Part shown: piece after piece, positions 1-64,000 of the stretch
How the letters are laid out: each line of letters begins with the position of its first letter
Numbering within the stretch: the stretch's first letter is position 1
Notes under the pieces: generated by a model
The model's input: only the letters and a program-made list of their open reading frames with translations
Database searches by the model: none
Told to the model about the DNA's origin: nothing
Assembly: GCA_963792965.1 (NCBI GenBank)
Contig: CAWBYW010000016.1
Coordinates: 64,001 to 128,000 of the forward strand
Direction of reading: 5' to 3'
DNA: 64,000 nucleotides
Origin: an uncultured delta proteobacterium
GTDB taxonomy: Bacteria; Desulfobacterota; Zymogenia; Zymogenales; Zymogenaceae
Made by a program: the position numbers and the translations under genes

Positions 1-47
1 AAATGAGGGGGGGGGCCATCGCGGCGGCAAATACTATCCCCCGCCAC

Positions 48-76
48 TTGACGAAACCGTGAGCAATTATTATCTT
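48..76 (+). promoter_or_regulatory. putative sigma70 promoter of clpP
   Basis: TTGACG-17 nt-TATCTT, 80 nt upstream of the clpP start. Confidence 0.5.
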
Positions 77-155
77 ATCATCAAGGGGGCTTTTACAGGA
101 GGCGCTAGCCGTCACGATGGAAAGCCCCTTTATACTGTGTAAGAGGATCACCGGT

Positions 156-740
156 ATGTCACTTATTCCGATCGTGGTGGAACAGGATGGCCGCGGCGAG
201 CGGGCATTCGATATCTACTCGCGTCTCCTCAAGGACCGGGTGATATTCCTGGGCACCGTCATCACAGACGAGATCGCAAACCTCGTCATCGCTCAATTGC
301 TCTTCTTGGAGGCCGACGACCCTGACAAGGATATCAGCCTCTATATCAACTCGCCGGGCGGAAGTGTGACGTCGGGCATGGCCATCTATGACACCATGCA
401 GTATATTAAACCATCCGTCTCCACCATCTGCGTCGGTCAGGCCTCGTCCATGGGGGCGGTCCTGCTGGCCGCAGGCGCCAAGGGAAAGCGACTTGCGCTC
501 CCCCATTCGCGTATCCTCATCCACCAGGTCATGGGTGGATTCGAGGGGCAGGCCTCGGACATCGACATTCACGCAAAGGAGATCCTCAGGGTCAAGGAGG
601 AGCTCAACCTTATCATCTCCCGTCACACGGGCCAGCCCATCGAGAGGATCGTTGCGGATTCTGACCGCGACTTCTTCATGACGGGTATCCAGGCCAAGGA
701 ATACGGCCTCGTGGACGAGGTGATCGAGAAACGCAAATAG
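156..740 (+). CDS. clpP: ATP-dependent Clp protease proteolytic subunit
   Basis: [26 protein letters not shown] (Ser), ILIHQ (His); ATG at 156 follows AAGAGGA RBS (ORF track starts at 117). Confidence 0.97.
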
Positions 741-834
741 TTTTGACGGGATGCGGTATGATGTGAGATAATAGACGTACGTAGGGATATGCGACATCAT
801 ACGCGGTTTTATGTAACATAAGGGCAGCAACATA

Positions 835-2082
835 ATGGACGATCTCAAAGAAAAAGAGCGGGAACGAGGGATGTTTTGCTCGTTCTGCGGCAAGAGTCAG
901 AAAGACGTAAAGAAGTTGATTGCGGGGCCGACGAGCTTTATCTGCGACGAGTGCGTGGAGCTCTGCAACGATATCATCGCCGAGGAATATGAGCGCGAGG
1001 AGCTCAACAAGACGCACTCGGAGATCCCCAAGCCGGTCCAGATAAAGGCATTCCTCGATGAATACGTCATCGGGCAGGAGCGCGCCAAGAAGATCCTTTC
1101 GGTCGCCGTGCATAACCATTACAAACGAATAGACTGCGACACGCGGGGCAGCGACATCGAGCTGCAGAAGAGCAATATCCTGCTCTTGGGACCCACCGGG
1201 TCCGGCAAGACGCTGCTGGCGCAGACGCTTGCGAAATTCCTCAAGGTACCCTTCACGATCGCCGACGCCACGAGCCTTACCGAGGCGGGATACGTGGGAG
1301 AGGATGTCGAGAACATCATCCTCAACCTCCTACAGGCCTCGGACTACGACCTCGAAAAGGCCTCGCGTGGGATCGTTTATATTGACGAAGTGGACAAAAT
1401 CTCCCGCAAGAGCGAAAACCCGTCGATCACCCGGGACGTTTCCGGCGAAGGAGTACAGCAGGCCCTCCTCAAGATCATCGAGGGAACCATCGCCAACGTG
1501 CCCCCCAAGGGCGGCAGAAAACACCCCCAGCAGGAGTTTCTCCCCGTCGACACGACCAACATACTCTTCATCTGCGGGGGAGCCTTCACGGGACTGGAAA
1601 AACTCGTGGAGAGGAGGCTGCATTCCAAGACCCTCGGCTTCGGGGCGGATATCAAGAGGAAAAAGGAGATGGATATCGGCGAGACCCTGGCCCAGGTGCA
1701 GCCTATGGACTTGATCAAATACGGGCTGATCCCGGAGTTTGTGGGGAGACTCCCGGTCATCGCCTCCCTCACCGATCTCTCGGAGGAGGCACTCATCAAG
1801 ATTCTGACCGACCCGAAGAACGCCCTGGTCAAGCAGTACCAGAAGCTTTTCGATTTTGAGAAGGTGAAACTGAGATTCACCGACGGCGCGCTGGCGTCGA
1901 TAGCCAGACTCGCCATCGAGCGCGGCTCCGGAGCGCGGGGACTTCGCTCGATCATGGAGAACATCATGCTCGACTTGATGTATGAAATCCCCTCGCAGAA
2001 GAACATCAAGGAATGCATCATCAACGATGGTGTCGTTATGAAAAAGGAGAACCCGATCATACTCTACGAGAAATCGGCCTGA
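835..2082 (+). CDS. clpX: Clp protease ATP-binding subunit ClpX
   Basis: CSFCGK...CDEC Zn-binding domain, GPTGSGKT Walker [29 protein letters not shown]. Confidence 0.98.
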
Positions 2083-2121
2083 GCGGCCGATTCCGAACCC
2101 GATACAAGGAGAACGTAGACA

Positions 2122-4572
2122 ATGTTTTTCAAGAATGAAAAAGATGAATTATCTCATACCGCCCAGGGGGAGAACCTCATACCTCTGCTTCCCCTGAGGG
2201 ATATTATCATCTTCCCCCATATGGTGGTTCCGCTTTTCGTTGGAAGGAAGAAATCGATCAACGCCCTGGAATCGGCGATGTCCGCCGATAAGAGCATCCT
2301 CCTTTCGGCGCAGCACAACGCGAAGACCGATGATCCCGGGCCCGACCAGATCTACCAGATCGGCACGGTGGGCATCATCATACAGCTGTTGAGGCTCCCC
2401 GACGGGACGGTCAAGGTCCTCGTCGAGGGAAAGCAGCGGGCGCGCATCAGACGGCACGTCCCTAATGAGGACTATTTCCTGGTCGATGCCGAGCTGATTG
2501 TGGAGAACAACGACGTCACTCCGGAGACGGAAGCGCTCATGCGCTCCGTCAACAGCACCTTTGAGACCTACGCCAAGCTCAACCGGAAGATCCCGCCGGA
2601 GATGATCCTTTCGGTGGCCTCGATCAGCGAGTCGTCTCGGCTCGCCGATACGATCGTCACCCACCTCAATCTGAAGATCGAGGAGAAGCAGTCGGTTCTC
2701 GAGCTCGAACAACCCGCCAAAAGGCTGGAAAAAGTCCTCTCGTTCATGCAGAGCGAGATCGAGATACTCCAGATCGAGCGGCGCATCAAGAACCGCGTCA
2801 AAAAGCAGATGGAGCGGACTCAGAAAGAATACTACCTCAACGAGCAGATGAGGGCCATCCAGAAGGAGCTCGGCGAGAAGGACGAGTTCAAGAGCGAGCT
2901 TAAGGAGATCGAGGATAAGATCAAGAAGAAAAAGCTGTCCGCCGAGGCGCGCGACAGAGCAGAGAAAGAGCTGAAGAAGCTCAAGATGATGTCTCCCATG
3001 AGCGCGGAGGCGACCGTCATCAGGAACTACCTCGACTGGATCCTTGCCCTCCCCTGGGGCGAATATACCGAGGACAAGCTCGATATCGACGAGGCCGCCC
3101 GGATCCTCGAAGAGGACCACTATGGGCTCAAGAAGCCCAAGGAGCGGATCCTTGAATACCTCGCCGTCAAGCACCTGAAAAAGGACATGAAAGGCCCCAT
3201 CCTCTGTTTCGTCGGCCCCCCGGGGGTCGGCAAGACGTCGCTGGGCAAATCCATCGCTCGTGCCACCGGCAGGAACTTCGTGCGGCTCTCGTTGGGCGGC
3301 GTTCGGGACGAGGCGGAAATCAGGGGCCATCGGCGCACCTACATCGGCGCGCTTCCCGGCAAGATCGTCCAGTACCTGAGGAAGTCGAAGTCCTCCAACC
3401 CCGTCTACCTCATGGACGAGGTGGACAAGATGAGCACCGATTTCCGCGGTGATCCGTCGGCGGCGCTCTTGGAGGTGCTGGATCCCGAGCAGAACAGCAC
3501 GTTCAACGACCACTACCTCGACCTTGATTACGATCTCTCGAAGGTGATGTTCATCACGACGGCAAACCTGCTCTACAACATCCCGAGACCGCTGCAGGAC
3601 AGGATGGAGATCATCCAGATCGACAGTTACACCGAGATCGAAAAGCTCAACATCGCCCAGAAGTTCCTGGTCAAGAAACAGGCGGCCGAAAACGGGCTCA
3701 AGGAGGCCGGCATCTCGTTTACCGATAAGGCCATGCTTACCGTCATCCGGAACTACACCCGTGAGGCCGGCGTGAGGAGTCTCGAGCGCGAGATCGGCTC
3801 CATCTGCCGCAAGGTGGCCAAGGAGGTCGTCAGGCACGGGCCCGAGTTTACGATCCTCATTACGCCAAACAGGGTCCGCAAGTATCTCGGCATCCCCCGC
3901 TTCCGCTACGGCAAGCTCGAGGAAGAGGATACCATCGGCATCGCGACCGGCATGGCCTGGACGGAGGTCGGCGGTGAGCTCCTCACCATCGAGGTGAGCG
4001 TTGTGCCCGGCAAGGGGAAGCTGACCATCACCGGCAAGCTCGGCGAGGTCATGCAGGAGAGCGCCCAGGCGGCCATGAGCTACGTCCGGAGCCGCGCCGA
4101 TGAATTGGGGCTTGACCGCGACTTCTATCAGAACATCGACCTGCACATCCATGTCCCCGAGGGCGCCATCCCCAAGGACGGCCCGTCGGCGGGCATCACC
4201 ATGGCCACCGCCATCGCCTCGGCCCTCACGAAGATCAAGGTCAGGCGCGACCTCGCAATGACCGGGGAGATCACCCTGAGGGGCAGGATACTCCCGATCG
4301 GCGGCCTCAAGGAGAAGCTCCTGGCCGCAAACCGCGGCGGCATAAAAGAGGTCATCATCCCCTCCGAGAACGAGAAGGATCTCGAGGATGTCCCCGATCG
4401 GATCAAGAAATCCCTCAAGATTTCCCACGCCGATCACATGGATCAGGTGTTGAGAAAAGCCCTGGTCCTGAGCGACGCCGATGAGTTCTTCAGGAAGAAC
4501 AGGGAAAACAAGGAAAAGGAATTCGTGAAGGTGGAGCATCCTTCACCCGAGGAGCGGGTGGCCGCCCACTAA
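2122..4572 (+). CDS. lon: endopeptidase La (LonA)
   Basis: LPLRD N-domain, [27 protein letters not shown] (Ser), GGLKEK (Lys). Confidence 0.98.
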
Positions 4573-4589
4573 TAGATCGTCGGATCGAT

Positions 4590-4622
4590 AAAAAGGGAGA
4601 ACGTTTCGTTCTCCCTTTTTTT
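4590..4622 (+). terminator. intrinsic terminator after lon
   Basis: AAAAGGGAGAACG/CGTTCTCCCTTTT hairpin followed by a T tract. Confidence 0.8.
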
Positions 4623-4761
4623 ATTCTGGCACATCGGTTTTCGTCCCTGAGACCAAAGGGGAGAGGCGACGGCGTCTCTCAGATTGACTGCCGACGAAAG
4701 GGGGCGGCGCTCCAGCGGCCGGGTGCTTCTCCGTTTTCGGCCTGCCCGTTTCCCTTTTTTC

Positions 4762-4790
4762 TTGACAACAAAATCGGCCCATGAGAGTAT
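4762..4790 (+). promoter_or_regulatory. putative sigma70 promoter of the tRNA pair
   Basis: TTGACA-17 nt-GAGTAT with a TGn extension, 24 nt before tRNA-Val. Confidence 0.5.
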
Positions 4791-4814
4791 TAAAGTTCTG
4801 GCGGCAGGGCCAAT

Positions 4815-4890
4815 GGGCGGATAGCTCAGCTGGTAGAGCACCGGCCTTACAAGCCGGGGGTCACAGGTTCAAACCCTGTTCCGCCTACCA
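4815..4890 (+). tRNA. tRNA-Val (TAC)
   Basis: cloverleaf: GGGCGGA/TCCGCCT acceptor stem, CCGGC-CTTACAA-GCCGG anticodon arm, GGTTCAAA T-loop, encoded CCA. Confidence 0.97.
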
Positions 4891-5015
4891 TATCATACAT
4901 ACCCGGGAGGACGGAGAAGAGCGAGACACGGTCGGTTTCCCCAAGACATAACGACCGCCGCGATTGCCGGTGCATCAGATAGAAAGAGGAGCTCGGGAAA
5001 CAGAAATAAGAAAGA

Positions 5016-5092
<77 letters not shown>

Positions 5093-5100
5093 GAATAAAG

Positions 5101-5128
5101 AAAAGCCCTCGCATCGCGAGGGCTTTTT
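5101..5128 (+). terminator. intrinsic terminator after tRNA-Asp
   Basis: AAAAGCCCTCGC-ATC-GCGAGGGCTTTTT. Confidence 0.85.
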
Positions 5129-5248
5129 CGTATCCATCACGTTCTCTCTCCTTGGCGCTGCCTCTTCTTCCTCTTTTCCGCTCTCTCCCGCGTGTCAAAA
5201 CCTCTAGCGAAAGGCCCACGCGCGTGGGCGTCTGAACGACGTGTGTCT

Positions 5249-6283
5249 CTATCGTGATATCATTCTTCCCTTATACGTGATCGACTCGATAATCCGCTCG
5301 GCCTTCTTTTGCATATCCGGCGTCAGCGGGGCGTACTGGAGTGGCTCGCAAAACCGTTGCCCGTCGTGGGTCATCCACCAGACGAGATCGACCAGCGCCT
5401 TGGCCCGTCTCTCCGACATCTTCCGAGCGCCCAGCTCCCGATTGAGGACGATCCAGGTGAACCCGGCGATCGGATAGCCTTCTTTCTCGTCGGTATCGAC
5501 AAGTGAGATCACGGTGTCATTGGGGATCTCTACCCGGGCGCAGGTATCCAGAGACTCAAGAGTCGGGAGGACGAAGTTACCGTGCTTGTTCTCGATCATC
5601 GCCCGCGGCAGGTCGTTGATGAGCGCGTATGAGAGTTCGACGTAGCCGATGCTGCCGGAAAGATTCTTGACCAGACCCGTCACGCCCGCGTTCCCCTTCG
5701 CCCCAACGCCTGTCGGCCACCGGATGGAGAGCCCCGTCCCGACGTGCTCTTTCCATACGGGACTGACCTTGCTGAGGTACTGGGTAAAGATGGCGGTCGT
5801 CCCGCTGCCGTCGCTCCGGTATACCACGGCGATGGGTCGGTCGGGGAGGTCCACGCCCGGATTTGCGTCGGCGATGGCCGGGTCATTCCAGCTCTTAATG
5901 AGGCCGGAAAAAATATCGACCAACACCGGGCCTGAGAGCTTCAATACGGGATTCCCGGGGATATTATAGGTGACCGAAACGCCTCCCACGGCAATGGGAA
6001 CGTAGACAAACCCGTTTGCCCCATCGCCCGTGATCGGCACGTCCGTCCCTCCAAAATCGACGGACCTGGCCAAGAGCTGTCTGATACCTCCCCCCGAGCC
6101 TATGCCCTGATAGTTGACCTTCACCTGATAGAGCCGATAGTAGGCGTCGAACATCTTGGAATAGAGGGGATGGGGAAAGGTGGCGCCCGCCCCAAGCAAC
6201 TCCTCGCTGGACAAAAGGAAAGGGAGTGCGATGACGGCACCCGCGACGGCCAGTGCGACGATAATCAGAAGTCTCTTTACCAT
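5249..6283 (-). CDS. pstS: phosphate ABC transporter substrate-binding protein
   Basis: GAGATFP, YQGIGSGGG, RSDGSGTT, GNAGV, YPIAGFTW; hydrophobic N-terminus. Confidence 0.93.
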   Translation of the reverse strand: MVKRLLIIVALAVAGAVIALPFLLSSEELLGAGATFPHPLYSKMFDAYYRLYQVKVNYQGIGSGGGIRQLLARSVDFGGTDVPITGDGANGFVYVPIAVGGVSVTYNIPGNPVLKLSGPVLVDIFSGLIKSWNDPAIADANPGVDLPDRPIAVVYRSDGSGTTAIFTQYLSKVSPVWKEHVGTGLSIRWPTGVGAKGNAGVTGLVKNLSGSIGYVELSYALINDLPRAMIENKHGNFVLPTLESLDTCARVEIPNDTVISLVDTDEKEGYPIAGFTWIVLNRELGARKMSERRAKALVDLVWWMTHDGQRFCEPLQYAPLTPDMQKKAERIIESITYKGRMISR

Positions 6284-6422
6284 TGTCCTACCATGTTATG
6301 TCTTGACGGTCCCCAGCTAAAAGTGCTCCGCATCTTTAGACGCTTTGGCGCCGCCGGGCTCCGCTCCGCGCGAGTCTTCTCTCTCATCGGTACCCCCGGT
6401 AAAACGCGCTGTCCTCGTGGTG

Positions 6423-7032
6423 CTATACGGTCGTGGGCCCCTCGCCGGTGCCGACCACCGCCTTCTTCTTTTTCTGGCTCCTGACGATCAGCACCACGAT
6501 GACGATCAGGCCCGCGACCACCAACAGGAAGATCACGCCGATGACAGGCAAGGATCATCCCCACCGTCTTGAAAGCCGTCTCCGGGCTCATCTTGTCGAT
6601 GATGTTTGTGTCATAGATATAGAAATAGTAGCCGACCCTTTCCACCGTGAAGGTCGCCGACAGGCCGGAGACATTCCATTGGGGCCCTTGGGCCGAAAAG
6701 GTCCCCGACACCTCGTACATGACCCCCGGCTTGATCTCCTTGATGTTTTCGTCGGAGAGATTCGGATAAAACGAGAGTTTCACCCCGCCGGAGGCGATCC
6801 GCGCGTAGAGCCCGTTGGTCAGCGCCGTGCGCCTCTCCGGGGGCATGTTCGGAGAGAAGAGGCTGATAATCTGCTGGGTGTTACCCTGGTTGACGTAGGT
6901 CTCGAAGTAGCCGAAGAGCCACTTGAGCTGCTCTTTGTCCTGCGGCGTCAGAGACACGCCGACGGCGCCCTGGGCCGCGATACCGAGTACGATGAGTGCT
7001 CCCAATAAAACCGCGATCGCTTTTGTTTTCAT
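6423..7032 (-). CDS. exported protein with C-terminal membrane anchor (frameshift near 6546)
   Basis: signal peptide; removing one base near 6546 gives ...ILAVIGVIFLLVVAGLIVIVVLIVRSQKKKK...TTV-stop at 6423. Confidence 0.65.
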
Positions 7033-7050
7033 CCCGATCTCCTCGTTGGT

Positions 7051-8403
7051 CTATTTATTATTCTTTGTTTTAAGACTCTTTTCGTGCCGTGCCCTCAGAG
7101 CCGAGAGCCGCCGTTTGATCTCCTCCTCAAAGCCCCGGTCGGTAGGGTGATAGTAGACCCTCCCCGCGAGCTTTTCCGGGAGCCGATCCTGGTCGACCTT
7201 GGCGTCCTGGTAATCGTGCGCGTATTTATAGCCTTTCCCGTAGCCGATCTCCTTCATGAGGCGGGTGGGCGCGTTGCGAATGACCAGCGGCACCGGCAGC
7301 GCCCCGTACCTTTTAACGTCCCCGGAAGCCTGGCCGAACGCGGCGTAAACCGCGTTGCTCTTGGGCGCGCATGCAAGGTAGACAGCGGCCTCCGCCAGCG
7401 CGATCTCCCCCTCGGGGTGGCCCATGAAGTGGTAGGCATCCTTTGCCGCCACGGCCACGCTGAGCGCCCGGGGGTCGGCAAGCCCCACGTCCTCCATCGC
7501 CATACGGATGAGCCGGCGGGCGATATAGAGGGGATCCTCGCCCCCCTCGATCATCCGGGCCAGCCAGTAGAGCGCCGCGTCCGGGTCGGAGTCCCGGACA
7601 GACTTGTGCAGCGCCGAGATGATGTTGTAGTGCTCCTCGCCCCCCTTGTCGTACATGAGGGCGCGCTTCTGCATCGCCTCCTCGGCGATGGGAAGGGTGA
7701 TGTGGATGGTGCCGTTCGGCTCGGGGGCGGTGTTTCCCACGGCGATCTCGATGCCCAAGAGCGCAATCCGCGCGTCCCCATGGGCCTGAGAGGCCAGGTG
7801 GGCCAGGGCGTCGTCATCGATGGCAAGCGGGAGGTTCCCGAGCCCGCGCTCTTTATCGGCAACGGCGCGCCGGACGATTGTCAACAGGTCCTGTTCCTCG
7901 AGCGCCGCGAAGACGTAGACCCGCGTGCGGGAAAGGAGCGCGGAGTTGACCTCAAACGAGGGATTTTCGGTGGTGGCGCCGATGAGGGTGATGGTGCCGT
8001 CTTCAACGTACGGCAGGAACACGTCCTGCTGCGCCTTATTGAAGCGGTGGATCTCGTCGATGAAGAGGATTGTCTTTTTACCGGAGTACTTGAGGTCGTT
8101 CTTGGCCTTCTCGATGACCTCCTTGACGTCCTTGATCCCGGAGGTGACGGCCGAAAACGAGACGAAGTCCGCGTTTGACCGCTCGGCGATGACGCGGGCA
8201 AGCGTCGTCTTGCCGGTGCCGGGCGGGCCCCAGAAGATCATCGAGGTCAGCTCGTCGGCCTCGATGGATTTACGCAGGAGTTTTCCGGGCCCGAGGATAT
8301 TTGCCTGCCCCACAAACTCGTCCAGGGTCTTGGGCCGCATGCGGTCTGCCAGCGGTGCACGCTTTTCCCGCCGCTTCTTTTCGGAATGGTCAAAGATATC
8401 CAC
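7051..8403 (-). CDS. rarA: replication-associated recombination protein A (RarA/MgsA)
   Basis: PLADRMRP, GPPGTGKTT, DEIHRFNKAQQD, GATTENPSF, ISALHKSVR, GYKYAHD; GTG start at 8403 preferred. Confidence 0.95.
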   Translation of the reverse strand: MDIFDHSEKKRREKRAPLADRMRPKTLDEFVGQANILGPGKLLRKSIEADELTSMIFWGPPGTGKTTLARVIAERSNADFVSFSAVTSGIKDVKEVIEKAKNDLKYSGKKTILFIDEIHRFNKAQQDVFLPYVEDGTITLIGATTENPSFEVNSALLSRTRVYVFAALEEQDLLTIVRRAVADKERGLGNLPLAIDDDALAHLASQAHGDARIALLGIEIAVGNTAPEPNGTIHITLPIAEEAMQKRALMYDKGGEEHYNIISALHKSVRDSDPDAALYWLARMIEGGEDPLYIARRLIRMAMEDVGLADPRALSVAVAAKDAYHFMGHPEGEIALAEAAVYLACAPKSNAVYAAFGQASGDVKRYGALPVPLVIRNAPTRLMKEIGYGKGYKYAHDYQDAKVDQDRLPEKLAGRVYYHPTDRGFEEEIKRRLSALRARHEKSLKTKNNK

Positions 8404-8666
8404 AGGTTCCCTCTTTGACGTAATTATAGTAGGAATATACCGGTGAGGCAAGGGATTATTATTACCGGAATGGTCCGTGATATGAGTAGGCAGATTGATG
8501 GTATCAGATTAATTAGAAGCCCTGATCTGAGAAAGCACTTGTAATTGGGCCTATCATCTGATACTATTTATTAAGAATTAATACGCAGGGTCAAAAGCGA
8601 GTCCATGGAAGTTATATCTCGCGTTACGTTGCTCTTAGCTTTCCCATTTAGTAATTGATTAGTTTT

Positions 8667-9942
8667 ATGCCCAAAACAAAGCCCATCCCCGAATACGATG
8701 CTCCGCCCCAACAAGACATCCCCTCCGCCGAATCGTTTGACCGCTTGAATCTCGACGAGCGCGTCTTTTCCGGGGTTCATGACCTCGGATTCGTCATCCC
8801 CACCGAGATTCAGAAAAAGGCCCTCCCCTATACCCTCTTGGGATATGACCTGATCGGCCAGGCGCAGACCGGCACGGGCAAGACCGCGGCCTTTCTCATC
8901 ACGATCTTTGACCGGCTCCTCAAGAATCCGCCTCAGACAAGCATTTTACCCCGGGCGCTCATTATCGCGCCGACCCGGGAGCTCACCGTCCAGATCGAGC
9001 GTGAGGCCCATGATCTCGGCACCCACACGGGACTTGCCACCACCTCCGTCTTTGGAGGGGTCGATTACAAAAAGCAGGCCGACACGCTCAGGGCGGGCGT
9101 CGACATCGTCGTGGGGACACCGGGGCGCCTTATCGATTACATGAAGCAGGGCATTCTGAAGACGGACGGCATCGAGATCCTCGTCATCGACGAGGCCGAC
9201 CGCCTCCTCGACATGGGCTTCATCAAAGACCTCCGCTTTGTCCTCAAGAAGCTCCCGCCGTTTGTCGGGCGCCAGACGCTCCTCTTCTCGGCCACGATCA
9301 CGTTTTCGGTCATCGAGGCGACGTATGCCTACATGAAAATCCCCGTCGAGGTCTCCGCTACCCCCGAGAGCATCACCGTCGAAGAGGTGACGCAACAGCT
9401 CTACCACGTCGGGAAGCGTGAAAAATTTCGGCTGCTGCTTGGGTCTCATCGGAAAAATCGACAGCGAAAAGATCCTGATTTTTGCCAACACGAAGAGCGG
9501 CGTGATGATGCTCAAGGAGCGGCTCGTCAGAAACGGGATCTCCGCGCAGGCCCTCTCGGGCGACATTCCCCAGAGGAAGCGCCTTTCGATCCTCGAGCGT
9601 TTCATGAGGGGAGAGCTCAGGGTGCTCATCGGCACGGACGTGGCTTCCCGGGGCCTCCACATCGAGGACGTCGACTGCGTGGTCCTCTACGACCTGCCCC
9701 AGAATCCCGAGGATTACGTCCACCGTATCGGGAGGACCGCCCGGGCGGGAAAGAGCGGGATCGCGATCTCTATCGCCACCGAAAACGACGCCCACCTCCT
9801 CGAGCCCATCGAGCGGTTCATCGGCCAGAAGCTCCCCTTTATCGTGGTAAACGAGACCGATCTCGGGGAGGAGACGGATGTCCAGCAGGCCGACGAGAGG
9901 AAGCAAAACCGCGGCAGACCGGGAAATAGGAAGCGGTGGTAA
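8667..9942 (+). CDS. DEAD-box RNA helicase, RhlB-like (frameshift near 9442)
   Basis: AQTGTGKT, PTREL, TPGRLID, DEAD and SAT in the first frame; TDVASRGLHI and YVHRIGRTARAG in ORF 9418..9942. Confidence 0.9.
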
Positions 9943-10047
9943 GACGGTGAAGCGGCTCACGTCAAGTCACTCGGCCCGCGGCCAATAAGCCTCACTCTTC
10001 GCCGCGGCCCGATCGGCCCCGATCTCGCCTCAGGGCTCCGGCCCCTA

Positions 10048-11414
10048 CTATCTACCCGCCTCGATTTTGTACAGCTTGATCTTCTTGTGGAGGTGGCTAC
10101 GCTCCATGTTGAGGACTTTGGCGGTCTGGCTGATGTTGAAGTCGTTTTCCCTGAGCTTTTTCTCGATAAAGATGCTTTCGAACCGATCCCGCGCCTCCCT
10201 GATGTCGTCGGTGGCAAAGAGCGATACGTCGGTTCCCTCTTCCCGCTTACCCCTGATGTAATCCGGGATATCCTCGGGGCCGATGGTGCTGTCCTTGGTC
10301 ATGATGGTGAGCCGCTCGACCAGGTTCTTCAGCTCGCGGACGTTCCCCGGCCAGTGGTAGCCCTTGAGGATCTCGATCGCTCCGCGGGTCTATTGTCTTT
10401 TTCCGGCGCTGTTCTCCCTTTGCAAACTCCTCGATAAAATGATTCACGAGGAGCGGGATGTCCCCTACGCGCTCTCTGAGCGGGGGCACGTCAAGCGGAA
10501 TCACGTTGAGACGGAAGTAGAGGTCTTCCCGGAAGGTGCCCGTCCTCGATCTTTCTGATCAGGTTCTGGTTGGTCGCCGCGACAACGCGCACGTCCACCT
10601 TTATGGTCTTTGCCCCCCCCACCCGATCGAAGCTCCCCTCCTGGAGGATCCTGCAGGATCTTGGCCTGGGTCTTCAGGCTCATGTCGCCGATCTCGTCCA
10701 GAAAAATCGTCCCGCCGTCGGCGGCGTCGAACTTCCCGAACTTCCTGGCATGGGCGCCGGTAAAGGCGCCCTCGCTCGTAGCCGAAGAGCTCGCTCTCGA
10801 TGAGCTCCTCGGGGATCGCCGCGCAGTTGACCTCCACAAAGGGGGAGTCGCTGCGCGTGCCCATGGCAAACAATGCCCGCGCCACGAGCTCCTTGCCGGT
10901 GCCGTTCTCCCCGGAGATCAGCACGTAGCTGTCGGTGGGGGCGGCCATCTGGATTTCTTCCTTCAGCCTCATGATCGGCGGGACTCTCTCCGACGATCGT
11001 CATGCTCACGTCGAAGCGGGCTCGATAGAGGCTTACCTCGGTTTCGAGGCTTTTCTCCCGCAGGGCGTGGTCGATGGTAATGATGATCTTTTCCAGCGAC
11101 AACGGCTTTTCGATGAAGTCGTATGCCCCGAGCTTTGCCGCCTTGACGGCGGTCTCGATGGTGCCGTGCCCGGATATCATGATCACCGCCACCTCCGGGA
11201 AGTCTTCACGAAGCCTCCTGAGGACCTCCATACCGTCCATCTGGGGCATCCAGATATCCAGGAGGATCAGGTGCGGGCGCGTGGTCTCCACCAGATCGAG
11301 GGCCTCGTTCCCGTCCTGGGCGGTAAAGACTTCGTACCCCTCGTCGGAAAGGGCGCCCAGCAGCGATTTTCTGATGCTCTCTTCGTCGTCGACGATCAGT
11401 AAGCGTTTTCTCAT
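10048..11414 (-). CDS. ntrX: sigma54-dependent response regulator, NtrX-like (about 5-6 frameshifts)
   Basis: REC (LLDIWMP), [36 protein letters not shown] and Fis HTH, spread over several frames. Confidence 0.85.
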
Positions 11415-13646
11415 GAGGTCCCTATCGGAAGGTCGATGATAAACTTGGTGCCCGCAGGCGTGTTGCTGAAGACGCGGATGTCGCCCCGGTGGTCCGAGAT
11501 AATCGTGTTGACGATCGTCAACCCGAGGCCCGTCCCGCTCTTTTTGGTGGAATAGTAGGGCTCAAATATCCGGTCCTTTGATCTCCGGGGTCACCCCTCG
11601 GCCGGTGTCGGCGATGGTGAGCCGCGCTTTGCTCTGTTCTTTGAGAAACGAGGTCTGGATCTCTATCGTGCCGGTGTCGTCGATCGCCTCGACGGCGTTT
11701 TCCAAGAGGTTAATGAGGACGCGCTTGATCTGCTCCCGATCGATGTTGAGGAGCGGGAGCTCGTTGTCCTCGGAGAAACCATACGTGATGTTCTTATGCG
11801 CATCCCTATAGAGGGCCAGCGTCTCTTTGACGATATCGTTGAGATCGTTGGGCCGGGGCCGGGTGGACGGCATCCGTGCGAACTGGGAGAACTCATCGAC
11901 AAGGGTCTTCATCTCCTCCACCTGCGTGATGATGGTCCTCGTGCACTCATCCAGCACTTCTCCGTCTCCCCCGAGCCGATCGAGATATTTCTTCCGTATC
12001 CGCTGGGCCGAGAGCTTGATGGGGGTCAGGGGGTTCTTGACCTCATGGGCGATGCGCCGCGCCACCTCCCGCCAGGCGGCGATCTTCTGGGCCCGCATGA
12101 TCTCCGTGATGTCGTCAAAGACCGCCACCATCCCGAGGTAGTTGGCCTCCTCATCGACGAGGTAGTTGAGGTTGGCCATCAGAACCAGCGTCCTGTCTTC
12201 CAGCGGTATCTCGACCTGTCGCTGGATGAAGCCCTCTTTGGAGGCCTTCAGGTCTTCGACGATCCCCCTGACGATGGAGTAGTGTTTTTCACGCAGCACC
12301 TCTTCAAAGGGGTGCTCGAGCACCTTGGGCGTCTTGATGCCGAGCATACGCTCGGCGGATTTGTTGATCGTCGTGATGACGCCGTCCTTGTTCACGGAGA
12401 TGACGCCCGCCGCCACGTTTTTCAGCACGATCTCCATATAGCGTCTGCGGCTCTCCAGCTCGAGGTTTGAGCGTGACAGCTCGTTGTAGGCGCGCTCGAG
12501 CCTCCGTGACTGGGTCTTGAGATCCTGGGTCATCTTGTTAAACGAGTCCACGAGGATCCCCACCTCATCGTCGGTGGACACGTCCACGTAGACATCAAGA
12601 TTGCCGTCCGCAACCTTCTTGGTCCCTTCGGCCAAGAGCGAGATGGGGACCGTGATCCCCTTGGCCAGATAGAAACCGAGCCATGTCGCGGTAAATACCA
12701 GAAGCAGCGCGATGATGGCAAGCGTGATGAGATAGGACGCGACGATCGGCTCTTTGAGGAGCTTGTTCTTCTTGTACCCCTCAAGGAAGTTGCCGATGTT
12801 CAGCATCTTTGAAAGGAGCGATTTCGGGACGAAGTTCGCGGTCATGACCAGAGATTCCACCCCGGCGCCGCCGGCGATCGGATAGAGCGCCCAGACCACG
12901 TCACCGTATCCGATGGTCTGGATAGTCGAGACGGGCTTACCGGAGAGCGCTTCTTCAAAGAGGTCTGCCTTGAGGTGTTCGAGCGAGTTTTCCTTGATCT
13001 GATCCCCGAAGGACGACGCCAATTCCTCCATTTTCGGGCTGAATATCTTGACCAGCCCGAGGTTTCTCGCCCTCCGCTGGCTGTCGACAAATGTTCGCAA
13101 GCGCTCCCTGTTCTCCTGAGTGAGCATATCGTTTGCCGCCGCCTCTTCGCCGATCTCGCGGGCCGATTCGAGGACCGTGTTGGTCGCATCGGCGTAATAG
13201 GTCTGCGCGATATCCATTGCTCCCTCCAGCGAGTTTTCGACCTGCACGTTGAAAAAGAGGTCCATACTCGTGGAGAAAAAGAGCATCGCGGCGATGAACA
13301 TGACGACGGTGGGAAACAGCGTCAGCCCCGCAAAGGAGAGGACGAGCTTGGTCCTCAGCTTGGCGGCCTCTACGTGTCGTTTTCTCTCATAGACGAGCTT
13401 AACGAGGTTCCTCAAGACCAGGAAAATAACGAGGATCAACAGGATGATGTTGATATCGATGAGGGTAATGAGGAGGACATTTTCCGCGCCACCGATGTTG
13501 AGGTCCTTGGTGGTGATATAGGTGCCGAAGATGGTCAGGATGACGATCACGATGACCGATACGACGATGATAATCCTCTCCCTCCTCTTCCTGATCTCCT
13601 CAGGGGTCAGCTCTTTCCTCCTTTTGTTCACATTATCCTTTTTCAT
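11411..13646 (-). CDS. ntrY: HAMP-PAS sensor histidine kinase, NtrY-like (frameshift near 11577)
   Basis: N-terminal TM helices, HAMP, PAS, WREVARRIAHEVKNPLTPI; corrected end FEPYYSTKKSGTGLGL...stop overlaps the ntrX ATG. Confidence 0.88.
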
Positions 13647-13664
13647 TGTCCGCCCGGCGAACCA

Positions 13665-14225
13665 TCAATAGGAAAACTCCTCTACGTACCAGGGCGTCTT
13701 GAAATCCCAGACGCCCACAAAAAAGAGAACGTAATGGAGCGGTTTCGGGATTTGCACCTTGTCCAGCTCCGCCTTGATTTCGAGGCGATAGGTCCTGCCC
13801 TTCTCGAGGGTGGTGAGCGTCACCAGCGGGTAGAATTTCACCTGCGCCATGACCCGCTTTGCCGTTTCGTAGTCCTTGGTGGTAAAGGGTCGGGCCCCTT
13901 CTTCGTCACGGGTCACCGTATACTCCTGCTGGAGCGTGTCGTATTTTACGGTATGCTTGATCATCCGATCAACGATCGTCGGATCGCGTAAGATGCCGCC
14001 CCGATGTTGTTTGAGGACGACGTAAAAGGAAAAGGTCGTCTCGATCCCGCTCTTGATGGCCTCATCCATCTCGGGCGAATACGGGCCCTCGAGGGTAAAG
14101 TAGATATAGACGTTGTTCTGGTATTTGGTGATGACAACGTTGTTTATGGCTGCATCCTGACAGAGCGCCTGCGCCGCGCCCACGAGGAGAAACAGGATGG
14201 CAAAAATGAGACAGCGTATCTTCAT
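13665..14225 (-). CDS. DUF4390-like periplasmic protein
   Basis: signal peptide, EAIKSGI, VKYDTL, WDFKTPW; usual position directly upstream of ntrY. Confidence 0.75.
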   Translation of the reverse strand: MKIRCLIFAILFLLVGAAQALCQDAAINNVVITKYQNNVYIYFTLEGPYSPEMDEAIKSGIETTFSFYVVLKQHRGGILRDPTIVDRMIKHTVKYDTLQQEYTVTRDEEGARPFTTKDYETAKRVMAQVKFYPLVTLTTLEKGRTYRLEIKAELDKVQIPKPLHYVLFFVGVWDFKTPWYVEEFSY

Positions 14226-15073
14226 TGCGTTACGATCTCGTAGGCTTTTTGGACGAAGAGCTCCCGCACGAGGAGATGGTTGAGGCGGTGGCCCGATTTG
14301 TGCGCCGTGAATTTTCCGATCAGCGGCATGCCGAAGAGGGATAAATCCCCGACGGCGTCAAGGCACTTGTGCCGAACGCACTCGTCGGGAAACCTGAGCC
14401 CCTCGGGGTTGAGGACACCGTTATCGCCGATCACCACCGCGTTGGCGAGGCTTCCGCCGAGGGCCAGCCCCCGTGCGTACATGCCGTCGATGTCATTAAA
14501 GAGCCCGAACGTCCGTGCGGGCGCCACCTCGCGGATGAAGACGTCGGGGTCCACATTACAGCAAAAGCGCTGCGTACCGACATGGGGATTCTCGTAGACG
14601 ATGGTATAGTCCATCGACAGCCCGCCGCCGTCCGGGCCCAGCTCGGCCCAACAGTCGCCCGATTCTACCCTGAGTGGCCTGACGATTCGCGCGGCCTTCC
14701 CGGGCTCTCCCGCATCCACGATCTCGGCAGACTCAAGAAGTTCCACGAAAGGCTTTGCGCTCCCGTCCAGTATCGGCACCTCGGGCCCGGTGAGCCGAAC
14801 GGTGACGTTGTCCACCCCGAGGGCAAACAGGGCCGCCGCCACATGCTCCACCGTCGCGACGCTTACCTCTCCCTCCGAAAGCGTCGTGGCAAGCTCCGTG
14901 TTCCTGATGCGCGAAAAGAGGGCCGGAATGCGGACCTCTTCGTCTACGTCCTCCCGTATGAAACCCACACCCTGGCCGGGCCGCGCGGGCGCGATCGTCA
15001 CCCTCACCGGCTTTCCCGAATGGATCCCGACCCCGTCGGTCCATACGGTCTTGCGTATCGTTTTCTGCTGCAT
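14222..15073 (-). CDS. lpxC: UDP-3-O-acyl-N-acetylglucosamine deacetylase
   Basis: GVGIHSG, TVEH, EVPILDGSA, APARTFG, RHKCLDAVGDL, GHRLN. Confidence 0.95.
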   Translation of the reverse strand: MQQKTIRKTVWTDGVGIHSGKPVRVTIAPARPGQGVGFIREDVDEEVRIPALFSRIRNTELATTLSEGEVSVATVEHVAAALFALGVDNVTVRLTGPEVPILDGSAKPFVELLESAEIVDAGEPGKAARIVRPLRVESGDCWAELGPDGGGLSMDYTIVYENPHVGTQRFCCNVDPDVFIREVAPARTFGLFNDIDGMYARGLALGGSLANAVVIGDNGVLNPEGLRFPDECVRHKCLDAVGDLSLFGMPLIGKFTAHKSGHRLNHLLVRELFVQKAYEIVTQ

Positions 15074-15127
15074 TGTCGCTATTATATATCGGGCAGGTTT
15101 TCGAAACAAGCCTTTTTCACGTCGTCG

Positions 15128-15799
15128 TCAGGGGACGAATTGGGCGGACTCTTTACCGGCGAGCTTCTGCGGAATGGTAATGGACCCGGTAATGTCCTGA
15201 AAGTCGCTTCCCTGTTCCCGGAAGGGCATATAGACGAGCCCGGGCGCCTCAAGCGTCAGGGTGAGCCCCTCGACGAACTCCCGGGATCCCTTTCGCTCCT
15301 CCGACAGGGTTGAGATAAAGACGACGCGGGCGTAGTGTGCCGCGGTATTTTCGTCGATACAGGGCCCCCAGATCCGGCCACCGATCGGCCCGCCGGCTTT
15401 CAGGACCGGCTGCATATAGGTGAAAAGGCGCGAGATCGAGAGCCGAAAACGCTCGACGGAAAGCTCCGCCGCCACGACAAAGAGGGACAGCGGTCGGTTC
15501 TCCAGGTCTTTAATCGATTCGAGAAAGGCGATATGCTCACAATATGAGGAGTAGTCGTCTATCGTCCCGAGGGGAGTATGTGCCGTCATCCGGAATATCC
15601 AGACAGGGATGTAGTTGACGGTGGTTATGTCCCCTTCGATCCAGGTGAAGGCCTTCCTGACGAGCTTTCCCTCTTTCTGTTCCCAGAGCGAGAGACACCG
15701 CCGACACAGAAAGGCCCGGTCATGTGTCCCGATACCGACATCGTGGCCGCACCCCGGGCAGCGCAGAGGGACCAGCACGATGGACGGCTGTCTAACCAA
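15128..15799 (-). CDS. zinc-ribbon hypothetical protein
   Basis: CPGCG...CRRC at the N-terminus, YIPVW and VYMPF motifs; TTG start after GGGGAGG overlapping the upstream stop. Confidence 0.7.
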   Translation of the reverse strand: MVRQPSIVLVPLRCPGCGHDVGIGTHDRAFLCRRCLSLWEQKEGKLVRKAFTWIEGDITTVNYIPVWIFRMTAHTPLGTIDDYSSYCEHIAFLESIKDLENRPLSLFVVAAELSVERFRLSISRLFTYMQPVLKAGGPIGGRIWGPCIDENTAAHYARVVFISTLSEERKGSREFVEGLTLTLEAPGLVYMPFREQGSDFQDITGSITIPQKLAGKESAQFVP

Positions 15800-16832
15800 T
15801 GGCAACCTCCCCGCCGGCCCATGGCGTGACGAAAAGGCGAAACATCGTCCCCCAAAGCCAGTTCCACCCCCTGAAGACGAGCAGGTAGAGGGCGACGGCG
15901 ACCACGAAGACGAGGGCGACGGGGGCCGTCGTCGCGACGAAGGCGATGAGGGCAAGGATCAACAGTCCGGGCAGCGCACGGACACCGCCCTTTTTCGGGA
16001 CGCGGGCAAAGAGAAGATCGCCGCTCAGACCGTCCACCACCGCCCGGGTGGGGGAGCCTTCATACAGAAACCGGACGATCCAGACCGGGTAGTGGATCGT
16101 CGTAATCTCCTCGGTCACCTTCTCGGCCTCGAAATAGTCAACGGATATCGCGGCGGGTCTGCTAGAGGCGATAAGCATCGCCCATGCCTCCTTTGCCGCC
16201 GCCTCATGATCCTTCAGGGGCGTAAAGACCTCTCCGTCCGTGACGGCGTCCGGATCGAAGGGGAATAGCTCCAGCGCCGTCGACCGCGCCCAGAGTCCGA
16301 CGAGTCCCATCTCCGAGACGTCGACAGCGGGGGTGAAGTAGCTGAGATCCTTGAAGAAGCCCTCCATCACCGACTTCTTCACCTCATGGGGAATAACGAT
16401 TTCCTGGTGATTACCCGACTCCTTCCATTGGTAATCCAATCCCGCCATTCGGCCGATGTACCACCCGCCGCCCAAGACGGAGGCCCGGAAGAAGGGGACA
16501 TAGACGAGGCGCGAGTCAATGAAGTGCGCCGGCCTCCCCGTGCCCTCCTTCGTCTTTTTACCGCTTACGAGATCCCTGACGCGATCGGCCGCCTCGTGCC
16601 TCGCCAGTCTGTTTGGGATCCAGTAACTGAGCTCTCCCCTTTTCCCCACGACCATGTGGGCAAGGCCGCAGTGATCGCAGACGACCCGCGTGCTTCCCTC
16701 CACAAACCCGAGCCCGGCCCCGCACGAGGGGCACATCAGCGCGACCGTGAAGAGGCTTCCCGACGGTTCGGGGATTATCCCATGCTCGCTCGTAGCATGA
16801 GGATACCGATCGGCGGCGCCGTTACTTTTCAT
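15792..16832 (-). CDS. zinc-ribbon membrane protein (YdjG-like layout)
   Basis: CPSCG...CDHCG, LVYVPFF and IHYPVW motifs, C-terminal TM hairpin; ATGA overlap with the upstream gene. Confidence 0.75.
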   Translation of the reverse strand: MKSNGAADRYPHATSEHGIIPEPSGSLFTVALMCPSCGAGLGFVEGSTRVVCDHCGLAHMVVGKRGELSYWIPNRLARHEAADRVRDLVSGKKTKEGTGRPAHFIDSRLVYVPFFRASVLGGGWYIGRMAGLDYQWKESGNHQEIVIPHEVKKSVMEGFFKDLSYFTPAVDVSEMGLVGLWARSTALELFPFDPDAVTDGEVFTPLKDHEAAAKEAWAMLIASSRPAAISVDYFEAEKVTEEITTIHYPVWIVRFLYEGSPTRAVVDGLSGDLLFARVPKKGGVRALPGLLILALIAFVATTAPVALVFVVAVALYLLVFRGWNWLWGTMFRLFVTPWAGGEVAIG

Positions 16833-17557
16833 GGTTTCCCATCTCCGGGTCCGATCGCCCGGGTTGATACGATCAGACAAATAAGGGCGGCCGCCCCAAT
16901 GGCGGCCGCCCGATAGATAATTTCGTCAAAAAGGAGCCCCGCGACGACGAAGAGGCACGCGGCTCCCGCAAAGAAGACCAGCGGTCTGATGGGGATCGTA
17001 CTTTTCGGCACCGGTATGGTGTCGGAATAGACTCTCGACGAGTCGCCCACGAGCCAGCCCGTGTAAGTGCCGCGTCCGCCAAAGGAGCGCATGGCGTAAA
17101 GCGGGAGGTAGACGAGATCAAGACGGCGCACGTCGCCCGCGGCGATCACCGCCTCCGGGGGAATCGTGGGGTCAACGACTGTGGCGGTCGGCCGGGAATT
17201 CTCCTCGAAGAAAACGAGTCGGCCCGGAGGAACCTTCACCGGGCCGAGCTCCATAGAGGAAATCTTCGCCGCGAGAGCGGCGGTAACTGTGCCGTCCGTT
17301 CGTCGGATCATCCAAAACGGGACATACGAAAACTCGACGCCGATGTCCGCATCGGCGCGCGCGACCCCCGCGTCTGTGAGCCGCTGAAGGAATACCCCTT
17401 TTGCCCAGAGGTCATTGGGGGCATGCCGCATGATCAGGCGCCCGAAGGTGCGGTCTCCCTCCAAAACGAGGGACGATTTACAGAAGGGGCAGGCGAAGAA
17501 GCGGCGCTCATCGGTCCGATCTATCTTTGCCCCACACTGCGAGCACCCGACAATCAT
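16829..17557 (-). CDS. zinc-ribbon membrane protein
   Basis: CSQCG...CPFC, SYVPFW and LVYLPLY motifs, two C-terminal TM helices. Confidence 0.75.
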   Translation of the reverse strand: MIVGCSQCGAKIDRTDERRFFACPFCKSSLVLEGDRTFGRLIMRHAPNDLWAKGVFLQRLTDAGVARADADIGVEFSYVPFWMIRRTDGTVTAALAAKISSMELGPVKVPPGRLVFFEENSRPTATVVDPTIPPEAVIAAGDVRRLDLVYLPLYAMRSFGGRGTYTGWLVGDSSRVYSDTIPVPKSTIPIRPLVFFAGAACLFVVAGLLFDEIIYRAAAIGAAALICLIVSTRAIGPGDGKP

Positions 17558-17614
17558 GTTGCGTCGTCTCTATCCATCAGCTTGACCACGGACACGCGAT
17601 GCCCGCACACGGAT

Positions 17615-18809
17615 TCACTTCCCTGTCTTCTTCCCCGTTTTCTCCCCGTCTTCTGCTGTATTCTCGCCCGTCTTCTCGCCGCACTCCGTGCAGAACTTGG
17701 CCCCGTCGGCCAGTTTCGCGCCACACTTGGGGCACTTGGTCTCTTCGCCCACGGTCTTGCCGCAGACGGGGCAGAACTTCGCCTCCGGCGGCAGGTCCTT
17801 GCCGCACTGCGAGCATTTGTTGACGACCACCAGCTGTGTCCCGCAGCTGGTGCAGAACCGCGCGTTGAGCGGCACCTGGGCGTGACACTTCGGGCACAAC
17901 ACGTACCCCTGTTTATCCGGGGCATCGCCGCCCGCCAGGGTCTGGTAGAGCATCCCCGGTATCATCCCGCCGAGCCCCACGCCGACGATGGTCCCCACGC
18001 CGCCGGCGGCCCCGCCGGCCGCCGTTCCGCCCGCCGCGCCCGGCCGCGGCGGCGCCGGTGCCGAAGTTGCCGATGGCCTTGGCGGCCTCGAATTTAAGGA
18101 ATTTGTTCATGTCGCCGACGACGCCCATGCCGGTCCGCTCGTCGATGACCTTCTGGACTTCGTCGGGCGGGGTGATCTCGTTAACGAAGAAATCGATCAG
18201 CTCGATCCCGTACTTGTTGAAATCCTCCTTGAGCCTGACCTTAGCCACCACCGAAAGCTCGTCATAGTTCTGGGGCAGGTCCAGTATGCTCTTCATGTTT
18301 TCGCCGAGGAAGTCGTTGAGACGCGAGACGATGACGTCCCTCAGATACCCCGAGATGTCGTCGGTAGTGAAGATCGCCTTTGTGGCCACGATCGTATTGA
18401 TGAAGAGGAGCGGCTGGGTGATCCGCACCGTGTAGTTGCCGAAGGCGCGCAGCCGCACGACCCCGTACTCGCTATCCCGGAAAGCGACCGGGTTTCTGGT
18501 GCCCCACTTCATGTCGGTGAAGACCTTCATGTTGACGAAGAGGACCTCGCACCGAAAGGGGCTTGTCCCGCCGAAGGGGAGCGCCAGGATCTTCGTCAAA
18601 ATCGGCAGGTTCATGGTGGTCAGCGTATGTCTGCCGGGGCCGAAGACGTCAAGCCCTTTCCCGTCTCGGAAGAAGACCGCCGACTCATTTTCCCGGATAA
18701 TCAGCTGAGCGCCGAGCTTCGTCTCGCCGGAGCCGGACTCGGGAATGCGGTGCACCATCTCGTTCTGGTTTTCAAAAAAGTATTCGATGACTTCAAGATA
18801 CTGGGCCAT
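17615..18809 (-). CDS. SPFH/Band-7 (YdjI/COG4260-like) protein with three C-terminal zinc ribbons (frameshift in the Gly/Ala linker, ~18000-18050)
   Basis: GAQLIIRENESAVFFRDG, PGRHTLTTMNLP, KWGT, LRAFG; ORF 17615..17998 carries three CxxC..FCxxCG units. Confidence 0.85.
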
Positions 18810-18824
18810 GGGTCTGTTCCTCCT

Positions 18825-19412
18825 TTACGAAACGGGCGTGCCGCCTTCCGGCTTGTCGCCCCCCGGCTGGGGCGCCTCTGTTGCCCCCTTGGTGACTACG
18901 TACTTCCTCTCCTCGAGGATCCTCTCCATATCATCGGCAAACGACGTGAGGGCACCGATCTCTCCGTCCACTTTCGCCGGGTCCGAGAGAATATCCTTCA
19001 TCGCCGAGAGGCGCTTGTCCATCGCCTCGACCTTTGCCAGGATATCCAGGTCGTAGGTCATGAGCGCTTCAAGCTCGGCATCCAATATCCTCACACGCTC
19101 AAAGAGCCCCGAATATCCGTGCGCCGAGTATTTGATCGTGTCCCGGAGCTTGTCGAGCTTACGGTTGAGGCGGTCCAGCTTATCCAGCCCCGTGAGAATC
19201 TTCTTTTCGGTCATCGCCTCCATCACCGTCATCACCGAGCCTTTCAGATGATCGAAGCGCTCGGCGATATGCTCCCGAATGATCTTATCCCGCTCCCGGG
19301 CATTTTCGCGCTTGAGGTAGCTCCCGAGGAGCGGTATCTCCTGGACCATTTTCTCCAGCTTCTGGGCCATCCCCTCGGATATCCCCTCCCAGAATACGCC
19401 TTTTTCCGGCAT
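18825..19412 (-). CDS. alpha-helical hypothetical protein
   Basis: 195 aa, heptad-like helical pattern, GGAGA RBS, 15 nt gap to the SPFH gene. Confidence 0.8.
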   Translation of the reverse strand: MPEKGVFWEGISEGMAQKLEKMVQEIPLLGSYLKRENARERDKIIREHIAERFDHLKGSVMTVMEAMTEKKILTGLDKLDRLNRKLDKLRDTIKYSAHGYSGLFERVRILDAELEALMTYDLDILAKVEAMDKRLSAMKDILSDPAKVDGEIGALTSFADDMERILEERKYVVTKGATEAPQPGGDKPEGGTPVS

Positions 19413-19534
19413 GGTCTGTTCTCCTTTATAATACCGTTATGATTAAGGATAGCGCCTCGACCCGACACCTCCGAAGAAGAGACATTGATGGGCGCGGCCG
19501 TTACCCCTCACCCGCGCCCCGCCGTGCGCCGAGC

Positions 19535-19765
19535 CTATTTTCGCACAAATAACAGGATGAGCGAGATGATCGCGCTGATGATCAGCATGCTCACGATGGG
19601 AAAATATAGGGTGAAATTTTCCCGCCTGATGATGATGTCGCCGGGGAGTTTCCCGAGAAAGGGGATCTTCCCCTCGAAGATCAGCAGCGCCCCGATCACG
19701 ACGACCACCAACCCAATGATGATGAGCACCCATCCGAACTGACGTATCTCTTCCGGGCCGGCCAT
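19535..19765 (-). CDS. DUF2905 family small membrane protein
   Basis: two TM helices around LGKLPGDIIIRRENFTLYFPI. Confidence 0.85.
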   Translation of the reverse strand: MAGPEEIRQFGWVLIIIGLVVVVIGALLIFEGKIPFLGKLPGDIIIRRENFTLYFPIVSMLIISAIISLILLFVRK

Positions 19766-19772
19766 GGCTTCC

Positions 19773-20177
19773 CTATTTGGTCATCCCCTCGAAGGCGACC
19801 CAGAAAGAGGTGAGCTTGCCCCGATGGCTGATGGGAACCACGACCGCGTAGGTCAAGGGAAGGTCCACGACGGCGAAAAAAGAGCTCCCGTCGTAGTGAA
19901 AGGCGTACGCCTTCACCTCATAGGGGTCAATCCGTGGAGCCAGCACGATATCAAGGCTCCCTCCCGGCTCGATTCTCCCCATAAAGTAGTCGTCGACCAC
20001 GACGTTGAGGGTGACGGGTCCCCGTGCGGTAGGGGACGTGTCCGTGTCATTAAAGACCGTCCCTGCGACGAGCCCGCTGTCGACCTGAGAGATCCCCCCG
20101 TAGGGAATCGCGACGAGCGCAAACACTGAAAGGATAAATAAGAGCGCCCTAAATATCTGTCGTTTCTGCATCATCAT
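19773..20177 (-). CDS. exported hypothetical protein
   Basis: MMMQKRQ signal peptide after GGAGGG RBS, start overlaps the queH stop; beta-rich body. Confidence 0.65.
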   Translation of the reverse strand: MMMQKRQIFRALLFILSVFALVAIPYGGISQVDSGLVAGTVFNDTDTSPTARGPVTLNVVVDDYFMGRIEPGGSLDIVLAPRIDPYEVKAYAFHYDGSSFFAVVDLPLTYAVVVPISHRGKLTSFWVAFEGMTK

Positions 20178-20764
20178 GCCCTCCTTCTTCCCTCCACGAG
20201 GGCTTCTATCTTTTTCTTGTAACGTTCCTCTTCGCTGAAGATACAGCCGCAATATTTTTGACGATACACACCCATGGCACGGGCACGCCGTTGACCCTCA
20301 TGCCAGCCGGTTCGGAAATCCTCGTAGTATACATCGACGCCGCTGTCCGCCGATTCCTCTCGCGCGATCCCCCTGAGGGTGTCGTGATCCTGGTAGATCG
20401 AATAGAAGAGCGTCGTGGTGACGGCATCGACCCCGATCTCTTTCCCTTTGACGAAGGCGGCCTTAAGCCGCATCCGCCAGCAGGTCTCACACCGCCTTGT
20501 CGTCGAGGCGAAAACCTCACGGAGGAAGTCTCCCACGTTGTATGAAGGATCGACAATGAGGCCCACCTTCGTGACCCGGTAGTATTCCGAGACGGCCGCG
20601 AGCCGCTTCTCGAACTCCGAGAATGGGTGAATGTTCGGGTTAAAGAAGAACCCGGTAACGGCAAACCCCTGCGACATGAGCCGCGCCATCGGGTAGAGCG
20701 TACAGGGGGCGCAGCAGCTGTGCAGGAGGATCCGCGACGATTTCGATGTCTCATCAAATGCCAT
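20174..20764 (-). CDS. queH: epoxyqueuosine reductase QueH
   Basis: LLHSCCAPC, NPNIHP, RCETCWRMRL, YRQKYCGCIFSE. Confidence 0.9.
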   Translation of the reverse strand: MAFDETSKSSRILLHSCCAPCTLYPMARLMSQGFAVTGFFFNPNIHPFSEFEKRLAAVSEYYRVTKVGLIVDPSYNVGDFLREVFASTTRRCETCWRMRLKAAFVKGKEIGVDAVTTTLFYSIYQDHDTLRGIAREESADSGVDVYYEDFRTGWHEGQRRARAMGVYRQKYCGCIFSEEERYKKKIEALVEGRRRA

Positions 20765-21079
20765 CCGGTCACCTGCGGGCGTGTACACCTTAACAAAAGT
20801 ATCAGATTTCTTTTCCCCTGTCAAGGGCGCCCGGCTTCAAGCATAAGAATAGGTTTCTTTTTGAAAACGTGTGCTCATCACGTACAGCGACGTGGTATCG
20901 TCCCTTCAATGCGATTGTCGTGCATCCCATGACTGCCAGGTGCGCCCCGATATATCGCGCGCCCGTTACAAAAAAACCTTGATTAGTAGGGAATTCTATG
21001 ATAAAAGTATTTTTGCGTCTTTTTTGTCAGGTCTTTTTATATAATGATCTCATGAGCGATAGAGGGGAGGTGAAGGTCG

Positions 21080-21280
21080 TTGGAGGTCAAGGTTCTCGAT
21101 AACGACATTGAGAAGGCCATCAAGATCCTGAAGAACAAGCTTGCAAAAAGCGGGTTTTTCAAGGAGATGAAAGAGCGCCGATTCTACGAAAAACCGAGTG
21201 TGAAAAAGAAGAGAAAAAGGGCCGAGGCCAAGAAGCGGTCGATCAAGTCGATGCGCCGGAGACGGGACTCGGAATATTGA
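21080..21280 (+). CDS. rpsU: 30S ribosomal protein S21
   Basis: IEKAIKILK, ERRFYEKPS, basic tail; TTG start after GGGGAGGTG. Confidence 0.93.
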   Translation: MEVKVLDNDIEKAIKILKNKLAKSGFFKEMKERRFYEKPSVKKKRKRAEAKKRSIKSMRRRRDSEY

Positions 21281-21441
21281 GCACCGGTCTTCCGGATGTT
21301 CTTGTGACGGATCGGGAAGTGCCAACAGAAGAAGCGGACCGACTCAGCGACGATTAACACGCCGCGGTGTGGACACAATCGATCGGCCCGCCGTGTGAAG
21401 CTTCTTGCTCCGTCCGGGATTGCACCGCGATCGATAACATG

Positions 21442-21470
21442 AAAAAGGGGGTATCAAACCCCCTTTTTTT
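21442..21470. terminator. intrinsic (probably bidirectional) terminator
   Basis: AAAAAGGGGGT-ATCAA-ACCCCCTTTTTTT between convergent genes. Confidence 0.8.
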
Positions 21471-21604
21471 ATTTTTTATATGCGCACGGCCATCAGACGA
21501 CAGAGTCCTCATCGGGCCGGCGGACCCGCTACGTCCGCGCGTATCCGAGGCGTATGATCGGCCCGCGCCCCCGCCGAGATCGATGAATGACCCGTCGCCC
21601 CTAC

Positions 21605-21853
21605 CTAAGTCTTCCGCGGGTTAAACCGCTCTTCATAGATCTTATCGATAAAGATGGTCTTTTCCGTATGGAGGATCGCCACGCTCCAATTACTGCCTTC
21701 GTAGATAATCTTGTGGTGTGTGGCGTACCTGTTCCTTTCGTTGGTCTGGGGCAACAACCCCTGTGACCGGATCTCGTGAAAGAACTTTTCAGTCGCTTCG
21801 GCATCAAGGTGCGAGTAGACCTTGAAACCGTCCACGACGTGGAACGTCGGCAT
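21605..21853 (-). CDS. small hypothetical protein (82 aa)
   Basis: protein-like composition, AAGAAGG RBS, AT-rich upstream region. Confidence 0.6.
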   Translation of the reverse strand: MPTFHVVDGFKVYSHLDAEATEKFFHEIRSQGLLPQTNERNRYATHHKIIYEGSNWSVAILHTEKTIFIDKIYEERFNPRKT

Positions 21854-22084
21854 AGCGCGCCTTCTTACTTTCGCTTCTATTACTATTCCTATTACATGAT
21901 TTCTTTCATTGCTGCAATAGTTTTCTCATCTTTTTCTAGCCATGCGTCTCGTGAAAACCGGTCCTTAGGCAAGGACAGGAAACATGGAACGGACAGTGTC
22001 AAAGAGCTCCCGTAACATGAGGCTCTTTCTGCTCTTCCTGAATCGGGTGACCAGGGGTCGAGCGCAAAAAAGGACAGGCCGGTT

Positions 22085-23580
22085 TCAAAATATCGGGGGA
22101 CGTCGGTCAAACCAGGGCGCCGCCTTCTCGAGCTGGGCCGCAAGGCGCAGCAGCACGTCCTCGCGCCCGAACGGCGCGGTGAAGTGCACCCCGCACGGGA
22201 GATTGTCCTCCGTCCAGTGCATCGGCACCGACATCGCCGGAAGCCCCGTGAGATTCGGCAGCTGCGTGAACGGCGTCGCGGCGAGGTTTTCAATGGCGAG
22301 CTTCTCCACGATCCCGGTGGCCTTCAGGAGCTTTCCCGCCCCGAGCCCGTTGACGATCTTCATCAGCACCACTTCCGCGGGCTTAGGCTTCAGCTCCCCG
22401 ATCTTGACCGGCGGGCGCGCCGTCGTCGGGGTCAGGTAGAGGTCGTATTTCTCAAAGAACGTCCCCATCACGCGCGCCGCCCGGTCCCACTCCCTGATAG
22501 CGGCCACAAACTCGCCCGACGAGACGGCCCTGCCCAAAAGCCCTAAGGTCCGGGTGACCAGCTCCACCTCGTGCTTGGCGGCTCGTCTGCCGTAGGTCTC
22601 CTTGATGATCTTAATGTCCGCGGCCATCTCGCCCAGATACATGATGAAATAGCCGATCGCCAGCGCCTCGAAGGCCACCGGCGGGCTCGCCTCCTCGACC
22701 GCGATGGCCGAGGCCGGAAAGGAGCTTTGCCGTCTTTTTGACGGCCGCCACGCACTCCTTGTCCACCCCCTTGCCGACGGGGGATGCGGTGTCAAAGGCG
22801 ATCCTGAGCTTGCCCGGGTCCTTCTTGATCTCCTGGCTGTAGGGCCGCTCCGGCGGCGCAATCACGTAGGGCGCACCGGGGTCGGGGCCCTCAAGCGCAT
22901 CCAGCGCCGCGGCGCTGTCGCGCACCGAGCGACTCAATACGTGCCCCACCACGGCCCCCTGCCAGAGCTCGCCCCAATCCGGGCCCGGTGGGGTTTCGCC
23001 CGCGGGAGGGCTTGAGCCCGAAGAGCGCGCAATTGGACGACGGTATGCGGATCGACCCTCCGCCGTCGCCCCCGGAGGCCATGGGCACGAAGCCCGCGGC
23101 CACCGCCGCCGCCGATCCGCCGCTCGATCCGCCCGGCGTGTGCTCGAGGTTCCAGGGGTTGCGGCACGGCCCGAAGAGGTCCGGCTCCGTATAGGCGACC
23201 AGCCCGAACTCGGGCAGGTTGGTCTTGCCGATGACGACCAGGCCCGCACGTTTGTATCGGGCCACCATCTCGCTGTCGCGCTCGGGGACGAAGTTTCGAT
23301 AGGCCCTGCATCCGCTGGTCAAAGGCACCCCGGCATAGGCATCCAGGAGGTCCTTGAGCAGAAACGGCACCCCGGTAAAAGGGCCGTCGGGGAGCTTGCC
23401 CTTGGCACTCTTTCGGCCGATGTCGTACATGGCGTGGATGACCGCGTTGATCTTCGGGTTTCCCCGCTCGATGCGAGAGATCGCCTCCTCGACCAGCTCG
23501 GCGGCCGAGACTTTCTTCTTCTTCACGAGCCCCGCCAGCCCCAGAGCGTCATATTTCTCGTACTCTTTAAAGCCGCTCAT
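22085..23580 (-). CDS. amidase-signature family amidase (frameshifts near 22990 and 22710)
   Basis: [34 protein letters not shown]; C-terminal [17 protein letters not shown]. Confidence 0.88.
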
Positions 23581-23612
23581 TTCTTTTCTCCTTGCGTTCG
23601 GAGGATTATATA

Positions 23613-24841
23613 TCAGGCCCGCTCTTTCTTTTTCTTGATCTCCAGCGCTGCTTTAAGGCCCTTTTCCCTGATCACCTTGATCTTGAGCCCCGTCTCGGTG
23701 AGCCTGAAGAACCGCTTCCCGTATTTACCGCAGCAGCCTCTTGTCTATCTCGAAGCCGAGCCCCGGCCGCGAAAAGGGCGCCAGCATCCCGTTTCCGTCC
23801 GGGATGATGGGCGCGATGATCCCCTCCCGAAATTCGGGCACCCACGAGGGCTCCTCAAGCGGGTACTCCAGCGGGAGCTTGTTGCCCCTATCTGCCAGCA
23901 CCATGTTCCAGTTGACGTAGAACCCGATGCCGTTGGTCCAGGTGTGCGGGGAGTATTCGCGTTTGCGGGCATGGCAGGCGTCGATCACCTGCTTGACCTG
24001 AGCTGATGCCGCCGGCGAACGTCGCGTCGGGCTGGTAGACATGGAAACAGTCCTTCTCGAGCATGATCTTGATCTCGTCCCAGCCGTAGTTGAGCTCGGC
24101 GCCCGCGATCTTGACCTGGCTGACCTTCTTGAGCGCGGCGTTGCCGTCATAGTCGCGGGAGTCCAGCGGCTCTTCGAGCCATCGGATCCCGTTGGCATGG
24201 CAGGCGGCCGCGAACTCTTTTGCGCGCTTAAGGTCCCAGGCCGGGATGCGGTCGACGATCGAGACGAGCCAGCCCTGGTTTGCGTCCACGCCGAGGGCAA
24301 GCCTGTCTCCGACCCCTTTCTTGATGATCTCGATATGCCGGATATCGTCTTTGAGCGTCTTGTTCTTGACCCGGAGCTTGGCCGTGCAGAACCCGCGCTC
24401 GTGCATCGCCAATAGCTCCTCGACTCGCCTTTTCGGCTCGTGCATCTCGCCGGTGGAGCAGTAGACCTCGATGGGCCGCGCCTTGCCGCCGAGCAGCTCG
24501 TAGACGGGCTTGCCCCGTGCCTTGCCGATGATGTCCCAGCAGGCGGGCTCGATCCAGAAGTTGCGCCACCCCAGGTATCCCGCCTGCTTGAGCAGGCTCT
24601 GCATCCTCTCGATATCGGTGGGGTCGGCGCCGATCAGATACCCGCCCATGAGGTCGCCCAGCCCCTCGCGCTCGCGCCCCATGGCCGACCCCGCACTGAA
24701 GCCTTCGATACCCTCGTCGGTGATGAGCCTGACGAGGGTGAAGCGGTTATGCGTCTGCGGGTAGCCGGGGATCCAGGTGGGCCAGAAGGTCTCTTTTAAG
24801 GGTACGGATACGTGGTAAAGCTCGACGGCGGTGATCTTCAT
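23613..24841 (-). CDS. mandelate racemase/muconate lactonizing (enolase superfamily) enzyme (frameshifts near 24005 and 23727)
   Basis: WDIIGKARGKPVYELLGG, KLR, VDANQG, LEEP, GAE, QPD, PHTW, PGLGFEID. Confidence 0.88.
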
Positions 24842-24921
24842 GCGCGCCTCCTCACGAAGTGCCGGGTACATGCTCGAGAGAGGGGAGGCTCCGCTCGCCG
24901 GCCCCTCCCCTCCCAGGGATG

Positions 24922-25483
24922 CTATTGATATATGATCGGTGGGTAAAAGGTATAGGACCCGGAGTCCGAAAAGCCACCCGATCCCGAGACCGACCAGTTT
25001 ATGCGCACGGCGGCCTTGATGATGCCCAGGCCGATCATCGATTTGTAGTCAAAAACGGGGACGTCTGCCCATTCCAGCGAATCGGAGCCGCCGACGTTGC
25101 CGATGAAGGCGCACCCGTGGGGCGGAAGTAAGCTCAGGACCGCGGCGTCACACGTGCAGCAGTCCGGCGATATACGAACCTTCTCGAAGAAGTTGAGGTT
25201 CGCGCCGGTCAGCACCTGGTCGCCCTTTTTCGTCTGGACGATGAGGACAAAGGAGACCTTGCCCGCGGTGATGGTCTTGTCGGACGTATTGGTGGCCTTT
25301 ATGTACCACTGGTCCTGCTTCTCCTTTCCGCACAGGACCACGTAGCCGCTACTCGAACAGGCACTGTTGAAGTATACCTCATTTGGCGTAAACTGAAGCG
25401 TGTTGCCCGAAAACGCGGGGATCGAAAAAGACAGGGTAACCAGAGGAGCCGCCAACTACGACTAATAGGCCTTTTCGTGACAT
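24922..25483 (-). CDS. exported Cys-containing hypothetical protein (indel in the signal peptide)
   Basis: GGAGG RBS before ATG 25483; body in ORF 24922..25455 has six Cys. Confidence 0.55.
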
Positions 25484-25659
25484 TTCGCTACCTCCGTATT
25501 GATCGGCACGGGGCCTTTTCGCGATATTGTATAAGAAAACCGGGCCGCGGGCAAGAAATAACCGCCCGGAGCGGTATCTTAGGGGATCGGGGGCGGATGT
25601 CGGTATGCGTGCCCGGGGGGAGAGAGCCCGGGTCGGATCGCCTCGCGATGAAGGTCCTG

Positions 25660-26237
25660 TCATTTCCTGAGGGCGAGTATCTCGTAGCGACACGTCGCGG
25701 CGCCCGTCGCCTTGCATCGGGTCTCGACCGTCCGGACTCGACAAGGCCCGCCCACGCCGCCATGCTGTCTAAAAAACCGTTCAGTATCGTGCAAATCGCC
25801 ACGTCGCTCTTGATATTGTAGCAAGTCGTGCATGCATCATTGTCATAGACGACGGTATCGCCCTCGATGAGCGCTCTGCCCCGGCCGGAGGCCATCGTGT
25901 AGAGCTCGATGGCCTTGAAAAGGCGCTCCCGTGGGGGGAGCCCGTTGAACGACTCGAATAACCCGAGGTTCGTCGCGTGCTTGGCGATGGCCTTCCCGAT
26001 AACGCGGAAGATGGCCTTGGCCCCCGGGACTCCCAACAGCTCGTAAAAGCTGACGATGATCCTGGCGTACTCTATGTCAGTGTAGGTCTTCTCAAATCCG
26101 TAGCCGGGTCTGTCCTCGATAAGGGAGGACATCATGGCGAAGTTGAGCAGCGCCTTGAGCCCGTTTGTGCCGATCACCTCTTCAGTGGCGTCCATGAGGA
26201 TCCTGACGGTGCCACTGGCAACGGTTTTTTCATCCAC
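25660..26237 (-). CDS. stand-alone V4R-domain protein (frameshift near 25738)
   Basis: EEVIGTNGLKALL, CTTC, ICTILNGFL; corrected end VETRCKATGAATCRYEI. Confidence 0.75.
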
Positions 26238-26393
26238 GTGTTCACCTCGGCATGCGGGCGGCATTAAAGATCGTACCGCAGCGTGTTTGAGGTATTCAGG
26301 TCGTCCGCGTTTCTCACGGAGCGATCATCCTACCCGTCTCCGGCTCGATCTCGTTATGACGGCTCACCCGACGACAAGATGGGTCCGTCGCGG

Positions 26394-28016
26394 TCAGAGA
26401 GACTTCCCCTCCAATCCCGCTATTTTCCCCTGTTTGGCCGTGCTCTTCTTCCCGTACATTTCTTTATCGGCCGACGTGATCAGCTCCTCGATGGAAATAT
26501 CGTCAACCAGCCAGGAGATCCCGTAGCTGATTGTCACCCCGTGTGTCTTTTCGGTTACCTTCATGTTGATCCGTTTGATGATATTTTCGGCTATCACCGG
26601 GTCTGAGTAAGGGAGGATCAGGGCGAACTCGTCGCCCCCGTAGCGGTAGCCGCTGTCCACCTCATTCCTGATGGAGCGCAGCGTTATCTCGCCGATCGCG
26701 CGCAGTATCTGGTCCCCTTTGAGATGACCGTGCAGGTCGTTGTAGGTCTTGAAGTTGTCCACATCAAAGATGACCAGGCACAACGGATAGCGCATCCTCC
26801 TTGCCCGCTCCACTTCTTCTTTGATTTTCTTCGTGAAATGGCGCTGGTTGAAGAGCCCCGTCAAGTTGTCGGTGATGGAAAGCCGTATCAGTTCGCTTTC
26901 CAGTTGCTTTCTCTCCGTGATCTCCTCATTATAGATCGCCCATCGGACCACCGTCCCGTCCGAGTCGATGACCGGATGAACGCGAATATCGAACCAGCGG
27001 CCGCTCACCTCTTCTTCGAACCGCACGGGTTCCCGACTCCTCAAGGCGATTTCTGTCCTGTCCTTCATGCTCCGGGCAAGGCCCGGCGCGAGCAGGGAGT
27101 AAATATCCTTTCCGATGAGATCCGCGGAGCTTCTCTTGAAGTCCATTGCCGCGTTATCGTTGAGAGCCGCGATCTTCCCGTCCGTCGAAAGGAGAACGGC
27201 CCGGTTCTTCGTGGCGTTCAGGAGCACCCGCTGCGTCTCTTCGTTCTGCTTGAGATTATGGAACAGCACGGCATACGGCTCGATGAGTGTCGTCTGGACA
27301 ACCGCCTTATACATAAAATAGAACGACGCGATCTTCAGCAGGTGGCCGAGCATGTTGCTAAACCCGTAGGGGCTTGTATAGAGGGTAAACAACACTTCGG
27401 AGACGACGGCCAGGCCCACAGAGATGCTCAGGAGGGAAAAAACGCTCGTATCGAAGAGCGCGCGCCTCCGAGCCAGCAGGAAGATCGAGGCCGAGAAGAA
27501 GAGGCAGATCACGTATTCGGCCACTTTCTTGAAGGGTGTCAGACCCACTCCGTCGACGAAACAAACCGGAAAGATGCCCCAGATAAAGATCGAGGAGAGA
27601 ACCAGCGTGACAACCGCGAAATAGGAGAGAAACACGATCCGGGCCCGTATTTTCCTGCCGATGTAGAAAGGAGCGATAAAGAGGGAAACGGCCTGTATCG
27701 AGCGGGCGGTGATCCACAGCTGGGTGGCGGTGTTTGCCCCAAACCCGGGCAGGACGCGCATCCCCTCGTAGGCGAGCATATGGACGAGGTCAATCAGACC
27801 GACAAAGAGAAACGCGATCCCGATGAAAAGGAAGTAAGTATTCTCCCCGATCTTCCGGGTGTTCCAGAAGACGATGAAGACGGCCCATGCGACGACGATG
27901 CTGAACATCTCCGCCAGGACGTGGAAGAGGAGGTAATTATCCCGACTTATGAGGTAAAGTCCGGCGGCGGCCGCCGTCCCCACGAGGACCCGTATGATCA
28001 GCTCATACCGTTTCAT
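26394..28016 (-). CDS. MASE3-PAS-GGDEF diguanylate cyclase
   Basis: NYLLFHVLAEMFSI, DLVHMLAYEGM, ATQLWITAR, GHLLKIAS (MASE3); PAS; RYGGDEF. Confidence 0.92.
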   Translation of the reverse strand: MKRYELIIRVLVGTAAAAGLYLISRDNYLLFHVLAEMFSIVVAWAVFIVFWNTRKIGENTYFLFIGIAFLFVGLIDLVHMLAYEGMRVLPGFGANTATQLWITARSIQAVSLFIAPFYIGRKIRARIVFLSYFAVVTLVLSSIFIWGIFPVCFVDGVGLTPFKKVAEYVICLFFSASIFLLARRRALFDTSVFSLLSISVGLAVVSEVLFTLYTSPYGFSNMLGHLLKIASFYFMYKAVVQTTLIEPYAVLFHNLKQNEETQRVLLNATKNRAVLLSTDGKIAALNDNAAMDFKRSSADLIGKDIYSLLAPGLARSMKDRTEIALRSREPVRFEEEVSGRWFDIRVHPVIDSDGTVVRWAIYNEEITERKQLESELIRLSITDNLTGLFNQRHFTKKIKEEVERARRMRYPLCLVIFDVDNFKTYNDLHGHLKGDQILRAIGEITLRSIRNEVDSGYRYGGDEFALILPYSDPVIAENIIKRINMKVTEKTHGVTISYGISWLVDDISIEELITSADKEMYGKKSTAKQGKIAGLEGKSL

Positions 28017-28081
28017 CTGCTGCGCGGGGCATAATATCCCGTTAAGAAGAGATGTTGTCAAAACTGATATGTATTTTGTCT

Positions 28082-28090
28082 ATTATAGCA
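28082..28090 (-). promoter_or_regulatory. extended -10 element upstream of the MASE3-GGDEF gene
   Basis: TGCTATAAT on the minus strand in an AT-rich tract. Confidence 0.4.
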
Positions 28091-28299
28091 AAAGTTTCAA
28101 GAAATCGAAAGAGAATCTAATCGACACGGGTAAAGATGTGGGACCGGCAACGACGTGCAACAATGGAATAGAACGGGCAACGAGGATGGGGCTCCTCATC
28201 GAGGAAGCGGTCGATACTCACGGGGCGGCCTCTCTTTCGTCCAGATTTTAGTGCCGAGACCGGTGACTACTCATGTAGTACGGCGGCCGAAAGACGGCT

Positions 28300-31200
28300 T
28301 CACTGTCCCAGCACCTGGTTCAGTATTCTCAGAAACTCATCGATCTTGAAGGGTTTCGCGATGAATTTATTACCGGTCACCTCCAGAAACGTCTGGGTCT
28401 CTTCGCTGAGGGTATCTCCGGTGATAAAGAGCATCCTCTTGGCGATACTCGGGTGTTTGTTAATAATATACGCATAGAGCTCCATTCCCCCCATACCCGG
28501 CATCTTTATATCGGTGACGATCGCGTCAAACTTTTCTTTCTCGATCAATTTGACGGCCTCTGCACCCGACGACGCCGTCTCCACGGAGCTCCCACTGTCA
28601 CAGAGAACCCGGGAAAGGAGATTCCTGAGGTATTCCTCGTCGTCTATGACGAGGATCCTTTTCCCCGCCTGACCGGTCCCCGGTAGGGTGCTCTCTTCGT
28701 TTTCCATTTCCTGGCTCCTGACAATAGGGATGGTTACCGTGAACTTCGCCCCCTTTCCGAGCTCGCTTTCCACATCTATTGTTCCCCCCTGCTCGTTGAT
28801 AATGCCGAAGGCCATGGAAAGGCCAAGTCCCGTGCCCTTGCCCACGTCTTTCGTGGTGAAGAATGGATCGAAGATTCTTTTCAGGTTTTCCTTCTTGATC
28901 CCCGGGCCGTCGTCTTCGAACTCGGTGAAAAGGACATTATCTCGGTCGTAGGTGCGAATGGTCAGCGCGCCTCCTCCCTTTTCAATGAGTGCGTCCCGGG
29001 CGTTGTTAATGATATTAGTATAGACCTGCTGGAGTAGGTACGGATCGGTATGTGTGAGCGGTATGCCGGGTGAAAGAGACAACTTCACTTCGATATTGCT
29101 CGTTTTCAAATGATACTCTCTCAGCTTATAGGATTCCAAAATGATATCGTTGATGTTTATCGTTCTCCTCTCCGAGCGATGCTCTCGGGCGAACGTCAAA
29201 AGGCCGCTGACTATCCGCGCCGCCCTGTCCGATTCTTTGTATATCACCTCCAATGCGTTGACGATATTCCGAGGGATGGTGCTATCCCTGAGCAAGAGCT
29301 CCGCGTTTCCCATAATAGCGGTCAATGGGTTATTCAGCTCATGGGCAACCCCGGAGATCATCGTTCCCAGGCCGGACAGTTTTTCCGACTGCACCAGTTG
29401 GAGCTCCAGCCTCTTCATCTGCGTGACATCCTTGACGGTTCCCTGCAGGCCGATAACGTTTCCGTCCCCGTCCCTTCTGGCCACCACCGTCAGGAGGACG
29501 TCGACCGGCGTACCGTCTTTCTTCTTGAGCCTCAGCTCGTAATTTTCCACGGACCCCTCACTCATCACCTTCTTTACGATCTTCTCCCTTTCCTCCGGGT
29601 ACGCATAAAGATCCCTCAGGTTCAGGTTCAGAATCTCTTCGTCCGAATAGCCAAAAAAGTCCCTTCCGGACCTGTTATATTCGAGGATTTTTCCGTCCAG
29701 CGAGGCGATGTAAAGGAAATCACGGGACGTCTCGAACATATTCCTGAATTTCTCCTCGGACTCCCTGAGGGCCTCCTCGGCCTTCCTGCGCTCGGAGATG
29801 TCTCGGGTGATGCCGAGAATCCCGGTCAGACCGCCCCGTTCGTCCCGCAGGGACGAAAACGTGGTCTCGGTCCAGATAGTGGAGCCGTCCTTGCACGTCT
29901 CTTCCATCTCCAGCGTCCTGGTGCGGGTAAGGTCCTTGGGTAGTTCCGCCTCGATTTTCAGCTCTTCGCCCAACACATCCAGCGCAACTATTAGGGAGCC
30001 CGGCGTCAGGGCCTCGGCCGCGGTTTGGGCGAGCGCTTCCTCTACGGTGAAGCCGCGAATGCGTGTCACCGATGGGCTGATGTAGGTAAAGTGGAGGTTC
30101 ATATCGGCGGTGAAGATAATATCGTTAGCGTTCTCGGCAAGTAAGCGATATCGCTGCTCGCTGTCCCTGAGCGCCGATTCGGCTTTTTTCCGCACGGTAA
30201 TGTCTCGCATGATCTCCATCGAGCATGAGTCTCCGTCGGGCATCTTAATCGGCGATGAATGCACCTCCAGGTATGTGCCGTCCTCAAGACGGATTTCTCT
30301 CGACAGACACCTCTTTTTTGTAACGGCCTCCGGAGCCATACAATATTCGCACGGGGCAACTATCCCATGGTAAAACTCGTGGCACTTTTTCCCTACTCCT
30401 TCCCCAAATCTCTTCTTTGCCGTCGAATTTTGAAAAATGATCGTGTAGTCCTTATCGATAATATCTATCGAATCGACCATACTGTTGATAATGGTCTCAT
30501 TGAATTCTTTCAGGTAGAGTATCTGTTCCCGCGCCCTTTTCTCCTCGGTGATGTCCTGTAAGAATCCCTCAACGTACTGGAATGCTTCCGTGGAGTCAAA
30601 TACGAGCCGTATGTGTACCCTTGCGGTGATAACGGCGCCGTCTTTTCGACGCCAGTCGGCCTCAAAGAATCCCCATCCTTTTTGTTGGGCCATCTCTTCG
30701 ATGGCCTTTACCCGATCTTCCGGGTTGGCGTAGAGATCTTTTTTGAAGTCCCTTACGGACGATATTACCTCTTCCGGTGAATCGTACCCAAGAATCCGGG
30801 CAAGAGCGCTATTGACGCGGAGGAACCTCCCATCGGGATGTGAATGAAAGATGCCGAAAGCGGCGTTTTCGAAAAGCGCCCGGTATCGTTCTTCCGACTG
30901 CCGAAGCGCCTCCTCGTTACGCCTGCGCTCTGTGATGTCTCTTCCCACTCCAAGGATCTCGACGGGGTCCCCTTTTTCATCGGATATCAACGACAACGAG
31001 ACTTCCGACCAGTAGGTCGTGCCGTCTTTTCGGAACCACTCGAGGCTGACCGTCTCCGGCAGCCTTGTCTCCCCTCCCCCGACCTTCTCTTGAGACAGCA
31101 TATCCAGGACGGCCTTAACCATCGTCTCATATGATTCAGACGTCAGGTTTTTTTCCAGCGGCAGCGCCTTGAGCTCCTCAAAGGTGTACCCCCGCGCGCG

Positions 31201-32052
31201 TTCCACGGAGGGGCTTATAAAAACAGGCTTGAGGTTCCTGTCCAAGACCCAGACGGTGTCCCTCATATGCTGCGTGATGATACGGTAGCGCTCCTCGCTT
31301 TTCCTGAAAGCCTCGTCGGCTTTTTTTCGCTCCGTCACGTCCCGCGCGATTCCGTGAACCTCGACAACCCTTCCCTTATCCCATACGAGCCGCTCCCTGG
31401 TCTCGATCGTTCTGACGCTTTTGTCCTTGTCGTATAATTGAATCTCATAAGCCCCGATCTCCTCTCCCTTCAACCGCCTCATGAAAAGCCGCACGGTATG
31501 TTCATACGATTCGGGAGTGGCCAGGTCCTTGAAATTCATGCCGACGAGCCTGTCGAGGGGCTCGCCGAGGCTCTCGCAGGCGGTCCTGTTCAGAAACTTG
31601 ATGTCGCCCCCGCCGTCCAGCACATAGATAAAATCACTGGTGTTCTCAACCACCTCCTTGTAGAGATCTCTCGCTTCTTCTACGAACCTCTTTTTTTGCA
31701 GGGCAATTTCAATAGTAGCTTTCAGCTCCGCGGATTTGAACGGCTTGAGGATATACCCGTCCGCTCCCGCGTCCTTCACCCGTTCGATCACTGTCTCTTC
31801 ATCATGGGAGGTCAGAAAAACGACCGGTATGTGGAGTTCTCTGCCGATTATTTGCGCGGCCCGGATGCCGTCCATCTCTCCGGGCATGACGATATCCATG
31901 AGGATCACGTCCGGACGTGCTTCCCTTGCACGCAGCACCGCTTCTTCCCCAGAATTTGCCCTGGCAACCACCTCATAGCCGGACGAAGCAAGGCTGTCTT
32001 CAAGCTGGGAAAGGATAAGGTTGGAATCATCTACGATGAGAATTCGCTTCAC
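28300..32052 (-). CDS. cytoplasmic hybrid histidine kinase REC-(PAS)x6-HisKA-HATPase-REC
   Basis: LMDIVMP REC, six PAS/PAC repeats, VAHELNNPL, FDPFFTTK, GTGLGL, VTDIKMP REC; no TM segment. Confidence 0.93.
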   Translation of the reverse strand: MKRILIVDDSNLILSQLEDSLASSGYEVVARANSGEEAVLRAREARPDVILMDIVMPGEMDGIRAAQIIGRELHIPVVFLTSHDEETVIERVKDAGADGYILKPFKSAELKATIEIALQKKRFVEEARDLYKEVVENTSDFIYVLDGGGDIKFLNRTACESLGEPLDRLVGMNFKDLATPESYEHTVRLFMRRLKGEEIGAYEIQLYDKDKSVRTIETRERLVWDKGRVVEVHGIARDVTERKKADEAFRKSEERYRIITQHMRDTVWVLDRNLKPVFISPSVERARGYTFEELKALPLEKNLTSESYETMVKAVLDMLSQEKVGGGETRLPETVSLEWFRKDGTTYWSEVSLSLISDEKGDPVEILGVGRDITERRRNEEALRQSEERYRALFENAAFGIFHSHPDGRFLRVNSALARILGYDSPEEVISSVRDFKKDLYANPEDRVKAIEEMAQQKGWGFFEADWRRKDGAVITARVHIRLVFDSTEAFQYVEGFLQDITEEKRAREQILYLKEFNETIINSMVDSIDIIDKDYTIIFQNSTAKKRFGEGVGKKCHEFYHGIVAPCEYCMAPEAVTKKRCLSREIRLEDGTYLEVHSSPIKMPDGDSCSMEIMRDITVRKKAESALRDSEQRYRLLAENANDIIFTADMNLHFTYISPSVTRIRGFTVEEALAQTAAEALTPGSLIVALDVLGEELKIEAELPKDLTRTRTLEMEETCKDGSTIWTETTFSSLRDERGGLTGILGITRDISERRKAEEALRESEEKFRNMFETSRDFLYIASLDGKILEYNRSGRDFFGYSDEEILNLNLRDLYAYPEEREKIVKKVMSEGSVENYELRLKKKDGTPVDVLLTVVARRDGDGNVIGLQGTVKDVTQMKRLELQLVQSEKLSGLGTMISGVAHELNNPLTAIMGNAELLLRDSTIPRNIVNALEVIYKESDRAARIVSGLLTFAREHRSERRTININDIILESYKLREYHLKTSNIEVKLSLSPGIPLTHTDPYLLQQVYTNIINNARDALIEKGGGALTIRTYDRDNVLFTEFEDDGPGIKKENLKRIFDPFFTTKDVGKGTGLGLSMAFGIINEQGGTIDVESELGKGAKFTVTIPIVRSQEMENEESTLPGTGQAGKRILVIDDEEYLRNLLSRVLCDSGSSVETASSGAEAVKLIEKEKFDAIVTDIKMPGMGGMELYAYIINKHPSIAKRMLFITGDTLSEETQTFLEVTGNKFIAKPFKIDEFLRILNQVLGQ

Positions 32053-32400
32053 TCAAAACCTCTTGCAAGACGTGATACCGTACGCATATCATACTATATC
32101 AGAATTCCAGAAAGTATCAATCTGCATATTCCGAAGATCTGATCGGGCTCGATATCCTGTCGGTCTCAGAAAATTTCCAGGCGACGTAGTCCGGATGAGA
32201 GTATTGACATCAGCATAGGCACCGCTCAAGAAGATTCGTGCATATCAGCCGGGGAGCGAGAGTGTTCGGGAAGGTATTTTCAGTGGAAGCTCGGACGCTT
32301 TAAACCCCGGGGAACCAGGGGAACTCGGTTAAAGTTCTCGAGAGCCCTCCTTATGTTCACCCGCGGATTACGGAAAGGATACCGATCCGTTCTATTGACG

Positions 32401-33039
32401 CTATTTCAGTTGATAGGATATCCGATAGGTACACTGTTCATCGCCGAGGAGCCTACACTTATCCTCGACCACGGTTACGGACAGCTCCTTTTCGAAGCAC
32501 TCTCCAATGCCCTGGAGGACGCCCCTGACGAAGTCACAGGAGGGCCTTGTGAAGTCCTTTGCCTTTCCCGTGTCCTTTGTCAGCTCGTTGCACTCCGTGC
32601 AGTCGGGCCGATGGTTGACGATCTGTCGCGCCTCCGGCAGGTATTCGAGTGTCTTTTCCGGGTCATACCCCGCGTTCTTGACGTATGCCTGATACCCGAG
32701 CTTGAGCTTTTCAACCGGGTCAAAGTTCATCGTAACGAGGCTCTGAAGAGGGACCGAGTGTTTCAGGATATTCTTCACTGCAAACGTCCCACCCCGGTAC
32801 ATGACCACTCCATAGCCCCTGTTGCCCAACAGGTCCCTGACACCCAGAAACAGCTTCGTGATGTATTCATAGGGGACCCGAGCCTCGGGATCATAGTCCA
32901 CCGGGTTCTGGATCAGCTCAGCCAATCCGGCAAACCTAAGGACGGAGTTCTTGCCGTTTTGTCCCAATACGTCCTCAATCGCATCCACGCAAGACCGGTA
33001 ACTCACATGGGTAAGAGAGCTTCCTTCGGTCATCAGCAT
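32401..33039 (-). CDS. stand-alone V4R-domain protein
   Basis: EDVLGQNGKNSVL, CTEC, SCDFVRGVL, VEDKCRLLGDEQCTYRI. Confidence 0.8.
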   Translation of the reverse strand: MLMTEGSSLTHVSYRSCVDAIEDVLGQNGKNSVLRFAGLAELIQNPVDYDPEARVPYEYITKLFLGVRDLLGNRGYGVVMYRGGTFAVKNILKHSVPLQSLVTMNFDPVEKLKLGYQAYVKNAGYDPEKTLEYLPEARQIVNHRPDCTECNELTKDTGKAKDFTRPSCDFVRGVLQGIGECFEKELSVTVVEDKCRLLGDEQCTYRISYQLK

Positions 33040-33616
33040 ACTCCTTTCATTATGTCATAAAGGCGATCTTGTGCCCGGCCATTTCCCGCGAACCTTCTTG
33101 CGGACGCCTTCGAATGTTCGATGGACCGCGTCGCTCCGAACGGCAATAAGCCCGCCGGGGAACAGCGCCCTTGCCGGTTCCCGAATCGCCGCCGGGGTCG
33201 TCCGCCCGGGTCGCCTCGGCTCTGAACGTCACCCGCTTTTCCGGTCTTAGTGCAAAAATTTAATGATTGAAGTATCTTTATTATGTATTTTTAGCCAAAT
33301 GTCAAGAGACTTTTTCGTTGCGCTTGTCTTAAAAGGTGTATGCTGAAAGATGGATGCTGTCCGGACGCCCCGACGTAACGGAGTATAGGCCGTCTCCCTG
33401 TCGGAGGCCAACGGGGCTCTGATGTGACTGAGAGGGATGCCGTCCCGGCGGGGCGACGGCTCCGAACAGAAAAGGGTCACTCACCGATGAGGATCCGGCA
33501 CCTCCCGGCTCCTCTTTCGGTCCCCATCAAGGGCAATGCTCGCTATGGGTTGGGTGGTATGAGGAGACCTCACACCGGCAGGTCCATCGGGCGAGAGGTC
33601 CGGGCGCGACCTTAAG

Positions 33617-34009
33617 TTACGAGCCGAGCCCGGACTTGTCCCGCTCCTGGAAGACTTCCTTTGCCGCGGACATCCCGTTGAGGGCCGCCGGGAATCCGGC
33701 ATAGACGGCCATCTGGATGATGATCTCAACAACCTCCTGGCGCGTGCAGCCCACGTTGAGGGCGGCGTTTATGTGCACCTTCAGCTGTGGCGTGGCGTGG
33801 CCCAGCGCCGTGAGCGCCGCCACCGTGGCGATCTCCCTCGACTTCAGATCGAGCCCCGGGCGGCTGAAGACCTCCCCGAACGCGAACTCGATCACATATC
33901 GCCCGAGGTCCGGCGCGATGTCTTTCAGGCTCTCGATGACCCGATGGCCCGCCTCGCCGTCGATCTCGCCGAGCTTTTCAAGACCACGCTCATATCTGTC
34001 CTTGCTCAT
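33617..34009 (-). CDS. carboxymuconolactone decarboxylase family protein
   Basis: [38 protein letters not shown]; AGGAG RBS. Confidence 0.9.
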
Positions 34010-34092
34010 CGTTCTCCTCCCTTTCTCCCTCACGGCAGGTATCGGGCATCGATGATGGAGGGAGAGCTGTTTCTTTGCGAATGGTCGGCCGG

Positions 34093-34612
34093 TCACTTCT
34101 TTTTCAGAGTGATCGTCACCTCGAAGGCCCCGGTGTTGTTGCCGTAATACCCCGGGTAGTCGTTGTAGCCGATAAAGAGACGGCCGTCCCGATCGGCCGC
34201 GTTCTCATACGGACGCGCCGATCGAAAAGGGCGTACCCGTATCGGTGATCCGGCCGACCAGCACCGCCAGCCTCCAACCCATGGCGCCGCCCGCGATCAC
34301 GTCGCCCGGCCCGCGATAGGGGGGACAGCCGGTCCTCCCGTCACAGGGGGGGTGATTCTTGCTCGGGACTGCCGTGACATGGAGGGTGTCGCCGTTCTTG
34401 ACGTCGATGCCCGTGTCCAGCCAGGTCATGTTGATCGGCAACACGACCAGGTAGTTGTTCCCACCGCCGCCCATGCCGATCCCGGCACTCCCCCGGATCT
34501 CGCCCTCCTTGGCGCCTGTGGTGTCCAACGGTTGCTGAGCTTGACCCACCGGCGAGAAAACGAAGAGAGCCGTCAGGACCGAGACGGCGACGGATAGAGA
34601 GAGTCTTTTCAT
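34093..34612 (-). CDS. exported LecA/PA-IL-like lectin (frameshifts near 34210 and 34150)
   Basis: signal peptide, [19 protein letters not shown]; reconstructed end [25 protein letters not shown]. Confidence 0.7.
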
Positions 34613-34967
34613 TTCGCACCGCTCCGATTTCTTGAATAAACGCTCATGCCCGTGCGGCCGCGGCACGGACGGTGAAAATAGAGGGCGTCGGGGGCCGCAC
34701 CGGCCCTGCCGGCACCCGACTGCCCGTACATGGGCGACCCGGGGGCATTAACACGTCGCCAGACGGGCGGACCGGGAGCTATTTTAGCATGATTTGTGGA
34801 GATGTAAAAGGATTCTCACGTCCCCGCAGGCCTGCGGTCGACGTTTCGTGGACGCGCCGCATGGCGCAGAGGAAAAGGGTCCCCGGTCGCTCGCGATAGC
34901 GGCAGTCGGCCGGGGTGTGGCTCTCGGGCGGCGCGGATAAGGGCCGCCGCTCGCGTCGCCGATGCCT

Positions 34968-35366
34968 CTACAGGACGGCGGTCAGCTTCTTTATCTCGGC
35001 GTACCGGGGAAGCAGGTCTTTGACGACCCGGTTCTTCTCGTCGACAAGGATGTGCTTGGGGACGTACTTCTTGGCCTCTTCGTCGTCAATCAGCGCAAAG
35101 GCGGCGATGATGACGAGGTCCCCCTTGTTGACGAGCCGGGCCGCGGCGCCGTTGATCCCAACGGTCCCGGAGCCCGCCTCCCCCTCGATGACGTAGGTCT
35201 GGAGCCGATTGCCGTTGGTGATGTCATAGATCCAGACCTCTTCGTAGGGGACGAGATCGGCCGCATCCATCAACTCCCGATCGATGGTGATGCTTCCCTC
35301 GTAGTTGATGTCGGCGCAGGTCACCGTGGCGCGGTGGATTTTCGATTTGCAAATTGATCTCAACAC
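34968..35366 (-). CDS. panD: aspartate 1-decarboxylase
   Basis: [18 protein letters not shown] (Gly-Ser cleavage site), NGAAAR. Confidence 0.97.
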
Positions 35367-36223
35367 TTGTCAAACTCCTCCCCCAAAACGGTGTTGTCGA
35401 TGAGACGCGTAGTACCAATATAGACCGCGAGCGCCAGAAGCGCCTTGTCCCATACCACCCCGACGATATCGTTGGTCGTCTCGGGGTGGGCCAATTTCAC
35501 GTAATCGATGCGGGCCGCCTCCTCGTTCATGATCACGCCGACGGCCCGATCCATGAGCGCGCCCACGCGCCGCTCCCCGTTCTCGAAGAGCTCGCGGGTA
35601 GCCATGATCGCACGAACGAGGCAGAGGGCCGCTTTACGCTCCTTGGGATTGAGGTATTTATTCCTCGAGCTCATGGCAATGCCGTCGGGCTCCCGCACGA
35701 TCGGCATGCCGATAATCCCCACGTCCATGTTCATGTCCTTGACCATCCGCTCGATAACCTTGAGCTGCTGGAAGTCCTTTCTGCCGAAAAGGGCGATGTG
35801 AGGCAGCACGCAGTGAAAGAGCTTGGCGCAGACCGTGGCGACTCCCCTGAAGTGGCCGGGGCGGGAGGCGCCGCAGAGGTTCTTGGTCACCTCCTCGACG
35901 TTTACATAGGTCTGGTAGCCGTCGGGATACATCTCCTCCACCGTGGGGGCAAACACCACGTCCACCCCGACCCCCTCCATCATCGACTTGTCACGCTCAA
36001 AATCACGCGGGTACTTACTGAGGTCCTCATTCGGCCCGAACTGGGTGGGGTTGACGAAAACCGAGACAACCAGCACGTCCGCGCGTTTTCGCCCCTCCCG
36101 CATGAGCGACAGGTGCCCTTCGTGGAGATATCCCATGGTGGGCACGCACGCGATGACTTTCCCCTCCACCCTGAGGTCCTGTGAGTAGGCCTGCATGTCT
36201 TTGATCCGCTCGATGATCTCCAT
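35360..36223 (-). CDS. panC: pantoate--beta-alanine ligase
   Basis: [42 protein letters not shown]. Confidence 0.97.
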
Positions 36224-36292
36224 TGCTATCTTTCCTCACATCGTCGTTATCGTTGTCGTCACCGGACCCCGCACCGATGGCCGGGCGTCGCC

Positions 36293-37105
36293 TCACTTGA
36301 CTTCGTAGGTATACTCCTTGGTGGGGAATCCGCCCCCCCTTACTTCGGATATATAAGTTTCAACGGCGGCCTTGGCCACCTCCTTGAGATTCGCGTATTC
36401 CTTGACGAATTTCGGCCGCCGGCCAAAGGTGAGGCCGAGGATATCGTGCATGACCAGCACCTGGCCGTCACACTCCGGGCCCGCGCCGATGCCGATGGTG
36501 GGGATCGAAAGCATCTTTGTGATCTCGGCGGCGAGGTCCGCGGGCATGGCCTCCAGCACGATGGCGTAGGCGCCCGCCTCCTCGACGGCCTTGGCGTCCT
36601 GGATCAGCTTCTTTCTGCCCTTATCGTCCTTTCCCTGTACCTTGAAGCCGCCCATGCGATGAACCGACTGGGGTGTGAGCCCGATGTGTCCCATGACGGG
36701 GATATCCATGTCGGTGATCGCCTTGATCCTTTCGCCGACGTTGACGCCGCCCTCGAGCTTCGCGGTCTCGGCCCCCCCTTCCTTCAGAAAGCGGCCGGCG
36801 TTTCTCACGGCCTCCTCGGTCGAGGCATGATAGCTCAAAAAGGGCATGTCCCCCACGACGAGCGCCCGGGGCTTGGCCCGCGCCACCGCCCGGGTGTGGT
36901 AGATCATCTCATCCATGGTGATAGGGAGCGTCGACTCGTAGCCCGCATAGACGTTGGCCGCGCTGTCCCCAACGAGGATCACGTCGATGCCGGCGTCCGA
37001 GAATATCCGCGCGAACGGGTAGTCATAGGCGGTGATCATGGTGATCTTTTCGCCCTCATCCTTCATCCTTTTCAGGTCGAGGATCGTCACTTTTTCCTGG
37101 CTCAT
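36293..37105 (-). CDS. panB: 3-methyl-2-oxobutanoate hydroxymethyltransferase
   Basis: TAYD, LVGDS, DMPFLSY, KLEGG, HIGLTPQS, GIGAG, DGQVLV. Confidence 0.97.
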   Translation of the reverse strand: MSQEKVTILDLKRMKDEGEKITMITAYDYPFARIFSDAGIDVILVGDSAANVYAGYESTLPITMDEMIYHTRAVARAKPRALVVGDMPFLSYHASTEEAVRNAGRFLKEGGAETAKLEGGVNVGERIKAITDMDIPVMGHIGLTPQSVHRMGGFKVQGKDDKGRKKLIQDAKAVEEAGAYAIVLEAMPADLAAEITKMLSIPTIGIGAGPECDGQVLVMHDILGLTFGRRPKFVKEYANLKEVAKAAVETYISEVRGGGFPTKEYTYEVK

Positions 37106-37200
37106 GTTTCGCCATCCTTTCGTGAAACAGGGACACTATTCCGCGGTCGAGGCAGCCGCCCGAAAGTCATTCCCGGAGGACGTGTAGTCCCCGCCGCTCC

Positions 37201-37242
37201 AAATAGAAAACCCCCGTGCCGACGTATCCGGGCACGGGGGTT
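37201..37242 (-). terminator. intrinsic terminator in the panB leader
   Basis: minus strand AACCCCCGTGCC-loop-GGCACGGGGGTT followed by TTCTATTT. Confidence 0.8.
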
Positions 37243-37377
37243 GGTGAGGTCTTGGGCTGGACAAAGGGGCTCTGAGCTGGGGATCCTCCCGAGAGAAACA
37301 GGGGGGGAGTCGGAGGGACTTTCCCCGTTCACCGAAGGCACCTGTCCTTTTTGTCCTTTATCGCCCTTCCTTCTCTT

Positions 37378-37483
37378 CCGTCCCAGTCCCTTTCAGCCGG
37401 CGGCTTACGGCACAAAACGGGGGTTCCAGCCTACGCTGTCTCCCCCGCGTGCGGCCCACCTGCTATGGAGTGGATCCAAGCGG
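37378..37483 (-). ncRNA. pan-type cis-regulatory RNA stem with extended loop
   Basis: CCGCUUGGAUCC (37483-37472) pairs with GGACUGGGACGG (37389-37378), leaving two bulged As, upstream of panBCD; family assignment from recall of the pan motif. Confidence 0.65.
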
Positions 37484-38107
37484 CACGAAGTATTGGGTTC
37501 CCGTCTTGAATTCTTTGATCTCTCTGACAAGCTGGGCAAAGTCGGTTTCGTTGGCCACGAAGTCGATATTCGTGGTGGAGATCACCAACAGCGGCGTCTC
37601 GTCATAGTGGAAGAAGAAGTCGCTGTAGGCCGCGGCGACCTTCGACAGGTAGCCGGCATCCAGGTTCTTCTCGTACGGCTTTGCCCTGCCCCTGATCCTC
37701 TTCTTGAGGGTCTCGGTATCCGCCGAGAGGTAGATGACCAGATCCGGCCTCACGACCCTCTGGCTCAGGATTCGATACAGCTCTTCATAGAGGAAGATTT
37801 CGTCCCGGTCGAGGTTGAGGTAGGCGAATATCCGATCTTTGGCGAAAAGGTAGTCGCCGATGGTCGTCGTCTGGAAAAGGTCGGCCTGGACGAGCGCAAG
37901 CTGCTGCTGGTACCGGGAAAGGAGAAAATAGAGCTGCGTCTTGAGCGCGTTCTTCTTCCGATCGCGATAGAATTCTTTCAAGAACGGGTTTTCTTCTACA
38001 TTCTCAAAGAGCGTCCTGGCCTGAAATTCTTCAGCCAGGCGGGAAGCCAGCGAGGTCTTCCCGACACCGATGGGGCCTTCCAGGACGATGTATCGTATCT
38101 TCTGCAT
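37463..38107 (-). CDS. deoxynucleoside kinase
   Basis: EGPIGVGKTS, ENPFL, QLYFLLSR, KDRIFA, PDLVIYL, RIRGR lid. Confidence 0.92.
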   Translation of the reverse strand: MQKIRYIVLEGPIGVGKTSLASRLAEEFQARTLFENVEENPFLKEFYRDRKKNALKTQLYFLLSRYQQQLALVQADLFQTTTIGDYLFAKDRIFAYLNLDRDEIFLYEELYRILSQRVVRPDLVIYLSADTETLKKRIRGRAKPYEKNLDAGYLSKVAAAYSDFFFHYDETPLLVISTTNIDFVANETDFAQLVREIKEFKTGTQYFVPLGSTP

Positions 38108-38418
38108 CAGTGCTCACAAACCATCCGCAGACCAAGCCCCACTACCTTATAGCACGCGGTGGATACGATGTCCAGCATTTTTTTGCGTCGGTCAGGGACT
38201 GCTCCCACCGCCCGGACTTCACGGCGGCCGACGGCCCTTTACCCATCCGCAGAGGAGCAGTCGCGGGACGAGGCACTCCCTGCCACGGAAAATAGCGGAA
38301 TATCCGGCGCTTTTTGCCTTACTGCACTCGTTTATCCTGTTGTAATGGTTGGACTTTCATGATAGATTTTAACCCTATTTGTTAGTCTACCCGCAACAAA
38401 TAATAGGCAGTCGCTGAC

Positions 38419-39531
38419 ATGAAAAGGTTTTTACTTCTTACCGTGCTTGTTTCTCTCATCGCCGGGACCAGCGTACTCGGTGCAGACAACGCCCAGGAGC
38501 TGTACAAAAAAGGCACCGACGCGCTGGGCAGGGGCGAATACATGAAGGCCGTCGAGTACCTTTCCGAGTCGATCGCCATAGAACCGCATGACGCCCGTGT
38601 CTATACAAAACGGGGATATGCCTATTACCGGGGCGGCAAGTTCGAAGAGTCTCTTTCCGATTTTTCCCGCGCGCTACAAATCGATCCGATGGACATCGAC
38701 GCCTACGTAGGTCGGGGCAACGTCTATGTCGTCTATCACGAGTTCGCCAAGGCCGATGCTGACTACACGAAGGCGATCACGCTTTCGCCGAAACTCGTCC
38801 GCGCTTATATGAGCAGGGGGCAGCTCTATGTCGTGTACGGACGATTCGACGACGCCGTTGCCGACTTCAGTTCGGCAATCGGGCTTGAGCCGGGCAACTT
38901 CCTTGCCTACGCCTATCGCGGCGGCGCCTACGCCTCTCTCGGACAGTACCGCAAGGCGCTGGCGGACTATAATAAATCGATCTCACTCAATCCCGGGGTA
39001 ATCGACACCTATTATAAGCGGGGACTCGTCTACGACAACCTCGAGCAATACGATCGGGCGATAGCCGACTTCACGGTCTACCTTTCAAAGAAGAATGACG
39101 CGAAGGCGCTGTATAATCGAGGGATGTCCTTTATGTTCCTCAAGCGCTATGTGGAGGCCCGAAAGGATTTCACAGACGCCATCGATCTCGACGGCAATTT
39201 CGGCATGGCCTACCTCAACCGGGCCTATGCCGCGATGAACCTTTCCGACTATCACGCGGCCGAGGACGATTTCGACAAGGCGATCAAGCTGTCGTCTAAT
39301 GACGTCCTGTCCTACATCGGCAGGGGGAATCTCTATCTGACGCAGAAGAAATACGATCCGGCCATTGCGGATTTTTCCGAGGCGATCCGTATCGCGCCTG
39401 AGCTTGCCGTCGCCTATTTCTACCGGGCGGGGGCGCTCAGGGGTATCGGGCGAGAAAAAGAGGCCGATTCCGATTTCCTCAGGGCCTGTCAGCTCGGGTA
39501 TGATGAGGCGTGCACCATGGTGAAGCGATGA
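38419..39531 (+). CDS. exported TPR-repeat protein
   Basis: signal peptide, ~10 TPRs (AYxxRG...A.ADF..AI), C-terminal ACQLG..AC. Confidence 0.9.
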   Translation: MKRFLLLTVLVSLIAGTSVLGADNAQELYKKGTDALGRGEYMKAVEYLSESIAIEPHDARVYTKRGYAYYRGGKFEESLSDFSRALQIDPMDIDAYVGRGNVYVVYHEFAKADADYTKAITLSPKLVRAYMSRGQLYVVYGRFDDAVADFSSAIGLEPGNFLAYAYRGGAYASLGQYRKALADYNKSISLNPGVIDTYYKRGLVYDNLEQYDRAIADFTVYLSKKNDAKALYNRGMSFMFLKRYVEARKDFTDAIDLDGNFGMAYLNRAYAAMNLSDYHAAEDDFDKAIKLSSNDVLSYIGRGNLYLTQKKYDPAIADFSEAIRIAPELAVAYFYRAGALRGIGREKEADSDFLRACQLGYDEACTMVKR

Positions 39532-39662
39532 GTGCGCCGTCGCCTCGCGGCGGGAAAGACGACGGAACTATTTACACGGGCTCAGCGGCATTTTCGGAAG
39601 GACGGGGCGACAGGTTGGCGGCGTTTCTTGGGATGTCGGGTATGACGCGTTGAGGGGGTTCG

Positions 39663-39857
39663 CTATTTTTTGTGCTCTTTACCGGCACGGGCGTCCTGGG
39701 ACCAGGTGCGCTCCCAGAGCTTTCGGATTGCCTGGGCCTGTCTGACGCCGAATTCTCCGAGGCAGACGGGGATCACGATATCCGGCGGCTCGGGGAGGCC
39801 TCTCACTTTCCCCGATCGTTCCTCCTGCCTTTCCTTCTCTTTTCCGATTTTCCGCAT
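39663..39857 (-). CDS. possible small hypothetical protein (64 aa)
   Basis: GAGG RBS, ATG 30 nt after the yihY-like stop; PPDIVIPVCLGEFG core. Confidence 0.35.
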   Translation of the reverse strand: MRKIGKEKERQEERSGKVRGLPEPPDIVIPVCLGEFGVRQAQAIRKLWERTWSQDARAGKEHKK

Positions 39858-39886
39858 TTCGTAATACCTCGCGCGGATCCGTCGCC

Positions 39887-41260
39887 TTACGGCCGCCTCA
39901 CGCCGGGTCGCTCCTTCCGTATATATCCCTCCGAGTACCGGTCGCACAGCTCGGCAAACGTGACACGCCCGTAATTGTGCGTCATATCGGCAAGGATCCC
40001 CTCTATCGCCTCCTTCAGAAACGGGCGCTCCCCTTCGGAGATATTCTCCTCGGGGTTCTCCCCGTACTCCCTGAGGGCAAAGAGAAGGTCCACAAGACGG
40101 ATCTTACCGAGATCTCGTGCCGGAAGATACCTCCCCTCATCCTCGCCGACCGCCGTAATCAGGCCCTCGTCCCGGAGGATGAACATAACGTTGTTGATCA
40201 GGTGAACCGGGATATCCAAGAGCTCCGAGATCTCCATGACGGACAGCGCCTCCTTCCCCTCGTGGAAAGTGGCCGCGACGGCCATAAAGACCCTGACGGC
40301 GAGCCGCTCGGAAAACGAGAAGCTCACCTTCGAGGCCGCCGCGTCCAGTCGGAAACGTCGGTAGTTCTGATGGACGTAAGCGGTAACCGCGCCGAGGATC
40401 ACCATGAGCCAGCTCATAAAGAGCCAGACCATGAAGAAGGGGATGGAGGCAAACCCTGAATAGATAATGTTGTAGTTGGAGAGCCCCAGCTGGAATTTCG
40501 TGTAGAGATAGAGCATCAGCTGCCAGAGCGTCCCGCCCACCAGCGATCCGAAGAGCGCCGAGGCAAGCCTTACCCTCGTATTTGGAATCACCTTGTAGAT
40601 GAACGTGAAGAGGAGCCAGACGACAAGATACGGCAGCATCCGCATAAACATTCTGATGAAGCTTGTGAACCAGGCCAATTCCACAAGCTTCTTGAGGATG
40701 ACGTTGCTCTCCAGCACCGTTGTGATGCCGATCGAGCCGATGATGAGGACGGGGAAGAGAACCGTGATGGTTGTATAGTACGACATGCGGGAAAGGAGCG
40801 GGCGCCTGTCCCTGATCCCCCAGATATCGTTGATCGTCGTCTCCAGCGAGCCGAGGGTTACAAAGAAGGCCCAGAACGTGATCACCAGACCGATGAAGCC
40901 GAGGGTGGCAAAGTTGGTGTTTCCCATGGAGTTCAGGATAGACTCGGCCAGATCGCTTCTTCCGAGGGTCATGTTCATAAGTATATACTGTTTCACATCC
41001 CGGCTTACCTTGAAGGCGGTGAGGAGCGAAAAGACAAAAGCAAGCATCGGGATCAGCGAGATGAGGGTGGTGTAGGTCAGGGCGGAGGCCCGAACCAACA
41101 TCCCACGCTCCCGGAGGGTCTGGAAGATGAGGGAGATCGTTTTTGACTCACGGGCGATCAGTCGGCCGAAGGGGACCCCTTTGCCTCCCGCCCGACCGAC
41201 GATTTTGGCAAGCAGACTGCCGAAGATCCCACCGATCGGGTCGGACTCCTTTTTTTTCAT
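39887..41260 (-). CDS. YihY/BrkB family inner-membrane protein with C-terminal winged-helix-like domain
   Basis: RASALTYTTLISLIP, INDIWG, IPNTRV, YNIIYSGFASIP, VILGA; C-terminal YLPARD. Confidence 0.88.
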   Translation of the reverse strand: MKKKESDPIGGIFGSLLAKIVGRAGGKGVPFGRLIARESKTISLIFQTLRERGMLVRASALTYTTLISLIPMLAFVFSLLTAFKVSRDVKQYILMNMTLGRSDLAESILNSMGNTNFATLGFIGLVITFWAFFVTLGSLETTINDIWGIRDRRPLLSRMSYYTTITVLFPVLIIGSIGITTVLESNVILKKLVELAWFTSFIRMFMRMLPYLVVWLLFTFIYKVIPNTRVRLASALFGSLVGGTLWQLMLYLYTKFQLGLSNYNIIYSGFASIPFFMVWLFMSWLMVILGAVTAYVHQNYRRFRLDAAASKVSFSFSERLAVRVFMAVAATFHEGKEALSVMEISELLDIPVHLINNVMFILRDEGLITAVGEDEGRYLPARDLGKIRLVDLLFALREYGENPEENISEGERPFLKEAIEGILADMTHNYGRVTFAELCDRYSEGYIRKERPGVRRP

Positions 41261-41330
41261 AGATTGGCCTTTACTTTATGGAGACGATTATATTATAGTT
41301 TTTTATATCATTTAGGCAAGGATAAAAAAG

Positions 41331-43067
41331 ATGTACGACACGATCATAAGGGGCGGCACGGTGATAGATGGCACCGGCGCCGAACCGAAAGAAACCGACA
41401 TCGGCATCGTCGATGGGAAGATCGACACGATCGGGGACCTGAGCGGCGCCCCCGCAACGCAGATTATCCACGCCGCCGGCAGGCTCGTGACTCCCGGCTT
41501 CATAGACATCCACTCACACGCCGACCTGAGCATCCACTTCGACAACCATGAAGAGATCCTGGCCCCCCTCGTGCGTCAGGGGATCACCACGTTCGTGGGC
41601 GGAAACTGCGGCGTAGGGGCGGCGCCGGTTACCAAAGAAAACCGAAGCGATATCCTTGCCTATCTCGAGGCATTTACCATGAGGTCGATGGAGCCTCACA
41701 TCCGCTGGGAGACGGTGGGCGACTTTTTGGAAAAGATGGAGAGGCGCACGACTATCCTTAATATGGGGATGTTGGCCCCCCACGGTATCCTCAGGCTCTC
41801 CGCGGCGGGCTCGGCGCGCAGGCTCGCCAAAAAGGAGGAGCTTTCACGGATGACCCGGCTGCTGGAGCAATCGCTCGAGGAGGGGGCGTTCGGGTTGTCC
41901 ACGGGCCTCCAATACTTCCCCGGCTCCCAGTCCGATACCGATGAGCTCGTCGTCCTCGGCGGGGCACTGAAAAAATACGGGGCCGTCTTCACCTCGCACC
42001 TGAGAAGCTACTCGCACACCCTTCCGCAGGCTATCGACGAGGTCCTCACGGTCGGCAAGAAGAACGATATCCATGTCCAGATTTCACACATATACTGGCA
42101 GCCGTACTCCAAGGCCCTCACGCCGGTCGTGCGGGGACTGGTTCGCGCGGGATCCTTCCTCTATAACCGTCTGTCTCTCCCCATCCCCATTGAGATCGGC
42201 CTGAAACAGCAGTTCGCCCCCATCGACGAGGCGCTGGCCCGGGGAATGCGCCTCGGCGTCGATATCGTCCCCACCTCCCAGGGTTTCACGGAACTGTTGG
42301 CTTTCTTCCCTCCGTGGGTGCTGGAGGGCGGGAGAAGTCAGGCACTTGCACGCCTGGCCGACCCCGAGACCCGAAAGAAGATCCGGCACGACATCGAGCG
42401 CGGTGAGCCCGCCTGGCCTCACCGGGAAGCGGCCGGCTGGTCAATGAACTACCTCAAGATGACCGGCTGGGGAGGTCTGAGGGTGATGAGCGTGGCCTCG
42501 GAGAACAACCGCTTCATGGAGGGGCAATCGTTTGTCGAGCTTGGCGGCGAGACGAAACGGCACCCCTTCGAGGTGATGACGGACCTCCTGGTCGAGGAGC
42601 GCGGCAAAGTCCTCGTCTTCCATACCCCGACGACTCCGGACGACCCCTTCGTGGCACGTTCGATGTATTACGCGTGGTTTCACCCTCACGCCTCCATCAC
42701 GACCGATACGATCCTCCTCGGCATGGGAAGACCTTCCCACCTCTTCTTTGACGCGTACCCCCGCTACCTCTCGCGCTGCTGTCGGGATCAGAAAAGAATC
42801 GAGCTTTCCGAGGCGATTCGCAAGTGCACGTCGCTGCCCGCACGCCAGATCGGGATCACGAAAAGGGGAGAAATCAAAAAGGGGTATGCCGCCGACCTCC
42901 TCGTGATTGACTGGAACAAACTGGCGAGCTCCGCCAGCTTCTACGAGCCCGCGCGAACTCCCACGGGGATCGAGCACGTCCTGATCAATGGTAAGAGCGT
43001 CGTGACCCCCGAGGGTTTCCGGAAGGGACAGAGGGCCGGGAAAGTCTTGAGGCGGGGGAGGGGTTAA
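41331..43067 (+). CDS. N-acyl-D-amino-acid deacylase family amidohydrolase
   Basis: PGFIDIHSHAD, QGITT.VGGNCG, GLSTGL, SHLR, SHI, RGEIKKGYAADL. Confidence 0.88.
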   Translation: MYDTIIRGGTVIDGTGAEPKETDIGIVDGKIDTIGDLSGAPATQIIHAAGRLVTPGFIDIHSHADLSIHFDNHEEILAPLVRQGITTFVGGNCGVGAAPVTKENRSDILAYLEAFTMRSMEPHIRWETVGDFLEKMERRTTILNMGMLAPHGILRLSAAGSARRLAKKEELSRMTRLLEQSLEEGAFGLSTGLQYFPGSQSDTDELVVLGGALKKYGAVFTSHLRSYSHTLPQAIDEVLTVGKKNDIHVQISHIYWQPYSKALTPVVRGLVRAGSFLYNRLSLPIPIEIGLKQQFAPIDEALARGMRLGVDIVPTSQGFTELLAFFPPWVLEGGRSQALARLADPETRKKIRHDIERGEPAWPHREAAGWSMNYLKMTGWGGLRVMSVASENNRFMEGQSFVELGGETKRHPFEVMTDLLVEERGKVLVFHTPTTPDDPFVARSMYYAWFHPHASITTDTILLGMGRPSHLFFDAYPRYLSRCCRDQKRIELSEAIRKCTSLPARQIGITKRGEIKKGYAADLLVIDWNKLASSASFYEPARTPTGIEHVLINGKSVVTPEGFRKGQRAGKVLRRGRG

Positions 43068-43178
43068 GGGCGCCGCAGGTGATCAGGAAGTCTATAGGCC
43101 GTCGGGGCGCGCGTATGCGCACCCCGATGAGTCTCCGCAAGTCTATCGTGTTTGAGTACGATGGGTGAGACGCCCGGG

Positions 43179-43622
43179 TCAGGAAGCGTTCTTCTTATGC
43201 CTCGAAGTGGAGAAACGGCCTTCAGACGGCTCGTCAAGCCACGCCTCGGCCTCCTTGGTGGTTATGAAGTGTCTTACCACATCATTGGAGCCGGTCTCTC
43301 TCGCCAGCCTGCTTGAAGCCTTATGCATTTCGGGGTTGTCGATGATATGCGCCGATTTCCTCAGCCCCTTCCTGAGCGCGTAGCGTTGAGCCTTCGCGAA
43401 TAGCCTGAAAACCTCTTCGGAGGGTATCAGTAGATCTCTCGCGTCGATGAGTGAGGTGAAGCCGGGTTTGAGTCTCGCGGTTGCCTTCACGATGTCGGCA
43501 TAGTAGTCCGGAACGGCCGAGACGCTCTCCCACTTTCCACGGTAGGTGAAATAGATCCTATTCTTCCCCCGATCGACCGAAATCTCATAAAGGCTGTTGC
43601 TTATTATCTCTTCCAAGATCAA
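43179..43622 (-). CDS. STAS/SEC14 (SpoIIAA-like) hypothetical protein
   Basis: KNRIYF..RG.W, GFTSLIDAR, HF.T.KEAEAWLD pattern. Confidence 0.65.
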   Translation of the reverse strand: MILEEIISNSLYEISVDRGKNRIYFTYRGKWESVSAVPDYYADIVKATARLKPGFTSLIDARDLLIPSEEVFRLFAKAQRYALRKGLRKSAHIIDNPEMHKASSRLARETGSNDVVRHFITTKEAEAWLDEPSEGRFSTSRHKKNAS

Positions 43623-43917
43623 ACGCCCCTTTGATCTTCATAGAATTTGAAGTCTATAAATAAATAATAAGCGCAACATGGTGAGTCTTTTCGGTGATTG
43701 TTATCACGTCTACTTAATTCCATGGATCACCCTAAGAGGAGCTGTCGAGCCATGTCTCCGCATCAAACCTGTTGTTGAAGTTTCTCACGACGTCCTTGGA
43801 GCCCGTTTCCCTCACGAGTCCGCCCGATGCCATTTCGATCACCGGCGCATATGCCAACAAAAAAGCAAAAAATGTACCATGAAGGGCCCCGTGAGCGCCG
43901 GGAGGACAATAAAATGA

Positions 43918-43954
43918 CGGTCAAAGAGGCAATCATTTCGGTCAAACAGGCAAT
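43918..43954. repeat. 16-bp direct repeat with 21-bp period
   Basis: CGGTCAAAGAGGCAAT (43918-43933) and CGGTCAAACAGGCAAT (43939-43954). Confidence 0.75.
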
Positions 43955-44407
43955 ATAAGCAGATTCCTAAGGCGGGGAGTACAAAAAACATCATCCCTTC
44001 TCCCCCGATGAAGAAATGGCGGAAATATCCACGATAATTCAATGAGTTACGGCATGACGAATATTTTGCACAGGAAGCAAGCGCATTGTCGGACTATGGA
44101 CGCAGTCCCGGGGGCGGTGGATGAGTGTCGGGCATCCCTCTGTCGTCGCTCAAGGACCGGGGGAGGCCGGCGGCGATCCGGTTAAAGGCGTCCGGGGCGG
44201 CGCGGCTTAAGAGGCGAAGTCGCCTTTGGTGACCCCGGAGATCTCAAACTCGGGGGAAACGCTCCGGACACGCGTCAGTTTTCGATTGCCGTCACGGGGC
44301 AGCAGGTTCGGCCGGCCGCTGTTCTTCATCGATCGTCTTCGTTTAAAACTAAAACAGACCCCAAGGGCCCGGAGACGTCATCAAAGAGATCCGAGGGGGA
44401 GCTCTTT

Positions 44408-47185
44408 TCAGGGACTCTCTTTCTTCCTTCCGTCCAGCATTTCCCTGATCTTCATCATCACCTGCCGGATCTGATACGGCTTTTGAATGAAACCGTCGGC
44501 CCCGGCCGTCATGAGCTCCCGCGCCTCGCCGTTCTCGCTGTAGCCCGACGACACCAGCACGATCACGTTCGGATAGAGCTCTCTGATCCTGTCGAATGTT
44601 TCTCTTCCTCCCATCCGCGGCATGACAAGGTCAAGGATCACCAGATCCACGTTTCCCGCCCGCTCCTTCAGGACAGCCAACGCCTCAGTCCCCCCATCGG
44701 CCGGGAGCACGTGATATCCGAGCTCGGCCAGAATCTCGCCCCACATCTCCCGGACGATCGGCTCGTCATCCACCAACAGGAGCGTCTCACCACCCCCGAG
44801 CCGCATCTCCTCCTTCTTGAGATCCTCCTTCTCGACTTGGACGAAGATCGCCGGGAAATAGAGTCTGAACGTGGCCCCCTTGCCCGGCTCGCTGTAGACG
44901 GTGAGCAGCCCCTGATGATTTTTCACGATCCCCCAGACCGTGGCCAGGCCCATACCGGTACCTCCCGCCTGCTTCTTCGTGGTGAAGAAGGGCTCGAATA
45001 TATGACTCTTATCCTGGGTGGGAATGCCGATGCCGGTATCGGTCACCGAAATGACCGCGTAGTAGCCGACCTTGGAGCCGAGGTGCGCCCGCACAAAATC
45101 TTGATCGAGCTCCTGGTTGTTCGTCTCTATGATCAGCTTTCCTCCCTCCGGCATGGCGTCGCGCGCGTTAATGCAGATGTTGAGGAGGCTCTGCTCGAGC
45201 TGGCCGACGTCGCCCTCGATGACCATAAGGTTGGGGTCGAGGTAGGTCTCGATCTCTATGGACTTGTTGAAGGTGCCACTGATCAGGGGGAGGGCCCTCT
45301 TCACAATGTCGTTGAGAGAAACCCTGACCCGCTTGAATTCCCCGCCGCGGGCGATGTTGAGGAGCTGGCGCGTCAGCTCGGAAGCCTTGACGCTCCCCTC
45401 GTGTATCGTCTTGAGGGCCTTGAAGTCGGGGCTCTTCTCACCTTTTTTGATGAGGAGGTACTCCGAATAGCCCATAATCCCCACCAGGATGTTATTGAAG
45501 TTATGAGCCATGCCGCCGGCCAGGGTCCCGATGGCCTCCATCTTCTGGGCATGCAGCAGCTGATCGTTAAGCTTCACCCGCTCCGCCTCGGCGATCTTCT
45601 GCTGGGTGATGTCCCGGATGAAGCAGAGCGATGAGGGCTTCCCTTCCCATTCGGTGAAAACGACGCTTATATCCACGTTCAGAATCGTCTTGTCTTTGGC
45701 AATCACCCGAAACTCATATCTGCCGGGAGGGCTCTCCCCTCCCAATCGTTTCAGGTAGTTGTTCAGCACGCGCTCCCTATCGTCGGGGTGAACGACTTCT
45801 ACGAAGGGGCGGTTCATCAACTCCTCCTGACCGTAGCCGAGCAGACTCAAGACCCGCCGATTGAAAAAGACCATATTCAGATCGCTGACGACGACGATGC
45901 CATCGTTGCTGCTCTCCACCAGGACGCGATAGCGCTCCTCGGAGCTTCTCAGTCGGTGGAGCGTTTCCTCAAGCTCCTTTTCGACTTTTTTCCGCTCCGA
46001 TATGTCGATGAAAACCCCCTGGATCGCCTTCTCACCGAGGTACTCGATATTGCTGCCGTAGATGAGTATCGGAACGATATCGCCGTCTTTCCTGACAACC
46101 TTCACCTCGTACCCGCTCGGAACATCCTCCCCAAGGGCCCTCCGCCGGGCGCGCTCCGCAACAAGCGGCCTGTCGTCCTCATGGATGAAATCCATAATGT
46201 TGGTCCCCAGTATCTCTTCGACCTCGAAGCCGAGCATCCGGGCGGCTTCCTTGCCCGCATATCTGATACTTCCGCCCACATGGATGAAGATTCCGACCGG
46301 AACGCTGTCGGCAATAGCCCTGTATTTTTCCTCCGACTGCCTCAGCTGCTCTTCGCGGATCTTGCGATCGGTGATGTTGTGGAGCACATTGACGACATGA
46401 GTTACCACCCCGTCATTGACTATCGGTATCCTCCTCTTTTCCACCGAAAGCGTGCCGGTACCAAGGTTCATCAGGCCTTCGGTGACGAGGGGCTTGCCCG
46501 TTTCGATGACGTCGCGGAATTCCGCCTCGACGTCGTAGCCCAGCTCAATGTTTATCTCGGTGATCTTCCTGCCGATGCTCCCACGGAAGTCTACGCCGAG
46601 CATTTTCGCGTACGTGTCGATCCGCTCGTTGATATAGACGATAACGAGATCCCGATCCACGACGTATACTGAATCGCCGAGGTGATCCAGCGTCTTGCGA
46701 TAGCGCGCCTCCGATTCCGAGAGAGCGGCCATGGCTTGCTGATAATCGGTCATATCAATGCACGACGCGACGATGCCCATGAAAACCCCGTCATAATCCA
46801 TAAGACGGGAGCCGGCCATCGAAACGGGGAACGTACTATTGTCCTTTCGCTTCCCGACGACATCTCCCCGCCACGTCCCTTCGCGATAGATGGTCTTGAT
46901 GATCCTTTCAATCTGTTCGGGGCTCACCGATAAGAAATCGTCGGGGCCCTTCCCGATTACGTCATCGATCGAGTCCTGCCCCCACAGCCGTAGCATGGCC
47001 GGGTTGACATACTGAATCCTCCAGTTGTTATCGGTGATAACCACGCCCCCGAGACAGCGATCCACCGCCTGAGCAATCCCCGTCGTCGACCCGGGAAGCT
47101 TGCCGGGGTCCTGCCCTTGAGTGAGAGAGGCGATCCTTTTTTTCAGCGCCTCGTTTTCTTTTCTGAGTCTTGTCAATTCGTCCAT
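44408..47185 (-). CDS. cytoplasmic (PAS)x4 hybrid histidine kinase, CckA-like
   Basis: QKMEAIGTLAGGMAHNFNN, NARDAMPEGG, FEPFFTTK, GTGMGL, ILDLVMP REC. Confidence 0.93.
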   Translation of the reverse strand: MDELTRLRKENEALKKRIASLTQGQDPGKLPGSTTGIAQAVDRCLGGVVITDNNWRIQYVNPAMLRLWGQDSIDDVIGKGPDDFLSVSPEQIERIIKTIYREGTWRGDVVGKRKDNSTFPVSMAGSRLMDYDGVFMGIVASCIDMTDYQQAMAALSESEARYRKTLDHLGDSVYVVDRDLVIVYINERIDTYAKMLGVDFRGSIGRKITEINIELGYDVEAEFRDVIETGKPLVTEGLMNLGTGTLSVEKRRIPIVNDGVVTHVVNVLHNITDRKIREEQLRQSEEKYRAIADSVPVGIFIHVGGSIRYAGKEAARMLGFEVEEILGTNIMDFIHEDDRPLVAERARRRALGEDVPSGYEVKVVRKDGDIVPILIYGSNIEYLGEKAIQGVFIDISERKKVEKELEETLHRLRSSEERYRVLVESSNDGIVVVSDLNMVFFNRRVLSLLGYGQEELMNRPFVEVVHPDDRERVLNNYLKRLGGESPPGRYEFRVIAKDKTILNVDISVVFTEWEGKPSSLCFIRDITQQKIAEAERVKLNDQLLHAQKMEAIGTLAGGMAHNFNNILVGIMGYSEYLLIKKGEKSPDFKALKTIHEGSVKASELTRQLLNIARGGEFKRVRVSLNDIVKRALPLISGTFNKSIEIETYLDPNLMVIEGDVGQLEQSLLNICINARDAMPEGGKLIIETNNQELDQDFVRAHLGSKVGYYAVISVTDTGIGIPTQDKSHIFEPFFTTKKQAGGTGMGLATVWGIVKNHQGLLTVYSEPGKGATFRLYFPAIFVQVEKEDLKKEEMRLGGGETLLLVDDEPIVREMWGEILAELGYHVLPADGGTEALAVLKERAGNVDLVILDLVMPRMGGRETFDRIRELYPNVIVLVSSGYSENGEARELMTAGADGFIQKPYQIRQVMMKIREMLDGRKKESP

Positions 47186-47441
47186 GGCCCAGCCTAAAAA
47201 CGTCTTTACATCCCGCCGCGATGACGAAGGAGAAGGAAGATATGCCGGATAATAGCAGAAAATACAAGTAATCTCAAGGAAGTACTGTGCGGAAAACGAG
47301 ACGCGTCGACGGGATCAGGGGCCTGCTGAAAGATATGATTTTGAGGGCATGATGGGGGAGAGAGCCGCAGAAACTCGTTTTTGCCGGTACGCCGGCACAA
47401 ACGCTGGAAAGCCATCCGCAAGACTCGATCATGACCCGACG

Positions 47442-47987
47442 TTACGCGTCGTCCTCTGCTTTCTGCCTATCTAAAAAGAGCCCTGCATTGACGACCGCTC
47501 CGAGCAGCGCCGACATGCTGTTTATTAATACGTCGCGGGCGCTGAATATCTTCAGAGACAGCAACACCTGTATATATTCATCCGATCCCACCACGATGAC
47601 GCCCAGCGCCACCACGACGCCGTAGACGACGGCCAGGCTCACTCCCCACATCGATGCGGCCCACCCAATCAGACCTCCGAGGATGGAGAATTCGATAAGA
47701 TGGAGCTTTTCTTCGGGGCCGTACAACAACCTCATGACGAAGAAGAGGGCAATTGAGACCACGATCAAGAAGAGAAACCGCCAAGGCTGTTTCTCCTTCG
47801 AAACAAACGTAAGGTAAACCAGAAACAGGGCGATAATGGCGTAAGGAAACAGCGACAATATGAGGTCGAGACGATAGCCGAAGAGGGCTTCTCCTGCGGA
47901 CAAGACCATCACCGGATCACCGAGGGAAGTCAGAATCAGCGTGCAATAGAGCGCTGTGATGATGAGGGCGAATTGCTTTTGGGACAT
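47442..47987 (-). CDS. VanZ-like membrane protein
   Basis: EKLHLIEFSILG, DEYIQ, DVLINS; several TM helices. Confidence 0.75.
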   Translation of the reverse strand: MSQKQFALIITALYCTLILTSLGDPVMVLSAGEALFGYRLDLILSLFPYAIIALFLVYLTFVSKEKQPWRFLFLIVVSIALFFVMRLLYGPEEKLHLIEFSILGGLIGWAASMWGVSLAVVYGVVVALGVIVVGSDEYIQVLLSLKIFSARDVLINSMSALLGAVVNAGLFLDRQKAEDDA

Positions 47988-48011
47988 GTGCCTTCCTCAT
48001 GGATTTTGACC

Positions 48012-48040
48012 ATACTAACCGGGAACAGTTAAGGTGTCAA
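48012..48040 (-). promoter_or_regulatory. sigma70 promoter of the VanZ-like gene
   Basis: TTGACA-17 nt-TAGTAT on the minus strand. Confidence 0.6.
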
Positions 48041-48061
48041 TAGAGAATATGTGTCTTGGTC

Positions 48062-48090
48062 TTGACAAAGGTGACCACTTAACATATCAT
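48062..48090 (+). promoter_or_regulatory. sigma70 promoter of the LonC-type gene
   Basis: TTGACA-17 nt-TATCAT. Confidence 0.65.
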
Positions 48091-48127
48091 TTAACTATAT
48101 TGTTCATTCTCATATGGAGCGGCCATT

Positions 48128-50587
48128 ATGATCGATATTAGCTCTCGAAGGGTACCTCAGGAAAAACTCCGGTGGAAATGCGACCCTGGCCTCTTTTCAT
48201 TCAAGACAACGGCTCAGATACCTCCGCTGGACGGGATTCTCGGCCAGGACCGGGCGCTGACCGCGCTCAAGACGGGTCTGGAGATCGAGAGCCCGGGCTA
48301 TAATATCTTCGTGGCGGGCCTGACCGGAACGGGGAGAACCACCACCATCAAGAAGACCCTCGAGAAGTTCCTGAAACCCGGCCCCGCTCCCGATGATATA
48401 CTCTATGTCCACAATTTCAAGAATCCCGACAGTCCCAAGGCCCTCCAGATGCCGGCCGGTGATGGCTCTCGATTCAAGAAGGCTATGGAGTCCCTCATCG
48501 CCGGCCTGGTGACCTCCATCCCCCAGGTGCTGGCCAGCCAGGAATTCAAGAACAGCATCAAAAATACGGTTGAAGAGTACCGAAACCGGCAAAAGGAGTT
48601 GGTCAATCGCATTAAGCTCCGATCCCAGGAGGAGGGGTTTTCCCTCGTCCAGGTGCAGATGGGCCCCTTTCAGCGCCCCGTGCTTATGCCCAACTTTCAG
48701 AACCAGCCCACCCCCCTCGAGAAGCTGGAGAGCATGGTCGAGTCCGGGGAATTTCCCAAAGAACGGTTCGAGGAGCTGAAGGAAAAATCGTTTCAGCTCA
48801 ACAACGAACTGGAGAATATCCAGCGGGCCACTATGGATATCGAAAAGGAGATGCGAAAGGGCATAGAGAACCTCGAGGTTGAGGCGATCCGCCCCTTCGT
48901 CGAGGAGCAGGTAAAGGCGATCGCGGCCTCTTTTCCCTCCGAAAAGGTCGGCCAATACCTCGAGGATTTGAAAAGCGATATCATCGAAAACGTCTCATTC
49001 TTCAAGGAGGAAGAGGCGCCTCAGACGCCTCAGATGCCCTTTCCGTTCATGCCGCCGGGTCAGGAGCGCAGCCCCCTGTGGCGGTATGAGGTAAACCTCC
49101 TGGTGGACAACTCCGAGACGAAAGGGAGGCCCGTGATCCTCGAGACCAACCCATCGTTCACCAACCTCTTCGGGATGATCGAGCGCTCCATAGACCGCAC
49201 GGGCACCCTGCTGACCGACTTCACGAAACTGAAGGCCGGCAGCATTCACAAGGCCAACGGCGGCTACCTGGTCCTCAACGCATTCGACGTCCTCACGGAG
49301 CCCGGGGGATGGAGGGGCCTCAAGCGCGTTATCAAAAACCGAAAGATCGATTTTCAGCATGTCGAGCCGCTGCTGCTTTTCGCCACGCTCGCCCTCAAGC
49401 CGGAGCCGATCGACGGCAACGTCAAGGTCATCATGGTGGGTGACCCCTACGTCTACTACCTCCTCCTGGGCCAGGACGACGACTTCCAGACGATCTTCAA
49501 GATCAAATCCGACTTCGATCCGGTAATGGAAAAGAGCGAGGTGAACATCAACGGTTACGCCGCGTTCGTCAAGAAGATCACCGAGGAGGAAAACCTCCCC
49601 GCCTTTGCCAACACGGCCGTCGCCGCCCTCGTCGAGCACGGGGTCAGGGAGGGAAGATCCCAAAACAAGATCTCAAGCCGCCTTGCGGACGTGGCCGATC
49701 TCATCCGGGAATCGTCTTATTGGTCCAGGGCCGACGGCAAGGACGTCGTCGAGGGAGTTCACGTCGAGCGGGCGTTCATGGAGAAGATCAAGCGCCTCGA
49801 TATGGTCCACGATAAAATGAAAGAGCGGATCAAGGAAGGCGTATTGATGATCGACACCGAGGGCAAAAAGGTGGGCCAGGTAAACGGCCTTGCCGTGTAC
49901 GGGCTGGGCAACATCAGCTTCGGCATGCCCAGCAGGATCACGGCCGTCACGTCGCTCGGGCGGGCGGGGATCATCAACATCGAGCGGGAGGCCAAGCTCT
50001 CCGGCAGCACACACGACAAGGGAGTCCTGATCCTCTCGGGCTACCTGAGGGGACGCTACGCGCAGGACGGGCCGATGACGCTGTCGGCCTCGCTCTGTTT
50101 CGAGCAGTCATACTACGGCGTGGACGGCGACAGCGCTTCCTCGACCGAGCTCTACGCCCTCATCTCGAGCATCACGGATCTGCCGCTGCGCCAGGACATC
50201 GCCGTCACCGGCTCGGTCAACCAGAAGGGGCAGGTGCAGCCCATCGGCGGGATCAACGAGAAGATCGAGGGTTTCTTTGACGTCTGCAAAGACCGCGGCC
50301 TCTCCGGCACCCAGGGGGTGATGATGCCCACGACAAACGTCGATGACCTGATGCTGCGGCCCGATATCGTGGACGCGGTGAAGGCGGGGAAATTCCACAT
50401 CTACCAGGTCTCCTCCATCGACGAGGGGATCGAGATCCTCACCGGCATCACCGCGGGCCAGAAGGGAAAGGACGGTAAATTCCCCGCGGGCACGGTCAAC
50501 GCGCTGATGATCGAGAAGCTGCGCGAGATCCATAAGAAGACTCAAGGATGTGGACAAGACCGACGAGAAGGAGAAGAAGGACAATAA
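48128..50587 (+). CDS. Lon-like S16 protease, LonC type (true stop probably 50598 after an indel near 50535)
   Basis: GQDRA, GLTGTGRT, HKANGGYL, GQVNGLAV, HDKGV, FEQSY.GVDGDSAS, NEKIEGFF. Confidence 0.9.
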   Translation: MIDISSRRVPQEKLRWKCDPGLFSFKTTAQIPPLDGILGQDRALTALKTGLEIESPGYNIFVAGLTGTGRTTTIKKTLEKFLKPGPAPDDILYVHNFKNPDSPKALQMPAGDGSRFKKAMESLIAGLVTSIPQVLASQEFKNSIKNTVEEYRNRQKELVNRIKLRSQEEGFSLVQVQMGPFQRPVLMPNFQNQPTPLEKLESMVESGEFPKERFEELKEKSFQLNNELENIQRATMDIEKEMRKGIENLEVEAIRPFVEEQVKAIAASFPSEKVGQYLEDLKSDIIENVSFFKEEEAPQTPQMPFPFMPPGQERSPLWRYEVNLLVDNSETKGRPVILETNPSFTNLFGMIERSIDRTGTLLTDFTKLKAGSIHKANGGYLVLNAFDVLTEPGGWRGLKRVIKNRKIDFQHVEPLLLFATLALKPEPIDGNVKVIMVGDPYVYYLLLGQDDDFQTIFKIKSDFDPVMEKSEVNINGYAAFVKKITEEENLPAFANTAVAALVEHGVREGRSQNKISSRLADVADLIRESSYWSRADGKDVVEGVHVERAFMEKIKRLDMVHDKMKERIKEGVLMIDTEGKKVGQVNGLAVYGLGNISFGMPSRITAVTSLGRAGIINIEREAKLSGSTHDKGVLILSGYLRGRYAQDGPMTLSASLCFEQSYYGVDGDSASSTELYALISSITDLPLRQDIAVTGSVNQKGQVQPIGGINEKIEGFFDVCKDRGLSGTQGVMMPTTNVDDLMLRPDIVDAVKAGKFHIYQVSSIDEGIEILTGITAGQKGKDGKFPAGTVNALMIEKLREIHKKTQGCGQDRREGEEGQ

Positions 50588-50768
50588 GGAAGAGTAGGAT
50601 CTTTTATCTTTTCACCGAGAGGCAATTCGACTTTCCGCGCCGCTTACAGCTCACGTAACCGGCGCGTTGTCGTTGGCGCACGCAAGGTTAACGGTGATCC
50701 ATCTCCCGGTGGATTTCATACTGACTGCTCGTCACGATTCGGACGAGCGGCGGATACCGGGCTGGAAA

Positions 50769-51626
50769 TCAGTCTCCCCCTCCCTCCACCACCTTTCTCT
50801 TTTTTATCCCCTTCTCGGCGTACATCGCCCGATCGGCCCCGTGGATCAGCTCCTCGGCCGAGCCGTCTGTATTGAGGCACGCGATCCCCGCGCTGATGCC
50901 GATCTCCGAGAATAGCTCGGTCACCTGCTCGACGATTCTGTCGGCGACGCTCCTGGCCTTCTCTTCGTCGGAATGGGGCAGGATGACGGTAAACTCGTCG
51001 CCGCCGTACCGGAAGGCGGTGTCGGTGTCCTTCCTGATAGAGCCCGCCACGATCCGGGCGACGGCCACCAGCACGTCGTTGCCGGCAAGGTGTCCGTGCG
51101 CGTCGTTGTATTGTTTAAAATCATCAAGGTCCAGCATCATGAGCGAGAGGGGATATCCCGCGCGCCGCGCTCGTTTTACCTCCTCTGCGATCTTCTTGGT
51201 AAAATAGCGGTGGTTGAACAGCCCCGTCAAGTCGTCGGTGATCGAGAGTTGAAAGAGCATGTCCTCGATCCTTTTCTTGTGGGTGAGGTCCACGCAGGTG
51301 TTGACGACAAAGACCGGCTCGTCATTCTCGTTTTTCACAACATCGGAGGTAAGCCGGACGGGAAAGACCGTGCCGTCTTTCTTTACGTTGACGGTCTCCC
51401 GGGCGAAAAAGCGGATCCGGCATATCTCGTCGCGCGTCATGGGCTTCCATATATCGGGGGGCGCAAAGATACGCGACTGCTTGCCGATAAGCTCCTCGAC
51501 GCTCCAGCCGTGAATCGTCGCGTCAATGGGATTGGTATAGATGATCATCCCGTCGAGATCGGTTATGGTAATCCCAATTTCCATCGGTATCACCCGCCCG
51601 AGAGGCACAGGGGTTTTAGTATCCAC
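50769..51626 (-). CDS. PAS-GGDEF diguanylate cyclase
   Basis: PAS, DDLTGLFN, DLDDFKQYND, RYGGDEF, ADRAMY. Confidence 0.92.
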   Translation of the reverse strand: MDTKTPVPLGRVIPMEIGITITDLDGMIIYTNPIDATIHGWSVEELIGKQSRIFAPPDIWKPMTRDEICRIRFFARETVNVKKDGTVFPVRLTSDVVKNENDEPVFVVNTCVDLTHKKRIEDMLFQLSITDDLTGLFNHRYFTKKIAEEVKRARRAGYPLSLMMLDLDDFKQYNDAHGHLAGNDVLVAVARIVAGSIRKDTDTAFRYGGDEFTVILPHSDEEKARSVADRIVEQVTELFSEIGISAGIACLNTDGSAEELIHGADRAMYAEKGIKKRKVVEGGGD

Positions 51627-51917
51627 GTAGCGTGACGGCCCCGGATTAACCGGCGGCTCATCCTAGGCCTTTCCCCGGCGATCGTCAAGGATGAGAGAGG
51701 AATGAGGGGAATGAGTACAATGGAATTAATATACGACGACTATTTTTCATGTCAATAAAAAAATGATACCAAAGTGAAAAAATCGAAAGGGGGGGCGACT
51801 TCCATACCGTCTGGACACGGCCCGACGGCGGTGTTAGCGAGAGCGTCACCGGCTTCTCGGCTGCGCCAAGACGCCTGAGGGGCGGGAAAGACGCGCGACA
51901 ACGAAATCTGCCCCTTC

Positions 51918-51946
51918 TTGACAATAGGGGACATAGGCGTTATACT
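51918..51946 (+). promoter_or_regulatory. near-consensus sigma70 promoter
   Basis: TTGACA-17 nt-TATACT. Confidence 0.7.
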
Positions 51947-51984
51947 TAAAGTATGGTTGTTGTTAATACATGAAGGAGGGTACT

Positions 51985-52155
51985 ATGGCCAAAGTCAATG
52001 TCTCAAATAAGGTCTTCTGGTGGGTTGCGCTGATCCTGCTCATTGTCGGAGGCGTCTCTTTCATTCTCGAACAGCTGGGCGCATTCGCGCTGCCGTATGA
52101 GCTAACGGGGTGGCTGCTGTTGATTTCAGCGCTCCTTTTTGCTTTCGTGGTCTGA
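51985..52155 (+). CDS. small two-TM membrane protein (56 aa)
   Basis: GAAGGAGG RBS, own promoter and terminator, hydrophobic hairpin. Confidence 0.75.
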   Translation: MAKVNVSNKVFWWVALILLIVGGVSFILEQLGAFALPYELTGWLLLISALLFAFVV

Positions 52156-52212
52156 CGCCAGCGTCGCTCGCCGGCGCGTCAGCCTCACAAAGCGATTTAT
52201 CAGAGTGTTTCC

Positions 52213-52246
52213 AAGGTGACCCTTCAACGGGTCACCTTTTTATTTT
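52213..52246 (+). terminator. intrinsic terminator
   Basis: AAGGTGACCC-loop-GGGTCACCTT followed by a T tract. Confidence 0.8.
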
Positions 52247-52263
52247 CCCGGTTACCCCCCCAC

Positions 52264-52494
52264 TCAGCGCTTTTTGACTGCCGCGACAACGAGGAGGATA
52301 ATCCCTCCGGTCAGTGCGACGACTCCCAGTATCGGCGGGAGGGGAAGCGTTTTGGTCTTCTCCGCGGTCACGTGCAAGGGACCGAGCTCGACGACATTCT
52401 CCTGGGTTTTATAGGTAATGCCGTGATAGGCCAGCGCCACGACCCCTAACACGATCAGAATAATCGCAACGACAATCATGACTTTTGGCTTCAT
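52264..52494 (-). CDS. small two-TM membrane protein (DUF3185-like)
   Basis: TM-GITYKTQENVVELGPL..EKTKTLPLPP-TM; GGGAGG RBS. Confidence 0.75.
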   Translation of the reverse strand: MKPKVMIVVAIILIVLGVVALAYHGITYKTQENVVELGPLHVTAEKTKTLPLPPILGVVALTGGIILLVVAAVKKR

Positions 52495-52710
52495 CCAGAC
52501 CTCCCATTCCCTTGCTTCTGGTAACCGCTTTACCCGCCATGATCATCCCTGGATGGCGCGACTAACGCCGGGATAGCGGCATCCCCTGCTACGTCGACCC
52601 TTGCTTAAAGTATTATTTACGCGATACGTTACGGTCCCTTTGAACTCTGCGTCGAGCGGAGTGTAGGTTTCGGTGAGAAGGGACGGCTGCGCCGGCGCGG
52701 CCGTGACGTC

Positions 52711-54117
52711 TCACGTGCGGGCCGTGCGAATCCTCCCGAGGACTTCCGTAAACTCCCGGATGTCCTTCATCTCATCGATTCTCATGGCGGATTCATAGAT
52801 CTCCCGCCATTGGCCGTCGGAAAGGAAGTTTCTCGTGCAGACGAGGAGCTTTTCCCGGATATCGATCGGGTTCTTGTAGGAGCCCTTCATCGCCTCGGTG
52901 AACTTCGAAAACGTCGCACCGTTCTTCATCACGAAGGTGACCTCGCCCGAATTGATTCCCTCCTGCATCTCCCTGACGTCAAGAGACGGATCGGCGGTGA
53001 ACTCTATTTTATCGAAGAAGGCGTGGAGTCTCTTGTCCGCCATCCTCTTCTTCGTAAACTGGGCCTCCGTCAGCTCACCGTCGAGGATCGCCGCCGCCAG
53101 CGGATAGACCGAATTGAAGAAGAGCGGCACCGCGGTCAGGTAATCGGTCTTGACGATCTCGCCTATCAGATCGACCAGCTCGTCGGTAGGCTTGTTGAGG
53201 AGCAGCGTCACCGTGGGGCACCGCACCTGGACCCGGTCGATCGCGTCGCGGTCGATCCCGTGCTCTCGGATCAGGTCAAGGGCGCTGTCCACCAGGGCGT
53301 CCAGCCACCCGCAGCAGGGATAGAGTTTGGGTGAGTGCGTGTCCGTGCGCCAGTCGGTGCCGAGGTCCTTGACCATCTCCGTCAGGTCGTACCGGTCAAA
53401 AATCGCGTTGGAGAAGCCGTCGGGGTGCTCGATGATCTTCCGAAAGCCGTGGAGCCCGCTCTTGGCCAGCGACGCACCGAGGATCCCCGCGTAGACCGGG
53501 GCCCCGGTGATGAACCCCTTGCTCGGGGAAAACCATCCGGCAAACGACTGGGTCATCGGCGGAAAACACGAGATCCCCACCGCGTCCATTATCTGTTCCT
53601 TCGTGAGACGGAAGAGTTTCCCGGCCACGAAGGCGGCATCGATCTGGTGGTTCGGGCACGAGTTGGTGAAAAGACGGCTCTTGATGTAGGCGTGGCCCGT
53701 CCTTCCGGAGATCTCGTTGCCGACGATCAGCGCCGTCAACAGCTCACGGCCGGATGCCCCGACCGCCTCCGCCACCGCCAGGGCGCAGGGGACGGTGGAC
53801 GCGCCGGAGTGCTGGGACCTGAGGTAATCCTCCCACTCGAGCGTCTGGGCGGCCACCGCGTTGGCCATCCCGGCGTGGCGCATGCTGCTCTTGGTGCCAC
53901 GGCCGATGAGGGTCGATTCTTCGCGGTCTCCGAACGACTCGACGCCGGCAAAGAGCGGCGCGAGCTCATCCGTGCGGCTCCCGGCAAGGATCGCCGCGAC
54001 GATGCCGATCACCTGCTCCTTGGCGCAGCCGACGGTCTTTTTCGGAATATCGGTAAACGCGAGGCCGGACGCCCATTCGCTCAGGATCTCCGTTACCGCA
54101 ATGCCTTTCTGTGTCAT
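52711..54117 (-). CDS. MmgE/PrpD family protein
   Basis: LEWEDY..QHSG, ALAVAE..GASGRELL.A...G.E, GITG-like GLHG, KLYPCCG, KGS.KNP. Confidence 0.88.
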   Translation of the reverse strand: MTQKGIAVTEILSEWASGLAFTDIPKKTVGCAKEQVIGIVAAILAGSRTDELAPLFAGVESFGDREESTLIGRGTKSSMRHAGMANAVAAQTLEWEDYLRSQHSGASTVPCALAVAEAVGASGRELLTALIVGNEISGRTGHAYIKSRLFTNSCPNHQIDAAFVAGKLFRLTKEQIMDAVGISCFPPMTQSFAGWFSPSKGFITGAPVYAGILGASLAKSGLHGFRKIIEHPDGFSNAIFDRYDLTEMVKDLGTDWRTDTHSPKLYPCCGWLDALVDSALDLIREHGIDRDAIDRVQVRCPTVTLLLNKPTDELVDLIGEIVKTDYLTAVPLFFNSVYPLAAAILDGELTEAQFTKKRMADKRLHAFFDKIEFTADPSLDVREMQEGINSGEVTFVMKNGATFSKFTEAMKGSYKNPIDIREKLLVCTRNFLSDGQWREIYESAMRIDEMKDIREFTEVLGRIRTART

Positions 54118-54131
54118 GACAAATCCTCCGA

Positions 54132-54530
54132 TTATCCGAGCGGAAGGAGCACCATCGCCTGCATGACCGACGAGAAGCGCTCGACCAGCGCCATATCCTT
54201 CAGGGCGACGACGTCACGGACCGGGTCAAGCTCAAAGCGGAAGACCGTGGCGTAGGTCTTCTTCCCGGTCAGGATTTTCTCCCACTGGTCGCGCGTGGTG
54301 ACAAGGCGCGCGTGGCAAAACGGGTCGTCCCCATCTGTGACGGTCATCCCCTCGGGGGTGATCGTCACGGTATACGCCCGCCCCCCGGCCTCGGCGAGCA
54401 CGACCTTCTTGTGGAGGAGGTCCTCCACGATGCCCATCTGCAGCATGACGGGGATGAGCATATTGAAACGGTCTTTTACCCTGCCGAGCAATTCCAAGAG
54501 TCGTTCATTGTTTTTCACCGGGTTCTTCAT
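54132..54530 (-). CDS. hypothetical protein, possible SCP2-like fold
   Basis: YTVTITPEGMTVTDG...ARLVTTRDQWEKILTGK resembles the SCP2 pattern; 14 nt gap to the MmgE/PrpD gene. Confidence 0.6.
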   Translation of the reverse strand: MKNPVKNNERLLELLGRVKDRFNMLIPVMLQMGIVEDLLHKKVVLAEAGGRAYTVTITPEGMTVTDGDDPFCHARLVTTRDQWEKILTGKKTYATVFRFELDPVRDVVALKDMALVERFSSVMQAMVLLPLG

Positions 54531-54590
54531 GGCCCATTCTCGCTAAAGGGATGAGATAAACGGCAACCCGCGCCCTTCCCGGGCCGAGGC

Positions 54591-55909
54591 CTATTTCAAT
54601 CGTTTGACGATCTCAAAGACTTTTGCCAACGCCTCCCCCTCGTCGAACGTGAGGATCTTCCCCCAGTGATGGACGACCCGCCCCCCACGATCGTGGTCTT
54701 GACATCGAGCCCCCGCGCGGAATAGACGAGGTGGGACTCGTACGAGAAGAGCGGCGCGGCATGGGGACGCGACAGGTCGACGACGATCAGGTCCGCGGCC
54801 ATGCCCGGCGCAAGGCTCCCCACCTCCGTTTCCAGCCCGAGGGCCTCGGCGCCAAGGAAGAGCGAGAGCGAGAGGACGGTTTTGGCGTCCATCTGGGCGG
54901 GGTCCTTCGAGGCAAGCTTATGCCCCTTGGCGCAGAAGTCCATCTCGTAGAAGAGGTCCTGGCGGTTGTTGGAGGCCGGCCCGTCGGTGCCGAGCCCCAC
55001 AGGGATGCCGGCCGCCAACATCGCCGGCACCGGGGCAAGGCCGTTGCCGAGCTTGGCGTTGCTGCCCGGGCAGTGTACCACGGACGCGCCGTACTCGGCC
55101 AGGATATCGATCTCCTCGGGCTCGACGTAGACGGCATGCACCGCGATAAAGGTATCGGAAAGAATACCCTCCCGCGCGAGGAGGCGCACGGGTGTCGCCC
55201 CGTATTTCTGCGTGACCGTCTTCACCTCCGCCTCCGACTCGGCAAGGTGGGTGAAGAGCGGCACTCTGTACTCGTCGCACAGCTCCTTTACCGTGCGGTA
55301 TGTCCGGGGGGAGGCGGTGTAGGGGGCGTGAACGAAGAGGGCCGGGGTCACGAGGCCGCCGCCCTTCTTTTTCGTTTCTTCGAGGAATTGCCTGAGGACC
55401 GATAGGCGCCCGCCGTCGTCCTTCCACTGGGGCTGCGGCCCATCGATGACTCCCTGGGCCGAGATCGCCCTTATCCCCGCGGCGCCGAAGGCCTCGGCGG
55501 CAGAGGAGGCAAAGAAATAGGCGTCGGCGCACGTGGTGATGCCCGAGCGCAGCATCTCGGCGGCCGACACGAGGCTCCCCCAGTAGACCATGTCGCGTCC
55601 CATGAGTTTTTCTTCGGCGGGTATGATCCGATTAAATAGCCAGGTGTCAAACGGGAGGTCATCGGCATAGCCGCGCAGGACCGACATGGCGGCGTGGGTG
55701 TGGCCGTTGATGAGCCCCGGCATGACGAGGTCGCCCCCGGCATCTAAGGTGCGCTCGGCCTCAAATCCGTGGCCGATCTCGAATTCGTCGCCGACCGCGA
55801 CAATCACCCCGTCTTTTATGCAGACGATGCCGCTCGGAAAGCGGCTCCCCCGCTCATCGAAGGTGAGGACCGGACCACCCTTGACGATGAGGTCGACCTT
55901 CTCGGTCAT
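54591..55909 (-). CDS. MTA/SAH deaminase-like amidohydrolase, paralog 2 (frameshift at the C-run near 54685)
   Basis: PGLINGHTHAAM, HAPYT, HLAES, HAV, SNAKLGNG, LGTDGPASNN. Confidence 0.88.
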
Positions 55910-56271
55910 ACGACCACCGACTCGTCATCGGCGCGCCAGGCCGGGTCAACGATGCAATAGAAGACGAGGTCGGAATTGCCCGTGTTCTCGGTCCACTGCA
56001 GCGCCCCGGGGGGGACGTAGACGAGGCTGCCCGCCGAGACCTCGGCCGCCTCATCATTCACGTGCATGATGCCCCGTCCCTCGGTGACGATGAAGACCTC
56101 GGAGGACGATTTCAGCCGGTGGGGCAGGTTCCGGGAGCCCTTCGGCATGCGCGCGACGGCGATCGAGTAATGCGTCGCGACGGGGTCCTTCATGGGCGAC
56201 ATGAGCTCCTTGATCGGCGTCGTGTCGGCGGCCGTGATGCCCGGCGTCTTATGCGGTTCAACGATTTTCAT
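55906..56271 (-). CDS. cupin domain protein
   Basis: PHRLKSSSEVFIVTEGRG, YVPPGALQ, CIVDPAW; ATGA overlap with the downstream gene. Confidence 0.85.
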   Translation of the reverse strand: MKIVEPHKTPGITAADTTPIKELMSPMKDPVATHYSIAVARMPKGSRNLPHRLKSSSEVFIVTEGRGIMHVNDEAAEVSAGSLVYVPPGALQWTENTGNSDLVFYCIVDPAWRADDESVVV

Positions 56272-56296
56272 TTGTTCTACCCGATTAGAGGATTTT

Positions 56297-56377
56297 GGTG
56301 ACACTCTACTTAATTAAGACTCTATAAATTGACGGGGTAGATCTCAATTAAAATTAAGCATGGTGTCCCCCTAATTC
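56297..56377. repeat. inverted-repeat doublet, degenerate copy
   Basis: GGTGACACTCTACTTAATT (56297-56315) ... AATTAAGCATGGTGTCCCCCTAATTC (56352-56377). Confidence 0.75.
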
Positions 56378-56784
56378 TACTTCCTTCTCCCGCACTCAGA
56401 ACAAACACCTTTATGAACACAAATAGTCCCACCACAATCGGGACATGTCCATCTTGATTTTTCGTTTAGTAGAAATTTTGTAATACCCAATTTTTCAATA
56501 TTCCCGAGATTTTCAATCATGCTCATAGTATACTTTGTTCTATATCTTTTGTCCAAATGCTTCAATGTATCGCAGGGAAAATCATTGCATTGAAAACAAA
56601 ACGTTGCCTTTCCATTCTTGAGGACTTCGCAGATTTTGATTTTGCATGTGGTGCGGGTAATCGGCTTGCCAACATCCGAGCCTCTGCATCCACGACATTT
56701 GTTACTTTCTCTCAGATATGCTAAGCAAACACCGCAATTCATCCCACAGGGGGCGATGAGCAAAGCTGCGCCTAATGATGCCAT
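56377..56784 (-). CDS. DUF3795 family Cys-rich protein (low GC)
   Basis: APCGMNCGVC, C.GC, CKIKIC, FCFQCNDFPC, LDKRYR, WTCPDCGGTICVH..CSECG. Confidence 0.88.
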   Translation of the reverse strand: MASLGAALLIAPCGMNCGVCLAYLRESNKCRGCRGSDVGKPITRTTCKIKICEVLKNGKATFCFQCNDFPCDTLKHLDKRYRTKYTMSMIENLGNIEKLGITKFLLNEKSRWTCPDCGGTICVHKGVCSECGRRK

Positions 56785-56811
56785 GCTATTACTATATATT
56801 ATTTCCCAAAA

Positions 56812-56895
56812 GAATTAAGGGGACACAATACTTAATTCACTTTTCTTTGCTTATCCTGAAGGCCCGTTGAATTAAGTATTGTGTCCCCTTAATTC
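56812..56895. repeat. perfect 28-bp inverted-repeat doublet
   Basis: GAATTAAGGGGACACAATACTTAATTCA (56812-56839), 28-nt spacer, exact reverse complement (56868-56895). Confidence 0.95.
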
Positions 56896-56897
56896 GC

Positions 56898-58226
56898 TTA
56901 CCCCACCGACTTCCTCACCCTCCCCGACAGCTCCCGCGCCTTAGCCATGATGTCGGCCGCATCCGCCTTCGTTAGCTTGCCGTCGTGCACCAGCACGTCC
57001 CCGTTGACCAGCACGTCCCGCACGTCGGTGGATTTTGCGGCGTAGACGAGGTGCGAATAGGGGTTGTAGACAGGCGTCAGGTGGGGCTTATTGAAATCGA
57101 CGATGATGAGGTCGGCCTTCTTGCCGACGGCGAGCGTCCCCACCAGCTCACCGAGCCCGAGGGCTCGCGCGCCGTTTTTTGTGGCGGTCTGGAGGACGGT
57201 CTTTGCCTCCATGTGCGTCGGGTCCGCATCGTAGACCTTGTGGAGCTTTGCCAGCGTATCCATCTCCCCGAAGAGGTCAAGGTCGTTGTTGCTGGCGCAT
57301 CCGTCCGTGCCCAGCCCCACGACGATCCCCCGCCCAAGGTACTTGTGCACCGGCGCCCATCCCGAGGCGAGCTTCATGTTGCTCTCGGGGTTGGTGACGA
57401 CGGTAACATTCCTTTCACGCATGATCTCCATCTCGGCATCATCCACCCAGACGGCGTGGAGCGCCGTGAATCTCTCGTTGAGGACGCCCAGGTCGTCCAG
57501 ATACTCAAACGAGCTCTTGCCGTGCTTCTTCTTCACGTCCTCGATGTTTGCACGGGACTCCGCCACGTGGACGATGCAGCGCACCCCAAACCCGTCCGAA
57601 ATCTCCTTTGCCCGCACGAAGAGCTCCGGCGAGCAGGTGTCCAGCGCGTGGGGCTGGATGGAGGGAACGATAAGGGGGTCGCTCTGCCACTTCTTGATGA
57701 AGTTTTCCGTATACTCGAATCCCTTCTCGATGGGCCCGTAGTTCGGGGAGGGAAAGTCATAGAGCACCTCGCCGAGCACCCCCCGCATCCCCATCTCTTT
57801 GGCGGCTCTCGCCGCCGAGTCCTCGAAGAGGTACATGTCACAAAAGGTCGTCACCCCCCCGAGCAGCATCTCCGCGCAGGCGAGCTTCGTCCCCCAGTAG
57901 ACGAAGTCGTCGTCGAGGTTGGCCTTCTCGGCCGGAAAGATATAGTCGCATAGCCACCGCTCCAGCGGCAGGTCGTCGGCGATCCCCCGAAAGAGGCTCA
58001 TGGCCGCATGCGTGTGCCCGTTGACCAACCCCGGCATCACGACGCATCCCGTCGCGTCAATCTCGGTTCTTGCCGCCCAGCGACGGGCGGCATCGCTCCG
58101 TTTCCCCACGAAAGCGATCGCGTCGCCTACGACCACGACCGCGCCGTCTTCAATCGGGACCCCGTCCTCCATCGTCAGGACGATCCCGCCCGAAATAACT
58201 ACGTCCGCGCCGATTCTCTCCGTCAT
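56898..58226 (-). CDS. mtaD: 5'-methylthioadenosine/S-adenosylhomocysteine deaminase family protein
   Basis: NGHTHAAMSLFRG.ADDLPL, FPAE, DMY, PHA, HVAES, PESNMKLASG, GTDGCASNNDLD; ATG after AAGAGGA. Confidence 0.85.
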   Translation of the reverse strand: MTERIGADVVISGGIVLTMEDGVPIEDGAVVVVGDAIAFVGKRSDAARRWAARTEIDATGCVVMPGLVNGHTHAAMSLFRGIADDLPLERWLCDYIFPAEKANLDDDFVYWGTKLACAEMLLGGVTTFCDMYLFEDSAARAAKEMGMRGVLGEVLYDFPSPNYGPIEKGFEYTENFIKKWQSDPLIVPSIQPHALDTCSPELFVRAKEISDGFGVRCIVHVAESRANIEDVKKKHGKSSFEYLDDLGVLNERFTALHAVWVDDAEMEIMRERNVTVVTNPESNMKLASGWAPVHKYLGRGIVVGLGTDGCASNNDLDLFGEMDTLAKLHKVYDADPTHMEAKTVLQTATKNGARALGLGELVGTLAVGKKADLIIVDFNKPHLTPVYNPYSHLVYAAKSTDVRDVLVNGDVLVHDGKLTKADAADIMAKARELSGRVRKSVG

Positions 58227-59087
58227 TCCTCTTTTGTTTCTCCTATCCGCCGGATTACCGCGGCGATCAGTCTGATGAGGTCCGGACCGGTCCTCTTCTC
58301 CCGTGGCGATGATATCGTCGATCAGGATGGGAGCCATGGCGTCGGGGAGGTTAACGTTGGCCACGAGCGAAAAGCCCAACACCCGCATCCTCACGTGCGC
58401 CGCGGTGATCACCTCCATAACCGTCGACATGCCCAGGGCGTCGGCACCGAGGCCGCGAAACATCCTGGTCTCGGCCGCCGTCTCGAGGCTCGGGCCCAAG
58501 ACCCCGATATAGACCCCCCGGTTGACGTGGATGCCCAGCCTGAGCGCCTCCTCTTCGGCGATCTCGATGAGCTCCCGATCATAGGCCTTCGTCATGTCGG
58601 GAAAGCGGGGGCCCAACGTGTCGAGATTGGGGCCGACGAGCGGGTTACGGCCCGTGAAGTTGATCTGGTCGTGGATAACCATGATCTCCCCCGGCCGAAA
58701 GAGCGGATTGAGGCCGCCGGCCGAATTGGTGATGATGAGGGTGTTGATCCCAAGGGCGAAGAGGGCCCGGACGGCAAAGGCGATCTCGGGGGCCGTATAC
58801 CCCTCGTAGAGGTGGAACCGGCCCTCCATGGCCGCCGTCTCCACCCCGGCGATCCTCCCGATATGCAAAATCCCCGCATGACCCTCCGCGGTCGAGACGG
58901 GGAAGTGGGGGATCTCCCCATACGGGATCGAAACCTCCGTCTCCATGACCGCGGAAGTACCGGAAAGTCCCGTGCCGAGGATCACGGCCACGCGCGGACG
59001 GAGGTTTGTCTTGATGAGGATGTGATCGGCCGCCTCGTGGATCTCTTTGATCGCTTTGTCTGCATCGCGGGGGGGCTGGACTGTCAT
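58223..59087 (-). CDS. purine-nucleoside phosphorylase, trimeric family (frameshift near 58295)
   Basis: ILGTGL, IPHFPVST.EGH.G, GRFHLYEG, TNSAGG, GPSLET.AE, GMSTV.E, VAN; corrected end DLIRLIAAVIRRI...stop overlaps the next ATG. Confidence 0.9.
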
Positions 59088-59237
59088 GGTATGACTCCCT
59101 CCACTGAGATAGACCGCTGGACCGGACGGACACAAACGGTCCGTCTGCGGCGCACGGGTGAGTGGCATACGGTCAGCCGGGCCGCATGAGCACACGGCCC
59201 ATCGCGTCCGCGCGGCGCACCGTGCCCGAAAGTATCT

Positions 59238-62200
59238 TTACTTTGCGTTCGGCCGTATGGGCTTGGGCGGGATCGGGGTTTTCTTCTCCTCTTTTGGGAT
59301 CTTTTCGTCGACCGTGGAGAGAAGCTCGGTGATCTCCGCATCGTCGGGGAGCCCGTTTTTAGCCAGCTTCAGGTACTTCTTTGCCTCGGTATAGTTCTTC
59401 ATCTGAAAATAGATGAGCCCGAGCGCTTTTTCCGCCGGCGCGTTTTCGGCCTTGAGGACGAGGGATCGATTGGCCAGCTTCAGCGCCCTATCGAGCTTCT
59501 TGTTTTCTTTCGCGTACAGGAGTGCCGTGTCGGACCAGACCGAGTAGTCGCTCGGGTCAAGCGCGAGCGATTTCTCGTAATATTTGAGGGCCTCCGACAC
59601 CTTTCCGTTCCTGAGGTAGTAATCGCCGATGGTACGGAAGGTGGCATAGTCGTTCGGCTTGAGCTTGACCAGCGCAAGGTAGGCCGCCTCCGCCTTTTCG
59701 GGGTCGGGTTTGGCCTCATAGGTCTCGGCAAGCCCGAGCATCGCGGGGTAGTTGTCCGGTTTTGTCGCCAGCGCCGCCGTCAACAGCTCAACCGCTTTGT
59801 CATACTGCCCCGTGCGGGAATAGCACTGGCCCAACAGATAGTAGACATCGGTGTTGTCGGGGGCCATCTCCCGCGCCTTTTCGAGATACCCGATGGCTTC
59901 ATCAAACTTCCCGGCGATCCTCAGCCCGTCGCCAAGGTCGATGTAGGGCCTCGGGTCGTCGGGGTAGCTCTTCATGAGGTTGGTGTTGAATTCACGCAGC
60001 TTATCGAGCGCAACGTCGTAATCCGGCTTTATCGAGAGACAACGCTTGAGGGAGAGCATCGCCTCTTCCGACCATCCCCGCACGGCGAAGATGACGCCGA
60101 GGTTGTAGTGGGCCTTGTAGTTTTCGGGCTGGATGCGCACGACGTTGTTGAAGGCCGAGATCGCCTCGTCATAGGAGCCGAGCTTGACGTAGTTGGTGCC
60201 GAGGACGAAATAGAGGTCGGCGTTGTCCGGCTCGATCTCAAGCGCTTTCCAGATCGTATCGACGGCGAGCTTGTATTGGCCGGTGTTGGAGTAGCACTCG
60301 GCGACGTAGAGCATTGCCTGGATGTTTTTCGGATCCCGTGAGATCACGTCCGCAAAGACCCCGAGCGCCTTCTCGTAGAGTCCCCCGTCGAAATAGGTCT
60401 GCCCGAGCAGTATCTGCGCGTCGCTATAATCCGGCTTGACTTCAAGCGCCTTTCCGAGGGCCTTGGCCGCTTCGTCGTAGTTGGCCAGTTGGTGATAGGC
60501 AAGCCCGAGCATGAACAGGCCGTCGACGTATTCCGGGGAGTAGGAGACCGCCTTCTTGAAATATTCGAGGGCTTCCGGCGTCTTGCCGCCTTCCATCTTC
60601 AGAATACCGATCTGATAGTAGGCCAGGTAGTTATCCGGGGACTGCTCGATCGATTTTTCGTAGTTCAGGGTGGCATTGTCGGTATCTCCGAGCTTCCAGT
60701 AGACCTGGCCGAGGCTGTAATAGACCAAAAACTGGTTGGGATCGAGCTTGAGCGACTCCTCGTAGGCCGCAATCGACTTGTCGTATTCTTCCCGGTAGTA
60801 GTAGACCTTACCGACCCCCTTGTAGGAGCGGGGGTTGGCCGGATCGATGTCTTGCGCGCGCTCGTAGTAGTCCATGGCCTTGTCGAGCTCACGGTTATCG
60901 AGGTAGGTCTCGGCCATGAGGATCAGCGCATCAAAAAAGCGGGGGTCGATCTTGACTGCCATATCCAAGAGCGCCATGCCGTTGGTCTTTTCTCCCTTTG
61001 CGATATAGATATCCGCAAGCGAGTAGAGGGCCGTCGTGTTCTTCGGGTCGATCTCGACGACCTTCCGGAAGGTCTCGATGGCCGTGTCCTTCTGGCCCAG
61101 AAAGGCATAGAGATTGCCGAGGGCGAGGTAGGCGTCGACATACTTCGGATCCGTGTCGATGGCCTTCTTAAGTATGCGACGATGGCCGATTTCACGTCGC
61201 CGGCCTCGACATAGATCCTGGCCCTGTTATAGTATCCGGGCGCGTATCCCGGTTGTATCTTTATGGCCTTATCGATCGCGGCGATCGCCTTTTTCTTCTC
61301 CCCCATGGCAAGGTAGACACGCGAGAGCTCCACGTAGGCCTCGTAGTAGTCGGGCTTGAGCTTGATGGCCCGCTCCAGCGTGGCGACGGCATCACCGAAC
61401 CTGCCGAAGGACGCATACGACCTGCCGATGGCAAGGTACGCCGGGTAGAAATCGGGCTTTATCTTCAACACGCCCTCATAGACCGATATCGCCCGGTCGA
61501 TATCGCCGATGGCCAGCGCCACTCTCCCGATGTGGTCGTATCCGTCCACGAAATCGGGCCTGAGCTCCACGGCCTTCAGGTATGCCGCCAGGGCGTCCCG
61601 TGATTTCCCCTGGGCCTCCAGCACCGCCCCGAGCTCGTCGTATGCCAGGTAGTGGTGGAATCCAGGGCGACGGCCTCGTTGAGGAACTGCTCGGCCATGA
61701 CGTATTCGCCCTTCTTGAAGTAGGCGACGCCGAGGCCGTAGTCTATATCGGCATCCTTCGCGTCAAGGGCGAGTGCTCGGGAGAAGACCCCGATGGCGTT
61801 ATCGGTGTCGCCCGTCAAAAGGTAGATCGTCCCGAGCTCGGAGAGGACCTTCGGGTTGTCCCCGGCAAGGGCCAGCGCCCGGGTAAGGACTGTCACCGCC
61901 TCGGCGTATTCCTTCTGAGCGGAGAAGACTTCGCCCTTGAGGATATAGATGGAAGGATCGGCGGGGCGCAGCTTCTCGGCCCTCGCGAGAAAGGAGAGCG
62001 CACCCTCAAGGTTCCCCGAGGCCACCGCGTTTCTTGCCGAGAGGATGAGCGCGTCGAAGTGGTTGGGATCGATGGTCAACAGCGCGTCGAGCGCCGTTTT
62101 GGCCCCGGCGAAGTCTCCGAGGTCATACGACAGCTTCGCCATGAGGAGGAGCCCCTCCGGGGAATCCTTCGCCGTCTCGGCCGCCTTCTTATACGCGGCG

Positions 62201-62760
62201 AGGGCTTCTTTCGTCAGGCCCTCGGACGCCAGGAGTTTTCCTATCTTGATATATGCCTCGGTATAGTCAGGCTTGATGTCGACGGCCCGATTGTAGGCCT
62301 CAAGCGCCCCGTCGCGGTCGCCCGCGCCCGCCAGCGCATCGCCAAGGTAGTTGTAGGCAATGAACGAATCGCCGACGATATCGACGGCCTTTTTCAGCGG
62401 GTCCGTGGCCTCATCAAACCGTTTGTCCTCGAGGTAGGTCTTGCCGAGGTTGAAAAAAGCCTCGAAGAACTTCGGGTCAATGGTGACGGCCTCCCGGAAG
62501 GCCCGGGTAGCATTCTCGTGATCTCCCATCGCGAGGTAGACGAGTCCGATCTTATTCTCCGGGCGGGGATCACCGGGGGTGAGGCGGTAGGCGGTTTCAA
62601 ATTCCTTGAGGGCTTCCTGATACTCGGCGTTGTTCAGGTAAAAATCGCCCTGGCTCATGGCCGAGAGGAACTCGGTATCGTCGGTCTGGCCCACGAGAGG
62701 AGGGACTAGGGAAAGAAGAAGCATCACACACAAGGCGCACATCCAAACGGTTCGTTTCAT
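59238..62760 (-). CDS. very large exported TPR protein, ~1,170 aa (frameshifts near 61655 and 61170)
   Basis: signal peptide; three overlapping TPR ORFs (61576..62805, 60923..61624, 59238..60977) join into continuous repeats. Confidence 0.82.
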
Positions 62761-64000
62761 CTCTGTTCGCTCACAAAATCGCTTAAGAAAATAACGGTAG
62801 TCCATCCTATCGGGGAGCCCGACCCCATACCCTGTGCAAGATCGCGGACGGTCTGGGCATAGCCGTCAAGAAGAGGGGCCTTCCTGGACGCGGTAATCAT
62901 TCGAGACAGAAAAGGGGATACCTCGTCCGGGCGCGCCCCCCGGGGGATCAGCAGATAGGGTGCATCCTTCATGAAGGCCAGGTATTCTATCTGGAAAAAC
63001 TCCCCGGGAGCGGAGTCTTCGTCGATGTCCGATACAACGACGAGGGGTGCCTCCTGCTCCCACCACGCCCGGTCGCCCGGATGCGCGAGGAGGAGCACGG
63101 TTGGGGCTCCCACGCCCGTCTCTTTCGTGTCTGGGTCCGGGAGTCGCCTCACGTCCGTAAAGAGGTCTAATAATCCCTTGTCGACAGGGCCGGCGTCTCC
63201 GACGACGGTCACGCTATCCGGCATCGTCGGGAGGGCCTGAGGGATCATCGACCGGGGAGAAAGACAGGACGTAAGGAATACGGCGTATTCGGCCGCAAGC
63301 GGCACGAACGTCCCGTCCCCGGGACTATGCCCGAGGGCGTTGAGCGGAAGTGATGAAAGACGAGGCCCGGGAGATATCCCGAGCGTGGTGACGCCGTCGA
63401 GCTCCCCGATCAGAGGGGCAATCAGTATTGAGTAGAGGTGGTCCGATGCCGCGGCAAATGGGGGAAGCGCGGCCGCCGTCGACCCCTCGGGGGCGGGAGC
63501 GGCGACGGGGGGTGTGGAGATTTCCTTCTTTAGGTCCCGCACAAGCCCCGCGGCTTCCTCCTGTGTTGTCCCGAGTTTTACGACGGATGTCCCCCGTGAT
63601 GTGACCACGAATGCAAATGCGGCCTCCCCGTCAAAGTAGTAGTGGACGAAGGCCGCGCCGTTCGGCACGATCCGCGCAAGGTCGCCCGCGTCGGGCGGCC
63701 CGATGCCCATGAAGGCGGCAAGCCGAGGGGACCGCCGCGCGATCGAGGACACGGCGTCGGAAAGCGCCGCGTTTGCCTCATCGCGGCGTCGGATGATGTC
63801 CGTGCGCGAGGATTCGGCAAGCTTGGTGAAGTCACCCGACAAAAAGACCCCTTGGGCCGCGATCGCGCGCATCGCCGCGTCCCGAAAAAGGCCCACGAGC
63901 TCCGCGTCTGTTTTCTTCAGGACGGGTGGAGACTGAAAGATCCCTCGCGCCACCCACGATCCCTCGGACGAAATGAGGGCCTCAAGCCCCTCCCTCTCTT
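62757..64000 (-). CDS. C-terminal part of a CHAT-domain-like protein (start lies beyond the window)
   Basis: frame open to the window edge; FVHYY..AFAFVVT, LYSILIAPL, LGISP..L..LPLNAL, LVVVS, SPIGWTT. Confidence 0.7.
   Translation of the reverse strand, partial: EREGLEALISSEGSWVARGIFQSPPVLKKTDAELVGLFRDAAMRAIAAQGVFLSGDFTKLAESSRTDIIRRRDEANAALSDAVSSIARRSPRLAAFMGIGPPDAGDLARIVPNGAAFVHYYFDGEAAFAFVVTSRGTSVVKLGTTQEEAAGLVRDLKKEISTPPVAAPAPEGSTAAALPPFAAASDHLYSILIAPLIGELDGVTTLGISPGPRLSSLPLNALGHSPGDGTFVPLAAEYAVFLTSCLSPRSMIPQALPTMPDSVTVVGDAGPVDKGLLDLFTDVRRLPDPDTKETGVGAPTVLLLAHPGDRAWWEQEAPLVVVSDIDEDSAPGEFFQIEYLAFMKDAPYLLIPRGARPDEVSPFLSRMITASRKAPLLDGYAQTVRDLAQGMGSGSPIGWTTVIFLSDFVSEQR

Follow-up and report, generated by a model that had tools for sequence, protein, structure and literature searches.

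A low-GC, apparently foreign DUF3795 gene between TIRYT-like repeat doublets at the mtaD–cupin junction of an uncultured Zymogenaceae bacterium

The 64,000-nt stretch of DNA analysed here (the window) comes from a draft genome (42 contigs, 88.85% complete; G000 in comparisons) and carries, in a row of co-directional genes, a small Cys-rich DUF3795 gene that lies between mtaD and a cupin gene and has an inverted-repeat doublet on either side. The parts of the locus are:

56812–56895, no strand: perfect repeat doublet (TIR dimer; TIR, terminal inverted repeat), arms 56812–56839 and 56868–56895, loop 56840–56867
56290–56377, no strand: degenerate repeat doublet, outer arm 56290–56315, loop 56316–56351, inner arm 56352–56377
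56377–56784, minus strand: DUF3795 gene, 135 aa, Cys-rich (PF12675, E 6e-9)
56785–56811, minus strand: AT-rich leader of 27 nt, from the perfect doublet to the DUF3795 start
56898–59195, minus strand: mtaD, MTA phosphorylase fused to MTA/SAH deaminase (MtaD-like amidohydrolase), upstream gene of the slot
55906–56271, minus strand: cupin (Pfam), downstream gene of the slot
54596–55909: second amidohydrolase, after the cupin

The called gene model of mtaD is 729 aa long and Pfam reads it as a PNP_UDP_1+Amidohydro_1 fusion; the cupin is present in all ten family genomes. Only 2 nt separate the perfect doublet from the mtaD stop codon (56898–56900), downstream of which it lies, and the inner arm of the degenerate doublet shares 1 nt with the DUF3795 stop codon. 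Between the doublets lies a slot of 434 bp, and the whole unit bounded by the outer arms (56290–56895) measures 606 bp, with the GGGG ends of these arms pointing outward. The GC content is 0.414 over the DUF3795 ORF and 0.400 over 56401–56760, and GC3 is 0.40 vs 0.83–0.88 in the cupin, mtaD and second amidohydrolase genes. A preliminary description of this DNA had given a perfect 28-bp inverted repeat with a 28-nt spacer just after mtaD, a degenerate copy abutting the DUF3795 stop codon, self-palindromic perfect arms and a gene of about 40% GC between GC-rich flanks; all of these are borne out, with the extent of the degenerate copy now set as listed above.

The perfect arms (28 nt each, spaced by 28 nt) are complementary at 28/28 positions, and each is palindromic in itself (GAATTAAG...CTTAATTC), a single arm folding into an 8-bp stem with an 11-nt loop (-4.6 kcal/mol, z -10) and the whole doublet reaching -27.7 kcal/mol (z -10.4) and an nhmmer score of 66 bits. 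Folding of the degenerate doublet is weak (z -0.8 on one strand, -2.5 on the other), and it agrees with the family consensus at 20/26 positions in its outer arm and 24/26 in its inner arm. The arm motif is GGGGACAC, or GGTGACAC in some copies, and when up to 3 mismatches were allowed the window contained 4 occurrences of the 19-nt motif where 0.27 were expected, a count reached in 0/100 shuffles.

The motif is not unique to this locus. A genome search found 7 doublets in this genome, and the motif occurs in 10 of 41 relatives, including all four genomes of the closest genus (G002, G005, G007 and G009; hereafter g3) with 17–38 arms each, while a reversed-pattern control gave 0–1 matches. Doublets commonly stand directly after stop codons (mtaD, isochorismatase, Y1) and also in short intergenic gaps. 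The isochorismatase genes beside doublets in this genome and in G002/G005 were considered as orthologues and rejected, blastp giving no match. Further afield, the exact 19-mer is present in MAGs labelled as more than 10 phyla; among 80 such cross-phylum loci a Y1 protein match lies within 1 kb in 11, with the Y1 gene between inverted arms in 5.

The doublet-flanked Y1/HUH transposase that the preliminary description had envisaged was found in two of the g3 genomes, where PF01797 (Y1_Tnp) genes lie between two doublets (G002:C57 and G009:C11). These Y1 proteins have 214–218 aa and the motifs PNHVHLV, LWQGRF and RYIEMNP (RYIETNP in a second G009 copy), and the G009 copies are only 66–81% identical to the G002 protein. 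Their best NCBIfam match is the REP-associated tyrosine transposase, although the scores for NF047646 (70.5 and 64.7 bits) are below its cut-off of 80; NF033573 gives 20.3 bits vs a cut-off of 55, and the best PDB match, E. coli TnpA-REP (4ER8), has an E-value of only 3e-5. At E≤10 Pfam detected Y1_Tnp alone in 3/3 of the proteins and no C-terminal HTH, and the C-terminal tail of about 70 aa is conserved between copies. A Y1 gene of this type was not found in the assembly of this genome (best tblastn E 0.025); since the assembly is a draft, a repeat-flanked Y1 gene could be unassembled. Nor is any transposase or integrase family present among the 54 ORFs of the window (Pfam; 48 at E≤1e-8 and 6 at E≤0.01), in agreement with the preliminary description. 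With the enzyme absent, doublets in this genome could only be served in trans. Co-occurrence of enzyme and repeat among the relatives is unclean: G005 and G007 hold 31 and 17 arms with only distant Y1 homologues (32–37% identity), and a further relative (G035) has a Y1 at 58% identity, yet no match in the motif search.

Elements in which a Y1/HUH gene carries terminal inverted repeats with the motif GGGGWSAS have been described as TIRYT or TIRtrons (Di Nocera, De Gregorio & Rocco 2013, PMC3733652), and these have been equated with TnpA-Y1 subclass 2.1 (Quentin et al. 2018, PMC6006769) and with Group 1 RAYTs (Bertels et al. 2017, PMC5581495). Table 1 of Quentin et al. (2018, PMC6006769) lists for subclass 2.1 the motifs NHVH, W[EQ] and YIELNP / Y[IV]HLNP at a median length of 238 aa, and the same paper names a C-terminal HTH-like domain (Bac_DnaA_C / HTH_23 / HTH_28) as a feature of the subclass. 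The NHVH/WQ/YIEMNP motifs of the relatives' enzymes agree with that table, with one conservative difference in the Y motif, and the arms here conform to GGGGWSAS. Enzyme and GGGGACAC arm motif together, judged by sequence, fit the published TIRYT/TIRtron class (Group-1 RAYT, subclass 2.1), as does the distribution of the repeats, which are scattered in moderate numbers as singles, dimers and groups, both here (7 doublets) and in g3. The preliminary description had also considered that the repeats might match the ends of a known element with target duplications; the match to TIRYT ends stands, but no duplication was seen. The accessible text of the TIRYT papers cited here describes no activity of any TIRYT on its repeats.

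REPIN–RAYT systems (Bertels & Rainey 2011, PMC3116915; bioRxiv 10.1101/2021.07.10.451892) are alike in that two inverted palindromic units and a spacer fold as one long hairpin, the repeats are non-autonomous and depend on a single-copy Y1 gene itself flanked by such repeats, sites are kept in place across genera and the enzyme is lost in some lineages. The earlier proposal of a REPIN-like element that a RAYT-type enzyme serves in trans finds support here: the doublets are dispersed, and in relatives they bracket a Y1 gene even at this very junction. However, the 5' GT[AG]G tag that REPINs (Groups 2/3) have at the base of each REP hairpin has no fixed place among the 7 copies here, the copy number is 7–20 and not hundreds, the enzyme is of another subclass, with NF047646 scores short of the cut-off for a canonical REP-associated tyrosine transposase, and many phyla share an identical 19-nt core, while REPINs are said to be specific to their lineages. 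Membership in IS200/IS605 is not indicated either, the Y motif of the relatives' enzymes being Y---NP and not Y---Q and the Y1 copies being too divergent to count as identical multiple copies. A word search of the open-access literature for the arm 13-mers gave no match.

Comparison of the mtaD–cupin junction across the family showed a doublet or arm remnant in 4/4 g3 genomes and a DUF3795 gene there in 0/4. The order in G009 is mtaD, doublet, Y1, doublet, cupin, and G002 has the same arrangement plus a low-GC TPR gene, so that a Y1 gene flanked by terminal inverted repeats, in the form of dimers rather than the single repeats of a TIRtron, stands at this junction in 2/4 of the g3 genomes. In G007 the junction has one arm only, and in G005 it comprises about 200 bp including, on a by-eye reading, an apparent arm remnant. 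More distant genera (G006, G004, G008 and G003) have mtaD, 15–70 bp and cupin with no doublet; the search for an empty site proposed earlier thus yielded doublet-free and single-arm junctions, but no clean empty site. The mtaD gene is 79–86% identical across g3, and the one here is 81% identical to the G002 gene that precedes doublet–Y1–doublet. The outer arm of the degenerate doublet ends in ...ACCAAAAT, resembling an extra half-arm on the same side in G002, and the loops of presumed orthologous doublets allowed no alignment by eye between genomes. No remnant of a Y1 gene was found in the slot of this genome, where a foreign DUF3795 gene between repeat dimers takes the enzyme gene's position; as the Y1 gene is absent from window and assembly and present in the relatives' slot, the window holds a Y1-less derivative and not a complete TIRtron. 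The repeat family itself has already been described; a foreign gene between such repeats is unusual, and word searches of the open-access literature, which are no proof of absence, turned up no case of a RAYT/TIRYT slot occupied by another gene.

The nearest DUF3795 proteins are 96% identical (P0001, encoded on a 913-bp contig), then 81% (a Phycisphaerae MAG) and 76% (a Sedimentisphaerales MAG), and the ORF shares 85.7% DNA identity with a metagenome locus (L212). DNA homology to two further loci (L213/L214) starts right after the perfect doublet, 20–26 nt upstream of the ATG, and homology to low-GC contigs extends to 1–5 nt short of the degenerate doublet; the low-GC metagenome contigs with matching DUF3795 loci lack the repeats. 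On these comparisons the DUF3795 gene is evidently horizontally acquired, and its 27-nt leader evidently imported together with it, the foreign DNA occupying the space between the arms exactly.

Taken together, these observations are, in our judgement, well accounted for by TIRYT-type doublets at a site resident in the clade, from which the Y1 gene has gone and which foreign DUF3795 DNA has filled, a reading we hold with good confidence. The doublets would be back-to-back pairs of the TIR of a TIRYT-type element (Y1/HUH, RAYT superfamily), each amounting to an element of this kind that has lost its interior and corresponding to a REPIN. The mtaD–cupin junction would be a resident TIRYT site in the clade of this genus and the closest genus, its resident state being a doublet, a Y1 gene with its own promoter and a second doublet. 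In this genome the Y1 gene would have gone from slot and assembly, its space taken exactly by 434 bp of foreign low-GC DNA (the leader and the DUF3795 gene), whose entry may have involved recombination, or repair of a break, at the edges of the repeats. Lacking their enzyme, the doublets of this genome are probably relics that no longer move.

As to how the slot was filled, we lean towards replacement of the Y1 gene by the foreign DNA, in preference to a gene-plus-doublet piece that landed beside a resident doublet, as the preliminary description had it, which we regard as the less likely course though one with a real chance. Since a Y1 gene stands at the junction in only two of the four g3 genomes, independent insertion events at a resident doublet are compatible with the data as well.

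A related but rather unlikely account is that DUF3795 and its adjoining doublet, or the 606-bp unit as a whole, form a non-autonomous TIR-bounded passenger cassette moved by a Y1 enzyme in trans. The outer arms are oriented as are those around Y1 genes elsewhere, and in G009 a DUF3795 paralogue (G009:C5, 53% identity) has a doublet directly after it, with the same 24 nt from a conserved Cys codon to the arm as here; this G009:C5 piece (membrane gene, DUF3795, doublet) is missing from the same slot in G000, G005 and G007. A third homologue (L271) has an arm-like sequence 10 nt past its stop codon. At a second locus arms bound variable small genes among sister genomes; degenerate arms, read by eye, enclose a different small Cys-rich ORF in the HTH124 slot of G007 (weakly also of G005). 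Doublets are also clustered, with 2 pairs within 5 kb among the 7 of this genome (simulation P 0.001) and, in G009, 4 such pairs (Poisson P 0.002) among about 20 sites that were grouped by eye. Against such a cassette, none of 80 metagenomic DUF3795 loci (51–82% identity, including the closest at 82% and 77%) carries a doublet, no second copy of any arm–gene–arm unit was found, and neither a target duplication nor a clean empty site was seen at the junctions compared. Among the 80 cross-phylum 19-mer loci, moreover, all inverted arm pairs more than 400 nt apart enclose a Y1 gene, the three Y1-less pairs being spaced by 160–375 nt. The two DUF3795 genes of this genome and G009 are, at their level of identity, not recent copies, and the identical spacing might reflect independent insertions, given how often doublets follow stop codons. 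Public reads (3 runs from one study, all DNA contigs with small word shares and none of RNA listed) gave fragments of 151–338 nt, none of which spans a doublet or shows a joint, and they carry no weight for or against empty sites or circles. Support for cargo capture, as first proposed, is partial: foreign DNA fills the slot exactly and a paralogue abuts a doublet, but the gene's closest relatives elsewhere lack the repeats and no moved copy was found.

Such a unit would resemble mobile insertion cassettes (MIC231, as presented in PMC6542083), whose transposase-less ends enclose a passenger gene, and a doublet would resemble the MITEs of DDE insertion sequences, whose transposase-less ends enclose nothing; all would be served in trans. 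The enzyme class here is, in contrast, Y1/HUH, presumably acting on single-stranded DNA, and beyond the missing target duplication the same end-bounded unit was not found at two or more sites. The analogy with integron cassettes (attC/IntI) drawn in the preliminary description holds for a gene-sized unit between imperfect inverted repeats and for variable content at a fixed site, but fails on the attC core and on the integrase: GTTRRRY occurs in 2/7 copies and at different positions, no integrase family is encoded among the window ORFs, and the repeats are conserved in sequence across phyla and associated with a Y1 enzyme instead of a tyrosine recombinase. Both the attC and the GTAG-REP readings were dropped after motif tests on the 7 copies, in line with what the preliminary description had noted of the repeats themselves.

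It is very improbable that the DUF3795 gene arrived first and that doublets, which do often insert just after stops and in short intergenic gaps, were added later on both sides without connection to a former transposase slot: the g3 genomes have doublets or remnants at the junction without DUF3795, the foreign DNA ends exactly at the arms, and the CACAATAC arm variant is common to the mtaD side across genomes (both perfect arms here, the doublet at the same place in G009 and one of two arms in the G002 mtaD-side doublet).

Equally remote is a primary role of the doublets as host regulatory elements (RNA hairpins, terminators or protein-binding sites) and not as mobile-element ends, in spite of a very stable hairpin within a row of co-directional genes, 2 nt past a stop codon, and of the roles in mRNA stability and termination reported for REPs in PMC3733652, for Rfam (E≤10 over 55800–57400) gave sub-threshold chance matches only (best 28.3 bits vs a gathering score of 54.3), the promoter/terminator scan gave 2 promoter-like sites and 1 terminator-like site, no more than in shuffles, with no promoter-like site upstream of DUF3795 and the terminator-like match inside DUF3795 away from the doublets, no T-run follows the doublets, the same 19-mer adjoins Y1 genes in many phyla, and the second doublet has decayed. 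The doublets would still form strong hairpins in operon DNA and transcript, and may have a secondary regulatory role.

The usual picture of RAYT-type enzymes and their repeats is that of a closed system with two parts, an enzyme gene and short non-coding repeats, and loss of the enzyme is expected simply to leave the repeats decaying. At this locus the enzyme's own slot is taken by a gene whose source is apparently a distant low-GC lineage and whose DNA is trimmed to the space between the repeats. Should the repeats or the enzyme bring about such filling, a very widespread repeat family would be a route for gene gain; if they do not, the locus would still be a clean natural example of the loss of a domesticated transposase site. 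A bolder view, which we consider doubtful, is that TIRYT arms are portable cut-and-join or recombination sites that swap or carry foreign genes, with DUF3795-type genes as recurrent passengers; this would make the unit the first cargo-bearing relative of REPINs and a Y1/HUH-served counterpart of MICs. With its 19-nt core identical across many phyla, the arm could then serve as shared homology for gene exchange between them.

Several other doublet loci were compared. At the amidase locus (L018) the amidase and PD40 genes are adjacent in G005 with no doublet, and in G009 a doublet and about 3.5 kb lie between them, the second doublet following only after PD40; a two-sided cassette was rejected here, the pattern being that of an island edge. 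Beyond the G009:C11 doublet, MarR, glycosyltransferase and RgpF genes are absent at the matching place in three g3 genomes, which is a synteny break and not a clean insertion. The left flank of L020, a 4.2-kb low-GC island (G009:C2), was discarded as a comparison site, having paralogues only (35–46% identity) and no orthologous site; L020 itself carries three doublets in tandem.

We consider it likely that the doublets around the DUF3795 gene (each two inverted arms and a loop) are repeat dimers of the TIRYT type, a published class of Y1/HUH tyrosine transposases (RAYT superfamily) with terminal inverted repeats, and that the mtaD|cupin junction, here termed the slot, is a resident element site in this clade, with the enzyme gene absent from this genome and a foreign gene in its place. 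The genes of the region all lie on the minus strand and are arranged as follows.

First in the row, minus strand: TPR gene
56898-59195, minus strand: mtaD, a fusion of an MTA-phosphorylase domain and an MtaD-type amidohydrolase, 765-codon ORF (Pfam)
56812-56839 and 56868-56895: arms of the perfect doublet, between mtaD and the DUF3795 gene, complementary at 28/28 positions, 28-nt loop
56377-56784, minus strand: DUF3795 gene (Pfam)
56290-56377: degenerate doublet, between the DUF3795 and cupin genes, arms matching the family consensus at 20/26 and 24/26 positions
55906-56271, minus strand: cupin gene (Pfam)
54596-55909, minus strand: second amidohydrolase gene (Pfam)

The perfect doublet begins 2 nt past the mtaD stop and, as single-stranded DNA, has a folding energy of -27.7 kcal/mol (z -10.4); a lone arm of it forms a hairpin of 8-bp stem and 11-nt loop (z about -10), and the degenerate doublet folds weakly. 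Chance would predict 0.27 copies of the repeat motif in the window; four are present. The GC content of the DUF3795 gene is 0.414 and its GC3 0.40, compared with GC3 of 0.83–0.88 in the neighbouring genes, so that the preliminary description of a low-GC gene between a perfect and a degenerate inverted-repeat doublet was borne out in every detail. The called model of the mtaD fusion is 729 aa long against the 765-codon ORF, and close relatives of its product are mostly deaminases alone of ~442 aa, the fusion being present in few of the listed proteins.

A profile search of the G000 assembly (this genome; 3.36 Mb, 42 contigs, rated 88.85% complete, the window being G000:C16:64001-128000) identified seven doublets: the window pair on contig C16, C11:1828-1908, C11:5340-5422, C9:13183-13266, C9:43922-43998 and C4:91722-91805. 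The profile was built from the first six copies, for which its scores are circular. The doublet consensus is GAATTAAGG(G/T)GACACCATACTTAATT, ~30 nt, then the reverse complement, and 2 of the 21 possible doublet pairs lie <5 kb apart (P = 0.001, placement simulation). A 19-nt arm pattern (≤1 mismatch) was present in 10 of 41 related genomes, with 0–1 matches for the reversed-pattern control: all four genomes of g3, the closest genus of the family, carry 17–38 arms each, G014, G031 and G036 from other families several each, and G013 and G021 a single match each. The repeats thus form a dispersed family, in line with the earlier proposal of a REPIN-like element.

The cupin gene was found in all ten family genomes, and mtaD, cupin, the second amidohydrolase, the Y1 protein and the doublet profile were mapped on these ten loci.

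Layout of the mtaD|cupin slot in the family (g2–g5, genera)
G006, G004, G008 (g5) and G003 (g4): mtaD, 15–70 bp, cupin; without doublet
G001 (g2): cupin without adjoining mtaD within the locus
G009:C9 (g3): mtaD, doublet, Y1 gene (81% identity to that of G002), doublet, cupin
G002:C57 (g3): mtaD, doublet, Y1 gene, doublet, low-GC TPR gene, cupin
G007 (g3): mtaD, single arm, cupin
G005 (g3): mtaD, ~200 AT-rich bp with a decayed arm (by-eye reading), cupin
G000: mtaD, doublet, DUF3795 gene, doublet, cupin

Judged by their sequences, the g3 proteins are clearly nearer to those of G000 than the g4 and g5 proteins are (cupin identity 70–83% vs about 50%; mtaD of G002 81%). The arm variant CACAATAC occurs at the mtaD-side doublet in G000, in G009 and in one of the two arms in G002, while the loops of these three doublets were unalignable by eye. 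Following this doublet, G009 and G002 have TTGACA, 17 nt and TATATA before the Y1 start, and G000 has 27 AT-rich nt before the DUF3795 start. On the cupin side, G002 carries an additional half-arm that ends ...ACCAAAAT and resembles the outer arm of the G000 degenerate doublet. Two paralogous low-GC TPR proteins of G002 (L014:2036-2794 and L015:1790-2473; 36% identity, N-terminal hydrophobic stretches) are encoded at two separate loci, in each case immediately following a doublet.

Several doublet pairs in the g3 genomes are spaced 0.6–4.4 kb apart, and Pfam analysis of the enclosed ORFs revealed Y1_Tnp (PF01797) proteins of ~215 aa in G002:C57 and G009:C11 (66% identity to each other). For both, the best NCBIfam model was the REP-associated tyrosine transposase (70.5 and 64.7 bits, below the cut-off of 80) and the sole PDB match was 4ER8 (E. 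coli TnpA-REP, E 3e-5). They contain the motifs PNHVHLV, LWQGRF and RYIEMNP, and no HTH domain was found by Pfam in the C-terminal tail. For TnpA-Y1 proteins of subclass 2.1, Quentin et al. 2018 (PMC6006769, Table 1) list NHVH, W[EQ] and YIELNP and a median of 238 aa; they equate this subclass with Group 1 of Bertels and, as a probable equivalence, with the 'TIRYT' proteins of Di Nocera and co-workers (2013, PMC3733652). The latter authors describe TIRYT genes with terminal inverted repeats on both sides, GGGGWSAS being common to many of these repeats, which form families of moderate abundance with single, dimeric and clustered members; the arm sequence GGGGACAC agrees with GGGGWSAS. Flanking 16-mers of Group 1 are reported at ~12 occurrences per replicon (Bertels et al. 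2017, PMC5581495), a number of the same order as here. The repeat-enzyme system itself is of an already known kind. A second Y1 copy in G009 (C11:18756-19400; L016/L066) also lies between two doublets; its protein match includes an in-frame TAG, which may fall where the match ends, since ORF 1157-1801 of L016 is open.

The G000 assembly gave no match to PF01797 and none to the G002 Y1 protein at E≤1e-10, tblastn with three Y1 proteins returned only noise (best E 0.025), and no Y1 remnant is left between the two window doublets; the caveat on the absence of the gene is that the assembly is a draft. Co-occurrence of enzyme and repeat is imperfect: G005 (31 arms) and G007 (17 arms) have only distant Y1 homologues, and G035 encodes a Y1 protein of 58% identity but has no match to the repeat motif. 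Whereas the repeats of canonical REPINs are described as decaying once the enzyme is lost (bioRxiv 10.1101/2021.07.10.451892), two of the seven G000 doublets still have perfect arms, so that either enzyme loss was recent or the palindromes keep themselves uniform.

The DUF3795 protein most similar to that of G000 (96% identity) is encoded on one 913-bp contig, followed by proteins from a Phycisphaerae MAG (81%) and a Sedimentisphaerales MAG (76%) and by others of 63–72% identity from many phyla, including archaea. The best named relatives of the host mtaD are from MAGs of Deltaproteobacteria, Syntrophobacteraceae and Desulfobacteraceae, a difference suggesting that the DUF3795 gene probably crossed phyla. 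Metagenome locus L212 covers the ORF at 85.7% DNA identity, and L213 and L214 match at 79% from 20–26 nt 5' of the ATG, directly after the mtaD-side doublet, to 1–5 nt short of the second doublet; this indicates a foreign piece of ~434 bp that exactly fills the space between the doublets. In L212 (positions 2400-3000; the nearest metagenome relative, 82%), a ~60-nt direct repeat on both sides of the DUF3795 gene copies the 3' end of the upstream gene (by-eye reading), and the gene there resembles an insertion with duplication of its target.

Entry of the gene by recombination or repair at the repeat edges, replacing the Y1 gene, is the route that we favour, if by some distance short of firmly; a gene-plus-doublet piece landing beside a resident doublet would be the less likely course. 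Bearing on the question of cargo is the only close DUF3795 relative in the family, a paralogue of 53% identity in G009:C5 that runs directly into a doublet (L033:1884-1965), its TAA stop lying inside the arm. This repeated junction may reflect separate doublet insertions just 3' of stop codons, where many doublets sit. It may alternatively mark a travelling unit, in line with the preliminary description of a REPIN-like element capturing cargo genes: the conserved Cys codon is 24 nt from GGGGACAC in G009:C5 and G000 alike; the G009:C5 piece (membrane gene, DUF3795 gene, doublet) sits between an HTH gene and the gene that follows it, a gap of only ~40 nt in G000; and in G005 and G007 the same gap is taken up by another, different ORF, small and Cys-rich, flanked by degenerate arms in G007 and weakly in G005 (by-eye reading only). 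The arm nearest the downstream gene is seemingly common to G009, G005 and G007, the arm 5' of the HTH gene in G009 is at the position of the G000 C11:1828-1908 doublet, and doublets border low-GC or variable DNA in several places, such as 4.2 kb that includes a split AAA_13 ATPase and has a GC of about 0.40 (L020) and 3.5 kb missing in G005 (L018). Against capture, however, none of 80 metagenome loci with DUF3795 relatives (51–82% identity) matched the doublet profile at E≤1 (in one, L271, a 19-mer resembling an arm at 3 mismatches lies 10 nt 3' of the stop), no arm-bounded unit was found twice, and the proposed search for empty sites yielded neither a clean one nor a target duplication at the junctions compared (mtaD|cupin and HTH-gene loci). 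Moreover, synteny with g3 simply breaks past the C11 doublet, and in 80 cross-phylum arm loci all inverted arm pairs >400 nt apart contain a Y1 gene, the three pairs without one being only 160–375 nt apart. Capture of cargo genes thus had partial support. No account was found in the literature searched of a foreign gene refilling a transposase slot, along with arms bordering small genes that differ between sister genomes.

Those cross-phylum loci come from a search for exact matches to GGKGACACMATACTTAATT, with one genome taken per species, which gave at least 135 stretches, 80 with flanks. Among the matches listed were MAGs labelled Planctomycetota, Omnitrophota, Desulfobacterales, Syntrophales, Alpha- and Gammaproteobacteria, Nitrospirae, Clostridia, Ignavibacteria, Hydrogenedentota, Thermoleophilia and others. 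Within 1 kb, 11 of the 80 flanked loci encode a homologue of the Y1 protein of G002, and in five of the 11 the match extends over at least 206 of 216 residues at 47–60% identity. The 13-mers of the arm were absent from the searchable literature, which excludes the repeat lists in the figures and supplements of Di Nocera et al. 2013.

Two other small ORFs of the window, 19443-19733 and 21050-21325, have GC3 of 0.41, where most of its ORFs lie at 0.6–0.85, and lack Pfam matches at E≤1e-8; additional foreign genes are one possible reading, AT-rich non-coding DNA the other. The window amidase gene (22094-22949) aligns with its G009 orthologue as two overlapping segments that lie in different frames (residues 1-89 and 81-285), which suggests a frameshift or assembly error. 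On G000 contig C11, the last seven codons and stop of an RgpF-like gene come from a doublet arm (5399-5422; L001), and a perfect 25-nt palindrome, GGAATTATGGTGACACCATAATTCC, sharing the core GGTGACACC with the arms, occurs at 150238-150262 and 158543-158567 (L005), ~40 nt 5' of the ATG of a gene start present twice, inverted, 8 kb apart; it may represent an operator site or else a minimal pair of arms. A 5.8-kb Desulfotignum MAG contig (L130–L134) carries five single arms on one strand, 0.7–1.25 kb apart and each with a common extension past the arm, in an array-like layout unlike that of the doublets, with small genes between them (including HicA-like, HTH_37 with a Gp49-like partner, and DUF4143 fragments). 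Tandem reiterations were seen at the outer end of the arm in a Planctomycetota MAG (L077:1000-1160), where ~70 nt comprising the last Y1 codons and the arm is present three times over, and in L081, L103, L107 and L141, where outer-flank pieces of ~10 nt are reiterated.
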